Origin: a virus
Virus record (IMG/VR): IMGVR_UViG_3300013883_000004
Length of the DNA stretch: 30,984 bases
Direction: 5' to 3' (one strand)
This document shows, in pieces, positions 1 to 30,984 of this stretch (the first letter of the stretch is position 1; every line of letters begins with the position of its first letter). The position numbers and the translations under genes are program-made. The notes beneath the pieces were generated by a model that had not been told where the DNA came from, did not search any database, and saw nothing but the letters and a program-made list of their open reading frames with translations.

Positions 1-79
1 AAAATATAAATTAAAATATAAACTGAAATAAAAATGGAAAGTAAAAAAGATATAGAAACTTACGAATGCTTGGTTAATC
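1..79. repeat. Terminal direct repeat, copy 1 (identical to 30906-30984)
   Basis: I compared the two window ends base by base and found a 79/79 match. The repeat cuts through the start of the 34-294 ORF, which fits a circular-assembly overlap. Confidence 0.95.
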
Positions 80-294
80 TTAGAAATATATTGAAAGAAA
101 TTAAACAGATTTCTTGGGATATTAATCAGACCGAGAAGACATTTAACGAGAAAGACATTGAAGAAATAGGGTATGATAAGTTCATTTTGATGTATCTTGG
201 ATATAACGATAGATTACAAGAAGTTGCAAAAGATTTTGAGTCTTTCATTAAAAATGATAAAGTTGTAAAAAGACTAAAAAACAAAGAAGAGTAA
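34..294 (+). CDS. Hypothetical early protein (86 aa)
   Basis: ATG-initiated ORF in the uniformly + stranded gene array. I recognise no motif. Confidence 0.6.
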   Translation: MESKKDIETYECLVNLRNILKEIKQISWDINQTEKTFNEKDIEEIGYDKFILMYLGYNDRLQEVAKDFESFIKNDKVVKRLKNKEE

Positions 295-311
295 TAAATA
301 TTATAGGTTAG

Positions 312-349
312 AGAAAACAGTTGACTTCTCTGGTGGAAGTCTATAATAT
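312..349 (+). promoter_or_regulatory. Sigma70-type early promoter P1 with shared AAAACAGTTGAC box
   Basis: GAAAACAGTTGACT has its -35 TTGACT at 321-326. TAATAT at 344-349 follows a 17-nt spacer; TATAAT at 342-347 would give a 15-nt spacer. The site is intergenic, upstream of the 377 ORF. Confidence 0.6.
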
Positions 350-376
350 ATAATATATTAATATATCAATACCTAA

Positions 377-640
377 ATGGAAGACGAGTTTATCTTACAA
401 CAACTGGAAACTTTCAACTTAAACATAGCAGAAATGGAGGCAACTGAATTGTCAGCCTTTTTGGATTTAGCACGAAATATTAAAGAAAGTGATTATCTTT
501 CTGCTATTGAATATGTTAATACAAGAAAGAAACTATCAGATAAAACAGCATTAGATAAGTTCAAATATCTTTGTGGTTATCTGCAAAGAATTAAAAAAAT
601 ATATCAATATCAAAATAATTATGGAAAAACACACAATTAA
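377..640 (+). CDS. Hypothetical early protein (87 aa)
   Basis: ORF directly downstream of promoter P1, with no recognisable motif. Confidence 0.6.
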   Translation: MEDEFILQQLETFNLNIAEMEATELSAFLDLARNIKESDYLSAIEYVNTRKKLSDKTALDKFKYLCGYLQRIKKIYQYQNNYGKTHN

Positions 641-1403
641 CAAAGGCTGGGTGTCAGTTCATAGGCAATTACTTGATAATCCTATTTCATCTAAACCTAC
701 TTATCTATCAGTCTGGATACACTTACTGCTGATGGCAAATCATAAAGAAACATCTTTCATCTGGAATGGTAAGAAACAAATCGTAAAAGAAGGACAAGTT
801 CTAACAGGACTAAAAAAATTATCAGAAAAAACAGGAATTGCACAAGCCACGATATATAGAATCTTAAAATACCTAGAAAATGAAAAACAAATTGAACAAC
901 AAAAAACTACAAAATATACTTTAATTACAATAGTTAATTGGGATAAGTATCAGAAAAATGAAAAACAAAATGAAAAACAGACGAAAAACAAACGAAAAAC
1001 AAATGAAAAACAAATGAAAACATACAATAATGTAAATAATGTAAATAATGAAGATAATATATCTAAAGATATAGGCAAAAAGCCTAGTTCTTATGGGAAT
1101 GAAGATATAAATACTTGTATTTCATACTTAAAAGAGAGGATAGATGCAGAATTAGATGGTTCAGACAAGGAGAATAGGAGATATTGCTACAATTTACTTA
1201 GAAAACTTAAAAAGCAATATCCTGATACTGAGGCTATTGATAATATGAAGTTATTGATTGATATTGGGTTACAAGATAGATTTCATAGGAAGAACATTAC
1301 TAGTTTCAAATACTTATTTTACAACGCACAAAGAATTATTCAGTCATACAAATCGGATTATGGTATAGGAGAAGCCAATTCAGATATACAAGTTATTAGT
1401 TAA
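621..1403 (+). CDS. Replication initiator / replisome-organizer-like protein with an N-terminal winged-helix domain
   Basis: The N-terminus (GWVSVHRQLLDNP...YLSVWIHLLLMANHKE...GQVLTGLKKLSEKTGIAQATIYRILKYLENEKQI) is the typical phage replication-protein wHTH. I chose the ATG at 621 (MEKHTINKGW) over the track start at 573. A low-complexity linker carries DNA-level iterons. Confidence 0.65.
   Translation: MEKHTINKGWVSVHRQLLDNPISSKPTYLSVWIHLLLMANHKETSFIWNGKKQIVKEGQVLTGLKKLSEKTGIAQATIYRILKYLENEKQIEQQKTTKYTLITIVNWDKYQKNEKQNEKQTKNKRKTNEKQMKTYNNVNNVNNEDNISKDIGKKPSSYGNEDINTCISYLKERIDAELDGSDKENRRYCYNLLRKLKKQYPDTEAIDNMKLLIDIGLQDRFHRKNITSFKYLFYNAQRIIQSYKSDYGIGEANSDIQVIS
957..1022. repeat. Six iteron-like direct repeats, (A/C)(T/C)GAAAAACAA, spaced 12/11/11/11/11 bp; candidate ori
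   Basis: GAAAAACA begins at 960, 972, 983, 994 and 1005, and a degenerate GAAAACA begins at 1016. An 11-bp period is not a multiple of 3, so successive copies are read in different frames (NEKQ/TKNK/RKT/NEKQ/MKT). Confidence 0.6.
1026..1050. repeat. AT-rich 9-bp tandem repeat AATAATGTA x2.8, flanking the iterons
   Basis: AATAATGTA occurs at 1026-1034 and 1035-1043, and AATAATG at 1044-1050. Confidence 0.8.
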
Positions 1404-1422
1404 ATTATTAAAATAAAAAGAT

Positions 1423-1746
1423 ATGAAAATAATAAAATTAAGAGATGGTTCAGCAATATATGTTGATGGAGAAATAAACATAGATATGATTTTAGGAAGT
1501 AATAAAAGGTTTATAAAATTAGGAGATATGATAATTAATAGAGCAGATATAACAGCAGTTGTAAATAAAGAACAGTTTGAGGATATGATGAAATTAAAAA
1601 ACGGAATGGTATTGACATCACAAGGGTGGTTAAGCAGTAAAGAATATCAGAGTAATTCATTTCTTAAAGTTCAAATACCTGAAAGTCTTGTTGTAGATGT
1701 ATCAAAAAACAAATTAGAGGACACAGAAATAAAGAAATTAAAATAA
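1423..1746 (+). CDS. Hypothetical protein (107 aa)
   Basis: ORF preceded by the AAATTATTAAA box at 1402-1412. Confidence 0.6.
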   Translation: MKIIKLRDGSAIYVDGEINIDMILGSNKRFIKLGDMIINRADITAVVNKEQFEDMMKLKNGMVLTSQGWLSSKEYQSNSFLKVQIPESLVVDVSKNKLEDTEIKKLK

Positions 1747-1763
1747 ATTATAAACTTAATAAA

Positions 1764-1994
1764 ATGGGGAAAATAGTAGAGTTAAACGGAGTTCAATATT
1801 TTCATTCACAGGATATGGGGTTTGCTAGAATGGATAGGTTAAAGTTTGCACTAGATAACGGTTTATTAAAAAGAGATGAAGAAAAGAAAGATTACATTTT
1901 AACAATTAAAGCAATTAGAGAATACACTAATTTCTTTCAGTGGTTACAAGGAAATGCTGACAGATTAATTAGTGTTTCAGAAATCTTTAATTAA
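1764..1994 (+). CDS. Hypothetical protein (76 aa)
   Basis: Tightly packed ORF with no recognisable motif. Confidence 0.55.
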   Translation: MGKIVELNGVQYFHSQDMGFARMDRLKFALDNGLLKRDEEKKDYILTIKAIREYTNFFQWLQGNADRLISVSEIFN

Positions 1995-2013
1995 TTTATT
2001 AAAATAAAAATAT

Positions 2014-2241
2014 ATGAAAAAACTATATTACATTGAAGCACAGGAACAAGGGTTCTCTTATTGGGCAGAAACAGAGTATGCAGGAGATTATGAAGTACCG
2101 AAGTTCTATGAGAACAGAGAGAAAGCAGAAGAAAGATGCTATCAATTAAATAAAGAAGAAAAAGAGAAACTGGCTTACTACAAAGTAATTGAAGTAGGTG
2201 CAATAGAGTTTATTAAAAGATACCTGGAAAACCTAGGCTAA
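2014..2241 (+). CDS. Hypothetical protein (75 aa)
   Basis: ORF preceded by the near-copy box AATTTATTAAA at 1993-2003. Confidence 0.55.
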   Translation: MKKLYYIEAQEQGFSYWAETEYAGDYEVPKFYENREKAEERCYQLNKEEKEKLAYYKVIEVGAIEFIKRYLENLG

Positions 2242-2269
2242 ATTAAAATAAATTATTAAACATATAAAT

Positions 2270-2464
2270 ATGAAACAAAAAACAGGTGTATATGGAGTAT
2301 TCAGATATAAAGAGTTTCCTAAAAGAAACGGATTAGATAAACTGGTCTGCAAAACTTACAGTATGAAAGATGCTATAAACATAGCAATTAAATACAATAC
2401 AGACGCCTTATATGCAAGGTTCTATTGGAGAGAAATTGAGCCAACTGAAATAGATATTTTGTAA
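2270..2464 (+). CDS. Hypothetical protein (64 aa)
   Basis: ORF preceded by AAATTATTAAA at 2250-2260. Confidence 0.5.
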   Translation: MKQKTGVYGVFRYKEFPKRNGLDKLVCKTYSMKDAINIAIKYNTDALYARFYWREIEPTEIDIL

Positions 2465-2475
2465 TAATTATTTAA

Positions 2476-2513
2476 TAAAAACAGTTGACATTTATATATA
2501 TTTAATATACAAT
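2476..2513 (+). promoter_or_regulatory. Sigma70-type early promoter P2
   Basis: AAAAACAGTTGACA has its -35 TTGACA at 2485-2490, followed by an exact 17-nt spacer and the -10 TACAAT at 2508-2513. The site is intergenic. Confidence 0.7.
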
Positions 2514-2544
2514 TTAAGTATTAAATTAAATAAATAAAAAATCA

Positions 2545-2880
2545 ATGAAAGACCACAAATATAACTACCAGATTGATGACCACGGGGAAGGGTTCTGTTT
2601 AGAGTTCTTTCCTATAATTGAGTCAAAAGGTATTAGGTATCAGGCGAATGGAGATAAAAAAACTGGGAAGTGGGAAATATTTACAGTAAGAGTTAAAAAT
2701 CCTATGGTCAAAGTTATTAAAACAGTTGACACCTTTGAAGAAGTTTGTGATTTTATGGACAGTTTAGAGGATGTACACCCTTACAGGTTTGGATTTAACT
2801 GCCACAATGCAGAGATAGAAGAAAGACTAGCAAGAAAGGATTTAGCAGGAAAAGTATATAAGTTCAGTGAAAACAAGTAA
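2545..2880 (+). CDS. Hypothetical protein (111 aa)
   Basis: ORF downstream of P2. It contains an internal fourth copy of AAAACAGTTGACA at 2719-2731. Confidence 0.6.
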   Translation: MKDHKYNYQIDDHGEGFCLEFFPIIESKGIRYQANGDKKTGKWEIFTVRVKNPMVKVIKTVDTFEEVCDFMDSLEDVHPYRFGFNCHNAEIEERLARKDLAGKVYKFSENK

Positions 2881-2902
2881 TAACCTATAACAATTATTTT
2901 AA

Positions 2903-2940
2903 CAAAAACAGTTGACAATTGTTTATACCCAATATATAAT
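2903..2940 (+). promoter_or_regulatory. Sigma70-type early promoter P3
   Basis: AAAAACAGTTGACA has its -35 TTGACA at 2912-2917, followed by a 17-nt spacer and the consensus -10 TATAAT at 2935-2940. Confidence 0.75.
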
Positions 2941-2971
2941 TAATTATTAAATTATTAAAATAAAAATAAAA

Positions 2972-3454
2972 ATGAAAGAAGAAATAAAAAAGGATATGAC
3001 ATTAGAAGAAAAACTAAAATATCCTATACCATATAAGTGGAAAATACAAAGTTTCAACAAAGCTGGTACATTAGCAACCTGTGTGGCTTATATTGACGCA
3101 AGAGATGTAATGGATAGACTTGATAGAGCAGTTGGAATAGAGAATTGGCAAGACTCGTATTACAGAGATGCACAGGGAAGATTAGTTTGCAGGTTAGGAC
3201 TAAAAATTAATAATGAATGGGTATACAAAGAAGATACAGGTACAGCTGGGGATTTTGAGGTAGAGAAAAGTGAGTATTCAGATGCTTTTAAGAGAAGTGC
3301 GGTAAAGTGGGGAATTGGAAGATTTTTATATGATTTACCGATTAGGTATGTAAAAGTATTAAACAAAAAACCTGTTGATGATAGAGGATTAGAGATTAAA
3401 GATTTAACCAAGTATTTTAATTTATTAGACAAAAGAAATGTACAGACAAATTAA
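2972..3454 (+). CDS. Rad52/Rad22-family single-strand annealing protein (Sak-like)
   Basis: The hallmark stretches are CVAYIDARDVMDRLDRAVGIENW and SDAFKRSAVKWGIGRFLY. Both are typical of phage Rad52-like recombinases. Confidence 0.8.
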   Translation: MKEEIKKDMTLEEKLKYPIPYKWKIQSFNKAGTLATCVAYIDARDVMDRLDRAVGIENWQDSYYRDAQGRLVCRLGLKINNEWVYKEDTGTAGDFEVEKSEYSDAFKRSAVKWGIGRFLYDLPIRYVKVLNKKPVDDRGLEIKDLTKYFNLLDKRNVQTN

Positions 3455-3632
3455 CGGAGTAAATATAATACATTACAACCCAACGCCAGTACAAAGAATG
3501 TTAACTAAAATAGAAGCAATGAAGATTAAAGAGGAATTAGAAAAGAAACAGAAAGAGCAAAAGTGTAGTAAAGAGCAAAAAGAGAGGATTAAGAAAATAT
3601 GGCAAGGAGTAGTTAAGTCTTTTAACAATTAA
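3438..3632 (+). CDS. Hypothetical lysine/glutamate-rich protein (64 aa)
   Basis: ORF overlapping the previous gene by 17 nt. Confidence 0.5.
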   Translation: MYRQINGVNIIHYNPTPVQRMLTKIEAMKIKEELEKKQKEQKCSKEQKERIKKIWQGVVKSFNN

Positions 3633-3650
3633 ATTATTAAAATAAAAAAT

Positions 3651-3848
3651 ATGTATGTAATAACAGATACAGGTATAGAACAGCATTTTGATTTAGATGA
3701 AATGCTTGTTGAAGATACCAATTGGCTAATTAAACAGGCGGTTTTACAGAAGAAAAAAGATTTTGTAAAAATTGCGAAGCAGATAGATTTAAGACAAGAA
3801 GATTGGGACAGGTTTTGGAAAGGAATAAGAGAGTTTTCTAATAATTAA
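3651..3848 (+). CDS. Hypothetical protein (65 aa)
   Basis: ORF preceded by AAATTATTAAA at 3631-3641. Confidence 0.55.
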   Translation: MYVITDTGIEQHFDLDEMLVEDTNWLIKQAVLQKKKDFVKIAKQIDLRQEDWDRFWKGIREFSNN

Positions 3849-3878
3849 GTTAATAATTAAATTAAGTAAAAATAAAAA

Positions 3879-4100
3879 ATGAATAAAATAAAATATGATG
3901 TACAGAAAGATATAAGAAGTTCAGGAGTTGGTTGGTATGCTTATGTATTAGTAGGACTTGTTACTGCTCTTGTAGGAATTGCAATTGTTGCCCTAGTAAT
4001 GACGGTATTTACCTTGTTAAGCAACAATTACAACAGAGCATTAGATACTTGTATAAGTAAGGGGCATAGCAAAGAGTATTGTATAAGTATATTGAATTAA
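3879..4100 (+). CDS. Small membrane protein (73 aa, one TM helix)
   Basis: The hydrophobic span is WYAYVLVGLVTALVGIAIVALVMTVFTLL. Confidence 0.55.
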   Translation: MNKIKYDVQKDIRSSGVGWYAYVLVGLVTALVGIAIVALVMTVFTLLSNNYNRALDTCISKGHSKEYCISILN

Positions 4101-4123
4101 GTCTAATCTATTAAGAAAGGGGA

Positions 4124-4408
4124 ATGAAGAAAAGTAGAAAAGAAATTCTTATTGAAAATAGAGTAAAGAAGTTTGTCAAAAATTGCAGATGGTTAAACCA
4201 TAAAAATGCTAAACATCTTGTTTATTATTCTTGTGCTTGGGATAGTGAATATGCTCGGGCAGAACACAAGTGTCCACTTACTGGGGAGAAGGCTATGTAC
4301 TTTATACAGCATAAAAGAATGGGGAGAAAAACAGTAATTGAAGGAATAAGCCTAAAAGCAATAAAAATGATTGAAAAAGAGATAGGTTGCTCATTAAAAG
4401 AAGTCTAA
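4124..4408 (+). CDS. Hypothetical protein (94 aa)
   Basis: ORF with the purine-rich AAAGGGGA directly before its ATG. It is the last CDS before the non-coding block. Confidence 0.6.
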   Translation: MKKSRKEILIENRVKKFVKNCRWLNHKNAKHLVYYSCAWDSEYARAEHKCPLTGEKAMYFIQHKRMGRKTVIEGISLKAIKMIEKEIGCSLKEV

Positions 4409-4418
4409 ATAATTATTA

Positions 4419-4630
4419 GTGCGGGGGGTCAACTTACAATACTCGCAAAGTATTGTGAAAGTGGCTTGCTTCTGATAGCGAAGTAGTAGAGATACGAAAG
4501 AGCGATGCAGAGTGCCAATCGGACTAGTGCGACATTTACAAGTGAGAAGTTATCGCTTTGAATTGTAATCTGAGGAGTGCACATTACTCAGCTTACTAGG
4601 ATAGGGTTTGCCACATATCACCCCCGTGCC
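4419..4630 (+). ncRNA. Unclassified structured RNA of about 210 nt (second Y RNA-like candidate or a novel RNA)
   Basis: There is no ORF here and the GC is about 47% by hand count of 4421-4520. A 9-bp closing helix pairs GUGCGGGGG (4419-4427) with CCCCCGUGC (4621-4629). Internal helices are 4436-4443/4449-4456, 4461-4465/4610-4614, 4467-4472/4480-4485, 4501-4506/4552-4557 and 4570-4574/4587-4591. Confidence 0.5.
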
Positions 4631-4691
4631 AGTAGTTATTTAATTGGTTAATTTAATAAGAAAAAGAATTAGTTCTTTAACAATATAAGTT

Positions 4692-4908
4692 CGCCACTTG
4701 TTCAGTAGGGTTAAATTACGGATACTTCAATGGCAATGAAAACTACCGTAGTTATTTATCCCTACCTCAGGGGGTGCGATATAACAGTTACTTCTCCTAT
4801 AAAGAAGAGGTCGCTGGTTCGAGTCCAGCCTTACCATATGGTAAGTAGCTCAGTTGGATAGAGCGCTATATACTGTTATTAATTATCGCCCCTACTGAAT
4901 GGGTGGTG
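4692..4908 (+). ncRNA. YrlA-type Y RNA-like transcript with an embedded tRNA-like domain
   Basis: The terminal helix pairs TTCAGTAGGG (4701-4710) with CCCTACTGAA (4890-4899) and CGCCAC (4692-4697) with GTGGTG (4903-4908) across a 3x3 internal loop. Inner helices are 4776-4780/4885-4889 and 4781-4788/4872-4879. These enclose a permuted tRNA cloverleaf. The RNA lies directly upstream of a Ro60 orthologue on the same strand. Confidence 0.7.
4791..4865 (+). ncRNA. Circularly permuted tRNA-like module
   Basis: The elements read, in order: CTTCT-CCTATAA-AGAAG hairpin (4791-4807); AGGTC (4808-4812); T-arm GCTGG-TTCGAGT-CCAGC (4813-4829); acceptor strands CTTACCA (4830-4836) and TGGTAAG (4839-4845) joined into a hairpin; TA (4846-4847); D-arm GCTC-AGTTGGATA-GAGC (4848-4864); G4865. 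Confidence 0.8.
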
Positions 4909-4911
4909 ATA

Positions 4912-4971
4912 GGTACAGATACTTCAAATTGCATTTTGAGCAAGTCTGTGATGCTCGGACATCTCTGTACC
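4912..4971 (+). other. Stem-loop element 3' of the Y RNA-like transcript (3' module or processing/termination hairpin)
   Basis: GGTACAGA (4912-4919) pairs with TCTGTACC (4964-4971). An inner hairpin pairs GAGCA (4938-4942) with TGCTC (4951-4955). A T-rich tract, CCCCTTTAATTTTT, lies about 10 nt downstream. Confidence 0.45.
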
Positions 4972-5005
4972 TGCCTTGCCCCTTTAATTTTTAATTATTA
5001 AATCT

Positions 5006-6427
5006 ATGTCAAGATTTAACACAAAAGTAGATAACACCACTACTAATTTGGCTGGTGGTAAAGCTTTTAAGATGAATGCAGAGCAAGAGTTGCTTCACGC
5101 CGTTCTTACTACATTCCTTGAAGATAAATACTACGAGTCAGGAGATGAAAGAATAGAAAGAATTAAAACCCTTGTTTCGCAGGTTAAGCCAGAATATGTG
5201 GCTAAACTTGCGTATGTTGCTAGAAATGAGTTTAATATGAGAAGTGTTCCTATTGTTCTTTTAGGAGAGTTATCTAAGGTTCATAAAGGGGACTCTTTGG
5301 TTAAAAATGCTATTGAAAAAACTGTGGCAAGGGTTGATGATTTAACGGAATTGGTTGCATATCTAGATTGTAAACTTCCTAAGCAAGTCAAAAGAGGTAT
5401 AAGGCATTCACTTTACAAGTTTTCTCCTTATCAGTTAGCGAAATACAGAGGAGAAGGCAAAGATGTTAAATTGGTAGATGTCTTTAATCTTGTACATCCT
5501 AATCCTAAGTTTGCAACGGATAAACAGAAAGAAGCTTGGGCTAAATTAATAAAAGGAGAGCTTAAAACTACTGGACAGACTTGGGAGTCAGTGATATCTG
5601 CTTCTAAGGATAAAAAAGCTGACTGGGAGATGCTGGTCAGAGAAAACAAACTTGGGTATATGGCACTTCTAAGGAACTTGAATAACCTTATAAAAGAAGG
5701 TGTATCAGATGAGGTACTGCAATTGGCTATAAATAAGCTTACTAATAGAGAACAAGTAAAAAAATCTAAACAATTGCCATTCAGGTTTGTTACTGCATAT
5801 GAAAATGTGCAAGGCAATAGAAAACTTACAGATGCAATATCAGTAGCAATGGACTATGCGGTAGATAATACGCCAGAACTTGCTGGTAAAACGCTTATAG
5901 CAATAGACTGCTCTGGTTCGATGGAAGGAGATGCAATTCAAAAAGCTTCTATCTTTGGGGCAACATTGGCGAAAGCCAATTCTAATTCAGATGTGATTTT
6001 GTACGATACTTCTGTGAAACAGTTAACTATTTCAACAAGAACGCCAGTAATTGATGTTGCACAATATGTAGAAAAAGAAGCAATGGGGGGAGGAACTAAT
6101 ACTTCTTTGGTCTTTGAGTATGCATATCAAAGTGGAAAGTTATATGACAGAATAATAATTATTTCTGATAACGAATCTTGGCAAGATAGTTACAGTGGAT
6201 GGTATACCACACAAAATGGTACACAAGAGGCATACAACAAGTATAAGAACCTTACAAAAACAGACCCATTCGTATATGCAATAGATATTCAAGGTTATGG
6301 TACGAAAGATATTTCTAATCCTAAGGTTATACATCTTGCTGGTTGGTCATCAAGGCTATTAGATTTTATCGGATTATATGAAAAAGGTGGTTCTATTGTG
6401 GAGTATATAAACTCTGTGGAATTGTAA
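5006..6427 (+). CDS. rsr: Ro60 orthologue (Rsr): TROVE domain plus C-terminal vWA domain
   Basis: The N-terminus TNLAGGKAFKMNAEQELLHAVLTTFLEDKYYESGDERIERIK matches the TROVE signature (T-N-x-AGG-x-AF ... FYE). A MIDAS-type DxSxS motif, IAIDCSGSM, sits in the C-terminal half. At 473 aa the length suits a bacterial Rsr. Confidence 0.9.
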   Translation: MSRFNTKVDNTTTNLAGGKAFKMNAEQELLHAVLTTFLEDKYYESGDERIERIKTLVSQVKPEYVAKLAYVARNEFNMRSVPIVLLGELSKVHKGDSLVKNAIEKTVARVDDLTELVAYLDCKLPKQVKRGIRHSLYKFSPYQLAKYRGEGKDVKLVDVFNLVHPNPKFATDKQKEAWAKLIKGELKTTGQTWESVISASKDKKADWEMLVRENKLGYMALLRNLNNLIKEGVSDEVLQLAINKLTNREQVKKSKQLPFRFVTAYENVQGNRKLTDAISVAMDYAVDNTPELAGKTLIAIDCSGSMEGDAIQKASIFGATLAKANSNSDVILYDTSVKQLTISTRTPVIDVAQYVEKEAMGGGTNTSLVFEYAYQSGKLYDRIIIISDNESWQDSYSGWYTTQNGTQEAYNKYKNLTKTDPFVYAIDIQGYGTKDISNPKVIHLAGWSSRLLDFIGLYEKGGSIVEYINSVEL

Positions 6428-6459
6428 TTATATTTAGTTAATTTATTAAATAAATATAA

Positions 6460-6687
6460 ATGTGGAGAAATGATAAAGACTTCTATTATTTAGAGGAAAA
6501 AAGTTCAGTTAGTCTGTTAAAAGCCATTTTGGTAAAAATATTTGGAATTAGAATAATGGCTTATGATATTGAAAATAATATTGTAACCGTAGTTGAGATG
6601 TATCGGTATGGAGGAGAGAGTTATATAACGAAAGAATATTCAATTAAATTAGATAAAAGAAAGAATAATGAAGAAACTACGACTTAA
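6460..6687 (+). CDS. Hypothetical protein (75 aa)
   Basis: ORF preceded by AATTTATTAAA at 6440-6450. Confidence 0.5.
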   Translation: MWRNDKDFYYLEEKSSVSLLKAILVKIFGIRIMAYDIENNIVTVVEMYRYGGESYITKEYSIKLDKRKNNEETTT

Positions 6688-6835
6688 ATATAAGGTGTTG
6701 TTTTGGTTCTTGTTCTTTGTAACGCCTGTTATGATTTGTGGTTGGGTTAATACCGAAAACCACTTATACAATCTTATCCCGTTATGTATTGTTATTTATG
6801 GGGTAGTTGATATATTAGTTGGTGATTGGGATTGA
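6668..6835 (+). CDS. Small two-TM membrane protein (55 aa), below the ORF-track cutoff
   Basis: Hand translation gives MKKLRLKYKVLFWFLFFVTPVMICGWVNTENHLYNLIPLCIVIYGVVDILVGDWD. It fills an otherwise empty gap. Confidence 0.45.
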   Translation: MKKLRLKYKVLFWFLFFVTPVMICGWVNTENHLYNLIPLCIVIYGVVDILVGDWD

Positions 6836-6862
6836 AAGTAATTAAATTATTAAACAAACAAA

Positions 6863-7117
6863 ATGAATATTAGAGAAGAATTAAAGAAACTCTTAAGTAA
6901 TTGTTCTGAAGAAAGCTTTTTTCATGAGGTTAATAATGGGATTAAAAAGACTGAGATGAGAAATATGATAATTTTTTGTATAGATGAGCTATTAACAATG
7001 AGTTTTGATGAAGGAAGACGATATCAAATGAAAATAGATGGAGAAGTGTATAGAATGCCTCTTGAGAGTTTTAAACATAGTGATGAAATAGATAAATTGT
7101 TAAAAGAAGAAAAATGA
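6863..7117 (+). CDS. Hypothetical protein (84 aa)
   Basis: ORF preceded by AAATTATTAAA at 6844-6854. Confidence 0.55.
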   Translation: MNIREELKKLLSNCSEESFFHEVNNGIKKTEMRNMIIFCIDELLTMSFDEGRRYQMKIDGEVYRMPLESFKHSDEIDKLLKEEK

Positions 7118-7201
7118 AAAGAAGAAAGAAAAATAAATAAGCAAACAACACCAGATGGTCTTAAAGAATTCTGCAGACTGGAAAAGATAGCTAAAGGATA
7201 C

Positions 7202-7564
7202 TTGGGCTTAAAAAAAGATAAAACAAGTGGAGAGTGGAAAGATATACAGAGAGAAATTGCAATAGATATATCTGATATTAGAACACATATTTCTTTTAAT
7301 GATTACGGAAAGACAGAGGGTTTGCTAAAAGATATAGAGCAACAGATTACTAAGTTTGATAGAGAATTAGGGTTAGAGAAACAGAAGAGTTTTGAAGAAG
7401 GGGTTAAACAAGGAAGGCAGTCAATAGTTGCAGAAGTATCTGTAAGTGAGAATATGGATAAAATAGAAAGGTTCTTTTTAAGTTGCCCAATAGATTATGA
7501 CGATAAGTGCAGGTTATGGTTTGATTTTATTAAGGATTTAGTCTTTGATAAAGAGTGGGATTAA
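7202..7564 (+). CDS. Hypothetical protein (about 120 aa), start uncertain
   Basis: The frame is open from 7166 with no in-frame ATG near the start. The track uses TTG at 7202. Confidence 0.5.
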   Translation: MGLKKDKTSGEWKDIQREIAIDISDIRTHISFNDYGKTEGLLKDIEQQITKFDRELGLEKQKSFEEGVKQGRQSIVAEVSVSENMDKIERFFLSCPIDYDDKCRLWFDFIKDLVFDKEWD

Positions 7565-7586
7565 TTTAATTTTTAATTTTATATTT

Positions 7587-7820
7587 ATGGAGAAAGAAAC
7601 AAAAAAGGGAGAAGAAACTAACACAATGGCAATCATTGCACTGGTTGCCTCACTAACAGGATTCTTCTATATGAGTATGTTCAGTATAGTAGGTTTTATT
7701 CTTGGAGTAATTGCTATGAAGCAGATTGAAAGAACAGGAGAAAAGGGAAAAGGATTAGCAGAAGCATCTGTAATTTTGGGAGTGATTGCTATGGTTGTTC
7801 TTTTCTTTACTTTAATTTGA
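7587..7820 (+). CDS. DUF4190-like two-TM membrane protein
   Basis: MAIIALVASLTGFF...GFILGVIAMKQIERTGEKGKGLAEASVILGVIAMVV resembles the DUF4190 pattern of two TM helices flanking QI-R-G. I chose the ATG at 7587 (MEKETKK). Confidence 0.55.
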   Translation: MEKETKKGEETNTMAIIALVASLTGFFYMSMFSIVGFILGVIAMKQIERTGEKGKGLAEASVILGVIAMVVLFFTLI

Positions 7821-7822
7821 TA

Positions 7823-8008
7823 ATGGAATGTAGAATGAGTAGGGTATTAGAAGATATTTTAGAAACAAAAGAATACGGTTTATTGAAGTTGACATTAAAG
7901 GTTAACGATGACAAAGCATCTGCATTATTAGAAGAAGACCCTCCAATAGGAGATGGAATCTTTTGCTATACGAACCCAACAGAAAAAATGAGATTATCTC
8001 ACAAATAA
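7823..8008 (+). CDS. Hypothetical protein (about 61 aa)
   Basis: ORF whose first ATG is at 7823. The track start at 7817 is a TTG. Confidence 0.45.
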   Translation: MECRMSRVLEDILETKEYGLLKLTLKVNDDKASALLEEDPPIGDGIFCYTNPTEKMRLSHK

Positions 8009-8093
8009 AATCTTCAATGACAAAAGAGAATTATTTAATAGTGGAGTTATTAGACAAATTATCTAAACTTAAAAATAATAAAGGAAGAAAGAA

Positions 8094-8339
8094 ATGAAGA
8101 AAAGGAATAAAGATTGGGAGAAGGATTTTGGGGAGAAAGTTTTAGAAATTGTAAACAAGTGGGAAGAATGTACTTCTGAGGGCGGTATTTACTGGGAAAC
8201 TTGTTACTGGGGAGACAGTGAAGGAAAGGACCCTGAAAAAGAAATCGTTAAAGAAGTCAACAAATTGTTAAAAGATTATCTAAAATTAAGTAAAAGGGGA
8301 AATGAAAGTAATACAGACAGAACTAAAAAACTACAATAG
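8094..8339 (+). CDS. Hypothetical protein (81 aa)
   Basis: ORF with a purine-rich AAGGAAGAAAGAA leader. Confidence 0.55.
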   Translation: MKKRNKDWEKDFGEKVLEIVNKWEECTSEGGIYWETCYWGDSEGKDPEKEIVKEVNKLLKDYLKLSKRGNESNTDRTKKLQ

Positions 8340-8685
8340 AAGAAGTGATAACAGTGTAAGTTTAAGAGTAGATAGTTTAGTTGAGATGAGCAGTGAAGAT
8401 ATTGCGGATATAGATAGACACAGAGGAGATGTTGCAATAGTTGTTTTAACAGACAGTACTGTTGGAAATGAAGTTAATGTTGATATTGATGATATTCTAA
8501 AAAACCTACCAGAGAATGATACACTAGAAAATTACAAAAGTCCTAGTAAAAGATTTAGAGATGTTTTATGGAGATTATTAGAGCAGAGGTTAGGAAGAAA
8601 ACCTAGTGAAGAAGAGTTTGCAGAATACTACAAAAAAGAATATGAAAAAATAATTAATCATTATAAAGATAAGTTTGAGGATTAA
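8302..8685 (+). CDS. Hypothetical protein (127 aa)
   Basis: ORF overlapping the previous gene by 38 nt, with no motif I can name. Confidence 0.55.
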   Translation: MKVIQTELKNYNRRSDNSVSLRVDSLVEMSSEDIADIDRHRGDVAIVVLTDSTVGNEVNVDIDDILKNLPENDTLENYKSPSKRFRDVLWRLLEQRLGRKPSEEEFAEYYKKEYEKIINHYKDKFED

Positions 8686-8689
8686 AGAT

Positions 8690-8911
8690 ATGAAAAAGAT
8701 GTTTAACGGAAAAGAAATAGCAAGAAAATACGGATTACCTTACATAACTGTAATGAAGAGAATTGAAAGTAAATACGCACAGGAAAGATGGGGTGTGGTT
8801 ACTTTTGTTCTTCCTGATGGAACAATAAGAAAGTTTGTACCAGAAGATAAATTGTATCTTTGGGAGAGAAATGTCAGTTATGTCGGAAGACCGAAAAGCA
8901 AGGAACTTTAA
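8690..8911 (+). CDS. Small putative DNA-binding (HTH-like) protein
   Basis: The segment GKEIARKYGLPYITVMKRIES is helix-turn-helix-like. The ATG at 8690 is preceded by GAGGA at 8677-8681. Confidence 0.4.
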   Translation: MKKMFNGKEIARKYGLPYITVMKRIESKYAQERWGVVTFVLPDGTIRKFVPEDKLYLWERNVSYVGRPKSKEL

Positions 8912-9341
8912 TACTGATTTGCTACTTGGAAAGAAAGCAGAAAGGTTTATTAAAGAATTACTAGTTGCAGAGTATCCTAATATAGAAATTGTTGAAGGAT
9001 ACGAAAAAGGTTTTGATTTAGTCGACAAGATAACTGGATACAAAGCGGAAGTTAAGTTTGATTGGGAAAGTAGAAAAACGGATAATATAGCAATTGAGTA
9101 TCTATACAAAGGCAAGAAGTCAGGAATATCAGATACAAGTGCCTATGAATGGTTTCAAGTTTTCTATTTTAATAAAAGTTGGTATGTATTTAGATGTAAG
9201 GTTTCAGAGTTAAGAAGTTTTCTAAGAAGTAATTTTAAGTATTTAAGCAAAGTTAAAGGTGGGGACAACCTTGATAGTAGTTTAATTTTAATAAGTAAAA
9301 AGTTAATAATAGATAGGTTTGACTTTTGGAAGATTAAGTAG
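8871..9341 (+). CDS. Putative PD-(D/E)XK-family nuclease
   Basis: GFDLVD...YKAEVKFD gives a D...E-x-K arrangement. The gene lies in the recombination neighbourhood. The start is taken at MSVMSEDRK. Confidence 0.45.
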   Translation: MSVMSEDRKARNFNTDLLLGKKAERFIKELLVAEYPNIEIVEGYEKGFDLVDKITGYKAEVKFDWESRKTDNIAIEYLYKGKKSGISDTSAYEWFQVFYFNKSWYVFRCKVSELRSFLRSNFKYLSKVKGGDNLDSSLILISKKLIIDRFDFWKIK

Positions 9342-9390
9342 GTGTTGTTAGATATATTGACAAGTTGCTTGGAAAGTGAAAATATTAAGT

Positions 9391-9807
9391 ATGGCTAAAA
9401 GTGAGTATAAGAGAGCAAAGGATAGAGCTTGGAAATGGTTTAGTTTATATGTCAGGGCAAGAGATTGTTTAGAAACAACTGGGACGGTAGAGTTTGGCAA
9501 GTGTGTAACTTGTGGTAGAGAGTTTGACTTCAAAGATTTACAGGCTGGACACTTTGTTCAAGGGAGAGGAAACGGAGTGTTATTTTCAGAGATGGGAGTT
9601 CACGCTCAATGTAGACAGTGCAATATTTTTAACAGAGGAAAGTTAGACGAGTATGCGAAATATATGTATAATAGATATGATAAAGAAGCAGTAGATAATC
9701 TTATTGCGAATAAATACAACCTTGTTAAGTTTACTTTATCAGACTTAGAGAGGATAGGAGATAAATATAAGAAGAAATACCAGAAACTTGTAGATGAACA
9801 TTCATAA
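9391..9807 (+). CDS. ninG: NinG/Rap-like recombination protein
   Basis: WKWFSLYVRARD...CVTCGREF...AGHFVQGRGN...HAQCRQCNIFNRGKLDEY matches the NinG pattern (YIR-RD, CxxCG, AGH(Y/F), QCxxCN...G). A GTG at 9376 is an alternative start. Confidence 0.65.
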   Translation: MAKSEYKRAKDRAWKWFSLYVRARDCLETTGTVEFGKCVTCGREFDFKDLQAGHFVQGRGNGVLFSEMGVHAQCRQCNIFNRGKLDEYAKYMYNRYDKEAVDNLIANKYNLVKFTLSDLERIGDKYKKKYQKLVDEHS

Positions 9808-9824
9808 ATTAATATTTAATAAAA

Positions 9825-9968
9825 ATGCCTTTCAAGATAATCAAAAAAGGGAAAAACAAAGGAAAGTATAAAAGCCCTAGTGGAAAGGTGTTTTCAAAGA
9901 AACAGGTAACTGCTTATTATGCAACTTCTGGTTTTAAGAAGATTAAGAAGAAAGTAAAAAGGAAATAA
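9825..9968 (+). CDS. Small highly basic protein (47 aa), below the track cutoff
   Basis: Hand translation gives MPFKIIKKGKNKGKYKSPSGKVFSKKQVTAYYATSGFKKIKKKVKRK. Confidence 0.4.
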   Translation: MPFKIIKKGKNKGKYKSPSGKVFSKKQVTAYYATSGFKKIKKKVKRK

Positions 9969-9986
9969 GTTTTTATTGAATAAGAT

Positions 9987-10166
9987 ATGGCAAAGAAGAA
10001 ATGGATACAACAGGCAATTAAGAAGCCTGGTGCATTAAAAAGAAGTTTGAAAGTTAAGTCAGGAAAGAAGATACCAGCAAAGAAATTAAAGATAGGAAAG
10101 AAGGATACAACCTTAATGAAGAGAAGAAAAACACTTGCAAAGACATTAAGAAAGTTTCATAAATAA
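9987..10166 (+). CDS. Small highly basic protein (59 aa), below the track cutoff
   Basis: Hand translation gives MAKKKWIQQAIKKPGALKRSLKVKSGKKIPAKKLKIGKKDTTLMKRRKTLAKTLRKFHK. The KWIQ-AIKKPGAL ... LAKTLRKF pattern recalls a widespread small conserved family whose name I cannot give. Confidence 0.45.
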   Translation: MAKKKWIQQAIKKPGALKRSLKVKSGKKIPAKKLKIGKKDTTLMKRRKTLAKTLRKFHK

Positions 10167-10189
10167 AGTTAACTTGTTGACATACAGAT

Positions 10190-11314
10190 ATGAAATGGCA
10201 CACAGAGGTTAGAAAAGTATCTGAATTAAAGAATTGGGAGGATAATCCTAGAACAATTAGTCAAGAAGCATACAAAGAATTAAAAGAAAGTATAGGAGAT
10301 TTAGGTAATTTTGAGCCATTGGTAATTGATACAGATGGTACAGTGTTGGCAGGAAATCAAAGGTTAAGGATTCATATTGAGAATGGAGATAAGGAAGTTG
10401 AAGTAAGTGTTCCTGAAAGAAAATTAACAGAAGAAGAAATAAAGAAGATAGGAGTAATCAGCAATAGGCATAGTGGGGAATGGGATATGGACAAATTGGC
10501 GAATGGTTTTGAAGATATTTTAGAAGAATTAGGGGCTGACGACTTATTGCCAGAGGAGGCATTAGAAGTTGAGGAAGATGATTATGAAGAGCCTGATGAT
10601 TTGGAAACAACTATTGTTTTAGGGGATATTTACCAACTAGGAAACCACAGGCTTATGTGCGGAGATAGCACAAAGGTGGAAGATGTAGAAAAACTAATGA
10701 ATGGGCAAAAGGCTGATATGGTATTTACAGACCCTCCTTATGGAATAAGTTTTCAATCCAACAAGAGGGAGAAATCGCCAAAGTTTGATATGCTCAAAAA
10801 TGATGATGTGTTATTAACAGATTGGATAGCACCTGCAACCTTATTCTCTGATGGGTGGTTTTTATTTTTTACAACTTGGAAAGTGCTTGGAAAGTGGTTA
10901 AAAGCTGGTGAGATGATAGGGGAGCTTTCAAATATGATTATTTGGGATAAGGGTGGTGGTGGTATTGGGGATTTGAAACACACACTTTATACAGACTACG
11001 AGATTATACTTGCATATAATAGGGGTAATAAAGTTATAGGAAAGAGGATAGGGAGTATTTGGAATATTTGCAAAGATGACCCTAATATTTATAAACACCC
11101 CACACAGAAACCTGTTGAACTTGCTGTACAAGCGATACAGACACTCTCTGATGGAGATATATTGGACTTGTTTGGTGGTTCAGGTTCAACTTTAATAGCT
11201 TGTGAACAAACTAATAGAAAATGTTATATGATGGAAATTGACCCATATTACTGCCAAGTTATAATTGACAGGTGGGAGAAATATACGGGAGAAAAAGCAG
11301 TTAAGTTAACATAA
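10190..11314 (+). CDS. ParB-like nuclease domain fused to an N6-adenine/N4-cytosine DNA methyltransferase
   Basis: The N-terminal ParB-like part reads NPRTISQEAYKELKESI...PLVID..GTVLAGNQRLR. The methyltransferase has motif IV FTDPPYG before motif I DLFGGSGSTLIA, which is the beta-class order. Confidence 0.85.
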   Translation: MKWHTEVRKVSELKNWEDNPRTISQEAYKELKESIGDLGNFEPLVIDTDGTVLAGNQRLRIHIENGDKEVEVSVPERKLTEEEIKKIGVISNRHSGEWDMDKLANGFEDILEELGADDLLPEEALEVEEDDYEEPDDLETTIVLGDIYQLGNHRLMCGDSTKVEDVEKLMNGQKADMVFTDPPYGISFQSNKREKSPKFDMLKNDDVLLTDWIAPATLFSDGWFLFFTTWKVLGKWLKAGEMIGELSNMIIWDKGGGGIGDLKHTLYTDYEIILAYNRGNKVIGKRIGSIWNICKDDPNIYKHPTQKPVELAVQAIQTLSDGDILDLFGGSGSTLIACEQTNRKCYMMEIDPYYCQVIIDRWEKYTGEKAVKLT

Positions 11315-11320
11315 TGTAAG

Positions 11321-11761
11321 ATGGAAAACACGAAAGAAAACACAGGAAAAATTGTTGGAGGTGCAAGTGGAAAAGGTTTTGATGTTAATGGGCAACCTAG
11401 TCCAGAAGCAAAGAAGGCAGGTTGGGAAAGAAGAAGGGAGGCACAGAAAATCCTTGATGAGTTTATGCGACAGGCTGATATGAGCTACAAAGAAATCAAG
11501 GACTTGTTAAACGATATTAAGAAGAATCCTCAAAATCATACATTAAGGGAAGTAAAAATAGCTAATTATTTAATGAGCGGGAAGTATACGGTAGACTGGT
11601 TAAACAGGCATATTAGTAACGCACCGCAGGAGGTAGATATTACTTCTAAGGGAAAGGCAATTAAGAAATATACATTTGAAATAGTAAATGCAAAAGACAG
11701 TAATGAACAATCAGAAGCGGGAAGAAGAGAAGATAATAAAAGCGACACACCTACTGACTGA
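11321..11761 (+). CDS. terS: Terminase small subunit (putative)
   Basis: The gene sits immediately upstream of TerL and overlaps it. The Gly/Lys-rich N-terminus GGASGKGFDVNGQPSPEAKKAGWERRREA is typical of small terminase subunits. Confidence 0.55.
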   Translation: MENTKENTGKIVGGASGKGFDVNGQPSPEAKKAGWERRREAQKILDEFMRQADMSYKEIKDLLNDIKKNPQNHTLREVKIANYLMSGKYTVDWLNRHISNAPQEVDITSKGKAIKKYTFEIVNAKDSNEQSEAGRREDNKSDTPTD

Positions 11762-13334
11762 TACGATAGAAGCATTTGAAAATGGCAAGAGGGTTGTTGA
11801 ACATTCAGGGGGCAGTAGGTGCTTTGATGGTGAGCAGAAAGTTATAACAGATGGTGGAAGCAAGAAAATATCAGACATAAAAGCTGGTGATTTTGTTCTT
11901 TCAGGACACAACAAAGAATACAAGATGGTTAAGAATGTTTTTAAGATGAAGAATGAAAAACCTTGTTATGAGATAGTTCTAAAAAATGGTGAAAAGATTA
12001 GAGCAACACAAGACCACAAGGTTTGGTACAGGGGCGGTTGGCATTCTCTAAAATATGTTGTAAAATGTTGGAATAAAAGGGAATCGTATACAACACTACT
12101 AGATGATATTGCAGAGGTTAGAGAAATATCACTCGATACTGTTTATGATATTGAGGTTGAAGATAATCACAGTTATTATTTAGATTGCGAAAAGCCCATT
12201 CTTGTTCACAATTCTGGAAAAACTTATTCTATCTTTCAATTTCTTCTAGGAAGAGCAATTCAAGGTAAAGGTGAAACTTTCACAATAGTCAGGGACAAGT
12301 TGACTTGGATAAAAAGCACACTATTGGTAGACTTCAAGAACATAACTGATATGATGGAGTTAGAAGTTACACCAGAAATAAACTATAACAGAGCAGAACA
12401 GGTTTATATTGTTAATGGTAGTGAGTTTGCATTCTTCGGACTAGATTATGCCGAGAAGTTACACGGAAGAAAACAAGATTGGTCTTGGATAAATGAAGCA
12501 TTAGAAGTAGAAAGAAATCATTTTGACCAGTTAGAGATGAGAACAACAAAGGGAATGTTAATAGACTTTAATCCGTATAATGATATAGGTTGGGTATACG
12601 ATATTCAGAAGCGACCAGATGTGCAAGTAATTAAGTCTACAATGTTAGACAATCCTTTTTTAGAAGAAGCTATCAGAAAGAAGATATTAAGTTATGAACC
12701 TACACCAGAGAATATTAAAAACGGTACTGCTGACAATTATATGTGGCAGGTTTATGGGTTAGGAGAAAAGGCAAGGTTACAAGGTTTGGTATTTAATAAC
12801 TGGGATATTGTAGAGGATATTCCTGATGGTGCAAAGTTCTTAGGTTATGGTTTAGACTTTGGATTTACAAATGACCCTACCGCATTGGTAGGACTGTGGG
12901 AATATGATAAAGAATTATATGTTGACAATCCTATTTACAAAACCAGACTGCTTAATCAAGATATAATCAATGAGTTAAAAAGGCTAGGTGTTAGCAGTGC
13001 TGATTTAATTGTTGCGGATAGTGCAGAGCCTAAGAGTATAGAAGAAATAGCATTGGCAGGATTTAACATACAAGGGGCATACAAGGGACAGGATAGTGTG
13101 AGATATGGAATAGATTTATTAAAGAATTTCAAAATACACTTAACCAGAAGAAGTATTGAAATGGAGAATGAACTAAGAAAATATAAATACAAAGAGGACA
13201 GAAGCGGAAACATTCTCAACGAACCTATTGACCAGTTTAACCATACAATAGATGCACTGCGGTATATTGCCATAGAAAGATTAGGGAATAGGCAAGAGGT
13301 GCAGATATTTAATAGAGAACTGCTAGGCTTGTAA
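11688..13334 (+). CDS. terL: Terminase large subunit precursor, interrupted by a mini-intein
   Basis: The exteins join as ...EHSGGSR|SGKTYSIF..., which restores the Walker A motif G-x4-GKT. The C-terminal nuclease region contains DQFNHTIDALRY. M6 at 11703 is an alternative start. Confidence 0.85.
   Translation: MQKTVMNNQKREEEKIIKATHLLTDTIEAFENGKRVVEHSGGSRCFDGEQKVITDGGSKKISDIKAGDFVLSGHNKEYKMVKNVFKMKNEKPCYEIVLKNGEKIRATQDHKVWYRGGWHSLKYVVKCWNKRESYTTLLDDIAEVREISLDTVYDIEVEDNHSYYLDCEKPILVHNSGKTYSIFQFLLGRAIQGKGETFTIVRDKLTWIKSTLLVDFKNITDMMELEVTPEINYNRAEQVYIVNGSEFAFFGLDYAEKLHGRKQDWSWINEALEVERNHFDQLEMRTTKGMLIDFNPYNDIGWVYDIQKRPDVQVIKSTMLDNPFLEEAIRKKILSYEPTPENIKNGTADNYMWQVYGLGEKARLQGLVFNNWDIVEDIPDGAKFLGYGLDFGFTNDPTALVGLWEYDKELYVDNPIYKTRLLNQDIINELKRLGVSSADLIVADSAEPKSIEEIALAGFNIQGAYKGQDSVRYGIDLLKNFKIHLTRRSIEMENELRKYKYKEDRSGNILNEPIDQFNHTIDALRYIAIERLGNRQEVQIFNRELLGL
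11820..12212 (+). mobile_element. Class-1 mini-intein (131 aa) in the TerL P-loop
   Basis: It begins with Cys in CFDGEQKV (block A) and has TQDH (block B, TxxH). VYDIEVEDNHSYY...ILVHN supplies blocks F and G and ends in HN, followed by the +1 Ser of SGKT. No homing-endonuclease domain fits in 131 aa. Confidence 0.85.
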
Positions 13335-13425
13335 ATTGGATTATTGATAATGTTTTGTGAAAATGATACGATTATATATAGTGAATAAAAAGAAATAAAA
13401 GGGATTTATTTTATTCTTTTAGAAA

Positions 13426-14757
13426 ATGTATACCACAGATAAAAGTATTTTGGATAAAGAGTTAATAGAAAGTGCTATTGAGTTTAATGAAAGTGAAAAG
13501 GAAAGGTTTGACAGATTAGAGAGATATTACAGAGGTCAGCACGATATACTACACAGGGTTAAACCTAAAACAGCAAAGAACAATAAAGTAGTTGTTAATC
13601 ACGCAAGTTATATAGTTGATGCTTATACTGGTTATTTAATGGGAAATCCAGTGGACTACAAAATATCAGATAATTACGATGCAAGTGTTATTTTAGATGA
13701 ATACAAGAAGCAAACTGTTTCTAATCTTGATGTTGAAATTGTAAAAGATTTAGGTGTCTTTGGGAAGCAATACGAGTTGGTTTACAATGTTGAAAATGAT
13801 ACAGAGAGTGCAGACATTGACAATAGGAATTGTGTTTGTGTTTATGATAATACAGTTAGACATCAGAAGTTATTTGCAATTCTCTATGAGTTAGGAGATA
13901 AGAAGGGAGAGTATAAAAATATTAAAGTGTATGATAGTAATTTTCTTTATAATTGTTCAGATGGAAAGAATATAATAATTGGAGAGAAGACACCGCATTT
14001 ATTTGGGAAAGTACCAGTAATTGAGTATAGGAATAACAGCGAAAGAATGGGAGATTTTGAACAAGTAATGAGTTTAATTGACGCATATAATACTTTACAG
14101 TCTGATAGGATAAATGATATTCAGCAATTAGTAGAAAGTATTTTAGTGGGTTACGGAATGACATTAACAGATGCTCAAATGCAGGAGTTAATTAATAACC
14201 GAACTTTATTTGGACTTCCTAAGGATAGCAAAGTTGAGTATTTAATCAAAGCACTAGATGAAGGGCAGTTAGATATTTTAAGAAAGACGATAGAAAATGA
14301 TATTTTCAAAATTGCGAAAGTTCCTAATATGAGTGATGAGAACTTTGCTGGAAATGCAAGTGGAGTTGCACTAAGTTATAAACTTCTACTATTTGAGCAA
14401 AGTACAGCAAACAAAGAAAGGAATGTAGAACAAGGGCTAAAAGAAAGATTTGAACTATACAACAACTATTATGTAAACATTGGTAAAATGGAAAAGATAC
14501 CACTAACAGAAGTTGATGTAGTATTTAAGAGGAACTTACCACAGAACTTGGTTGAGTTAAGCCAGATAATAGTTAATCTTCAAGGTTTAGTTGACGACGA
14601 AACATTAGTAGGACTTCTACCTTTTGTAGATGACGCGAAGGAAACAGTTAAAAAGAACAGAGAAGAAGAGGACGAAAAAACTAATAGAATGCTAGGAAAC
14701 TTTGGAACATCTGTACCTAGTGGAGAAGATACCGAAGAAGTTAATCGTCAAGCTTAA
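13426..14757 (+). CDS. Portal protein, SPP1 gp6-like
   Basis: The 443-aa size, the position after TerL and the segment NKVVVNHASYIVDAYTGYLMGNPVDY are typical of SPP1-family portals. Confidence 0.8.
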   Translation: MYTTDKSILDKELIESAIEFNESEKERFDRLERYYRGQHDILHRVKPKTAKNNKVVVNHASYIVDAYTGYLMGNPVDYKISDNYDASVILDEYKKQTVSNLDVEIVKDLGVFGKQYELVYNVENDTESADIDNRNCVCVYDNTVRHQKLFAILYELGDKKGEYKNIKVYDSNFLYNCSDGKNIIIGEKTPHLFGKVPVIEYRNNSERMGDFEQVMSLIDAYNTLQSDRINDIQQLVESILVGYGMTLTDAQMQELINNRTLFGLPKDSKVEYLIKALDEGQLDILRKTIENDIFKIAKVPNMSDENFAGNASGVALSYKLLLFEQSTANKERNVEQGLKERFELYNNYYVNIGKMEKIPLTEVDVVFKRNLPQNLVELSQIIVNLQGLVDDETLVGLLPFVDDAKETVKKNREEEDEKTNRMLGNFGTSVPSGEDTEEVNRQA

Positions 14758-14759
14758 AG

Positions 14760-15842
14760 ATGGAGACTATTGGACAGACAAATATTATTTATAATCCTGC
14801 TACTGTTGATTACTGGGAGAGCAGGGCAATTCAAAGACAGTTATTTTCAGAGTTAAAGGGAAAGGATTTAATCCTAAGGCTAATGCCGATTTATCAAACT
14901 ACTTTGGATTATGTTAATAAAGAGGTAGAAACTTTATATAAAGAGTATGGAAAAGACGGTGTTATTGATGTAGCGAAGATGAAAGAGAAACTAACAGGAA
15001 CGGAAAGAAGCAAGGTATTAAGAGAATTGAAAATGAAAATAAGGTTAGCAGGAGAAGACCCTAAGAAGATTATTGATAAAAACTTCCTTATTAAGTTAAA
15101 CAGATTAGAAGCAATTAAAGAGCAGATATATTGGAGTGTGAAGTCTATGATACCGCAGATGACAGAAATGCAGACTAGGACATATAGTGAAATCATTCAA
15201 AGTACCTATTTTTTACAAAAACAGGAGATTAAAGAAAGAAAGGGAAACTTTGTAATGACAAGGTTTGACCAAATAAACAAAACGGAAGTTCAAGGGCTTT
15301 TAGAAGAAAAATGGTTTGGAGGAACTTATGGAGAAAGAACAAGAAGAAATATGACAGTCTTTGGAGAAGAGTTAAGAGATATTTTAGGAACAAAAATGAT
15401 AACAGGAATATCCGTTCAAAAGACTGCAAAGTTAGTAGAAGAAAGGTTTAATGTTTCTAAATATGAAGCCACAAGATTAGTTAGAACAGAAAGCACACAT
15501 TTTGCAAACAAAGCAGAAATGAAGAGTTATGAAGATGAGGGTATTAAGTATTACAAGTTTGTTGCTACATTAGATGGTAGAACTTCTGATATATGCAAAG
15601 GACTAAATGGAACAATATGGAAAGTAGAAGATGCTGTTGAAGGATATAACTATCCCGCTATGCACCCAGCCTGCAGAAGTACAACAGTAGCAATGTTTCC
15701 TGAAGAAGTAGAAGGTAAGGTTATGGAAAGCAATTACAAAAGGGGAGATGAGTATTCATCATCAGAAGACATATTGAGTGAGATATTTGAAGCAAATAAA
15801 ACAGGTTATGAAGCCGATACTGGTAGGTCTATTGAAATGTAG
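14760..15842 (+). CDS. Minor head protein, SPP1 gp7 / Mu F-like
   Basis: RLVRTESTHFANKAEMKSYEDEGIKYYKFVATLDGRTSDICKGLNGTIW...HPACRSTTV is the Phage_Mu_F signature. Confidence 0.8.
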   Translation: METIGQTNIIYNPATVDYWESRAIQRQLFSELKGKDLILRLMPIYQTTLDYVNKEVETLYKEYGKDGVIDVAKMKEKLTGTERSKVLRELKMKIRLAGEDPKKIIDKNFLIKLNRLEAIKEQIYWSVKSMIPQMTEMQTRTYSEIIQSTYFLQKQEIKERKGNFVMTRFDQINKTEVQGLLEEKWFGGTYGERTRRNMTVFGEELRDILGTKMITGISVQKTAKLVEERFNVSKYEATRLVRTESTHFANKAEMKSYEDEGIKYYKFVATLDGRTSDICKGLNGTIWKVEDAVEGYNYPAMHPACRSTTVAMFPEEVEGKVMESNYKRGDEYSSSEDILSEIFEANKTGYEADTGRSIEM

Positions 15843-15866
15843 TTAAGAATATGAGAAAATGTAAAA

Positions 15867-15901
15867 AGGAATAGAGTATAGATTACATATACTTTATTCC
15901 T
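15867..15901 (+). other. 14-bp hairpin after the minor head protein gene, with no U-tract
   Basis: AGGAATAGAGTATA (15867-15880) pairs with TATACTTTATTCCT (15888-15901), including one G-U pair and a 7-nt loop. It is followed by A-rich rather than T-rich sequence. Confidence 0.4.
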
Positions 15902-15990
15902 ACTCAAAATAAAAACCTCAAAATGAAAGTTTCAAAATGAAATCTAAAATAAAAAATCCTCGACAGAGGCTAAAAGGTTAATTTTATTAT

Positions 15991-16530
15991 ATGACAATTA
16001 TGTCAGAAGAAGAAAAAACACCAGAAACAATTACACCTGTTGTTTCAGAAAATGGGGAAGGTGGAGAGGTTAAACAAGGCGAAGATAAGATGTTAACACA
16101 AGAGCAATTTAATCAAGCTTTAAAAGAAAGATTAGAGCGAGAGCGAAAGAAAATCTTAAAAGAAGCAGAAGTAAAGATTAAAGAAGCTCAAACGGAAGCC
16201 GAAAGGTTGGCACAGTTGTCAGCGGAAGAGAAACAAAAAGAGTTGATTAAAAAAACAGAAGAGGAAATTAGCAGAAGAGAAAGGGAGGTTGCTTTAAGAG
16301 AAAATAGAATTGAAGCAACAGAACTATTTCAGAAAGCTAATATACCGATAAGTTTAGTAGACTATGTGATTTCAGAGGACAAGGAAAAGACTTCTGAGAA
16401 TGCAGAACTGTTTATTAAAAACTACAAGGAAAGTGTATCTCAAACTATTGCTGAACAACTAAAAGGAGTGCCACCTAAAGACTTAAAAACATCACAATCT
16501 GAGCCCAAGAAAGTTATAACCTCATTTTAA
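15991..16530 (+). CDS. Scaffolding protein (DUF4355-like)
   Basis: The protein is charged and coiled-coil rich. MLTQEQFNQALKERLERERKK and its position just before the capsid gene support the call. Confidence 0.7.
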   Translation: MTIMSEEEKTPETITPVVSENGEGGEVKQGEDKMLTQEQFNQALKERLERERKKILKEAEVKIKEAQTEAERLAQLSAEEKQKELIKKTEEEISRREREVALRENRIEATELFQKANIPISLVDYVISEDKEKTSENAELFIKNYKESVSQTIAEQLKGVPPKDLKTSQSEPKKVITSF

Positions 16531-16562
16531 TTTGATTTAATTAATTTGAGTTTAATAAGAAA

Positions 16563-17396
16563 ATGGCAAAGGAAGATGCATTAAGCATACTGTTAGAAGA
16601 TGGAACAACTGCTGACAAGTTAAAAGAAGCATACTCGGAATTAGTCGATATGGTTCAAAAGGGTGCAATCTCTACACAGATTAAGAATACCAATCTTTCT
16701 GGAAATCCTGAAGCTGGTTCTGTTGAAGTTAGAAGGTTAATGACAGCAGAGTCTCAGGCTTATGGAACTGCTAGAAGTGCAGGTGCAGGAGACAAGGTAA
16801 AGAATAACGGAGTTACTGTTAATCTTGACCAGGACAAAGAAATCGTAGAGGAAGTAGAATGGAAAGATATTCAGTTCTACGGAGTTGATGGTATTGTTGA
16901 AAAAAGACAGACCAATCATCTCAACGCAATGGTAAGAGAGTTAGATAGAGCATTCTTTACAGAGGCAGAGAGTGCAGGAGATGAAGAAACTATTTCTAGT
17001 ACAGAGATAGAAGATGCTATCGAAGAGCTTATTCAATCAGTTGAAACTGTCGAGAATGATAATGTTGACGGTGTAGACAGAGAGATGTTGGTTCTAACAC
17101 TCAAGCCTCATATCTATGGAAAGTTACTTAACAGATTAGATGTTGTGACAAATCCTAACGGACAGAGTTACAATACCTTTCACGGAGTAAGAGTATTCAG
17201 CAACACAAGACAAAGTAAAGATGCTATATGTATGGCAGTTGGTGCAATAGCACAGCCAGTAGTATCACAGCCTTATACAGTTGAACCTATCCCACTTTCA
17301 AATGCGGTTGCAATAGAGCTTTTCTACCACTATGGAACAAAAGCAGTAATGCCTGATTTGATTAAGTATGCAGATATGAGTACATTCTCTGTATAA
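16563..17396 (+). CDS. Major capsid protein
   Basis: The call rests on position (scaffold, then this ORF, then connectors), the 277-aa size and an Ala/Gly/Val-rich composition. Confidence 0.65.
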   Translation: MAKEDALSILLEDGTTADKLKEAYSELVDMVQKGAISTQIKNTNLSGNPEAGSVEVRRLMTAESQAYGTARSAGAGDKVKNNGVTVNLDQDKEIVEEVEWKDIQFYGVDGIVEKRQTNHLNAMVRELDRAFFTEAESAGDEETISSTEIEDAIEELIQSVETVENDNVDGVDREMLVLTLKPHIYGKLLNRLDVVTNPNGQSYNTFHGVRVFSNTRQSKDAICMAVGAIAQPVVSQPYTVEPIPLSNAVAIELFYHYGTKAVMPDLIKYADMSTFSV

Positions 17397-17432
17397 GAGA
17401 AGTTCTTTTATAAATTAAAAGGGGCAAAGTAA

Positions 17433-17903
17433 ATGAATGAATTACTTCAAAGAATTAAAGAGTATGCTTTAACACTCTATCCTGAGATGGAAGATAATGA
17501 CCTGTTAAATCAGGTTATTGCAGAGGTTGTGGATAGAGTATTGGCATATACAAATAGATACCAATTAGTTGCTGGGTATGAAAGGTTTCTATCTGGTAAA
17601 TACTACGAAGGTGATTACACTGTTGATGTAGAAGGGAACAGAATCCCTATACTACCGATACCTACTGAATTAGAAAGGACTATTGCAAGAATAGTAGTTT
17701 CTAGTTACAAAGGAATTGGTAAATTAATCAGCAGTGATATGCCTGAGATTAAGAGTTTATCAGACAATGGACAATCTGTTACTTATGGTGATTATATTGG
17801 TAATTACTTTAATTCAAAAGAGGATTCTGATATCTTTGCCTCTGCTAAAAGTATTCTAGACAATTACAGAATACCTGTAATAGTTAACACACAAGTGGAA
17901 TGA
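17433..17903 (+). CDS. Head-tail connector protein (gp6-like)
   Basis: Called from its position after the capsid gene and its size, by synteny with SPP1-like modules. Confidence 0.5.
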   Translation: MNELLQRIKEYALTLYPEMEDNDLLNQVIAEVVDRVLAYTNRYQLVAGYERFLSGKYYEGDYTVDVEGNRIPILPIPTELERTIARIVVSSYKGIGKLISSDMPEIKSLSDNGQSVTYGDYIGNYFNSKEDSDIFASAKSILDNYRIPVIVNTQVE

Positions 17904-18271
17904 AGATACCTAACAGTTTTAAGACACAAATAAAAAGTACATTCTATGACAAAGAGATTCAGAAGTATAAGGTAGAAAGTGCAGTAGATGATGAAGGTTG
18001 GGTAGGCAATGAAGAATTAGAAGAAGACGGTTCTTTTTATGGGAATGTAAGATATGAAAACTTCTCGGAGATATTGAAAGAGCTAGGAATTGACATTATT
18101 GCAGACTTACTTATCACTACTGATGAAGATATCAGGTTAGGTTCTATTGTTGGATTTAATGGAGGCTATTACAGAGTAGTTAAGGTCTTGAAATATGATA
18201 GTCATAATTTGATTTTGTGTAATATATGGCAGTCGTCATTAGTGGAGTCAGAAACCTCGATAAGTGCATAG
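17900..18271 (+). CDS. Head closure / head-tail adaptor protein (putative)
   Basis: ATGA overlap with the previous gene. Size and synteny fit. Confidence 0.45.
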   Translation: MKIPNSFKTQIKSTFYDKEIQKYKVESAVDDEGWVGNEELEEDGSFYGNVRYENFSEILKELGIDIIADLLITTDEDIRLGSIVGFNGGYYRVVKVLKYDSHNLILCNIWQSSLVESETSISA

Positions 18272-18645
18272 CAAAGTTCAAGTCTATTGAAGGAATAGAT
18301 TTAACTCCTGTTATTAGTAAAGCAACAAGGATTGTTCAGCGAGATGCTAAGATACTAGCACCTGTTGACACTGGAAATCTTATGAACCATATATTTGCAA
18401 AAACATTAAAAGCAAAGACTATGAAAAAAAGTGGCTTAGGAGAAGACCCTGTTGGTGTAGTATACACTAATGTAGAGTATGCAGTCTATCAGGAATATGG
18501 TTGGAGTAGAACCTATCCTAGTGGTAAGACTGTTGTATATTCAGGAAAAGCATTTATGCGACCAGCACTTAAACAGAATAAAAAGTATATTAGTGATATG
18601 GTGGAAAGGTATATACAAGATAAATTAAGAACTATTAAGAAATGA
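18226..18645 (+). CDS. HK97 gp10-family head-tail joining protein
   Basis: AKILAPVDTGNLMNHI...VYTNVEYAVYQEYG matches the gp10-family motif. Confidence 0.7.
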   Translation: MAVVISGVRNLDKCIAKFKSIEGIDLTPVISKATRIVQRDAKILAPVDTGNLMNHIFAKTLKAKTMKKSGLGEDPVGVVYTNVEYAVYQEYGWSRTYPSGKTVVYSGKAFMRPALKQNKKYISDMVERYIQDKLRTIKK

Positions 18646-18971
18646 TAGAGCCTAAAAGTCAGATATACACAATTTTGAAAAAGGTAACAGATAATGTATA
18701 TCAGGCAATGCCAGAGGTAAATGTTGTATATCCTTGTATTATTTATTCTATCAGTAGTAATGAACCACAATATACAGTTAATCAGGAATTAGAATACCAG
18801 AAAGTAGAGGCAAAGATAGATATTTATGATAAGACGAGTAAAGGAACAGGGACTTTACTTGTAAGCCTTGTAAATGAAATGCTGGATAATGGGTATAGAA
18901 TGACCTACTGTGCGGACATACCGAATGAAGACAGTAGCCACATAAGTACATTATTCAACTCGATAATATAA
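18642..18971 (+). CDS. Tail terminator / tail completion protein (DUF3168-like)
   Basis: ATGA overlap with the previous gene and position immediately before the major tail protein. Confidence 0.5.
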   Translation: MIEPKSQIYTILKKVTDNVYQAMPEVNVVYPCIIYSISSNEPQYTVNQELEYQKVEAKIDIYDKTSKGTGTLLVSLVNEMLDNGYRMTYCADIPNEDSSHISTLFNSII

Positions 18972-19003
18972 ATGAAAAAGTTTAATTTATTATTTAAGAG
19001 AAA

Positions 19004-19432
19004 ATGGCAACAAAGAGTTTAGGAACAACCTTGACCAAGACAAAATCAGGAAGCGAGTCAACAGACTTGGTAATAGGTGGACTTACTTCCATTGGTGAAG
19101 TTGGTGTTGAAAGTGACGAAATAGATGTAACTACACTTTCAAGCACTGGTGGGTTTAAGGAGTTCATTGCTGGGTTCAAGGACGCTGGTGAAGTTTCATT
19201 AGCGGGATACATTTCTGATGAAGACCAGGTTGAAGCATTACTTGCCTTAGCAAGTTCACAATCAATAGAGAAATGGACAATAACCACACCTAATGGTGCA
19301 ACTTGGAAGTTTGACGCCTTTGTAAAATCATTCAAAGAGAGTGAGGCTACAATTGATGGTGTTAGAGGGTTTAGTGCAAGTTTAAGAATAAGCGGTGAAC
19401 CTGAGTACACAGAGGCTAGTGCAAGTGTATAA
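19004..19432 (+). CDS. Major tail protein, TP901-1/phi13-like
   Basis: LTSIGEVGVESDEIDVTTLSSTGGFKEFIAGFKDAGEVSLAGY is typical of this family. The gene is followed by an intrinsic terminator and then the chaperone genes. Confidence 0.75.
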   Translation: MATKSLGTTLTKTKSGSESTDLVIGGLTSIGEVGVESDEIDVTTLSSTGGFKEFIAGFKDAGEVSLAGYISDEDQVEALLALASSQSIEKWTITTPNGATWKFDAFVKSFKESEATIDGVRGFSASLRISGEPEYTEASASV

Positions 19433-19440
19433 GATATGGG

Positions 19441-19462
19441 GCAGGGGACTGCCCTGTATTTT
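19441..19462 (+). terminator. Weak intrinsic terminator after the major tail protein gene
   Basis: The stem pairs CAGGG (19442-19446) with CCCTG (19452-19456) around the loop GACTG, and TATTTT follows. Confidence 0.5.
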
Positions 19463-19497
19463 AAGAAACTAAAATTAACTTTTAACAAATGAAATAA

Positions 19498-19812
19498 ATG
19501 GAAAAAAGTATAAAAACCGATTTAGAGTTTAATGCAAGTAAAATTGCTAAGCTAGAAAAGGAAAGTGGGTTACCATTCTTGGAAGTATTAGGCAAGTTTA
19601 GTTTAGAGAATATAAACCTGTTTATTAAATACGGCTTAGAAGTAGATGAAGAAACTGCTTATGTTCTTATTAATGAGTATCTAAAAGAAAAAGATATAAC
19701 AGAATTATATGTTCTAATTTTAGAGGAGTTACAAAATAAAGGTTTTTTACCACGAACGGTAAACCTGAAAGAGATATTAAGCAAAACACAAGAACAAGTA
19801 GCAAAAATGTAG
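19498..19812 (+). CDS. Tail assembly chaperone (gpG analogue)
   Basis: It lies between the major tail protein and the tape measure, and it contains the slip site. Confidence 0.7.
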   Translation: MEKSIKTDLEFNASKIAKLEKESGLPFLEVLGKFSLENINLFIKYGLEVDEETAYVLINEYLKEKDITELYVLILEELQNKGFLPRTVNLKEILSKTQEQVAKM

Positions 19813-20183
19813 AAGGTTGGTTTTGGAAATACTGGGAAGAAAATGAGGAAGTGGCAATAACAGTAGGGCTTAGTATTAGGGAATACTGGGAATTAAACCC
19901 TAAGCAATTTGAAAAGCATATAAAGGTTTATGTGGAAAATGAAAAGAAGAGATTAAGAGAGGCTGATACTAATAATTACAATTTGGGAAAGTACATTGCA
20001 TATGCAGTGAATGAACCGAAGAAGTATCCTAGAAAGCCTTTCTTAGAAGACAAACTAAATAGAATGGAAATGGACGAAGTAGTAGGAAAGGAAATGAGTA
20101 TAGAGGAAATGGAGGCAATGATGAAAAGAAACACTATAATTTTAGGTGGCAAGATTAAGAAAAATGGCAAAAGAAACAGTTGA
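19498..20183 (+). CDS. Tail assembly chaperone G-T fusion made by -1 frameshift (19498..19749 joined to 19749..20183)
   Basis: The 19851 ORF lies in the -1 frame relative to 19498 and lacks an ATG, since the track start is GTG. This is the canonical G/GT arrangement upstream of a tape measure gene. Confidence 0.65.
19743..19749 (+). promoter_or_regulatory. -1 programmed ribosomal frameshift heptamer T TTT TTA
   Basis: The zero frame reads GGT TTT TTA. The -1 frame is open from 19740 through to 20183. Confidence 0.7.
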
Positions 20184-22446
20184 AGAATTAGAAGTTCTAA
20201 TAACTGCAAATGCAGATAAGTTAAGGCTGGAACTTCAAAACACAAATACAAAACTTTCAGAATTACAAAATCAAGTTAAGGGTGTTAATAAAAGCATTGG
20301 AACTAATTTGGTTGGTTCTATACTTAAAGCGAATATTGCCACAAAGGTTTTAATGAGTGTGTTAAGAACAACTGTTAATATTACAAAGACAGTCATTACA
20401 AAGACATTTCAATTAGGAAGTCAATATACCAGATTAAAAACAGCAACAGAGGTTATTACAAGAAATATGGGAATGACTACCGAACAAGTAGAAGGGCTTA
20501 GGAATGCTTTGGAAGATGCTAACACTTATGGTAGTCAAGCTGAAAATGTTATTAAGACACTTGCCTTATCAGGACTTGTGGATATGGCAAATGGATTAAA
20601 GACTATTGATGCTAGAACAGGAAAAGCGGTAGAAGGAACAACAGCTTTAATTCTTACAATGAAAGATTTAGGTGCTACTGCTGGAATTGACAGTGCAGAG
20701 GCAATTGACAGATTAACAAAGTTTGTTAGAAGGGGAGAGTTATCGTTTGCTGATGGACTTGTAGAAATTGGTAATATCAATATGGCATATAAGGAGTATG
20801 CGGACAGTATTGGTAAGTCTGTAATGGAGTTATCTGCACAAGAAAGGGCACAAGTTAGGTTAAATATTGTAATGGAAGAAGGCAGAAAGTCATTAGGGGC
20901 TTATGCGTCTACAATGCAGACTTCTGGAAAAGCAGTATTAAGTATTGGAAATGTAGTAACTACCTTATACGAAAGACTTGGAAGTTATTTAGAGCCAATA
21001 TTTGCAAGTATATCACTGGCGGTATTTAGTTTTGTAGACTCTACTAGAACAGCACTTATTGCCAATGCACAAACTTTTCAGCAATGGGCAATTAGAGTTG
21101 CAGGATATGTAGTAGCAGTAGTTAGGGTACTTGGTTCTTGGTTAAGTGCCATACCTGGAATAGGTAAATACTTTGAGTCATTAGCCAACTTCTCATTGAA
21201 ACCTGTTGCTGTTACATTTGGAAAGATAGATGAGAATGCTAACAAAGCAAGTGGAGGAATGGATAAGGCAACAGGCAGTGCAAAGAAGTTGAGTAAACAA
21301 TTAGCAGGGTTTGATGAAATGACTGTTTTGAATAAAGAAGAAGGTGGTGGGGGAATGTTAGGTGGTGTTGCAAGTGGATTAGGTGATATAGGCAAGATAT
21401 TTGATGTATCTGCAATGAATGAGCAAGTTCAACAGATTAATGATATTGCTACTGATGTTAAAGACGATGTTGAAAGCAATATGGAAGGGATTAGAGATAC
21501 TATCGAAAAAACAGGAAAGGCAGTTTTAGTCTTTTTGGCAATTTTTATGGGATTAAAAACAATATCTTTAATAGGCTCTGCTGTATCAGGAGTAACAACA
21601 ATATTTGGTGGACTCGGAAAAATACTTACAGGATTAAATCCTACTGTGTTAATTATAATTGGAGTGATAGCAGTCCTTGCTGGATTAGCATATGTAGTAT
21701 GGAAGAACTGGGGACCTATTAGTGAGTGGTTCAAAAAGATGTGGGAAGATATTAAGACTTGGTTTAATGAAGGCATTGCAGGAATAACAGCACTATTTGA
21801 TGCAGTAGTAGGGTTCTTTAAGAATAAAATCGATTATATGGGAGTAATGATTAACAGGTTTGCTACCGATGTTGTTAATTGGTTTAAGGGGGTTGGAAAT
21901 AGTATAAACAATGCATTTAATACAGTTAAAAATACAGTTGTTTCTATATTTAGCAAGATAACAGACTCTGTTAAAAGTGCAATAGGAAATGTATTAAATT
22001 GGATAGAAGATAGATTTAGTAAGGTTAAAGGGTTCTTCTCTAATTTAGGCTTGACAATTGTTGAAGTTATAAAGAAACCGATAAACGCAATAATTAAAGG
22101 ACTTAATGTATTTATTGATAGTATAAATAAAATTAAAATGCCCGACTGGGTACCTGGTGTAGGTGGGAAAGGAATATCAATTAAAAAAATTAGTTATTTA
22201 GCAAAGGGTGGAGTTATAGACAGTCCTACAATGGCAATTATGGGAGAAGCAGGGAGAGAAGCCGTACTACCGTTGGATAGAAATACAGGGTGGGCAGAAG
22301 AAATTGCTAGACTAATTAATCAAAATAATGCAGGGCAACCTATACAATTAATAGTTAAAATTGGAGATGAGAAGATAGGTGAGAAGTTAATCGATTACAT
22401 AAATGAAAAAGGACTAAGAACAGGTGCTAATATATTAAACATATAG
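20164..22446 (+). CDS. Tail tape measure protein
   Basis: About 760 aa, helical and Ala/Gly-rich, with internal TM-like segments (LVFLAIFMGL..., VLIIIGVIAVLAGLAYVVW). Its position fits. The ATG at 20164 (MAKETVEEL) is preferred. Confidence 0.85.
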   Translation: MAKETVEELEVLITANADKLRLELQNTNTKLSELQNQVKGVNKSIGTNLVGSILKANIATKVLMSVLRTTVNITKTVITKTFQLGSQYTRLKTATEVITRNMGMTTEQVEGLRNALEDANTYGSQAENVIKTLALSGLVDMANGLKTIDARTGKAVEGTTALILTMKDLGATAGIDSAEAIDRLTKFVRRGELSFADGLVEIGNINMAYKEYADSIGKSVMELSAQERAQVRLNIVMEEGRKSLGAYASTMQTSGKAVLSIGNVVTTLYERLGSYLEPIFASISLAVFSFVDSTRTALIANAQTFQQWAIRVAGYVVAVVRVLGSWLSAIPGIGKYFESLANFSLKPVAVTFGKIDENANKASGGMDKATGSAKKLSKQLAGFDEMTVLNKEEGGGGMLGGVASGLGDIGKIFDVSAMNEQVQQINDIATDVKDDVESNMEGIRDTIEKTGKAVLVFLAIFMGLKTISLIGSAVSGVTTIFGGLGKILTGLNPTVLIIIGVIAVLAGLAYVVWKNWGPISEWFKKMWEDIKTWFNEGIAGITALFDAVVGFFKNKIDYMGVMINRFATDVVNWFKGVGNSINNAFNTVKNTVVSIFSKITDSVKSAIGNVLNWIEDRFSKVKGFFSNLGLTIVEVIKKPINAIIKGLNVFIDSINKIKMPDWVPGVGGKGISIKKISYLAKGGVIDSPTMAIMGEAGREAVLPLDRNTGWAEEIARLINQNNAGQPIQLIVKIGDEKIGEKLIDYINEKGLRTGANILNI

Positions 22447-22448
22447 AA

Positions 22449-22811
22449 ATGATTAGTTTATTAAAAATAGGTTCAACAGATTTAACAAGTTATCTAACTG
22501 AGTATACGGTTAGTTATCAGGATATGTGGACGGAGGCGGGAAGAAATCTTGCTGGAAACTTAAAGGCTACTTTTGTTGGTACAGTGCCAAAGATTAGTTT
22601 GACATTCAGACAACTAACAAAGTCAGAAGCGAATACTATTATAGGATTGCTTAATGGACATAGCTTTTCAGTAACTTGGTACGATATTCAGACACAGACT
22701 ACTAAGACAGGTACATTTTATCGTGGAGATTATGGTATTTCTATAAGAGATTTAACAAGTGAAAGATATAAAGAGTTTAGTGTTAACTTGATAGCATTTA
22801 ATAAGATATGA
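22449..22811 (+). CDS. Distal tail protein-like component (small)
   Basis: It follows the tape measure gene directly. The call rests on synteny alone. Confidence 0.4.
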   Translation: MISLLKIGSTDLTSYLTEYTVSYQDMWTEAGRNLAGNLKATFVGTVPKISLTFRQLTKSEANTIIGLLNGHSFSVTWYDIQTQTTKTGTFYRGDYGISIRDLTSERYKEFSVNLIAFNKI

Positions 22812-24136
22812 TAAATGTTAGTAGTGCTTTCAAGACAGCAATGAAAGCAGAAAGTAAAGAATTGTTGGCATACATAACCGACGGAACCACTCAATTGACA
22901 GAGGCTGATGACTTAAAGGGCGTAAGCATAAAATCAGAAGGTACTGTTATGCAAACCATTTTAAGAGGTGCTGATATTTCTTTCTTTGGTAATCACAATT
23001 TTTTAGATAAGGAAATTAATATAGGAATTGGAGTTAAGACTTCTAGTGGAAATGAGTATATAGATTATGGCAAGTTTGTAGTCTACGAGCAAAAAACTAA
23101 TATTGAAACAGGAGTAACAACAATTAGATGCTATGATAAGATGTATAAGGCATTGAAGTTATATGAAGCATTTGACTTTATATACCCTTACACGATTAAG
23201 GAACTTTTAGAGGAAATCTGTGAAAGATTAGGATACCAACTTGGAACAACAGACTTTTTTAATAAAGATGTTGTTATAAGCACAGATGTTTTCAATAAAC
23301 AGGATACTACCTACCGTATGATTTTAGATTGGATAGCAGAAGCTACTTGTAGTACAGTATGCTTTGGAGTAGATGACAAACTGAAACTTGTACCTGTTAT
23401 GGACACAGCTATTGATACTATAACTACTAATGAGTTAATGAGTTTAGGATTAAAAGAAAAGTGGGGACCTGTTAATAGTGTTTCTTTGGCACAAAATCCT
23501 ATTGAAGAAGATTTTGTATACAGGGGGGGTTATGAGTATGGTACTCTTTTATTAGAAAACGGAGAAGAAATGTTGCTTGAAAATGATGAGGTCTTTGAGT
23601 TAGAGGTGTTGCAGGAGATACAGGGTTTATATCAGATGAGGATAAGTAATAATCCCATTTTGGTGCAGGATAGAGAATTATTCATAGATGACATTGCAGA
23701 TATATTTATAGGGTATGAAGTTGAACCTTTTGATATATCTACAATATTTTTAGGGTATTATGAAGTAGGAGATAAGGTTAAGGTTAAAGATTTAAGTGAT
23801 GTAGAACATACTGGATTTATAACTTCTGTTTCTTTGTCAGTAGGAGATGGGAACAGCGAGAGTATTTCTTCTACCATTCCTGTAACGGCAAGGGATAATT
23901 ACAGAAAAGAGGCTGGTGTAATAAAGAGAACGATAATGTCTAGTCAGATAGGTTCAGAGAATATAGAGAATGAAGCAATCACAAACGAGAAGATAGAGAA
24001 CGAAGCAATCACAAACGAGAAGATTAAAGAGTTATCAGTAGACAAGTTAACAGCAGGTTCTTTGAAAGTTGGTACAGAGATAATAATTCCTGATGAAGAA
24101 GGGAATGCAATAATTTATATAGCAAATGTACCATAA
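22808..24136 (+). CDS. Tail-associated / baseplate hub protein (Tal-like, prophage-tail family)
   Basis: A 442-aa protein in second position after the tape measure. The C-terminus carries fibre-like IENEAITNEK repeats. Confidence 0.55.
   Translation: MINVSSAFKTAMKAESKELLAYITDGTTQLTEADDLKGVSIKSEGTVMQTILRGADISFFGNHNFLDKEINIGIGVKTSSGNEYIDYGKFVVYEQKTNIETGVTTIRCYDKMYKALKLYEAFDFIYPYTIKELLEEICERLGYQLGTTDFFNKDVVISTDVFNKQDTTYRMILDWIAEATCSTVCFGVDDKLKLVPVMDTAIDTITTNELMSLGLKEKWGPVNSVSLAQNPIEEDFVYRGGYEYGTLLLENGEEMLLENDEVFELEVLQEIQGLYQMRISNNPILVQDRELFIDDIADIFIGYEVEPFDISTIFLGYYEVGDKVKVKDLSDVEHTGFITSVSLSVGDGNSESISSTIPVTARDNYRKEAGVIKRTIMSSQIGSENIENEAITNEKIENEAITNEKIKELSVDKLTAGSLKVGTEIIIPDEEGNAIIYIANVP
23963..24022 (+). 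repeat. In-frame 30-nt tandem duplication (IENEAITNEK x2)
   Basis: 23963-23992 and 23993-24022 differ at a single base (T versus C). Confidence 0.9.
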
Positions 24137-24573
24137 TGGCAGGTATTATATTGGTGAGAAAAAGCGGAATTAGTGGAGATGTAAGAGATTTAGGGCATAG
24201 AGACAGAACACTTGATAGCACGGTCAATCAATTGAAAGTGTTTATGTCAGGAAGTGGAACTGTCCATTTGGTTAAGGATTACGATATAGGAGATGACAAA
24301 GAGATTATAGACATAGAACATAATCTAGGATATCAGCCCTTTTTTGCAGGGTGGTTCAGAAAATCAGGAACAGAGCTATGGACGAAGATACCGTCTATGA
24401 TAGATATTGATATTAACGGAACACCAGAACACTTTTTAGGTGCAATGGGAAGACCTAGTGATAACATAATTCAATTGCACTTTTACACAATGTCAATATT
24501 CGGACCTATGTATGATGTATATTTAGATTATCACTATTTAATTTATGTAGACCCTTATAGAGATGCCTGGTAA
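24136..24573 (+). CDS. Tail/baseplate structural protein (hypothetical)
   Basis: TAATG overlap with the previous gene and location in the tail-tip module. Confidence 0.5.
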   Translation: MAGIILVRKSGISGDVRDLGHRDRTLDSTVNQLKVFMSGSGTVHLVKDYDIGDDKEIIDIEHNLGYQPFFAGWFRKSGTELWTKIPSMIDIDINGTPEHFLGAMGRPSDNIIQLHFYTMSIFGPMYDVYLDYHYLIYVDPYRDAW

Positions 24574-25618
24574 ATTGATAGGTGCAAAAACAGGACATAA
24601 TGCATTGACTACCGAACCTAAAAACTTGGCATTCAGCAGTGATTTTGAATTGAATAAAATTGCAAAGATAAAAAGGTTCACTAGCCAGGGTTCTGTTAAT
24701 CACGGATTTAACTATGCACCGAAGTTTATGTCAATGAGAGAAATAACCGCATCTCCATTAAAGATGGGTTGGGGAAATATGTGCGAAGTTGATGATGAGA
24801 AGATACATTCTTATATTGGAACACATACAACAAACTTTTCTTATGATAATTATCAGTCTGCAAGTGATAGTGCAACTTGGGCTATTATTTTTGTCGATAA
24901 TCTAACAGAAGGTAATTTCAAAAAAGAAATACACGGAGGAGTTATTCTTGTTGGAAATGGTGATAGCGATTACGATTACAAAATACATAGTAAATATGAT
25001 ACCTTTAAGGTCATGACGACAGGGAGATTAACAGTCAATGCTTCTCAATATGACAACGGTTCAGGTGGAGGAGTAAAAACAACAACTGCAACCTATAATC
25101 ATAATCTCGGATATGTGCCTATTTTTGCACCTTTTGTAGATTATGAAATAAATAAAGACGAATATTTATCTTGGAATGGTCAATATAATAGTAATTCGTG
25201 GATAAGTGGTTATACATATCATATCGGAGAAGAGGTTTATGAAGACGATAGCGGGAAATGGTATAAATGTAAAAAGACACATGTGGCGAGTGCAAGTAAC
25301 AAACCCGAAAGTGGTGCAGAATGGACAATCTACTGGGATTATTATGTCGAACCTGATATGTATAACACTTATTTTAACAACCTTGAAGATATGAAACTTA
25401 TATACGGAGGTGTTGAATTATATAACTACTCAACCTTTTTATATTATGCGACAGAAACACAGTTGGTATTAAGTTTGGTTCAGACACAGGCACCTGATAT
25501 GTGGACAGAAGACCATCAATATTTAATATACGAGCATCAACCTTGTCCAGCAGAGACGGTATATGTTGACTATACGATTTTCTATAACAAGGCAAATGAA
25601 GAAGTTAATTTTTTGTAA
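24563..25618 (+). CDS. Putative receptor-binding / tail fibre protein
   Basis: A 351-aa protein rich in Tyr, Asn and Gly, located in the tail-tip module. I recognise no named motif. Confidence 0.45.
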   Translation: MPGKLIGAKTGHNALTTEPKNLAFSSDFELNKIAKIKRFTSQGSVNHGFNYAPKFMSMREITASPLKMGWGNMCEVDDEKIHSYIGTHTTNFSYDNYQSASDSATWAIIFVDNLTEGNFKKEIHGGVILVGNGDSDYDYKIHSKYDTFKVMTTGRLTVNASQYDNGSGGGVKTTTATYNHNLGYVPIFAPFVDYEINKDEYLSWNGQYNSNSWISGYTYHIGEEVYEDDSGKWYKCKKTHVASASNKPESGAEWTIYWDYYVEPDMYNTYFNNLEDMKLIYGGVELYNYSTFLYYATETQLVLSLVQTQAPDMWTEDHQYLIYEHQPCPAETVYVDYTIFYNKANEEVNFL

Positions 25619-25643
25619 TTTAATTTTTTTGGTATAATAAAAT

Positions 25644-26183
25644 ATGGGAAAAAGAATATCTCAATTAGCAGAAATAACAACAGTAGATAGTGACGACTTA
25701 CTTAATGTAGTTGATGTCAGTGATACCACTTATTCTGCGAGCGGAACTAATAAAAAGGCAACACTAAGCAAGTTTTTAGATTTCTTCTATCCTGTTGGCA
25801 CAATATATGAAACTACTTCTAGTAATTTAGATACTGTTGATAAAATGAATGCACATTTTGGAGGAACTTGGGAAGTATTTGGAGAAGGAAGAGTATTAGT
25901 AGCAAAGAGTAGTGATACAGAGTTTGATACTATTGGTAAAACTGGTGGGGAAAAGTATCATACTTTAACAATAGCAGAAATGCCACACCACTCACACGGA
26001 CAATTAGTTACTGCAAACCCTAACACAGGAGGTCCTGGTATAAGGGGTGATTTCAATGGAGCTGAAGGAACAGGATTATCAGGTTATCCACAAGGAATAT
26101 CAACATCCGGTGAGGGAGGTGGTGGTACACATAATAACTTACCACCTTATCAAGTAGTTTACCGATATAGGAGAACAGCTTAA
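25644..26183 (+). CDS. Tail fibre protein with phage tail-collar domain
   Basis: YPVGTIYETTS...FGGTWEVFGEGRVLV...GKTGGEKYHTLTIAEMPHHSH and the following Gly-rich tail match the Collar / MdpB-like pattern. Confidence 0.75.
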   Translation: MGKRISQLAEITTVDSDDLLNVVDVSDTTYSASGTNKKATLSKFLDFFYPVGTIYETTSSNLDTVDKMNAHFGGTWEVFGEGRVLVAKSSDTEFDTIGKTGGEKYHTLTIAEMPHHSHGQLVTANPNTGGPGIRGDFNGAEGTGLSGYPQGISTSGEGGGGTHNNLPPYQVVYRYRRTA

Positions 26184-26189
26184 AATGAT

Positions 26190-26483
26190 ATGGAAACACA
26201 AAAACAAGACAACAATTTAAGCACTAGAATGACTATTATGGAAGAACAGATAAAATCGATAGATGAAAAACTAGATAACTTGGATAAGAAACTAGACAAG
26301 ATGTCTTCCGATATATGCAGGACCTATGTAAGAAAGGATAATTATAATAAGGACATCAATGCATTGACAAAAGAAACGGAGGCACAATCTAAGCGAATTG
26401 ATGCTATTAACAAAATTGTATGGGTAGTGGTTAGCACGATATTGATTTTTGTGATAGAGCAGGTTCTAAGTTTAGTCTTGTAA
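26190..26483 (+). CDS. XhlA-like lysis-associated membrane protein (coiled coil plus C-terminal TM)
   Basis: The N-terminal heptads read IKSIDEKLDNLDKKLDKM, and the C-terminal TM is IVWVVVSTILIFVIEQVLSLVL. It lies directly upstream of the amidase. Confidence 0.5.
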   Translation: METQKQDNNLSTRMTIMEEQIKSIDEKLDNLDKKLDKMSSDICRTYVRKDNYNKDINALTKETEAQSKRIDAINKIVWVVVSTILIFVIEQVLSLVL

Positions 26484-26486
26484 AAA

Positions 26487-27362
26487 ATGGCAATACTAAG
26501 AACGGGGAAAACAATCGGGGTGTGCGTTCACCACTCCGCATATAAACCTGCAAATAATATTACAGAGTTAAAAGCACAAGCAAAATTGTTTGATGGTTGG
26601 CATAAAAACAAAGAATGGGCTGGAAAAATTAAGACAAAAGGAGAGTTTGGATACCAGTATATAGAATATCACTATCTAATCGCATTAGACGGTTCTTTAC
26701 TACAAGTTCAGGACGAAAAGTATGTTTTATATCACGCAGGAGATAATTTCAGGGGAGATAAGAGTTTTAATCTGCACGGAGTAGCAGTTTGCTTAACTGG
26801 GAATTATGAAACAGATAAACCTACTGATGCACAAATGCTAACTTTGGTTAAACTTATCAGAGATGTTGAAAAAAGATACAAGGTAAATGCATTAGTAAGA
26901 GGACACAAAGAAACTTCACAAACAGCAACAGCCTGTCCAGGCAAAAATATAGGCACTTCTAGTTCAGGTTGGCTAAAAAAGGTCGTTGAAAATGTTAATA
27001 ATTCAGCATACCCACCTGTAACACTGCCACAGTCCGTAGAACAAACGGAGTGTGAAAAAGAAGTAGACAGACTTAAAACAGAAAACAAGGGGCTCAATGA
27101 GGCTCTGGTAGCCTTAAAATCAGAGATAGAAAAGTTAAAAGGGGATTTGAAGTTGAAAAATGATAGGATAGTATTCTTGGAAGAAACTTTGAAAGAAAGG
27201 GAAGAGGAATTGAAAACTTTTGACACCGTTAAAGAAGAAAGAGATAGGTTTTTGAAAGAGAAATTAGAATTGGAAGAAGAAATAAGTAAACTAAAAAATG
27301 AAAAAGAGAATAGTCTGGTGAAAAAGATAGTAGACTTCCTTAATAAATTATTAAAGAAATAG
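26487..27362 (+). CDS. Endolysin: N-acetylmuramoyl-L-alanine amidase (Amidase_2/PGRP) with a coiled-coil tail of about 110 aa
   Basis: The amidase part shows VCVHHSAY...YHAGD...GVAVCLTGNY...GHKE...TACPG. The C-terminus is continuous heptad-rich sequence (DRLKTENKGLNEALVALKSEIEKLKGDLKLKNDR...). Confidence 0.8.
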   Translation: MAILRTGKTIGVCVHHSAYKPANNITELKAQAKLFDGWHKNKEWAGKIKTKGEFGYQYIEYHYLIALDGSLLQVQDEKYVLYHAGDNFRGDKSFNLHGVAVCLTGNYETDKPTDAQMLTLVKLIRDVEKRYKVNALVRGHKETSQTATACPGKNIGTSSSGWLKKVVENVNNSAYPPVTLPQSVEQTECEKEVDRLKTENKGLNEALVALKSEIEKLKGDLKLKNDRIVFLEETLKEREEELKTFDTVKEERDRFLKEKLELEEEISKLKNEKENSLVKKIVDFLNKLLKK

Positions 27363-27364
27363 AA

Positions 27365-27445
27365 ATGGGATTATGGTTTGGGTTTTTTGCTTTTGGACTT
27401 TTTGCTCTTTTAGTCACAGCATTTTTCAAAATGCGAGAAGGTTAA
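27365..27445 (+). CDS. 26-aa hydrophobic micro-ORF between the endolysin and holin genes
   Basis: Hand translation gives MGLWFGFFAFGLFALLVTAFFKMREG. It may not be expressed. Confidence 0.3.
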   Translation: MGLWFGFFAFGLFALLVTAFFKMREG

Positions 27446-27462
27446 ATTATTAGTTAAAAACT

Positions 27463-27798
27463 ATGGGAGAGGAATTATTGGTTTTATCTGCTAGTGTATC
27501 AGGAATGATAGGTGTTTTAGCACCTTTTATTTTACCTGCAATTTTTAAGTTTCTTAGTAAGATAACAAAGAAAGAGTTGAACAAAGAAGAGAAGAGATTA
27601 ACAGTAACCGTATTCTCAATATTAATTGCATTGGTTGTGATACTTGTTCAGTTTAGGTGGAGTGGGGATATAAAAGCAGACCTGAACAACCTTATTCAGT
27701 TCTTCTTTGTAAACTTTGTAGCAGTTAAGGGAATGATACAAACTATTTACGAATTGCTAATTAAAAATATCCCAGTGTTGACAGAAAGATTTAGTTAA
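27463..27798 (+). CDS. Putative holin
   Basis: A 111-aa protein with 2-3 hydrophobic helices (GMIGVLAPFILPAIFKFL; LTVTVFSILIALVVILVQF; LIQFFFVNFVAV), lying next to the endolysin gene. Confidence 0.55.
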   Translation: MGEELLVLSASVSGMIGVLAPFILPAIFKFLSKITKKELNKEEKRLTVTVFSILIALVVILVQFRWSGDIKADLNNLIQFFFVNFVAVKGMIQTIYELLIKNIPVLTERFS

Positions 27799-27799
27799 C

Positions 27800-28834
27800 A
27801 TGCCTTATATACAACTGCCAACGATTAAAAACAGGGGAAGTCCTGATAAGAAAAACGCAAGTAAAGTTAAAATTATTAAAAGAATTATGGAAAAAGAACA
27901 AGGCTTATATACCAGTCCTGATACATTTGAAAGTAAAAGAGATATAGAGATAAAAAACATTGAAAAAGGAAATGTTAGTATTGTCTACCCTGATAGATAT
28001 CTACCTGATTTGTCCTTTGAAGAACTTCACGAAGACATCAGAAGAAGAGCAGAAATCAGAAATGAAGTTGAGAATAAGGAGTATATTGCCAATATAGAAA
28101 TTAAGACAGATAGACCACTAGCAGTTGGTTGGTTTGCCGATATTCACAGTGGTGGAAGTGATATCGATTACGATAGACTAAAATGGGAAGCGGAGGAGGT
28201 TAGAAGAAATCCATATATGAAGTTGTTTCTAGGCGGAGATTTGGCTGATTGCTTTGATTTTAATCCTGCACAGTTTGGAGATGTTGCCAATATGAATGAA
28301 CAAAGATTGTATTTGTATAAGTTACTAGAATATATAGGATATGGGAATATACTTTGTGGAGTAAGTGGAAATCACGAAAGATTTACACAAAGAACTGGAT
28401 TAGACTTTTACACAGATATTAGAAAAAAGATACCCATTTTTGACGGGGTAGGAACTGTTAAGTTAAAGATTAACGATATTGAATATGTAGGAGCTTTAAT
28501 GCACAAACCTAAGGGGTACTCAATATATAATCCTAACCATCCACAAAAGAGATTCTCAATGGATAACGAGGGATACGACTTCATACTATCAGCACACATA
28601 CACGAGGGGGCTGAACAATCACAATTAAAGAAGACTGCTGATGGAGTTAAAAAACAAGTATTCTTATCAGGAAAGACTTTCAAGAGAGGTGACGATTTTT
28701 TAGATAAGAATAGCAATGTAAGGAAAGAGGGAGATGCTTTGGGTACGAATTGGATTGTATTTAACCATAAAAAGAAAATGATGATACCCTTGTCTTGCAC
28801 GGCGGAAGTAATTGAGTTTTATGGCAATATATGA
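27800..28834 (+). CDS. Calcineurin-like metallophosphoesterase
   Basis: The ordered motifs are DIHSGG (DxH), GGDLAD (GDxxD), GNHE and SAHIHEG (GHxH-like). Confidence 0.75.
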   Translation: MPYIQLPTIKNRGSPDKKNASKVKIIKRIMEKEQGLYTSPDTFESKRDIEIKNIEKGNVSIVYPDRYLPDLSFEELHEDIRRRAEIRNEVENKEYIANIEIKTDRPLAVGWFADIHSGGSDIDYDRLKWEAEEVRRNPYMKLFLGGDLADCFDFNPAQFGDVANMNEQRLYLYKLLEYIGYGNILCGVSGNHERFTQRTGLDFYTDIRKKIPIFDGVGTVKLKINDIEYVGALMHKPKGYSIYNPNHPQKRFSMDNEGYDFILSAHIHEGAEQSQLKKTADGVKKQVFLSGKTFKRGDDFLDKNSNVRKEGDALGTNWIVFNHKKKMMIPLSCTAEVIEFYGNI

Positions 28835-28977
28835 GAGCAAATTGGAACAAAATCTATAAGTGGAGTAAGTGGTTGCTAATATCATCTATTATATTTTTTG
28901 TTCTGCTTAACTGGAAATTGGTTCTGACTTGGATTACTTCACTATTCTTGTGGTTGTGGATTAAGTTAGTTCTTTAA
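28831..28977 (+). CDS. Small Trp-rich two-TM membrane protein (48 aa), below the track cutoff
   Basis: ATGA overlap with the phosphoesterase stop codon. Hand translation gives MRANWNKIYKWSKWLLISSIIFFVLLNWKLVLTWITSLFLWLWIKLVL. Confidence 0.45.
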   Translation: MRANWNKIYKWSKWLLISSIIFFVLLNWKLVLTWITSLFLWLWIKLVL

Positions 28978-28982
28978 CATAC

Positions 28983-29080
28983 AGACCTGAGCCCTTGAAA
29001 AACTCGGATAAGACAGGAGATTCTCCTGTGTATTAGTTCAGCAGGTCTTCGGTAGTCATAAAAGGGCTAGAAAGACTACC
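28983..29080 (+). ncRNA. Candidate structured RNA leader: three 7-bp helices plus a 7-bp pseudoknot
   Basis: AGACCTG (28983-28989) pairs with CAGGTCT (29042-29048). ACAGGAG (29013-29019) pairs with CTCCTGT (29023-29029). GGTAGTC (29051-29057) pairs with GACTACC (29074-29080). AGCCCTT (28990-28996) pairs with AAGGGCT (29062-29068), which lies in the loop of the third hairpin. Hand-counted GC is about 45% over 28981-29080. Confidence 0.4.
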
Positions 29081-29139
29081 ATTGAATATGGAACTATTGA
29101 ATTGCTTTCTTCAACTATCAAAAGGAAAGGAGATGTGAA

Positions 29140-29316
29140 ATGGGCTTGGAAGACTTATTTGAATGTGAAGGGTGCAGAACAGAAAGTGGAGATTGTCCAT
29201 TGTTCGTATGCTATGATGACGGTTTCTATTTAGTTTGTTGCTTAGTGTATGCGATAAAAAGAAACCTAGTGCTAATCAAGAAAATGGGCGAAAAAGACGA
29301 AGAAGATGAGGTGTGA
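29140..29316 (+). CDS. Small Cys-rich protein (58 aa), below the track cutoff
   Basis: A strong SD, AAGGAGA, sits 7 nt before the ATG. Hand translation gives MGLEDLFECEGCRTESGDCPLFVCYDDGFYLVCCLVYAIKRNLVLIKKMGEKDEEDEV. It overlaps the HNH gene by 11 nt. Confidence 0.5.
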   Translation: MGLEDLFECEGCRTESGDCPLFVCYDDGFYLVCCLVYAIKRNLVLIKKMGEKDEEDEV

Positions 29317-29551
29317 TGTGAACAGCGACTGGAAGCAGGTAATTCGGAATAGGGACAAAATATGTCAGATATGTGGAACAGTTGGAAGCAGAGAAAATCC
29401 TTTAACGGTTCACCATATCATTTACAAATGTCAAGGAGGAAGCAACTCACCAGATAATTGTGTTCTATTGTGCAGAAATTGCCACGACAGAGTTCATAGA
29501 CAGAACCCCGTGAGAAGAAAAAGGCAAAAGAAGCACGGTAGAAGACATTAA
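29306..29551 (+). CDS. HNH endonuclease (81 aa)
   Basis: The motif reads CQICG...HHIIYKCQGGSNSPDNCVLLCRNCHDRVH, and the C-terminal tail is basic. Confidence 0.85.
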   Translation: MRCDVNSDWKQVIRNRDKICQICGTVGSRENPLTVHHIIYKCQGGSNSPDNCVLLCRNCHDRVHRQNPVRRKRQKKHGRRH

Positions 29552-29559
29552 TAGTTCAA

Positions 29560-29605
29560 GAGAAGGGGTACTTATATATCCAACATTGGTATTGTATCCC
29601 TTCTC
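29560..29605 (+). other. Long imperfect hairpin after the HNH gene, with no U-tract
   Basis: GAGAAGGGGTAC (29560-29571) pairs with GTATCCCTTCTC (29594-29605), giving 12 bp with one G-U pair. An apical CCAA/TTGG stem sits inside the loop. Confidence 0.45.
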
Positions 29606-29626
29606 GAATTACATTATATTAAGAAT

Positions 29627-30604
29627 ATGGAAAACAAAACAAAGAAAAAAACAATAGTAATTTATCACGAAGCAATCCCTAAGGTAGGTGGTATAGAAAC
29701 GGTAACATACAATCTTGCAAAGGGATTAGATAAGAATGGGTGGAGAGTTATTTTGACTTTTAAGTCTATGAAAGTTTGGGAGAGTGCTTTCTTTTATGGA
29801 CAGGTGGCCGACATTGTGAAATTAGAAGAATTAGAAAATTATATGAAAGGACAGGTTGCTGATGTGTGTTTAATTGCTAGTAATCATCAACTTCCTGAAC
29901 AGATTAAAGCTAAAAGGTTCTTACAGTGGATTCATTCTGATTATACGAAATACCCTGTTAAGTTGGCAAATAAGGGGAAAGTTGAATACATTGCAGTAAC
30001 ACAACACTGTGCCAACATTATTAAGAAACTTGAAGGAATTAATGCAAAAGTAATATACAACCTAATCAATGAAGATTTTGGGAAAGACAAAAGGAAGGTT
30101 CTAAAATTAGTAACAAATAGTAGAATAAGTAGAGAAAAAGGTTTTGACAGAATGCTCTTAATGGCTAAAAAACTGAAAGAAAACAATATCAGGTTCATCT
30201 GGACAGTATGTGGAGATAATATCTATGATACTAAACAGTTTGATAATGTAAAGGCTACATTTTCTGATATAGAAGAAGTTTCTTTTGTAGGATACAAGAA
30301 AGATGTAACACCGTATTTAAGAGATGCTGATTACTTGGTATTGTTAAGTGATTTTGAGGGTTGTCCACTAGCAGTATTAGAAGCATTGCAGATGGAAGTT
30401 CCCTGTATAGTCACCAACTGGGGAGGCATTAACGAATTAATCGAAGATGGGAGAAATGGCTATATCTTAGATATGCAATTAAAAAACTTAGACAAAGAAA
30501 AAATAAAAGAGATATATGAGTGTAAGTTAAAGTTCAAGTTTGAACCGAAGTCTACAATTAATGATTGGTTAAAATTGTTAGGAGAACAAAATGGTAAAAG
30601 TTAA
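29627..30604 (+). CDS. GT-B fold glycosyltransferase (GT1/GT4-like)
   Basis: The C-terminal domain reads VTNSRISREKGFDRML...LLSDFEGCPLAVLEALQMEVPCIVTN...ELIEDGRNGYI, which includes an EX7E-type motif. Confidence 0.75.
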   Translation: MENKTKKKTIVIYHEAIPKVGGIETVTYNLAKGLDKNGWRVILTFKSMKVWESAFFYGQVADIVKLEELENYMKGQVADVCLIASNHQLPEQIKAKRFLQWIHSDYTKYPVKLANKGKVEYIAVTQHCANIIKKLEGINAKVIYNLINEDFGKDKRKVLKLVTNSRISREKGFDRMLLMAKKLKENNIRFIWTVCGDNIYDTKQFDNVKATFSDIEEVSFVGYKKDVTPYLRDADYLVLLSDFEGCPLAVLEALQMEVPCIVTNWGGINELIEDGRNGYILDMQLKNLDKEKIKEIYECKLKFKFEPKSTINDWLKLLGEQNGKS

Positions 30605-30758
30605 AATAACAAAAAAGTATTTTGATACCGTACTTAAAAAAGAAATAATGCCACAAGAAGTAATAGAAGTTGAACCTGAAAGAGCCTTAGTATTGTGCAA
30701 GGCTGGGGTTTGTGAAATAATAGTAATGGATAAATTAAAGAAAAAATTAAATTATTAA
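30591..30758 (+). CDS. Hypothetical small protein (55 aa), below the track cutoff
   Basis: Hand translation gives MVKVKITKKYFDTVLKKEIMPQEVIEVEPERALVLCKAGVCEIIVMDKLKKKLNY. It overlaps the end of the glycosyltransferase gene. Confidence 0.35.
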   Translation: MVKVKITKKYFDTVLKKEIMPQEVIEVEPERALVLCKAGVCEIIVMDKLKKKLNY

Positions 30759-30768
30759 ACAACTTAAA

Positions 30769-30903
30769 ATGGATAAATTAATAGTATTCAAAAACAATGG
30801 CAAAAACTATATCAAGTTATATGGTAGAGTTTATGAATTAGTTATGCCACAAGAAGAACCTGTTAAGAAAGCGAAAAAGACTAAAAAAGATGAGATAAAA
30901 TAA
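30769..30903 (+). CDS. Hypothetical small protein (44 aa), below the track cutoff
   Basis: It is preceded by AAATTATTAAA at 30749-30759. Hand translation gives MDKLIVFKNNGKNYIKLYGRVYELVMPQEEPVKKAKKTKKDEIK. Confidence 0.35.
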   Translation: MDKLIVFKNNGKNYIKLYGRVYELVMPQEEPVKKAKKTKKDEIK

Positions 30904-30905
30904 TT

Positions 30906-30984
30906 AAAATATAAATTAAAATATAAACTGAAATAAAAATGGAAAGTAAAAAAGATATAGAAACTTACGAATGCTTGGTTAATC
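30906..30984. repeat. Terminal direct repeat, copy 2 (identical to 1-79)
   Basis: An exact 79-nt match to the window start. It includes a truncated second copy of the 34-294 ORF start, with its ATG at 30939. Confidence 0.95.

What the first reader, a model, noticed from the sequence alone, without database searches (positions are those of the whole stretch)
4409..6427. Phage-borne Ro60 (TROVE+vWA) gene behind about 600 nt of structured non-coding RNA: a viral Ro60-Y RNA module
In a genome where intergenic gaps are otherwise about 20-150 nt, 4409-5005 has no ORF. It is visibly GC-enriched: I hand-counted about 47% over 4421-4520, against about 30% in a sample of nearby coding sequence. The block is densely self-complementary. 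It abuts a 473-aa ORF with a TROVE-type N-terminus (TNLAGGKAF...TTFLEDKYYE) and a vWA MIDAS motif (DCSGSM), which is a Ro60/Rsr orthologue. In bacteria, Rsr binds Y RNAs encoded next to it. In Deinococcus and Salmonella the RNP tethers PNPase for degradation of structured RNA and assists rRNA maturation under stress. Phage-encoded examples have been noted in the Y RNA literature, as I recall, but their role in infection is essentially unexplored. Here the module sits in the early/middle region of an apparently virulent siphophage, with the RNAs upstream of rsr on the same strand. That placement implies co-transcription followed by processing. Possible roles are remodelling host RNA decay, quality control of phage RNAs, or decoying host RNA-targeting defences.
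Basis: partly seen in the sequence, partly recalled or inferred. Interest (0 to 1): 0.88.

Follow-up and report, generated by a model that had tools for sequence, protein, structure and literature searches.

The report
Phage Ro60 gene with Y RNAs
This phage carries its own Ro60 RNA-binding ring protein, preceded by three small partner "Y" RNAs (one shaped like a tRNA); the module is already known from bacteria and other phages, so this is a clear new example, not a new kind of system.

Summary
4409-5005 is the longest ORF-free gap in the window (597 nt against a median of 25 nt). It is GC-enriched and folds better than shuffles (z -5.0).

The ORF at 5006-6427 is a Ro60/TROVE+vWA protein. It passes the Pfam thresholds. 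Its AlphaFold model matches only Ro60 structures, and the best match is Thermus phage phiLo Ro60.

The 3' half of the gap (4692-4987) holds three abutting Y-RNA-type modules on the Ro60 strand:
- M2: a short module.
- M3: a YrlA-type RNA with a permuted tRNA-like domain (Rfam YrlA, 53.5 bits, below the gathering score of 69).
- M4: a short module.

All three are conserved in sister phages, with compensatory base changes.

The 5' 214 nt (M1, 4419-4632) is not shown to be a Y RNA. It has no homologue and folds weakly (z -1.7). It arrived together with an orphan ORF as a strain-specific insertion.

Ro60 with adjacent Y RNAs in phages is already published: 22 phages in 2014, phiLo biochemistry in 2025, and Bas63 gp130 as a counter-defence gene. 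I found 408 GenBank phage records with Ro60 homologues, and YrlA-type RNAs beside Ro60 in about 50 of 80 viral contigs.

Verdict: a new member of a known kind, of moderate-to-low interest.

The parts
5006..6427 (+). Ro60/Rsr-type protein (473 aa): TROVE HEAT-repeat ring plus a C-terminal vWA domain with an intact MIDAS motif (DCSGS, aa 301-305)
   Evidence: Pfam TROVE 3e-24 and vWA_Ro60 2.5e-10, both above cut-off. PHROG 850 'RNA-binding protein', 1.6e-49 over the full length. phmmer to phiLo Ro60 (9L5Y/9KOP) gives 2.3e-25 over aa 10-461. The AF2 model has pLDDT 81, and the top 13 Foldseek PDB hits are all Ro60 (9KOP TM 0.72, 2NVO TM 0.64).
4767..4898 (+). M3, a YrlA-type Y RNA. Outer stem 4770-4780 / 4885-4892. 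Inner stem AUAACAG 4781-4787 / CUGUUAU 4873-4879. UUAC 4788-4791. V hairpin 4790-4811. T arm 4813-4829 (GGUUCGAGUCC). Closed acceptor-like stem-loop 4830-4845. D arm 4848-4864 (GCUCAGUUGGAUAGAGC).
   Evidence: Rfam YrlA RF02553: 53.5 bits, E 3.8e-11, below the gathering score of 69. Fold z -3.77. In 8 orthologues 95.7% of cells pair, 11 pairs change on both sides, and 0 of 500 shuffles reach this. My own model R1 finds the same architecture beside Ro60 in about 50 of 80 phage loci, always on the Ro60 strand.
4898..4987 (+). M4, a short Y-RNA-type module with no tRNA-like domain. Outer GGG 4901-4903 / CCC(C) ~4979-4982. Box GGUGAUA. Inner stem GGUACAG 4912-4918 / CUGUACC 4965-4971. AUACUUC. Two small hairpins.
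   Evidence: Fold z -3.09. In 10 orthologues 97.2% of cells pair, 9 pairs change on both sides, and 0 of 500 shuffles reach this.
4692..4768 (+). M2, a short Y-RNA-type module. Invariant leader CGCCACUUGUUCA. Outer stem GUAGGG 4705-4710 / CCCUAC 4760-4765. Inner stem AUUACGG 4715-4721 / CCGUAGU 4746-4752. AUACUUC. One hairpin.
   Evidence: Fold z -2.08. In 10 orthologues 96.9% of cells pair. Five pairs change on both sides; this count is not beyond shuffles (115/500), but the covariation score is (0/500).
4633..4691 (+). AT-rich spacer (15% GC) with a GTTCTTTAA box that is conserved ahead of the Y array in sister phages
   Evidence: Composition. The box is visible in the upstream regions of L001, L082, L083, L090, L092 and L093. 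Its function is unknown.
4419..4632 (+). M1, an orphan GC-rich block (46% GC) closed by GUGCGGGGG / CCCCCGUGC. Its status as an RNA gene is unproven.
   Evidence: Fold z only -1.74, with 9 of 200 shuffles as good. No Rfam hit. No homologue in 180+ fetched loci by blastn-short or nhmmer. The one IMG/VR pattern hit was chance. It is not an Xa-type element.
4124..4408 (+). ORF94, an orphan 94-aa ORF. Together with M1 it forms an insertion relative to sister phages. It is context, not part of the Ro60-Y RNA module.
   Evidence: No Pfam, PHROG or NCBIfam hit. The only match among 5.8 billion proteins is itself. In L002, L098 and L082 the homologue of ORF 3879-4100 lies only about 50-85 nt upstream of the Y array, with no ORF94 or M1 between them.

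Best explanation
The locus is a phage-encoded Ro60-Y RNA ribonucleoprotein module.

The 473-aa protein is a ring-shaped Ro60 of a phage-specific clade. Directly upstream, on the same strand and abutting one another, lie three Y-RNA-type genes (M2, M3, M4). They share one chassis:
- a G-run / C-run terminal helix;
- an internal loop with a degenerate GNCGAA-like box (GUGCGAU in M3, GGUGAUA in M4);
- a 7-bp helix ending in ACRG;
- the junction WUACUUC.

The modules differ in what the chassis carries. M3 carries a permuted tRNA mimic, in the order V arm, T arm, closed acceptor-like stem, D arm. M2 and M4 carry small hairpins.

What is shown here: the protein family and fold, the RNA architectures, their conservation with compensatory changes, and their strict linkage to Ro60 in strand and position across phages.

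What is inferred from characterised relatives:
- The RNAs are cut out of the early/middle operon transcript.
- Their chassis binds the outer face of the Ro60 ring.
- Their distal domains recruit or block host factors, most likely a 3'-5' exoribonuclease such as PNPase.
- The phage thereby re-tunes host RNA decay or quality control, or disarms a defence, during infection.

M1 (4419-4632) is not part of the demonstrated module.
For: Protein.

YrlA hit at 4769-4897 with full model coverage, E 3.8e-11. The same hit recurs in sister phages: L092 53.7 bits, L082 49.2, L090 47.2, L093 39.0.

The M2-M3-M4 trio is conserved upstream of Ro60 in every close relative with 73-84% protein identity.

Covariation: A6, A4 and A5 show 96-97% of cells paired and 11, 9 and 5 pairs changed on both sides. 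All slid controls fall to 29-57% paired. Family-wide, alignment A7 (77 distinct sequences) shows 91% paired against 58% in shuffles, and 40 of 41 pairs change on both sides. That alignment is fitted to the model.

Strand and position linkage: all 84 R1 hits are on the Ro60 strand. The 5' junction motif AC[AG]G[AT]TACTTC occurs 56 times on the Ro60 strand and 0 times on the other strand in 79 loci, against about 0.5 expected.

The features match the published YrlA definition: same strand, within 4 kb of Ro60, a GNCGAA box, YUAY opening the V arm, and T, AS and D stem-loops (PMC4201824).

Functional precedent: the phiLo Ro60-Yrl1/2-PNPase complex slows PNPase (PMC12135203). Bas63 gp130 counters Ppl (PMC11482910). 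The D. radiodurans and Salmonella RNPs are described in PMC4201824 and 10.1101/312249.
Against: The YrlA score is below Rfam's gathering threshold (53.5 against 69).

The GNCGAA box is degenerate in all three modules.

The NCBIfam Rsr equivalog model scores only 26 bits against a cut-off of 900, so the protein is a distant clade. Its RNA recognition may differ.

There are no expression, processing or binding data. No promoter-like site was found on the + strand between 3846 and 5312, and no terminator-like site in 3800-7000.

The host is unknown, so no effector can be named.

The orthologue alignments are small (8-10 related sequences). Relatedness alone inflates the shuffle controls.
Confidence: 0.8

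Rival explanations
1. The tRNA-shaped domain of M3 is primarily a decoy or sensor for host tRNA-targeting factors, such as anticodon nucleases, tRNA-modifying enzymes or tRNA-triggered defences. Ro60 would serve only to stabilise or deliver it. PNPase tethering would not be the point.
For: Near-identical strains differ by 0-2 nt across 4101-4794 but by 17 of 70 nt in the tRNA-like domain, in a structure-preserving way. Sister phages keep the M3 chassis but drop the tRNA-like domain (L083-88, L002, L098) or move it to another module (L001). About a third of phage Ro60 loci lie inside tRNA gene arrays. The published YrlA structure shows a close tRNA mimic whose partner is unknown (10.1101/312249). 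Bas63 gp130 is a counter-defence gene (PMC11482910).
Against: The allele swap is equally explained by ordinary homologous recombination at the conserved flanks; the incoming allele matches that of L096. No tRNA-targeting defence or host is identified. M2 and M4 have no tRNA-like part and are just as conserved.
Confidence: 0.15
2. The 5' half of the gap (M1, 4419-4632) is not a functional RNA. It is passenger sequence (a 3' UTR or remnant) of a recent ORF94-containing insertion, and only its base composition makes it look structured.
For: Fold z is -1.74 on the + strand and -1.07 on the - strand. There is no homologue anywhere searched and no Rfam hit. ORF94+M1 is absent from sister phages, and ORF94 is an ORFan. 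The block 4101-4794 is nearly identical among strains whose neighbouring genes differ by 5-20%, which indicates recent transfer and not measurable constraint.
Against: M1 is 46% GC in a 33% GC genome, like the proven RNA modules. Its ends resemble a Y-module chassis: 5' G-run then UUACA-AUAC, and 3' AUAUC(A/G)CCCCC against M3's UUAUCGCCCC. Sister phages carry other structured RNAs at the same position, and one of them, Xa, has clear covariation.
Confidence: 0.5
3. The gap is a cis-acting 5' leader that regulates ro60 expression (an attenuator or riboswitch-like UTR), not a set of separate RNA genes.
For: It lies directly upstream on the same strand. The scans found no terminator-like site in 3800-7000 and no promoter-like site on the + strand between 3846 and 5312.
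Against: In other phages the same modules lie downstream of Ro60 or hundreds of nt away, and their number ranges from 1 to at least 8. Ro60 has the same TTAAATTATTAAA leader box as its neighbouring genes (4990-5002). M3 matches a trans-acting RNA family.
Confidence: 0.04
4. M3 is a real, degenerate or circularly permuted tRNA gene used in translation.
For: Rfam tRNA gives a weak hit of 25 bits, E 0.0095, at 4773-4836. The T and D arms are tRNA-like.
Against: ARAGORN finds no tRNA in the window. The tRNA score is below the gathering score of 29. The arm order is V-T-acceptor-D, the acceptor-like stem is closed by a loop, and the position of the anticodon arm is taken by the helix that leads to the Ro60-binding chassis. 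This is the YrlA layout.
Confidence: 0.02

Closest known systems
YrlA/YrlB Y RNAs with Rsr in Salmonella Typhimurium and Mycobacterium smegmatis (Chen et al. 2014, PMC4201824; YrlA structure, 10.1101/312249)
   Same: The RNAs lie on the same strand next to the Ro60 gene. One RNA has a tRNA-like domain in the order V, T, closed acceptor-like stem, D, opened by YUAY. It is accompanied by shorter Y RNAs. In M. smegmatis both RNAs lie upstream of rsr and are cut from one precursor.
   Different: Here there are three modules in direct tandem. The GNCGAA box is degenerate. The Rfam score is below the gathering score. The protein is a distant phage clade, at most 40% identical to any full-length match in a cellular genome (a 259-residue fragment on one MAG contig reaches 63%). 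No RtcB/RtcA operon partners are present.
Thermus phage phiLo Ro60 with Yrl1/Yrl2 (Hu et al. 2025, PMC12135203; PDB 9KOP, 9L5Y)
   Same: A phage-encoded Ro60 with Y-like RNAs upstream. It is the closest solved structure to this protein (phmmer 2.3e-25; Foldseek TM 0.72, 23% identity). Both have the stem-bulge-stem RNA chassis.
   Different: The phiLo RNAs are described as simple CGAA-bulge hairpins, with no tRNA-like domain reported. The host is a thermophile. Binding to Ro60 and to host PNPase was shown there and is only inferred here.
Deinococcus radiodurans Rsr-Yrn1-PNPase (RYPER) complex
   Same: The general logic is shared: a Y RNA tethers the Ro60 ring to an effector. The fold is similar (2NVO, TM 0.64).
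   Different: The Rsr equivalog model scores only 26 bits against a cut-off of 900. The Y RNA layout differs. No effector is known here.
Ro60-like gp130 of Escherichia phage Bas63 (PhageMaP preprint, PMC11482910) and the Rsr-like CKA15_055 of a Listeria phage (PMC12282133)
   Same: These are phage Ro60-like genes next to tRNA-like or highly expressed small RNAs. They are proposed or shown to act during infection; gp130 counters the Ppl defence.
   Different: No sequence-level comparison was made here, and the hosts and phage types differ. The Y RNAs of those phages are not defined.
Ro60 homologues in GenBank phages
   Same: 408 records carry a homologue. Most are Mycobacterium and Streptomyces phages, with others from Bacteroides/crAss-like, Xanthomonas, Caulobacter and Vibrio phages.
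   Different: All are below 60% identity, and the best listed is 41% (an uncultured 635-kb phage). This clade has no cultured representative.

Membership tests
Ro60 / Rsr (TROVE) proteins | TROVE domain profile above the curated threshold | tested here: met
   PF05731 scores 86.4 bits against a cut-off of 23. The best stretch covers only aa 190-269. Full-length support comes from PHROG 850 (aa 5-470, 1.6e-49) and from phiLo Ro60 (aa 10-461).
Ro60 / Rsr (TROVE) proteins | C-terminal vWA domain with MIDAS residues (DxSxS...T...D) | tested here: met
   PF25045 vWA_Ro60 scores 41 bits against a cut-off of 27.7. D301, S303, S305, T364 and D388 are invariant in 30 homologues.
Ro60 / Rsr (TROVE) proteins | Ring of HEAT-like helical repeats closed by the vWA domain | tested here: met
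   The AF2 model has pLDDT 81 and pTM 0.69. The top 13 Foldseek PDB hits are all Ro60 structures, with TM 0.54-0.72 normalised to the query.
Ro60 / Rsr (TROVE) proteins | Equivalog of bacterial Rsr (NCBIfam NF041674) | tested here: not met
   26.1 bits against a cut-off of 900. The protein belongs to the superfamily but is not an Rsr equivalog.
Ro60 / Rsr (TROVE) proteins | Binds Y RNA on the outer surface and single-stranded RNA ends in the central hole | not testable with these tools
   Needs EMSA, RIP or a structure.
YrlA Y RNA (Rfam RF02553; Chen et al. 2014) | Covariance-model score at or above Rfam's gathering score | tested here: not met
   53.5 bits against 69; E 3.8e-11, model positions 1-114 of 114. 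The shortfall comes from a 14-nt insertion at the V arm and non-standard pairs in the model's junction helix.
YrlA Y RNA (Rfam RF02553; Chen et al. 2014) | Encoded within 4 kb of the Ro60 gene on the same strand | tested here: met
   M3 ends 108 nt upstream of the Ro60 start codon, on the + strand.
YrlA Y RNA (Rfam RF02553; Chen et al. 2014) | tRNA-like domain: T arm, closed acceptor-like stem-loop and D arm in that order, preceded by a V arm opened by YUAY | tested here: met
   All elements are present at 4788-4864. The T, AS and V helices show compensatory changes, and the D arm is invariant among the 8 orthologues. Family-wide, these helices are 98-99.7% paired.
YrlA Y RNA (Rfam RF02553; Chen et al. 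2014) | GNCGAAN0-1G box near the 5' end (proposed Ro60 contact) | tested here: inconclusive
   M3 has GUGCGAU, M4 has GGUGAUA and M2 has GGGUUAA. Only part of the box is kept. More distant phage modules do carry GGCGAAG or GGCGAAU (L056, L039).
YrlA Y RNA (Rfam RF02553; Chen et al. 2014) | Expressed, bound by Ro60, and carrying tRNA-type modifications | not testable with these tools
   Needs RNA from infected cells.
Canonical tRNA | Cloverleaf in standard order, detected by tRNA finders | tested here: not met
   ARAGORN finds 0 genes in the window. Rfam tRNA scores 25 bits against a gathering score of 29, on a partial permuted match.

The most novel reading that the evidence does not exclude
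Phage Ro60 loci may be cassette sites for fast-evolving, still unclassified partner RNAs. Under this reading, M1 in this phage would be a new type of Ro60-bound RNA. Its ends resemble a Y-module chassis, and its ~190-nt interior is unlike anything known. The unrelated structured elements at the same position in sister phages, including the covarying 'Xa' three-way junction with a UCCGAAG loop, would be further types. Each would retarget the same Ro60 ring to a different host factor or defence. Module shuffling at the conserved chassis would be the mechanism of diversification.
Probability: 0.2. Interest if true: 0.65.

Novelty: new member of a known kind. Interest (0 to 1): 0.35.

Why it matters
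The locus adds a well-resolved example from an uncultured, AT-rich phage clade to the known Ro60-Y RNA modules. Its Ro60 is at most 41% identical to any Ro60 listed from GenBank phage records.

The comparison also shows three general points:
- Phage Y RNAs come as tandem arrays built on one conserved chassis. This window has three modules, sister phages have up to five, and one IMG/VR contig has at least eight.
- The tRNA-like domain is an exchangeable cargo of that chassis.
- YrlA-type RNAs sit next to Ro60 in most of the viral contigs examined.

These points give concrete constructs for testing what phage Ro60 RNPs do. They do not change the current picture of the system.

Tried and rejected
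- Rfam at gathering thresholds gives nothing in the window. ARAGORN gives nothing.
- blastn of 4100-6500 against GenBank phages gives no match.
- M1 homologue hunt. blastn-short and nhmmer against all fetched loci found nothing. A gapped closing-stem pattern in IMG/VR gave one hit, which proved to be chance inside a GC-rich coding region.
- The metagenome scan with the Ro60 protein added 4 loci, none with M1.
- Looking up ORF94 found six near-identical strain contigs. M1 differs by at most 1 nt among them, so they give no covariation information.
- I tested whether M1 is an 'Xa'-type element by building model R2. The best score in 4000-7000 was 3.7 bits, so this is rejected.
- M1 as a tRNA/tmRNA-like element, suggested by its 3' ...CCCCCGU-G-CCA: no T arm and no ARAGORN call, so I treat it as coincidence.
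- M1 as coding sequence: stops occur in all three + frames, and the only ORF is a 51-aa one on the - strand.
- Retron or HNH-associated RNA: the window has no reverse transcriptase, and ORF94 has no HNH signal.
- P0001 (the 100% identical Ro60) could not be traced to a contig, so the sample of origin is unknown.
- Host inference failed. The nearest full-length cellular Ro60s are 33-40% identical, mostly from Bacteroidota. A 63% partial match sits on a 2.3-kb contig binned to a Saccharibacteria MAG, which may itself be phage DNA.
Full report
OBSERVATION

The stretch 4409-5005 contains only short ORFs of 51 aa or less on either strand. At 597 nt it is the longest gap between plus-strand ORFs in the window, where the median gap is 25 nt.

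4421-4520 is 47% GC. The upstream genes are 30-32%, the Ro60 ORF is 36% and the whole window is 33%.

The enrichment is not uniform. 4419-4632 (M1) is 46% GC, 4633-4691 is 15% and 4692-4987 is 43%.

The whole gap folds far better than dinucleotide shuffles (z -4.98). By part, the values are M3 -3.77, M4 -3.09 and M2 -2.08, and M1 only -1.74.

The window is phage DNA. It encodes a DnaD-like loader, an Erf/Rad52-type annealing protein, a ParB-methyltransferase, terminase, portal, a minor head protein, a 766-aa tape measure protein and tail proteins, all on the + strand. The locus therefore sits in the replication/recombination region.

THE PROTEIN

ORF 5006-6427 passes the Pfam thresholds for TROVE and for the Ro60-specific vWA domain.

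It matches PHROG 850 over its full length. It aligns end to end with the Ro60 of Thermus phage phiLo, PDB 9L5Y/9KOP (E 2.3e-25; PDB identities confirmed in PMC12135203).

The MIDAS residues are invariant in 30 homologues.

An AlphaFold2 model (pLDDT 81) retrieves only Ro60 structures as its top 13 PDB matches. These are phiLo (TM 0.72), D. radiodurans Rsr (TM 0.64), and the Xenopus and human proteins.

The protein is not an equivalog of bacterial Rsr: NCBIfam gives 26 bits against a cut-off of 900.

The clade is large and viral:
- More than 4,000 homologues in the metagenomic protein collection, many on 36-48 kb contigs.
- 289 confirmed relatives in IMG/VR.
- 408 GenBank phage records, all below 60% identity and the best listed at 41%.
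- Cellular genomes reach at most 40% over the full length. The one exception is a 63% match over residues 1-259 on a 2.3-kb MAG contig.

THE RNAS

At gathering thresholds Rfam and ARAGORN report nothing.

With E-value reporting, the YrlA model matches 4769-4897 over its whole length. The score is 53.5 bits against a gathering score of 69, with E 3.8e-11.

Reading the sequence shows the YrlA layout described by Chen et al. 2014 (PMC4201824):
- a terminal helix;
- a 7-bp helix, AUAACAG / CUGUUAU;
- UUAC opening a V hairpin;
- a T arm, GGUUCGAGUCC;
- an acceptor-like stem closed by a loop;
- a D arm, GCUCAGUUGGAUAGAGC.

Two further modules flank M3 and abut it within 0-3 nt: M2 (4692-4768) and M4 (4898-4987). 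They share the same chassis: G-run, a GYGAU-like box, NNNACRG, WUACUUC, then the 3' partner, 6-9 nt and CCCC. They carry only small hairpins.

COMPARATIVE TEST

I fetched loci around Ro60 relatives from IMG/VR, metagenomes and Logan assemblies.

Every close relative (73-84% protein identity) has the M2-M3-M4 trio in the same place.

MAFFT alignments of the orthologous modules give RNAalifold structures that agree with the single-sequence folds. The pair counts are:
- M3: 95.7% of cells paired, 11 pairs changed on both sides.
- M4: 97.2% paired, 9 such pairs.
- M2: 96.9% paired, 5 such pairs.

No shuffle of 500 reached the observed pairing or covariation score. Slid controls drop to 29-57% paired. 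For M2, the count of double-change pairs is not beyond shuffles (115/500).

These sets are small and related, so the shuffle control overstates significance. The slid controls and the many distinct pair types are the stronger evidence.

A covariance model built from M3 (R1) found 83 further matches in 53 of 80 phage loci, every one on the Ro60 strand. Its E-values are rough, and a few partial hits may be tRNA genes.

On the model-fitted alignment, 91% of cells pair against 58% in shuffles, and 40 of 41 pairs change on both sides.

The junction motif AC[AG]G[AT]TACTTC occurs 56 times on the Ro60 strand and never on the other strand in 79 loci.

The modules are clearly modular. L083-88, L002 and L098 keep the M3 chassis but replace the tRNA-like domain with a ~25-nt hairpin. 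L001 carries the tRNA-like domain in its first module and has five modules. L039 has eight copies of the motif.

M1

The GC-rich 5' block that first drew attention is the weakest part.

- It has no Rfam hit.
- It has no homologue in any fetched locus.
- The only pattern hit in IMG/VR was a chance match.

Together with ORF94 (4124-4408), which is an ORFan, M1 forms an insertion relative to sister phages. In those phages the homologue of ORF 3879-4100 lies only about 50-85 nt upstream of the Y array.

Six contigs from other samples carry the identical ORF94. In them 4101-4794 differs by 0-2 nt, while the genes just upstream differ by 5-20%. This indicates recent transfer of the block and says nothing about constraint on M1.

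Sister phages have other structured elements at M1's position. One, which I call Xa, is a three-way junction with a GAAUCCGAAG loop. It shows 12 of 23 pairs changed on both sides in only four sequences. A model of Xa does not match M1 and finds nothing in 96 loci beyond its four training sequences.

M1's ends resemble a Y-module chassis (G-run ... UUACA-AUAC at the 5' end; AUAUC(A/G)CCCCC at the 3' end). That is a lead, not evidence.

MECHANISM

Shown here: a Ro60-fold protein, three adjacent structured RNAs of the Y RNA type, their conservation, and their linkage to Ro60.

Inferred from characterised systems:
- The RNAs are processed from the operon transcript, as in M. smegmatis (PMC4201824).
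- The chassis binds Ro60's outer surface.
- The distal domains engage host factors.

The best precedent is phiLo. There, Ro60 binds two upstream Y-like RNAs with nanomolar affinity through a CGAA bulge, forms ternary complexes with host PNPase, and cuts PNPase activity by about 70-75% (PMC12135203).

A second precedent is phage Bas63, whose Ro60-like gp130 counters the Ppl defence (PMC11482910).

A Listeria phage has an Rsr-like gene within 2 kb of three very abundant small transcripts (PMC12282133). Jumbo phages are also noted to carry TROVE proteins (PMC7824862).

Which host factor is targeted in this phage cannot be said, because the host is unknown.

VERDICT

The finding is real and correctly interpreted at its core. 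It belongs to a described class, so it is a new member of a known kind. The claimed extent (about 600 nt of Y RNA) is about half supported. Residual novelty lies in the orphan M1, the variable cassettes in sister phages, and the array/module-swap architecture.

Noticed in passing
L093 565-640 and 2496-2569; L090 3301-3376; L089 789-865: 'Xa' is an unclassified ~75-nt three-way-junction RNA. It has a 9-bp P1, a conserved single-stranded GAAUCCGAAG(U/G)AA, a 9-bp hairpin and a 5-bp hairpin. It flanks Ro60 upstream and/or downstream in sister phages. Twelve of 23 pairs change on both sides in four sequences. It has no Rfam match and was not found in the window or in 96 other loci. Its UCCGAAG loop recalls the Ro60-binding box of Y RNAs.
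   Followed up: partly
window 4795-4867 compared with L181, L184, L186: Strain contigs that are identical or nearly so across 4101-4794 carry a different allele of the M3 tRNA-like domain. It differs at 17 of 70 positions with compensatory changes and matches the allele of L096. The switch point lies in the conserved chassis sequence ATAACAGTTACTTC, so the Y-RNA chassis acts as a recombination joint.
   Followed up: yes
window 4124-4408 (with 4101-4690): ORF94 is a 94-aa Cys/His-rich ORFan. It has no family hit, and its only database match is itself. It forms a strain-specific insertion together with M1, between the small membrane-protein gene 3879-4100 and the Y array.
   Followed up: partly
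window, e.g. 1400-1412, 2947-2959, 3629-3641, 4990-5002, 6438-6450, 6842-6854, 30747-30759: The box TTAAATTATTAAA lies a few nt upstream of many start codons, including that of Ro60. There are 32 matches with up to 2 mismatches against 12 expected, and 0 of 100 shuffles reach this. Only 5 of 35 ORFs have a Shine-Dalgarno-like sequence. This suggests a non-SD initiation or promoter signal and a host that does not rely on SD.
   Followed up: partly
L039 1425-2330 (IMG/VR 3300001605_000025): Eight copies of the Y-module 5' junction motif lie in tandem upstream of Ro60. Most have a matching 3' stem partner. This is a Y-RNA array far larger than any I found described.
   Followed up: no
L007, L013, L021, L041, L043, L044, L049, L050, L053 and others: In roughly a third of the phage Ro60 loci, the gene lies inside or beside arrays of 4-12 tRNA genes on the same strand. 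The YrlA-type RNAs are interspersed among them.
   Followed up: partly
window 4668-4680 and the equivalent sites in L001, L082, L083, L090, L092, L093: A conserved GTTCTTT(T)AAAA box lies 10-18 nt upstream of the invariant M2 leader CGCCACUUGUUCA. In L092 and L096 it also precedes the variable upstream element. It could be a promoter -10 region, a processing signal or a cassette boundary.
   Followed up: no
L092 1026-1195 and L096 1027-1195; L001 2340-2420: Further GC-rich, apparently structured elements, unrelated in sequence to M1 or Xa, occupy the slot just upstream of the Y array in other sister phages.
   Followed up: no

What the first reader, a model, noticed from the sequence alone, without database searches (positions are those of the whole stretch)
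4419..4630. Second, unclassified multi-helix RNA of about 210 nt upstream of the Y RNA-like gene
A 9-bp G/C-rich helix, GUGCGGGGG (4419-4427) with CCCCCGUGC (4621-4629) including 2 G-U pairs, closes a domain. Inside are a perfect 8-bp hairpin ACAATACT-CGCAA-AGTATTGT (4436-4456) and the helices GTGGC/GCCAC (4461-4465/4610-4614), TGCTTC/GAAGTA (4467-4472/4480-4485) and AGCGAT/ATCGCT (4501-4506/4552-4557). There is also a hairpin CTGAG/CTCAG (4570-4574/4587-4591) whose 12-nt loop displays the palindrome GTGCAC. It has no tRNA-like part, and I cannot match it to any RNA family from memory. Salmonella encodes two Y RNAs (YrlA and YrlB) beside rsr, so this could be a divergent second Y RNA. At about 210 nt and with at least five helices it is larger and more elaborate than I would expect for YrlB. 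It might instead be a new RNA class that uses Ro60, or an unrelated phage RNA of the kind seen among large ornate phage-associated RNAs.
Basis: seen in the sequence. Interest (0 to 1): 0.72.

Follow-up and report, generated by a model that had tools for sequence, protein, structure and literature searches.

The report
New phage RNA with partner protein
This ~235-nt stretch is a real, conserved folded RNA that matches no known RNA family; it travels as a two-part cassette with the tiny unknown protein gene just upstream, and sits next to the Ro60/Y-RNA genes only by accident of insertion.

Summary
From this one sequence they are barely better than chance (MFE z = -1.7; a 9-bp long-range helix appears in 49% of shuffles).

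The decisive evidence came from homologues. The upstream 94-aa "ORFan" (4124-4408) has three remote relatives (39-44% identity). Each relative is followed directly after its stop codon by a homologue of this RNA.

Across the four distinct sequences a common fold of 67 pairs holds. 96.5% of cells are paired, against 36-44% for slid controls. 36 pairs show compensatory changes, and no shuffle out of 500 reached these values.

The closing helix is really about 22 bp (4406-4428 with 4620-4642) and contains the ORF's stop codon.

The RNA has no Rfam match. It lacks the Y-RNA signature carried by three true Y-like units downstream (4705-4990). It is absent from about 95 other phage Ro60 loci, and its homologues have no rsr beside them.

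Verdict: this is a new structured RNA family tied to a new small basic protein, carried as a mobile cassette. It is not a Y RNA. Its function is unknown. An RNA-protein complex is my preferred reading, and that is inference.

The parts
4124..4408 (+). Gene for a 94-aa basic protein of unknown fold, the constant partner of the RNA. Its stop codon TAA (4406-4408) lies inside the 5' strand of helix P1.
   Evidence: It has a good RBS (AAAGGGGAATG). Only 4 protein clusters exist in 1.84 and 5.8 billion-protein libraries. Each of the four is followed by the RNA. AF2 pLDDT is 87.7. There is no Pfam, PHROG, PADLOC, NCBIfam, PDB or BFVD match.
4406..4642 (+). The whole structured RNA, about 235 nt, from the outer end of P1 to its partner strand.
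   Evidence: Covariance model R1 matches 4407-4645 at 235.5 bits, E = 6e-66. The reverse strand of a homologue scores only 10.6 bits. There are 67 conserved pairs, 96.5% paired, and 36 have compensatory changes.
4406..4428 (+). P1, 5' strand. The outer half is A/U-rich (4406-4417), A4418 is mismatched, and the inner half is G/C-rich (GUGCGGGGGG, 4419-4428).
   Evidence: Read directly from the sequence. Alignment columns 5-22 pair with 225-242; 93.5% of cells are paired, with A-U/U-A and U-G/C-G exchanges.
4620..4642 (+). P1, 3' strand (ACCCCCGUGC-C-AGUAGUUAUUUA). The block CCA-n-UAGUU-a-UUU is conserved in all homologues.
   Evidence: The only polymorphism among six near-identical contigs, A4620G, turns U4429-A4620 into a U-G wobble.
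4436..4456 (+). P2 hairpin ACAAUACU-CGCAA-AGUAUUGU. The stem covaries fully and the loop CGCA(A/C) is conserved.
   Evidence: All 5 pairs of helix 2 and both pairs of helix 3 show changes on both sides. Pair probability is 0.99.
4461..4465 (+). P3, 5' strand GUGGC, which pairs with 4610-4614.
   Evidence: 100% of cells are paired, with one U-A to C-G exchange in L131.
4610..4614 (+). P3, 3' strand GCCAC, inside the conserved block GAUAGGnUUUGCCRCAUaUC (4600-4619).
4468..4515 (+). P4 domain: GCUUCUG (4468-4474) pairs with CAGAG-U-GC (4508-4515). It encloses P5, a short hairpin capped by the conserved GAGA tetraloop (G4486-C4495, loop 4489-4492).
Evidence: P4 has 7 pairs, 100% paired, 4 with compensatory changes. 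P5 is 100% paired.
4515..4535 (+). Most conserved sequence block, CCAAUYGRA-nnnR-UGCGACAU. It forms the junction and the 5' strand of P6 (4525-4531).
   Evidence: These are invariant columns in A3 and A5.
4592..4598 (+). P6, 3' strand C.UACUA, which pairs with 4525-4531.
   Evidence: 6 pairs, 100% paired, 3 with compensatory changes.
4536..4568 (+). P7 (UUACAA 4536-4541 with UUGUAA 4563-4568), with a weak apical P8 (4547-4550 with 4555-4558).
   Evidence: 7 of 8 P7 pairs have compensatory changes, and 94% of cells are paired. P8 is 90% paired.
4570..4591 (+). P9 hairpin CUGAG...CUCAG. Its conserved loop GGAGUGYACAUUA holds a 6-nt palindrome: GUGCAC here, UGUACA in the homologues.
   Evidence: 7 pairs, 100% paired, 5 with compensatory changes. 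The palindrome is seen in the alignment.

Best explanation
Positions 4406-4642 encode a conserved, compactly folded non-coding RNA of about 235 nt. It has a ~22-bp closing helix P1 and a multi-way core with hairpins P2, P5 (GAGA tetraloop) and P9 (palindromic loop). It forms an obligate two-gene cassette with the 94-aa basic protein gene directly upstream.

Shown here:
- The RNA and the protein gene co-occur in all four known lineages, in unrelated gene neighbourhoods.
- The stop codon always lies in the outer 5' strand of P1.
- The fold is maintained by compensatory substitutions on the + strand only.
- In this window the cassette is an insertion into a hypervariable slot upstream of the boxA / Y-RNA / rsr operon.

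Inferred:
- The cassette is transcribed as part of the early polycistronic message.
- After the ribosome leaves the stop codon, P1 zips up and clamps the domain.
- The long P1 duplex either serves as an RNase III-type processing stem or protects the RNA's ends, yielding a stable RNA.
- The co-encoded basic protein, which has a Lys/Arg-rich N-terminal helix, binds this RNA to form a small ribonucleoprotein that acts in trans on an unknown target.

It does not depend on Ro60.

The confidence of 0.45 applies to the full statement, including the inferred RNP mechanism. That this is a conserved structured RNA linked to the ORF I hold at above 0.9.
For: Homology and linkage:
- Remote protein homologues P0122-P0124 each carry the RNA right after the stop codon.
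- A profile search finds only these four clusters.
- Flanking genes share no similarity.

Structure:
- RNAalifold predicts 67 pairs, 35 of them compensatory.
- 96.5% of cells are paired against 36-44% for slid partners; 36 pairs have double changes against 6-10 for slid partners; 0 of 500 shuffles reach these values. The same result holds on the model-based alignment.

Strand and non-coding nature:
- The model scores 233-246 bits on the + strand and 10.6 bits on the - strand.
- The MFE is -62.8 kcal/mol on + and -50.6 on -.
- There are 2-10 stop codons in every frame.

Selection:
- RNA identity is 55-62% nt, against 46-56% nt (33-44% aa) for the adjacent ORF.
- RNA G+C is 39-48%, against 31-38% for the ORF.

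Insertion:
- L083 and L005 lack the ORF and the RNA. The junctions fall in the repeats TTAAGAAAGG and ATAAGAAAAAG.

Protein:
- The AF2 model is confident, with pLDDT 87.7 and a basic N-terminal helix at residues 5-20.
Against: - There is no expression, end-mapping or binding data. The RNP step is pure inference from gene linkage.
- With only four distinct sequences, the fine details are uncertain: P8, the P5 alignment in the window, and any pseudoknots.
- The protein has no recognisable RNA-binding fold.
- P1 at about 22 bp with a mismatch is only a borderline RNase III substrate.
- No dedicated promoter is evident upstream of the RNA, so it could be nothing more than a 3' UTR.
- The family is extremely rare, which limits inference about its generality.
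Confidence: 0.45

Rival explanations
1. It is a cis-acting 3'-UTR element of the small protein gene. The folded domain, with P1 overlapping the stop codon, would stabilise the mRNA's 3' end. Alternatively it would insulate or attenuate transcription (G/C-rich P1 followed by a U-rich tail), or give feedback control of the ORF. It would have no trans-acting role.
For: - The RNA always starts at the ORF's stop codon, and no promoter is seen in front of it.
- The 3' strand of P1 is U-rich (AGUAGUUAUUU, with UUUUU in L128 and L129), so P1 looks like an A-tract/U-tract terminator stem.
- The ORF and the RNA are never found apart.
Against: - 235 nt with nine helices, a conserved GNRA loop and invariant junction blocks is far more than a terminator or stabiliser needs.
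- The RNA is more conserved than the ORF it would serve.
- The U's do not directly follow the G/C stem, and the terminator scan finds nothing.
- Downstream genes start 25-30 nt after the RNA in L128 and L129 with no room for a promoter, so read-through must be common.
Confidence: 0.27
2. It is a self-sufficient functional RNA, either a ribozyme or a ligand- or macromolecule-binding RNA. The neighbouring protein would be only a co-transferred passenger or accessory factor.
For: - The RNA has a multi-way junction, invariant unpaired blocks (CCAAUYGRA, UGCGACAU, GAUAGGnUUUGCC), a GAGA tetraloop and a palindromic loop. These are typical of RNAs with tertiary structure or dimerisation.
Against: - It matches no known ribozyme or riboswitch model.
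- Downstream genes are not conserved, so it is not a riboswitch for them.
- The strict co-occurrence with the protein needs an explanation.
Confidence: 0.12
3. It is a divergent Y RNA or another Ro60 partner or substrate. It would bind the Ro60 encoded at 5006-6427 through its terminal G/C-rich stem.
For: - It lies 365 nt upstream of rsr, next to three Y-like units.
- It starts GGGGGGU and ends AUC(A/G)CCCCC, like Y unit B (GGGGGU...AUCGCCCC).
- Its 5' 24 nt resemble one Y unit in L020 at 17 of 24 positions.
Against: - Rfam YrlA gives no hit at E <= 10.
- The HMM of Y-unit 5' blocks does not hit it at E <= 100, yet finds all three true units.
- It has no WUACUUC motif and no GNCGAA motif next to the basal stem (PMC4201824).
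- It is 235 nt, whereas characterised Y RNAs are 80-130 nt (PMC4201824).
- Homologues occur without rsr or YrlA.
- About 95 other phage Ro60 loci lack it.
- The closest Ro60 relatives (80-84% aa) carry other inserts or none at this position.
Confidence: 0.03
4. The conservation reflects a DNA-level element, such as a recombination or attachment site, an origin, or an operator array, or it reflects chance. It would not reflect an RNA fold.
For: - The cassette behaves as a mobile insertion.
- Palindromes are present (CCAATTGG in L129 and L131; GTGCAC/TGTACA).
Against: - G-U pairs and U-G to C-G exchanges are tolerated on the + strand only.
- The model score is about 240 bits on + and about 10 bits on -.
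- Compensatory changes occur in 36 pairs.
- The CCAATTGG palindrome is broken in the window and in L128.
Confidence: 0.03

Closest known systems
Bacterial/phage Y RNAs (YrlA, Rfam RF02553; YrlB; Chen et al. 2014, PMC4201824)
   Same: - In this window it lies beside rsr and the true Y-like units.
- Its 5' and 3' ends pair in a G/C-rich stem (5' GGGG, 3' CCCC).
- It is a non-coding, modular-looking RNA in a phage.
   Different: - It is about 235 nt, against 80-130 nt for Y RNAs.
- It has no GNCGAA or WUACUUC signature and no tRNA-like module.
- It matches neither the covariance model nor the HMM.
- Its homologues are not next to rsr.
- Most phage Ro60 loci lack it.
Orphan structured phage/bacterial ncRNA motifs found by comparative genomics (for example GOLLD, ROOL, HEARO and raiA-type motifs; named from my own knowledge)
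   Same: - It is a multi-helix RNA supported only by covariation.
- It is carried by phages and its function is unknown.
   Different: - It matches no Rfam 15 model.
- It is much smaller than GOLLD or ROOL.
- It is very rare, with four lineages known.
- It has an invariant partner gene whose stop codon is built into the closing helix.
Type III toxin-antitoxin pairs (ToxIN, CptIN, TenpIN)
   Same: - It is a two-component cassette of a protein gene and a structured RNA.
- It is carried on mobile or phage DNA, and the RNA presumably binds the protein.
   Different: - The RNA has no tandem repeats (self-comparison).
- The order is protein then RNA, not RNA, terminator, toxin.
- The protein matches no PADLOC defence model and no ToxN-like fold.
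Lambda N / nut (boxA + boxB) and other RNA-based antitermination modules (put, EAR)
   Same: - The protein is small and basic with a Lys/Arg-rich N-terminal helix.
- It lies next to an RNA with a conserved pentaloop hairpin (P2, CGCAA).
- In this window a canonical boxA (GTTCTTTAACA, 4672-4682) follows 30 nt downstream.
   Different: - The RNA is 235 nt rather than a 15-nt boxB, and the loop does not begin with G.
- The canonical boxA is not part of the conserved cassette. The homologues have only the A-for-C variant GUUAUUUA inside P1.
- There is no similarity to N.
RNase III processing stems that bracket stable RNAs (rRNA leader-trailer helices, T7 early intercistronic sites)
   Same: - A closing duplex of about 22 bp brackets a folded RNA inside a polycistronic transcript.
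   Different: - Cleavage has not been tested.
- The helix is at the lower size limit and carries an A-C mismatch in the window.

Membership tests
Y RNA (YrlA RF02553 / YrlB-type) | Match to the YrlA covariance model | tested here: not met
   A cmscan at E <= 10 over 4300-5050 hits YrlA only at 4769-4897 (53.5 bits). Nothing is found in 4419-4630.
Y RNA (YrlA RF02553 / YrlB-type) | Ro60-binding motif near the 5' end next to the basal stem. The published form is GNCGAAN0-1G (PMC4201824). In this phage clade it is GGG-YRGUGA...WUACUUC. | tested here: not met
   An HMM of 56 Y-unit 5' blocks hits 4771, 4901 and 4709 but not the candidate, even at E <= 100. The only CGAA strings (4479-4482, 4495-4498) are internal and lack the leading G.
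Y RNA (YrlA RF02553 / YrlB-type) | Encoded next to rsr (Ro60) across homologues | tested here: not met
   The homologues in L128, L129/L130 and L131 have no rsr or YrlA in the available flanks. No copy is found in about 95 other phage Ro60 loci.
Y RNA (YrlA RF02553 / YrlB-type) | Size of 80-130 nt, with a long stem plus a large internal loop or tRNA-like module (PMC4201824) | tested here: not met
   The RNA is about 235 nt, has a nine-helix multi-branched fold, and has no tRNA-like part.
Y RNA (YrlA RF02553 / YrlB-type) | Physical binding to Ro60 | not testable with these tools
   This needs co-immunoprecipitation or EMSA with the 5006-6427 protein.
tRNA / tmRNA / tRNA-like structures | Acceptor and T-arm geometry detectable by ARAGORN or the Rfam tRNA clan | tested here: not met
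   ARAGORN finds 0 genes in the window and there is no clan hit in the region. The apparent 3' 'GCCA' is paired in the homologues, where the helix simply continues.
Any Rfam 15 family | Covariance-model match at the gathering score or at a permissive E-value | tested here: not met
   The window has 0 matches at gathering and nothing relevant at E <= 10. The four homologue loci have 0 matches at E <= 1.
Generic conserved structured ncRNA | Homologues with structure-preserving covariation, strand specificity and no coding potential | tested here: met
   Four distinct homologues share 67 pairs, 36 with compensatory changes, and 0 of 500 shuffles reach the observed values. The + strand scores about 240 bits and the - strand about 10. 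Stop codons block all frames.
Type III toxin-antitoxin | Antitoxin RNA made of tandem repeats upstream of a ToxN-like endoribonuclease | tested here: not met
   A self-blast shows no internal repeats. The protein has no PADLOC hit and no structural match. The gene order is reversed.
N/nut-type antitermination module | Canonical boxA (GYTCTTTAANA) conserved together with the RNA hairpin | tested here: not met
   The canonical boxA at 4672-4682 lies outside the conserved cassette. The homologues carry only GUUAUUUA or GUUUUUAA, which is the 3' strand of P1, with A or U at the critical C4 position (PMC5725501).

The most novel reading that the evidence does not exclude
The 235-nt RNA and the 94-99-aa protein together form a previously unknown kind of mobile phage ribonucleoprotein. 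For example, the RNA could be catalytic or target-recognising, with a dedicated protein cofactor. The cassette would then be a self-contained accessory (counter-defence or host-takeover) module that hops between unrelated phage genomes.
Probability: 0.3. Interest if true: 0.8.

Novelty: categorically new. Interest (0 to 1): 0.6.

Why it matters
This adds a covariation-supported RNA family and a partner protein family that no current library recognises. The libraries checked were Rfam 15, Pfam, PHROGs, NCBIfam, PADLOC, PDB and BFVD.

The RNA and the protein gene are fused into one cassette so tightly that the protein's stop codon is part of the RNA's closing helix. Such strict RNA-protein gene linkage in phages has previously pointed to real machines, such as type III TA systems, guide-RNA nucleases and N/nut (from my own knowledge). 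The pair is therefore a concrete and cheap target for biochemistry: two small parts that can be synthesised and co-expressed.

The result also corrects a tempting mis-annotation. Being next to rsr does not make an RNA a Y RNA.

The side observations suggest that phage Ro60 operons are organised like miniature rRNA operons. They show a boxA leader, tandem Y-like units with swappable modules, and a hypervariable ncRNA slot. This speaks to the open question of what phage Ro60/Y RNPs do.

'Categorically new' here means the RNA and the protein are unaffiliated at the family level. Whether the mechanism is new is unknown.

Tried and rejected
- **Rfam and ARAGORN.** Rfam at gathering and permissive thresholds, and ARAGORN, found nothing for the candidate.
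- **Homologues via Ro60.** I fetched 105 loci through the Ro60 protein and then another 22. blastn and nhmmer with the candidate found only 99.6%-identical copies. This misleadingly suggested an orphan sequence.
- **Other nucleotide searches.** GenBank phage blastn at E <= 10 found nothing. IMG/VR exact 18- to 24-mers found nothing or a chance hit: L002, none.
- **Pattern scans.** The genome contigs pattern gave two chance hits, L132 and L133, with no other conserved blocks. A two-block gapped pattern in IMG/VR gave more than 119 hits; none of the 80 loci returned scored with the covariance model.
- **Protein-guided IMG/VR scan.** No relatives found.
- **'Y-unit-derived ends' idea.** The candidate resembles unit B and the L020 unit, but the HMM does not support this.
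- **'tRNA-acceptor plus GCCA end' idea.** In the homologues the CC is base-paired and the helix continues outward.
- **'Degenerate boxA at 4634' idea.** This sequence is the conserved 3' strand of P1. It has A at the critical boxA C4 position.
- **Hammerhead-like CUGAUAG...CGAAA.** No model hit.
- **Coding remnant.** Stop codons block all frames, and the 51-aa minus-strand ORF has no PHROG hit.
- **Shared architecture with other inserts.** The L001, L003, L006 and L106 inserts at the same slot share no sequence or model similarity with the candidate.
- **Function of the partner protein.** Nothing from Pfam, PHROGs, PADLOC, NCBIfam, PDB sequence search, or Foldseek against PDB and BFVD.

Full report
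**Setting**

The window is a siphovirus-like phage contig. All genes lie on the + strand. They include a DnaD-like replication protein, an Erf/Rad52-type annealing protein, NinG/Rap, a methyltransferase and the large terminase.

ORF 5006-6427 is a Ro60 orthologue with TROVE and Ro60-vWA domains. Rfam at gathering thresholds reports nothing in the window. A permissive scan finds YrlA at 4769-4897 (53.5 bits, E = 3.5e-11) and nothing for 4419-4630. ARAGORN finds no tRNA or tmRNA.

**Checking the observation**

As a single sequence, however, the fold is not convincing.
- The in-register MFE has z = -1.68, and 9 of 200 shuffles fold as well.
- That z-value lies within the range of nearby coding windows. 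The Y-RNA array reaches -2.7 to -3.5.
- A 9-bp long-range helix with at most 2 G-U pairs occurs in 49% of shuffles. Only the perfect 8-bp hairpin is unusual, at 3%.
- The + strand folds better than the - strand: -62.8 against -50.6 kcal/mol.
- G+C rises to about 0.42 in a background of about 0.30.
- All six frames are blocked by stop codons.

**First round of comparisons, through Ro60**

I fetched 127 loci through the Ro60 protein. None held a homologue of the candidate, apart from 99.6%-identical copies of the same phage from six samples. Those copies differ by one base, A4620G, which keeps U4429 paired.

These loci did show what surrounds the candidate.
- Upstream of rsr there are three tandem Y-like units, not one. 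Each is a GGG-stem followed by [A/T]TACTTC, and this signature is shared by 69 units across the phage Ro60 clade.
- The array is preceded by GTTCTTTAACA. This is an exact match to the published boxA consensus GYTCTTTAANA (PMC5725501).
- In more distant relatives a sigma-70 promoter is followed by this boxA and then by the Y units.
- The slot between the last translated ORF and the boxA is hypervariable. Relatives carry unrelated structured inserts or none, even when their Ro60 proteins are identical.
- Compared with L083 and L005, the window carries an insertion made of ORF 4124-4408 plus the candidate. It is bounded by the imperfect repeats TTAAGAAAGG (4111-4120) and ATAAGAAAAAG (4656-4666).

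**The breakthrough**

The 94-aa ORF looked like an ORFan in the word-indexed search. An exhaustive HMMER search of 1.84 billion representatives then found three remote relatives, P0122-P0124, of 96-99 aa and 39-44% identity.

Each of their contigs carries a 255-270-nt non-coding stretch directly after the stop codon. These stretches are plainly homologous to the candidate. The shared blocks are AAGUGGCU, UAGAGAUA, GURCCAAUYGRAnnnRUGCGACAU, GGAGUGYACAUUA, GAUAGGnUUUGCCRCAUaUC and CCAnUAGUUaUUU.

A profile search of 5.8 billion proteins finds only these four clusters. The flanking genes of the four loci are unrelated to each other. Those loci contain no rsr, no YrlA and no other Rfam family. The conserved unit is therefore the small protein gene plus the RNA.

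**Structure**

RNAalifold on the four distinct sequences predicts 67 pairs, 35 of them with compensatory changes.

Independent counting gives 96.5% of cells paired, against 36-44% when the partners are slid by 1-3 columns. It gives 36 pairs with double changes against 6-10 for slid partners, and 0 of 500 column shuffles reach the observed values. The model-based alignment gives the same result. With only four sequences this is not an R-scape-grade test, but the margin is very large.

In window coordinates the helices are:
- P1: 4406-4428 with 4620-4642, about 22 bp with one A-C mismatch. The stop codon lies in its 5' strand, as it does in all homologues.
- P2: 4436-4456, with loop CGCAA.
- P3: 4461-4465 with 4610-4614.
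- P4: 4468-4474 with 4508-4515.
- P5: 4486-4495, with a GAGA tetraloop.
- P6: 4525-4531 with 4592-4598.
- P7: 4536-4541 with 4563-4568.
- P8: 4547-4558, weak.
- P9: 4570-4591, with a palindromic loop.

A covariance model, R1, scores the five copies at 233-246 bits on the + strand and about 10 bits on the - strand. It finds no further copy in 531 kb of phage Ro60 loci, nor in 694 kb of pattern-selected IMG/VR loci.

**What it is not**

It is not a Y RNA. It fails the YrlA model and the clade's 5' signature. It is about twice the size of characterised Y RNAs (PMC4201824). It is not linked to rsr in its homologues.

It is not tRNA- or tmRNA-like. The 'GCCA' end I briefly considered is paired in the homologues.

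It is not a type III antitoxin. It has no repeats, and the protein has no PADLOC hit.

It is not a nut site. The canonical boxA lies outside the conserved cassette.

**The partner protein**

The protein is basic. AlphaFold models it confidently from the four-sequence alignment (pLDDT 87.7). The model has an N-terminal Lys/Arg-rich helix followed by a small alpha/beta domain. The invariant residues include N25, K27, N28, H48, C50, T53, G54, H63 and R65.

Foldseek against PDB and BFVD, a PDB sequence search, Pfam, PHROGs, NCBIfam and PADLOC all give nothing.

**How it most likely works**

Shown:
- The protein-RNA gene linkage is obligate across unrelated contexts.
- The stop codon is embedded in P1.
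- The RNA is slightly better conserved than the ORF: 55-62% against 46-56% nt identity.
- The RNA is richer in G+C than the ORF.
- The fold is strand-specific and maintained by compensation.

Inferred:
- The cassette is read as part of the early polycistronic transcript.
- P1 closes once the terminating ribosome has left.
- The long duplex either is cut by an RNase III-type enzyme or caps the RNA's ends.
- The basic protein binds the RNA to give a small RNP that acts in trans.

I put this at about 0.45. The identity as a conserved structured RNA linked to the ORF I put above 0.9.

The main rival is a purely cis-acting 3'-UTR element (0.27). Next is a protein-independent ribozyme or aptamer (0.12). 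A Ro60 partner or Y RNA (0.03) and a DNA-level element or chance (0.03) are now unlikely.

**Novelty and interest**

Neither the RNA nor the protein is recognised by any library available here. At the family level the cassette is therefore unaffiliated with anything known. Its mechanism is unknown, and the family is very rare, with four lineages.

A specialist would find the covariation-supported RNA with a built-in partner gene worth testing. New orphan RNA motifs are not rare in themselves, so I score interest at about 0.6.

Noticed in passing
window 4693-4990: There are three tandem Y-RNA-like units upstream of rsr, not one: A at about 4705-4768, B at 4769-4897 (the YrlA hit, with a tRNA-like module), and C at about 4898-4990. 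Each is a GGG-stem followed by [A/T]TACTTC. The signature GGG-YRGUGA...WUACUUC with ...UUUUCUCCC is shared by 69 units in related phage Ro60 loci, which carry 1-5 units each.
   Followed up: partly
window 4672-4682 (also 28969-28979 and 21813-21823); L089 ~2062-2125, L017 ~2283-2330, L010 ~2093: GTTCTTTAACA is an exact match to the published boxA (NusB/NusE site) consensus GYTCTTTAANA. The window has 3 matches on the + strand against 0.4 expected. It precedes the Y-RNA array. In distant relatives the order is sigma-70 promoter, boxA, Y units, rsr. Phage Ro60 operons therefore look like rRNA- or CRISPR-style untranslated operons protected from Rho (PMC5725501, PMC7862264).
   Followed up: partly
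L001 2196-2399; L003 546-775 and 2478-2665; L006 521-655 (= L121, L122, L124); L106 715-862: The slot between the last ORF and the boxA/Y array is hypervariable. Relatives carry mutually unrelated structured inserts, usually flanked by two boxA copies. Phages with the identical Ro60 protein either have the 136-nt insert (L121, L122) or lack it (L114, L115, L118). The L001 insert folds with z = -3.9. None of the inserts matches Rfam.
   Followed up: partly
L003 546-733 vs L003 2485-2658: Two paralogous ~190-230-nt RNAs (81% identical) flank the rsr gene. Each lies behind a boxA and starts with a stem enclosing GAAUCCGAAG. Visible compensatory changes include AGGGAAGGG/CCCUUCCCU against GGGGAAG/CUUCCCC, and CAAGG/CCUUG against CGAGG/CCUCG. 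L106 has a shorter relative. This is probably another undescribed RNA family.
   Followed up: partly
window 4795-4821 vs L108, L111-L113; L114 vs L121: Y unit B exchanges its inner module. Contigs otherwise identical to the window differ by at least 10 substitutions confined to the anticodon-arm-like hairpin. In L114 and L005 the whole tRNA-like module is replaced by a short hairpin, while the Ro60-binding stem stays the same.
   Followed up: no
window 28978-29139: A ~160-nt untranslated, hairpin-rich stretch follows a boxA that overlaps the stop codon of ORF 28831-28977. It may be another ncRNA or a structured leader.
   Followed up: no
window 4111-4120 and 4656-4666: The imperfect direct repeats TTAAGAAAGG and ATAAGAAAAAG bound the inserted cassette (ORF plus RNA) relative to L083 and L005, which have a single copy (ATTAAGGAAAG) followed directly by the boxA.
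   Followed up: yes
L031 3976-6240; L087; L093: In larger, more distant phages the Ro60 gene sits inside big tRNA arrays (11-17 tRNAs). In L031 it lies next to a phage tmRNA (111.9 bits).
   Followed up: no
L129 825-1823 (- strand): An IS110-family transposase (DEDD_Tnp_IS110 and Transposase_20 domains) lies about 680 nt upstream of the cassette homologue. It is absent from L130, which is identical to L129 across the genes they share, so it is probably incidental.
   Followed up: no

Follow-up and report, generated by a model that had tools for sequence, protein, structure and literature searches.

The locus

The window analysed here is the whole 30,984-nucleotide stretch of IMG/VR record IMGVR_UViG_3300013883_000004, a tailed-phage genome. 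Three tandem Y-RNA modules, A, B and C, are located on its plus strand just upstream of a gene for a Ro60 (Rsr) ortholog, and all four features lie within about 1.7 kb, a compact phage example of this arrangement (Table 1). The middle module is very probably a YrlA-type RNA. Module A is conserved in the relatives L162, L082 and L163 with five pairs changed on both sides, and module C in L162, L082, L001 and L163 with four such pairs. A scan for promoter and terminator consensus sequences on the plus strand of 4380-5050 gave nothing useful. Module B is probably co-transcribed with modules A and C and the Ro60 mRNA.

The Ro60 gene product matches the Pfam families TROVE (3e-24) and vWA_Ro60 (2.5e-10) and PHROG 850 (RNA-binding protein, 1.6e-49). 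Residues D301, S303 and S305 are invariant among 50 homologs, and we take them to be the DxSxS MIDAS motif. The assignment to Ro60 is based on the presence of both the TROVE and the vWA domain, its MIDAS part on these three residues. The closest solved structure is Ro60 from Thermus phage phiLo (PDB codes 9KOP and 9L5Y, E 2.3e-25).

Table 1. Features of the Y-RNA array and the adjoining Ro60 gene. Numbers such as 42-43 or G26 are tRNA positions.
Feature	Position	Strand	Remarks
Module A, Y-RNA-like hairpin, upstream	4703-4768	+	without tRNA-like domain (YrlB-like); fold z -2.87
Whole YrlA-type Y RNA (predicted)	4766-4897	+	module B of the three-module array; ends approximate
Terminal bulged stem, 5' strand	4770-4780	+	GGGG 4770-4773, bulge G4774/U4775, GCGAU 4776-4780 (DNA GCGAT); presumed Ro60-binding module
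Stem 2, 5' strand	4781-4788	+	AUAACAGU; pairs with 4872-4879; DNA ATAACAGT
Junction motif, conserved	4788-4792	+	UUACU(U); UUAC 4788-4791 corresponds to the YUAY of Chen et al. 2014 (PMC4201824)
Alternative 5-bp hairpin, this sequence	4791-4807	+	CTTCT-CCTATAA-AGAAG
Anticodon-arm-like hairpin ('V' stem-loop)	4793-4805	+	U4793-A4805, C4794-G4804, U4795-A4803; loop CCUAUAA 4796-4802
Positions 42-43 (A, G)	4806-4807	+	3' strand of anticodon-stem top; partners U4867, C4866
Variable loop, 5 nt	4808-4812	+	AGGUC (A44, G45, G46, U47, C48)
T arm	4813-4829	+	GCUGG, loop UUCGAGU, CCAGC; DNA GCTGG-TTCGAGT-CCAGC
Capped acceptor	4830-4845	+	CUUACC(A) / (U)GGUAAG, closed by AUAU or UA
U8-A9 equivalents (TA)	4846-4847	+	family: U8:A14 in 103/104, A9 in 99/104
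D arm	4848-4864	+	GCUC, loop AGUUGGAUA, GAGC; DNA GCTC-AGTTGGATA-GAGC; 100% paired family-wide
G26, C27, U28	4865-4867	+	C27 and U28 form 5' strand of anticodon-stem top
Stem 2, 3' strand	4872-4879	+	ACUGUUAU, then unpaired UAAUU 4880-4884; DNA ACTGTTAT
Terminal stem, 3' strand	4885-4893	+	AUCGC CCCU (DNA ATCGC 4885-4889)
Module C, Y-RNA-like hairpin, downstream	4898-4984	+	without tRNA-like domain; fold z -2.87
Ro60 (Rsr) ortholog, 473 aa	5006-6427	+	presumed protein partner; tailed-phage genome

Identification of the RNA

The region 4766-4897 is assigned with high confidence to a predicted YrlA-type Y RNA that presumably acts as non-coding partner to the Ro60 protein. It is a further member of a described family and no new kind of element; the first Y RNAs of this sort, with a tRNA-like domain, became known in 2014. 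The first-pass annotation of this DNA had read the region as belonging to a YrlA-class Y RNA, with a tRNA-mimicking domain that runs from the T arm through the capped acceptor to the D arm and leaves no 3' end free. This core reading holds; all the tRNA elements that it listed are present, and every string was verified. It receives further support from the Ro60/TROVE gene, which that annotation had not mentioned. From the approximate end of the RNA at 4897 it is 109 nt downstream to the start of the Ro60 reading frame on the same strand, well inside the distance of about 4 kb within which YrlA RNAs are linked to Ro60.

The Rfam YrlA model (RF02553), which had been suggested as a check, matches 4769-4897 from end to end (model positions 1-114 of 114, E 3.8e-11). 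The score of 53.5 bits is below the gathering score of 69, which reflects curation and is not itself a feature of the biology. Consistent with this, Rfam at gathering thresholds returns no match in the whole window, and the YrlA match appears only at E-value thresholds. All subfamily members tested also score below the YrlA threshold, those of cultured bacteria at 41-45 and others at up to 49 bits. The same is true of CcrColossus (42 bits), which PMC12135203, with reference to Chen et al. 2014, lists as a phage that has Y RNA-like RNAs. Model R1, the covariance model built here, matches 4765-4900 with 104.9 bits.

The region does not behave as an ordinary tRNA gene. ARAGORN finds no tRNA gene in the window and none in the linear piece 4760-4900, while the permuted sequence 4839-4865 + 4791-4836 is reported as a tRNA, exactly as the first-pass annotation had expected. 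The Rfam tRNA model scores 25.0 bits, below its gathering score of 29, with the D arm deleted.

The unconstrained minimum free energy (MFE) fold of 4766-4897 reproduces both clamp stems, the T arm, the capped acceptor, the D arm and the hairpin. Its energy is -45.7 kcal/mol, compared with -31.7 +/- 3.2 for shuffled sequences (z = -4.33; none of 200 shuffles as good). The minus strand of the region folds equally well (z = -5.46), as is expected of any helical RNA gene. The RNA is assigned to the plus strand because the T-loop and D-loop motifs, the G-U pairs of the family and the strand of Ro60 all indicate it, and the minus-strand reading was rejected.

Family of related RNAs

A blastn search with 4400-6500 as query found nothing in the phage collection, and relatives were reached through the Ro60 protein. 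Model R1 has 105 matches at E<=1e-13 in 84 Ro60 loci, all but one of them (104/105) on the Ro60 strand. Bacterial genomes contribute 88 more, including cultured Flavobacterium, Niastella, Chitinophaga, Pedobacter, Clostridium intestinale and a Bacillus species. In total about 190 related RNAs adjoin the Ro60 genes of phages, Bacteroidota and Bacillota. The helices of these homologous RNAs covary rather than break, which was the outcome that the permuted-cloverleaf reading required.

Across 104 distinct members, 93.8% of the positions in the whole structure are paired, compared with 65.6% after shuffling and 36-47% with slid partners, and two-sided changes occur in 26 of its 27 pairs. These covariation statements refer to the structure inward of the terminal Ro-binding stem, the 3' tail of which is too poorly aligned. 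In the closest relatives, which have an identical scaffold, compensatory changes are found in the T stem, the acceptor stem and the hairpin (97.4% paired, 15 pairs changed on both sides). Other close relatives, L082 and L163-L168, keep the scaffold without the tRNA-like domain. The domain is therefore dispensable in some phages.

T arm, acceptor and D arm

The three arms of the tRNA-like domain are retained throughout the family. The T arm is paired in 100% of cases, with two-sided changes in four of its five pairs, and T54:A58 occurs in all 104 members. The sequence AGGUC is the commonest variable loop of the family, and G46 is present in 97/104. In the D loop, G18 is found in 97/104 and the G19:C56 pair is conserved. 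The Levitt pair 15:48, a tertiary contact of YrlA, is formed here by G15 (4853) and C48 (4812); in the family it is G:C in 63 members and A:U in 30. The order of elements is that of YrlA, with the T arm followed by a closed acceptor stem-loop and then the D arm, and both the T and D loops are tRNA-like.

The outer three pairs of the acceptor are 97.7% paired in the family, and each is changed on both sides. In the close relatives L162, L253 and L257 the acceptor sequence is wholly different and the pairing is kept. The first-pass annotation had described the acceptor as CTTACCA joined through TA to its complement TGGTAAG. This string is present; however, seven pairs closed by a two-nucleotide loop are sterically unlikely, and the fold gives six pairs with an AUAU loop.

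Y-RNA stems and junction

The two helices regarded earlier as clamps on the tRNA-like module are indeed located where they had been placed, but they are ordinary Y-RNA stems, one of them presumably the Ro60-binding stem. The terminal segment 4770-4780 pairs with 4885-4893 in the MFE fold, and its location is that of the Ro-binding stem in the Rfam YrlA model. The sequence GUGCGAU in this stem matches the published Ro-binding motif GNCGAA(N)G only in part, retaining the CGA core; for the subfamily the consensus reads GCAKUGYAG. Stem 2 shows two-sided changes in all seven pairs, and 93.4% of its cells are paired in the 104 distinct family members.

The junction sequence UUACUU is present in 76/104 distinct members, and the UUAC within it agrees with the YUAY of YrlA. 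According to Chen et al. 2014 (PMC4201824), who describe more than 250 YrlA-like RNAs, a fourth stem-loop 'V' begins at this conserved YUAY, which is said to open the V loop. In the 6CU1 structure a kink is attributed to the UA (bioRxiv 10.1101/312249).

Anticodon-arm-like hairpin

The hairpin between the junction and the variable loop had been reported as an extra feature of this RNA. It is not novel, since it corresponds to the 'V' stem-loop of Chen et al. 2014 (PMC4201824). The geometry of a three-pair stem with a seven-nucleotide loop is found in 68 of the 104 distinct members examined. Its inner pairs covary: 31':39 is paired in 96.9% (39.1% shuffled) and 30':40 in 92.6% (63.6% shuffled). 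Among the 68, the loop has C32 in 52, U33 in 64, A37 in 61 and A38 in 62. The first-pass annotation had pointed to a C at the U33 position of the present sequence, and this is confirmed; the nearest relative, L256, has U there. The anticodon-like positions 34-36 drift, with 25 different triplets in the 68 sequences, and near-identical relatives carry UAU, GAU, GCA and UUG.

The length of the stem and the position of the break in the cloverleaf are matters of interpretation rather than observation. The earlier proposal was a five-pair hairpin with the break between 26 and 27. In the family, the outer two pairs of such a hairpin are paired in 69% and 63%, which is the shuffled expectation, and positions 42-43 have no covariation or pairing signal across the family with the invariant UU (ACUU) of the hairpin 5' strand. 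As a family-level structure the independent five-pair hairpin was rejected. For this particular sequence it is thermodynamically possible, with a nearest-neighbour energy of -39.3 kcal/mol, compared with -32.1 for the composite arm described below.

The same positions 42-43 (A4806-G4807) covary family-wide with 27-28 (C4866-U4867) of the return strand. Pair 27:43 is formed in 92.9% (52.3% shuffled) with mutual information of 0.94 bit, and pair 28:42 in 92.0% (43.1% shuffled) with 1.30 bit; in neither case does any of 10000 shuffles reach the observed value. The combination at 26:44 is G:A, the commonest in the family (30/104). The break is better placed at 28/29 because these two pairs covary and the outer pairs of the hairpin have no signal. 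Most likely, a three-pair stem with a seven-nucleotide loop is stacked under a two-pair stem top, although the stacking itself is a feature that we infer. A third stem-top pair from the return strand, 29:41, was also considered and rejected as not general (46% paired); in the window A4868 and A4805 cannot pair. The alternative pairing of TATA (4798-4801) with TATA (4867-4870) offered by the first-pass annotation did not survive, as only 36-52% of the family sequences can form it.

There is also a bolder proposal, which we consider rather unlikely. The V stem-loop of the subfamily, published as variable-arm-like, would represent the lower half of an entire anticodon-arm mimic, to which 27:43 and 28:42 add the rest, with a five-pair stem, a seven-nucleotide loop and U33/A37/A38, and the Ro60 particle would present the likeness of a whole tRNA with a split at 28/29. 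If this were true, the proposed descent of YrlA from a tRNA dimer would have direct support from sequence. If, in addition, the loop were read by a factor that recognises anticodon loops (the t6A machinery, an anticodon nuclease or the YrlA effector), the proposal would name the kind of partner that YrlA recruits. It would also explain the gain and loss of the module in phages.

Comparison with known systems

Among the closest described systems, YrlA (RF02553) is known from Salmonella Typhimurium and from the set of Chen et al. 2014. YrlA and the present RNA both adjoin Ro60 on the same strand and have a terminal stem, which in YrlA serves for Ro60 binding and here presumably does so by analogy. 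In both, the YUAY junction is followed by the variable loop, the T arm, the capped acceptor, the D arm and finally a return strand, whose partners are the bases preceding the variable loop on its 5' side. Covariation of the Levitt pair is also common to both, and a fourth 'V' stem-loop stands upstream of the T arm in many members. The present RNA differs from YrlA in its score (53.5 against the gathering 69 bits) and in having GUGCGAU as its 5' motif instead of GNCGAA. The S. Typhimurium YrlA domain adopts the L-shaped fold of tRNA (bioRxiv 10.1101/312249; PDB code 6CU1). It has no hairpin at the V site and 'lacks the anticodon loop', whereas the RNA described here has a three-pair hairpin with a seven-nucleotide loop and anticodon-loop-like conservation. 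This hairpin is located 5' of positions 42-43, inside the anticodon stem and not at the position of a variable arm.

According to PMC4201824, YrlA RNAs are encoded on the Ro60 strand no more than 4 kb from that gene, TruB and DusA modify them, and M. smegmatis YrlA undergoes RNase P cleavage and CCA addition. The RNA studied here shares with the YrlAs of M. smegmatis and mycobacteriophages a seven-pair acceptor, the length that permits these two reactions in M. smegmatis. Mycobacteriophages also provide examples of phage-encoded YrlA beside phage Ro60 genes. The Ro60 proteins, however, are very distant from the mycobacterial ones, with about 24% identity over part of the protein. Recruitment of tRNA enzymes, suggested as an idea in the first-pass annotation, matches the published biochemistry of these other YrlAs and may by analogy apply here.

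Thermus phage phiLo likewise has several Y-like RNAs, among them Yrl1 and Yrl2, just upstream of its Ro60 gene (9KOP, 9L5Y; PMC12135203). In the same paper a phage Ro60 is reported to bind phage Y-like RNAs and host PNPase, and phiLo may serve as a model for a phage Ro60 and Y RNA engaging host PNPase. The phiLo Yrls have a stem-bulge-stem form with a CGAA motif, the part of PMC12135203 available mentions no tRNA-like domain in them, and they resemble modules A and C, not module B. Deinococcus radiodurans Yrn1, as presented by Chen et al., is a Ro60-bound Y RNA that is partly tRNA-like, with a potential anticodon arm of five pairs. It differs in having the T-like and D-like elements in opposite order, a six-nucleotide 'anticodon loop' and an incomplete D arm.

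Alternative explanations

The tRNA-like module and its anticodon-like loop might act as a decoy or sponge, absorbing host tRNA-targeting nucleases or other tRNA-binding defence proteins, with Ro60 as carrier. The element would then be an anti-defence accessory rather than an RNA-decay tether. It is phage-borne, it retains the C32/U33/A37/A38 signature while positions 34-36 drift, and in close phage relatives it is present or absent on an otherwise identical scaffold, as are many arms-race accessory genes. However, free-living Bacteroidota and Bacillota have the same architecture on their chromosomes, next to Ro60 genes of their own, so that it is not phage-specific; the variable 'anticodon' speaks against mimicry of one target tRNA, and no defence or anti-defence gene was identified adjoining the element. 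A decoy function is decidedly unlikely.

Circularly permuted tRNA genes, known for example from the red alga Cyanidioschyzon merolae, place the 3' half of the cloverleaf ahead of the 5' half, and their transcripts are processed to ordinary linear tRNAs with free CCA ends. The present RNA has the same order of halves, but its acceptor strands are capped by two to four nucleotides and the break is bridged by a long stem that presumably binds Ro60. The known permuted tRNA genes come from eukaryotes or archaea and depend on a splicing-type pathway, which counts against one here. RNase P could nevertheless be imagined to cut the acceptor cap, with trimming and CCA addition then giving a two-piece tRNA, functional or chargeable, whose parts the Y-RNA stems would hold together. 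This would agree with the tRNA call on the permuted sequence, with the complete anticodon-arm geometry and with the acceptor length at which M. smegmatis YrlA is cut and given CCA (PMC4201824). There is no encoded discriminator base or CCA, however, and the cap between the acceptor strands is only two to four nucleotides long. The 'anticodon' is not conserved even between near-identical relatives, this copy has C at position 33, the element is associated with Ro60 and not with tRNA gene sets, and the whole module is lost in close relatives. We consider such a gene highly improbable.

A decayed, functionless remnant of two neighbouring tRNA genes, the first reduced to its 3' half and the second to its 5' half, would have the element order of a tRNA dimer junction, a dimer is likewise the proposed evolutionary origin of YrlA, and L172 has a YrlA between two real tRNA genes; this has a negligible probability and is already contradicted by the compensatory changes in every helix over about 190 loci and the conserved tertiary nucleotides, which indicate ongoing selection on the fold, and by the constant linkage to Ro60 and its strand.

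Proposed structure and role

The preferred reading remains that of a YrlA-type partner of Ro60, in which Ro60 binding, modification by tRNA enzymes, an effector and a tethering function are taken over from the literature on other Y RNAs. The 5' and 3' ends would pair as a bulged stem (4770-4788 with 4872-4893) and dock on the Ro60 ring, by analogy with other Y RNAs. The apical 80 nucleotides would be tRNA-like, with the T arm, hairpin-closed acceptor, D arm, five-nucleotide variable loop and the nucleotides of the tRNA tertiary contacts all present. The look-alike of the anticodon arm would be formed from two pieces, C4866-G4807 and U4867-A4806 on top and the 4793-4805 hairpin stacked beneath. 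With this composite arm, the Ro60-binding stem would therefore leave the 'tRNA' through the 28/29 break in the 5' strand of the anticodon stem. The RNA may tether or gate Ro60, tethering being the role of other Y RNAs that link Ro60 to PNPase, and its tRNA-shaped handle may be presented to tRNA-binding factors of the host, such as modification enzymes, RNase P or some other effector.

The family analysis indicates that phages, Bacteroidota and Bacillota harbour a large subfamily that is missed by the Rfam YrlA threshold and in which the mimic extends to an anticodon-arm-like element. For annotation, such loci should be taken neither for tRNA genes nor for junk, and they are cleanly recovered with a model specific to the subfamily. 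The natural variants with and without the domain on one scaffold provide a ready comparison for the role of the tRNA-like domain in infection.

Identity of the RNA

Module B is the middle one of three tandem Y-RNA modules, with only a few bases between neighbours. It is a genuine tRNA mimic of the YrlA class, which is an established class. The Rfam search at gathering thresholds reported nothing. At E-value thresholds, the comparison with a YrlA model suggested by the first-pass annotation gave a match of RF02553 to 4769-4897 that is full-length (all 114 model positions, E = 3.8e-11), but its score of 53.5 bits lies below the gathering score of 69 bits. The alignment contains a 14-nt insertion at the site of the hairpin.

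In the literature, YrlA RNAs are defined as adjacent to Ro60 on the same strand, and at their centre is a tRNA mimic in which the T arm comes first, then the closed acceptor and then the D arm (Chen et al. 2014, PMC4201824). The structure of the Salmonella YrlA domain has been solved and has the tRNA L-shape (bioRxiv 10.1101/312249). In the window, an ortholog of Ro60 starts 109 nt 3' of module B on the same strand. It contains the Pfam domains TROVE (3e-24) and vWA_Ro60 (2.5e-10), belongs to PHROG 850 (RNA-binding protein) and has its nearest solved structure in the Ro60 of Thermus phage phiLo (9KOP/9L5Y). With the RF02553 match, the Ro60 gene downstream and the published order of the arms, the central interpretation of the first-pass annotation, a YrlA-class tRNA mimic, is therefore right.

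All tested members of the subfamily, and one published phage example, are under the RF02553 gathering score. Cultured Bacteroidota and Bacillota that match YrlA at E<=1e-5 (L228, L232, L226) score 41-45 bits, phage CcrColossus 42, and Xylella phage Usme 50 and 40. The comparison loci around Ro60 relatives listed under this subfamily are L214, L228, L232, L226, L220, L229, L240, L162, L169, L250 and L252. Module B falls short of the Rfam threshold, not of the biology. The gathering score misses the whole subfamily, and standard annotation therefore leaves such RNAs unannotated.

Structure and covariation

A circularly permuted cloverleaf with a capped acceptor had been described at 4776-4889, and its sequence elements are all located where they were placed: both clamps, the CTTCT/AGAAG hairpin with its 7-nt loop, AGGTC, the T arm, CTTACCA-TA-TGGTAAG, TA, the D arm and G4865. 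ARAGORN found 0 tRNA in the whole window or in the linear piece and, as predicted, called a tRNA on the permuted order 4839-4865 + 4791-4836. The unconstrained fold of 4766-4897 has both clamps and four hairpins, with an energy of -45.7 kcal/mol compared with -31.7 +/- 3.2 for shuffles (z = -4.33). The acceptor stem-loop forms in this fold; however, the proposed 7 bp with a 2-nt loop are replaced by 6 bp closed by AUAU, which is the more realistic closure.

Relatives of the Ro60 protein number in the thousands, and the comparison set comprised 160 loci on viral and metagenome contigs plus 80 in bacterial genomes. A simple T-loop ... D-arm pattern matched 97 of 162 sources, almost always next to Ro60. 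A covariance model was built from 29 sequences, with the contested positions kept unpaired on purpose, because the alignment should not be fitted to either hypothesis. It gave 105 matches at E<=1e-13, spread over 84 loci, and scored module B at 104.9 bits; 104 of the matches have the orientation of Ro60. The genome search with this model added 88 matches, including cultured Flavobacterium, Niastella, Chitinophaga, Pedobacter, Clostridium intestinale and a Bacillus species.

Overall pairing in the 104 distinct sequences is 93.8%, versus 65.6% for shuffled columns and 36-47% for slid partners; 26 of 27 pairs have double-sided changes, and pairing in the T and D stems is complete (100%). The tertiary signature of tRNA is kept across the family: the Levitt pair 15:48 is G:C in 63 sequences and A:U in 30, while U8:A14 is present in 103, T54:A58 in all 104 and G46 in 97. 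The closest clade (L256, L253, L162, L254, L257) has Ro60 proteins 78-84% identical to that of the window and outer stems that are nearly the same base for base. The first-pass annotation would have been contradicted by helix-breaking mutations in relatives. This clade has instead compensatory changes in the T stem, acceptor stem and hairpin (97.4% paired, 15 pairs double-changed), and the claim is therefore not refuted.

The pairing of A4806/G4807 (tRNA positions 42-43), the two bases directly 5' of the variable loop, has two options. Pairing with C4791/U4792, which uses the invariant UU of the UUACUU motif, gives the 5-bp hairpin of the first-pass annotation; the other partners are C4866/U4867 (positions 27-28), the two bases after G26. 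Family-wide, 27:43 is paired in 92.9% (52.3% shuffled) with six pair types and 28:42 in 92.0% (43.1% shuffled), each value being reached in 0/10000 shuffles. The outer hairpin pairs show no excess over chance across the family (69.0% vs 70.4% and 63.1% vs 62.6%), whereas the inner three covary, with 31':39 (primes denote the 5' strand of the hairpin) paired in 96.9% versus 39.1% shuffled and 30':40 in 92.6% versus 63.6%. This covariation argues for a family-level structure with a 2-bp stem top and, directly beneath it, a 3-bp hairpin with a 7-nt loop, the 3' strand being continuous. The 2-bp top is homologous to pairs in the Rfam model and in the 6CU1 structure. Nearest-neighbour energies for the window sequence only prefer the 5-bp hairpin (-39.3 vs -32.1 kcal/mol for the composite form), and therefore the choice for this RNA is inferred from its relatives. 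The alternative TATA/TATA stem, also proposed earlier, is pairable in only 36-52% and was rejected.

The geometry of 3 bp and a 7-nt loop is found in 68 of the 104 sequences, with all five pairs in 61 of the 68. In these loops C32 (52/68), U33 (64/68), A37 (61/68) and A38 (62/68) prevail, a pattern that reads as an anticodon-loop signature, and positions 34-36 are variable, with 25 different triplets. The window loop, CCUAUAA, has C33 at 4797; the nearest relative, L256 (962-1098), differs by one base, at 33, and has the canonical CUUAUAA. The closest relatives carry the Ile-like triplets UAU and GAU at 34-36. The family-wide loop preference is U36-A37-A38, which is the context of t6A-modified tRNAs.

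The hairpin as such is already known. It corresponds to the V stem-loop, which starts at a conserved YUAY (UUAC 4788-4791 in the window) and was compared with the variable arm of tRNA (Chen et al. 2014, PMC4201824). Its location 5' of the 42-43:27-28 pairs puts it inside the anticodon stem, not in the variable-arm position. Salmonella YrlA was said to lack 'the anticodon loop', and the origin model cited there derives YrlA from a tRNA dimer, whose first unit would have supplied the T arm and whose second unit the D arm (bioRxiv 10.1101/312249). Under this model the T arm should be preceded by an anticodon arm and then a variable loop of 5 nt, the arrangement seen in module B. In the YrlA texts compared, no remark was found on V being 5' of these pairs or on an anticodon-loop signature in its loop. 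The anticodon-stem placement and the loop signature are a possible refinement, not a discovery.

Two further loci were noted. In L172 (Clostridia MAG JAZSDN010000002.1), a YrlA-like RNA (892-1029, 122.6 bits) lies between genuine tRNA genes (816-887 and 1030-1101), which fits the proposed YrlA origin from tRNA arrays. In L251 (Bacteroides crAss-like phage PhiCrAssBcn24, OQ221559.1), a tRNA-like match (4174-4317, 46.6 bits with the Rfam tRNA model) downstream of the TROVE gene is unpermuted, and 82 nt are inserted into its anticodon region. An intron-containing tRNA is one possible reading, a separate kind of Ro60-linked tRNA-like RNA the other.

Genomic context

Coordinates of features in the window
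Feature	Position	Description
Leader	4688-4711	(G)TTCGCCACTTGTTCAGTAGGG; just upstream of module A, running into it
Module A	4703-4768	stem-bulge-stem hairpin, without tRNA-like domain
Module B	4766-4897	YrlA-type RNA with tRNA-like domain
Module C	4898-4984	stem-bulge-stem hairpin, without tRNA-like domain
Ro60 ortholog	5006-6427	ORF
Large terminase	11688-13334	ORF
Mini-intein	about 11814-12215	within large terminase

Modules A and C each have a G-rich 5' end, a C-rich CCC(C)U 3' end and the (A/U)UACUUC motif. Both have more stable folds than their shuffles (z = -2.87 each), are kept in related phages with compensatory changes and resemble YrlB, or Yrl1/Yrl2 of Thermus phage phiLo. The leader is conserved in L162, L082, L253 and L001 and may be a promoter or processing signal; a sigma-70 consensus scan there found nothing.

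In L082 (1318-1390) and L163-L168 (e.g. L163, ~1024-1093), whose Ro60 is 75-80% identical, the scaffold of module B is almost base for base that of the window, and a 17-nt loop replaces the entire tRNA-like domain. In L001 the domain is in the first module. Among close relatives, the domain has thus been acquired, lost or transferred to another module.

The portal, large terminase, tape-measure protein, DnaD-like loader and Erf-like protein genes identify the window as a tailed phage. The mini-intein is matched by Pfam Intein_splicing/Hint at terminase residues ~43-176, followed by Terminase_3 at 175-337; as read from the translation, it interrupts the Walker A site (...GGSR|C...HN|SGKT). The closest Ro60 in the species-representative genome set, that of L169 (CAZBAS010000011.1), shares 63% identity and comes from a 2.4-kb contig assigned to a Candidatus Saccharibacteria MAG, with a YrlA-like RNA (104.8 bits) upstream. 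It may point to the host, or the contig may be a phage fragment binned in error.

Proposed function

By analogy with publications on other members, from which all function is drawn, the best-supported account is that the terminal bulged stem would bind the phage Ro60, while the tRNA-shaped module would be an effector handle engaging host tRNA-binding proteins. The particle may then act in RNA surveillance or decay, like the complexes of Ro60, Y RNA and PNPase in Deinococcus, Salmonella and phage phiLo. A decoy for tRNA-targeting defences is given low weight because free-living bacteria carry the same RNA. Processing of a permuted tRNA into a working one is likewise improbable, since neither CCA nor the discriminator is encoded, the anticodon triplet is variable and relatives have lost the module. 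A dead remnant of a tRNA dimer, also of low weight, is contradicted by the covariation. The anticodon-arm-like element and the natural variants with and without the domain are useful leads on the YrlA effector.

Follow-up and report, generated by a model that had tools for sequence, protein, structure and literature searches.

A predicted pseudoknotted RNA module at a mosaic phage junction recurs in tRNA arrays, a tmRNA and RNase P RNAs

Results

Genes and signals at the locus

The window, that is, the whole 30,984-nt stretch of viral DNA analysed here (IMG/VR record IMGVR_UViG_3300013883_000004), contains at 28978–29605 a segment with two small genes preceded by a putative structured RNA. The features of the segment and its immediate surroundings are listed below; P1, the pseudoknot and the hairpin that follows the HNH gene were read from the sequence.

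28831–28977, + strand: small hydrophobic (TM) ORF, 48 aa, overlapping the stop of the metallophosphatase gene (27800–28834)
28983–29080, + strand: predicted pseudoknotted RNA module, sole copy in the window
28983–28989 (AGACCTG) with 29042–29048 (CAGGTCT), + strand: helix P1; inner CCUG/CAGG invariant, outer 3 bp covarying
28990–28996 (AGCCCTT) with 29062–29068 (AAGGGCT, in the loop of the second hairpin), + strand: pseudoknot, with covariation
28997–29012, + strand: joining strand G-AAAA-ACUCGGAUAAG, conserved
29013–29029, + strand: extra hairpin ACAGGAG-ATT-CTCCTGT, lineage-specific, within the joining strand
29037–29044, + strand: second part of the joining strand, UUCAGCAG, conserved
29051–29057 (GGTAGTC) with 29074–29080 (GACTACC), + strand: second hairpin, 7-bp stem
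29128–29134, + strand: Shine-Dalgarno (SD) sequence AAGGAGA preceding the Cys-rich ORF; among 53 ORFs it forms the best anti-SD duplex (-8.7 kcal/mol)
29140–29316, + strand: Cys-rich ORF, 58 aa, CxxC-x6-C-x4-C-x8-CC, six conserved Cys
29306–29551, + strand: HNH endonuclease, 81 aa from ATG 29306 or 77 aa from GTG 29318
29560–29606, + strand: long hairpin 3' of the HNH stop, 12-bp stem GAGAAGGGGUAC/GUAUCCCUUCUC

A first-pass annotation had set this segment apart by its composition and translation signals, and in both respects it is distinct from the rest of the phage. Its GC content is 0.396, versus 0.333 for the window (z 2.1, top 0.3% of 628-nt windows). The earlier count of about 45% over 28981–29080 was reproduced (0.45 in the first 100 nt of the segment), and the shift is real but modest. 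The strong SD reported for an otherwise SD-poor phage was likewise recovered: AAGGAGA is the strongest of 53 ORFs, 87% of the window's ORFs being weaker than -6 in anti-SD pairing, with AT-rich leaders. This SD is kept as AAGGAGG in two relatives, L001 and L022.

The 81-aa protein had been taken for an HNH endonuclease, and it matches PF01844 over the full profile (positions 1–47 of 47, E 2.4e-14, 53.6 bits for a cut-off of 21.4) as well as 40 PHROG HNH families. An in-frame GTG at 29318, after GAGGTG, is an equally possible start; L001 retains an equivalent GTG and the GAGGTG, and L022 retains GAGGTG followed by ATG. The 11-nt overlap described between the two ORFs exists if translation begins at ATG 29306, and disappears with GTG 29318. 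The Cys-rich family is rare: 1.84 billion representatives yielded 12 proteins of 34–67 aa and, besides these, a single repetitive outlier, and a word-index search with the Cys-rich protein returned only itself. This ORF is an optional partner, present in some HNH-bearing relatives and missing from others. The hairpin after HNH was found in 11 of the 15 relatives examined, where its arms covary and a short T run often follows. The TM ORF, for which no Pfam match was found, has homologues (63–65% identity) downstream of the RNA module in L051–L058 and is a separate shuffled module of the junction. The genes beside the RNA module are ordinary HNH nuclease genes.

The pseudoknotted fold is maintained by compensatory changes

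The four 7-bp helices proposed for the leader are all present in the sequence. Four separate Watson-Crick complements of this length within 98 nt were reached by none of 5000 shuffles, and by two of 1236 real 98-nt windows of the contig. RNAfold recovered the three nested helices, with an energy that is ordinary relative to shuffles (z -0.73). Support for the fold comes from covariation, not from energy.

Comparison of copies outlines a module made of a closing helix P1 of 4–7 bp, a 7-bp pseudoknot and an almost invariant joining strand (AAACUCGGAUAAG-UUCAGCAGG) about 22 nt long. The pseudoknot joins the first bases of the P1 loop to the A-rich loop of the following hairpin, which in the window is AUAAAAGGGCUAGAAA and holds the pseudoknot 3' strand. 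About 35 near-invariant bases sit in joining strands, optional hairpins of any length are found at two peripheral points, and the minimal form measures 60–77 nt. The window's joining strand is split by a 24-nt insert (29013–29036). A covariance model, R1, scored 51.9 bits on the window copy, which was among its training members (E 2.7e-11, 28983–29076), and the runner-up in the window scored 13.6 bits.

IMG/VR and genome copies were collected with an exact split 19-mer (ACUCGGAUAAG + UUCAGCAG), which in IMG/VR occurs at 38 loci; 36 of these have the full motif, and 27 are distinct. Since these copies were fetched by that exact pattern, part of the core's near-invariance follows from the search itself. 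Departures from the core occur only in pattern-free copies (L066, L072 and L052); in the protein-anchored set, which is free of the pattern bias, two copies carry a U-to-C change and one carries two core changes.

Among 32 distinct copies, 95.5% of cells were paired and 8 of 14 pairs had changed on both sides, a covariation score reached by none of 500 shuffles, while slid controls were 43–61% paired. P1 was paired in 93.5% of cells, with double changes at 3 pairs, and the pseudoknot in 97.3%, with 5 of its 7 pairs changed on both sides (UACCCUU/AAGGGUA, GGCUCCU/AGGAGCC, UCUCCCU/AGGGAGA and AAUCCUU/AAGGAUU, for example). An independent set of 8 distinct copies, fetched via the neighbouring protein, gave 92% pairing (0 of 500 shuffles), and P1 and the pseudoknot covaried again. 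Eleven G-U cells would read A-C on the opposite strand. Because the helices outside the core covary with G-U pairs, the module is read as an RNA of one strand, the + strand.

The second hairpin varies in stem sequence and length between copies with its complementarity kept, and it is reduced or absent in a short subtype. The extra hairpin is confined to the window's clade, being absent from L052 and all other phages; its stem covaries too (ACAGAAA/UUUCUGU in L051–L058, ACAGU/ACUGU in L066/L072). This hairpin (29013–29029) was also flagged as weakly terminator-like in a consensus scan. The relative L001, which is 66% identical, keeps the module with compensatory changes. Such changes in P1, the pseudoknot, the second hairpin and the extra hairpin argue that the pseudoknotted fold suspected earlier is real and under selection.

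The first-pass annotation had also likened the fold to riboswitches or ribozymes, a likeness that finds no echo in Rfam: a scan with all families gave no riboswitch or ribozyme match. For window positions 28700–29800 with Rfam 15 (E up to 10), the best match was Mu-gpT-DE at 18.5 bits, below its threshold of 49, and at 15 loci bearing canonical copies, scanned with E up to 0.5, no family matched over the module. Neither the window stretch nor a canonical copy had a real BLAST match among 50,697 GenBank phage records. A full-text literature search for the core sequence returned unrelated primers only, and the motif goes unmentioned in a 2026 preprint on non-coding families. From these sequence comparisons, the RNA is a predicted conserved module, widespread and uncatalogued in Rfam 15.

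Copies lie in tRNA arrays, a tmRNA and RNase P RNAs

Copies were found in many unrelated phages (GC 0.27 to 0.46), in tRNA arrays and upstream of assorted ORFs. The nearest tRNA or tmRNA gene was on the same strand as the module in 12 of 12 cases. In four tRNA arrays (L008, L015, L020 and L024) the module is 72–77 nt long and the nearest tRNA gene is 5–12 nt away; other tRNAs of the same arrays are 2–8 nt apart without any such element. For about two thirds of the phage copies no tRNA was detected within 600 nt, and none was found in the window and its relatives. A CCA-like tail was looked for after the module and not found.

In L012 the module is embedded in a phage tmRNA (Rfam match of 91 bits), where it follows the stop codon of the tag. 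L005 and L028 were also considered as tmRNAs and rejected, their acceptor-like 3' ends lacking a G3-U70 context; L028, the one of the two scanned with Rfam, had no tmRNA match.

Five genomes of 0.6–1.0 Mb carry the module within RNase P RNA, at the P12/CR-III junction, between CR-II and CR-III. Three of these copies are above the Rfam threshold and two were added by alignment. The hosts are four Patescibacteria/CPR MAGs and one MAG labelled Gammaproteobacteria, and in at least three lineages the insertion point is this same junction. At that place the RNase P RNA of a relative shows a simple 15-nt P12 hairpin and nothing more. RNase P RNAs that carry the module are rare, with 1 in 151 sampled genomes of the phylum and 1 in 41 relatives, counts obtained behind a lossy first filter. 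The idea that the RNase P link reflects host mimicry is weakened by this rarity.

No protein family was common to the module-bearing phage groups; the ORFs downstream of the module differ between groups, and most module-bearing phage loci are without a nearby HNH. A riboswitch would be expected to hold a constant place before one gene class, and what lies downstream of the module is tRNAs, a tmRNA and unrelated ORFs.

The junction is mosaic and the HNH block resident

Metagenome contigs are at least 99% identical to the window over 28877–29583, with flanks at 86–90%. Contig breakpoints map to 28834–28877 and 29583–29611, outside the conserved core, and loose contig ends were seen at 28834 and at 29583, the latter within the HNH 3' hairpin. 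Within the window's family the order of module, TM ORF, Cys-rich ORF and HNH varies. The closest relatives have the module ahead of the small TM ORF, L059 has the Cys-rich ORF and HNH without a module, L072 has the module after HNH, and in several relatives HNH stands alone. The module and the Cys-rich ORF of L001 are separated by another ORF and about 360 nt.

Most relatives have an HNH homologue at this junction; of the relatives with enough downstream sequence, nearly all carry HNH, and no empty site was recovered. Even where the neighbouring gene is down to 47% identical, relatives have HNH and its 3' hairpin at the junction, so the HNH block is no recent acquisition. The view of the segment as a mobile cassette therefore survives in part: it is a recombining mosaic, as the nearly identical block between diverged flanks indicates, and not a recent invader bringing its own leader. 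Nor does the RNA belong to an HNH cassette, given the variable order, the module-free Cys-rich ORF and HNH of L059, and the unrelated phage contexts. The Cys-rich ORF, HNH and 3' hairpin are a resident accessory block that recombines between strains.

Discussion

What the module may do

The RNA is found in unrelated phages, in tmRNA and in RNase P RNA, and it is therefore better seen as an independent module than as a private control element of HNH. The interpretation that we favour, with about even confidence, is that the leader is an autonomous and widespread RNA module which folds and acts alone, as a stable RNA with a conserved target, and not as a leader of HNH. The module would be the last part of the late (lysis) operon to be transcribed, and the transcript would fold into a compact pseudoknot domain. 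Judging from context, this domain might persist, or be trimmed out, as a stable RNA piece, and its invariant strand could act on the RNA itself or on a partner that is constant among hosts, be it tRNA, RNase P or the translation machinery. HNH would not be turned on through the sensing of a ligand, and the Cys-rich ORF, HNH and 3' hairpin would form an SD-driven accessory block at the late/early junction.

The module may be a stable autonomous domain or a ribozyme. A new small self-cleaving or self-processing ribozyme would cut within or beside the conserved strand; cleavage would separate tRNA precursors, free the Cys-rich ORF/HNH message from the late transcript, and split a tmRNA or an RNase P RNA where breaks are tolerated. 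The multi-helix junction with a pseudoknot, the near-invariant joining bases and the optional peripheral hairpins fit a small-ribozyme profile, as does the lack of a fixed gene neighbour among unrelated phages over the whole GC range. HDV-like theta ribozymes are moreover known to adjoin phage tRNAs (PMC10879173), and the order P1-5', pseudoknot-5', small hairpin, P1-3', pseudoknot-3' may resemble the HDV nested fold. However, no Rfam ribozyme model matches, the strand before the pseudoknot 3' half has no conserved C (AAUUAA in the short subtype, ...AUAA at the end of the others), closely spaced array tRNAs manage without such an element, and a self-cutting insert in the essential RNase P RNA would be unusual. 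We regard a ribozyme as unlikely, though not far-fetched. The module might instead bind the machinery of tRNA processing or translation, docking on tRNA or RNase P to serve as decoy, as recruiter or, if cleaved by RNase P, as "tRNA-like punctuation"; phages would carry it so that their own tRNA or mRNA precursors are processed preferentially. This idea seems to us quite unlikely. It draws on the tRNA size of the module and its closeness to a tRNA gene in the four arrays, on the RNase P copies that directly adjoin CR-III, and on the copy in tmRNA, another RNase P substrate. The joining strand also holds UGAAA, which by direct reading is the CR-III T-loop pentamer and serves as a lead only. Yet the window and its relatives are devoid of tRNA, the scarcity of module-bearing RNase P RNAs leaves most hosts without the supposed cellular counterpart, and the module is not followed by a CCA-like tail.

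Two further readings tie the module more closely to the HNH gene. The conserved 19–22 bp might be a DNA-level recognition or recombination site, such as the target of HNH or of another homing nuclease, which would account for the spread to unrelated phages, the repeated use of one RNase P spot and the mosaic breakpoints. The near-invariant core is about as long as a homing site, an HNH gene is close by in this family, the module-bearing block is almost identical between otherwise diverged strains, and the same RNase P RNA junction was hit in at least three lineages. Nevertheless, covariation with G-U pairs in the helices outside the core makes sense only for a one-strand RNA, most module-bearing phage loci have no HNH nearby, and none of the breakpoints (28834–28877 and 29583–29611) is in the core, so that a DNA site appears very improbable. 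The least probable explanation in our view is a cis-regulatory leader, whether riboswitch or protein-binding operator, controlling translation or termination of the Cys-rich ORF and HNH. The module does lie upstream of the Cys-rich ORF in the window, L001 and L022, and L006 has a T run and then an SD and ATG after the second hairpin, like an expression platform. But the 59-nt spacer to the ATG is not conserved, the SD is unpaired in the fold, a separate ORF intervenes in L001, close relatives have the order reversed or lack the module, and downstream genes differ per phage group and are often tRNAs, with further copies inside tmRNA and RNase P RNA. The regulatory role that had been suggested for HNH genes is thus largely refuted by the variable context of the module.

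Significance of a possibly autonomous module

Conserved orphan RNAs with much invariant sequence and a covarying pseudoknot have repeatedly proved to be ribozymes, riboswitches or parts of RNA machines. The module ties together phage tRNA arrays, tmRNA and an RNase P RNA insert of Patescibacteria-type genomes, which were previously unconnected. An action on tRNA processing would represent a novel means by which phages handle their own tRNAs, and catalytic activity would define a new class of ribozyme. In both cases the module offers a marker with which a recurrent non-coding element of viromes can be annotated, and in its minimal form it is short enough to be directly testable in the test tube. 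For HNH, the point of use is in the SD-driven genes of an SD-poor phage, within a recombination hot spot. A bolder proposal, to which we give little credence at this stage, is that the module is a new catalytic or self-acting RNA class serving as a mobile building block. It would have settled in phage tRNA arrays and intergenic junctions, and at tolerant peripheral sites of two universal stable RNAs, tmRNA and (at the P12/CR-III junction, in at least three lineages with very small genomes) RNase P RNA. If this is true, movement between phage genomes and the genes of cellular ribozymes would be known for a small RNA module for the first time.

Comparison with known systems

A close counterpart of the window copy is the insert in the P12 region of RNase P RNA (RF00010), which has the same core base for base and the same P1, pseudoknot, second hairpin and optional-hairpin position. 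The CR-III strand of bacterial RNase P contacts the tRNA T-loop. The RNase P copy is part of a 377–420-nt ribozyme and is flanked by CR-II/P12 and CR-III, whereas the window copy has none of the conserved regions of RNase P RNA: CR-I, CR-IV, CR-V (P4) and the catalytic domain, the marks of class A RNase P, are absent from it. No RF00010 match was found in the window stretch or in 15 module-bearing viral loci, so that only the P12-junction insert is common to both. This insert appears to be undescribed: where the divergent RNase P RNAs of CPR are treated (PMC8172020), missing helices are all that is mentioned.

Theta ribozymes and the module are both small pseudoknotted phage RNAs a few nt from tRNA genes and may share a nested two-helix topology; the strand order of P1 and the pseudoknot fits the HDV order P1-5', P2-5', P3, P1-3', P2-3'. 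In contrast to HDV-like ribozymes, the module has no P1.1, no G at the first P1 position and no Rfam HDV-type match, and its pseudoknot 3' strand is within the loop of an enclosing hairpin that the HDV fold does not have. HDV-like ribozymes are defined by a catalytic C at the first J4/2 position, just before the P2 3' strand (PMC10879173). At the corresponding place the module reads AAUUAA or ...AUAA, and the absence of this catalytic C led us to discard a mapping onto the HDV fold.

The module and the tmRNA pseudoknots PK2–PK4 are all H-type folds, and in L012 the module replaces PK2 directly after the tag stop codon. This pseudoknot position of tmRNA tolerates replacement. To our knowledge, tmRNA pseudoknots show no sequence conservation across phyla and are never free-standing. 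The species 1 and 2 RNAs of T4 are small stable non-tRNA RNAs of tRNA-like size in a phage tRNA cluster; they resemble the module in size and array setting, and are not known to recur in RNase P RNA or tmRNA.

The window HNH, for its part, is like small phage HNH endonucleases (PF01844), which include free-standing homing nucleases and packaging helpers of the HK97 gp74 type, in its complete HNH motif, its 81 aa and its place in an intergenic accessory region. Unlike HK97 gp74-type HNH genes, it lies away from the terminase genes (11321–13334), and unlike what is expected of a homing nuclease, it appears to show no presence/absence polymorphism among relatives. In some relatives it is paired with the rare Cys-rich 58-aa protein.

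A covarying pseudoknotted RNA

The module comprises four pairings, read directly from the sequence:

28983-28989/29042-29048 (+), P1
28990-28996/29062-29068 (+), loop-to-5' pairing (pseudoknot)
29013-29029 (+), inner hairpin
29051-29057/29074-29080 (+), second hairpin

All four complementarities claimed by the first-pass annotation are present where it placed them. Four separate 7-bp Watson-Crick complements within 98 nt were obtained in none of 5000 shuffles, and that number occurred in 2 of 1236 real contig windows. RNAfold recovered the three nested helices, with an unexceptional energy (z −0.73). The proposed GC enrichment of the segment 28978-29605 held when computed: 0.396, compared with 0.333 across the window, which is z 2.1 and within the top 0.3% of windows of its size. 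The GC content of the RNA itself is 0.45.

The viral contig L001, whose neighbouring metallophosphatase is 66% identical, has the same Cys-ORF, HNH gene and 3' hairpin, preceded at a distance of about 360 nt by a leader homologue. Its P1 and pseudoknot are preserved through compensatory changes (AGCCCUU/AAGGGCU to UACCUCU/AGGGGUA). When IMG/VR was scanned for both halves of the core, the near-invariant joining strand, 38 loci were obtained, 36 of them with the whole motif and 27 distinct in sequence. The consensus reads, from 5' to 3':

1. (3 variable bp)CCUG
2. pseudoknot strand, 7 nt
3. G
4. optional hairpin, 12-52 nt
5. AAACUCGGAUAAGUUCAGCAGG(3 variable bp)
6. optional stem
7. AUAAA
8. pseudoknot partner, 7 nt
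9. A-rich tail and return strand of the stem

Among 32 distinct copies, standard pairs made up 95.5% of pair cells, against 43-61% in a slid-partner control; both sides had changed in 8 of 14 pairs, and the covariation score was reached by none of 500 shuffles. In a second set, fetched via the neighbouring protein rather than the RNA, 92% of cells were paired (0/500 shuffles). The invariance of the core is in part a product of the exact-match fetch pattern; in the protein-anchored set the core hardly varied: two copies had a U-to-C and one had two changes. Eleven G-U cells in the pair alignment and the orientation of the nearest tRNA or tmRNA genes, on the module's strand in 12 of 12 cases, point to the + strand as the source of the RNA.

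The covariance model detected exactly one copy in the window, at 51.9 bits with that copy among its training sequences. It is a clade variant, whose core is divided by 24 inserted nt that include a 7-bp hairpin, and this hairpin covaries among relatives (ACAGGAG/CUCCUGU, ACAGAAA/UUUCUGU, ACAGU/ACUGU). In one close relative the copy (L052:1890-1956) is without the insert hairpin and departs at two positions from the otherwise invariant core (AAACACUCG-AUAAG), as a result of either decay or faulty assembly.

Genomic contexts of the module

Phage copies often lie among tRNA genes. At locus L008 the module lies 12 nt past a tRNA-Phe and 5 nt short of a tRNA-Lys, and at three others (L015, L020, L024) the closest tRNA is 8-12 nt away. 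At L012 a phage tmRNA (91 bits with Rfam) contains it, in the place expected for PK2 and 8 nt past the stop codon after ...YALAA, and two loci (L017, L040) have a tmRNA 300-530 nt downstream. At other phage loci it stands upstream of unrelated ORFs. No protein family was common to the different phage groups bearing it, and locus GC spans 0.27 to 0.46.

An exact 19-mer scan of one genome per prokaryotic species gave seven matches. One was phage-like, and another, without the rest of the motif, was probably a chance match. The remaining five lay inside RNase P RNA, in genomes of 0.6-1.0 Mb; three of these carriers were above Rfam's threshold, and the other two had the same CR-I, CR-II, CR-III, CR-IV and CR-V by alignment. 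The insert has the P12 hairpin on one side and CR-III (GUGAAACGG) on the other; in the 282-nt RNase P RNA of a relative, a P12 hairpin of 15 nt is all that occupies this place. It is sporadic: behind a lossy first filter, no insert turned up in the 150 other genomes sampled from the phylum or among 40 relatives of one carrier.

Two unrelated loci, L005 and L028, have extra non-coding strings in common (GCAGAGACUAUAAUCACC; AUAGUCCAGACCACAA), located some 130 nt before the module and 100 nt beyond it, and each has a T-arm and acceptor-like 3' end following the module. The strings may belong to a larger unknown RNA in which the module is embedded.

The HNH junction

Relatives of the metallophosphatase are encoded in 47 metagenome loci (47-82% identity), followed downstream by the same few modules in shuffled order.

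Gene order at the junction.
L051-L058 (closest relatives): metallophosphatase, RNA module, TM ORF, Cys-ORF (some only), HNH, glycosyltransferase
Window: TM ORF precedes RNA module
L059: Cys-ORF and HNH, RNA module absent
L072: HNH precedes RNA module
L068, L075, L078, L080-L082: HNH without RNA module

With the order shuffled and HNH genes occurring without the module, the proposed membership of the RNA in a newly acquired HNH cassette did not hold. A long hairpin with covarying arms follows HNH in 11 of the 15 relatives examined; HNH and this hairpin recur at the junction in relatives, and HNH is therefore a long-standing resident downstream of the metallophosphatase. The hairpin (window 29552-29612; L001, L059, L066, L068, L071, L075, L078, L081, L082, L084) is 9-13 bp long and purine-rich, often with TTGGTAA before it and a short T run after it. 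It could act in termination, or the nuclease could use it as a DNA site. In the window a family-4 glycosyltransferase gene comes next (29627-30604); it is present in the closest relatives (L051, L054, L084) and absent from L001, where early genes follow directly.

A 47-aa ORF common at the junction in relatives, and not in the window, is found at L001:1441-1584 (+), L022:4259-4402 (−) and also in L060-L091. Its match to Pfam NRDD (35 bits versus a 26.2-bit cut-off) is confined to the final 32 positions, which form the glycyl-radical C-terminus of anaerobic ribonucleotide reductase, and the product looks like a stand-alone 'spare part' peptide.

The junction region recombines. Between L001 and locus L022, two non-coding blocks are 100% identical (L001:1240-1480, the module and following hairpin; L001:1560-1715, just upstream of the Cys-ORF), whereas the surrounding ORFs are about 70-78% identical. 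In wastewater and digester metagenomes, contigs over 28877-29583 show 0-4 differences from the window, and those over the flanks diverge by 10-14%. Block depth (13.4) approximates flank depth (about 9) plus 4.4 in one adjacent bin, and loose contig ends occur at 28834 and 29583. L001 also has a repeated hairpin with a conserved loop (1373-1400 and 2333-2365; GGTGG-TTTCCGACAACTTT-CCACC and GGTAGG-TTTGCTACAACTTT-CCTACC), of which one copy comes after the module and one ahead of the first early gene.

Translation signals and host

Almost no Shine-Dalgarno (SD) sequences occur in the phage, and ORF leaders are AT-rich (e.g. AAATTATTAAAATAAAAA); in 87% of 53 ORFs the anti-SD duplex is weaker than −6 kcal/mol. 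As had been noted, the Cys-ORF is an exception, its SD (−8.7) being the strongest of the 53. Its product is a small protein from a rare family with about a dozen members. The 81-aa ORF is an HNH, as annotated, and a complete one. Its 11-nt overlap with the Cys-ORF disappears if HNH starts at GTG 29318, behind GAGGTG, as it may; L001 retains both GTG and GAGGTG, and L022 retains GAGGTG, then ATG.

The large terminase is nearest to those of Bacteroides phages (38% identity). Window genes are without SD sequences, most module-bearing loci are likewise SD-poor, and the 16S rRNA present on one RNase P-carrier contig (L047:3300-3380) ends without the CCUCC anti-SD, next to ORFs also without SD. Judged from these sequences, the host would be either Bacteroidota-like or Patescibacteria-like.

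Possible function and comparison with known RNAs

The first-pass view of a pseudoknotted RNA under selection, set in a mosaic segment of odd composition, is upheld, and the interest lies in the RNA itself. Phages bearing it have no protein in common and the joining strand is near-invariant across differing composition, which leaves two options: the module would act via its own chemistry, or on a partner common to all hosts. It is tRNA-like in size and fits snugly within tRNA arrays, and in tmRNA and RNase P RNA it occupies positions where structure can be replaced or added. These features are compatible with an autonomous compact domain that would be either excised or retained as a stable RNA, a model to which we give about an even chance.

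The main alternatives are a new self-cleaving ribozyme, which we consider unlikely, and an element docking with tRNA or RNase P, which seems a little less likely again. Two minor ones are a site acting at the DNA level, which is improbable, and a cis-regulator, marginally more so; as a dedicated HNH leader, the latter is excluded by the variable context.

The Rfam scan proposed earlier, ribozyme classes included, was run, and no Rfam 15 model matched the module; BLAST against GenBank phages gave no match, and the core sequence was not found in the full-text papers searched. Divergent CPR RNase P RNAs are described in one paper as lacking helices; this insert is not mentioned there (PMC8172020). 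HDV-like theta ribozymes are defined by a catalytic C ahead of the P2 3' strand, to which the module has no counterpart; the tRNA context is common to both, and the nested topology resembles theirs (PMC10879173).
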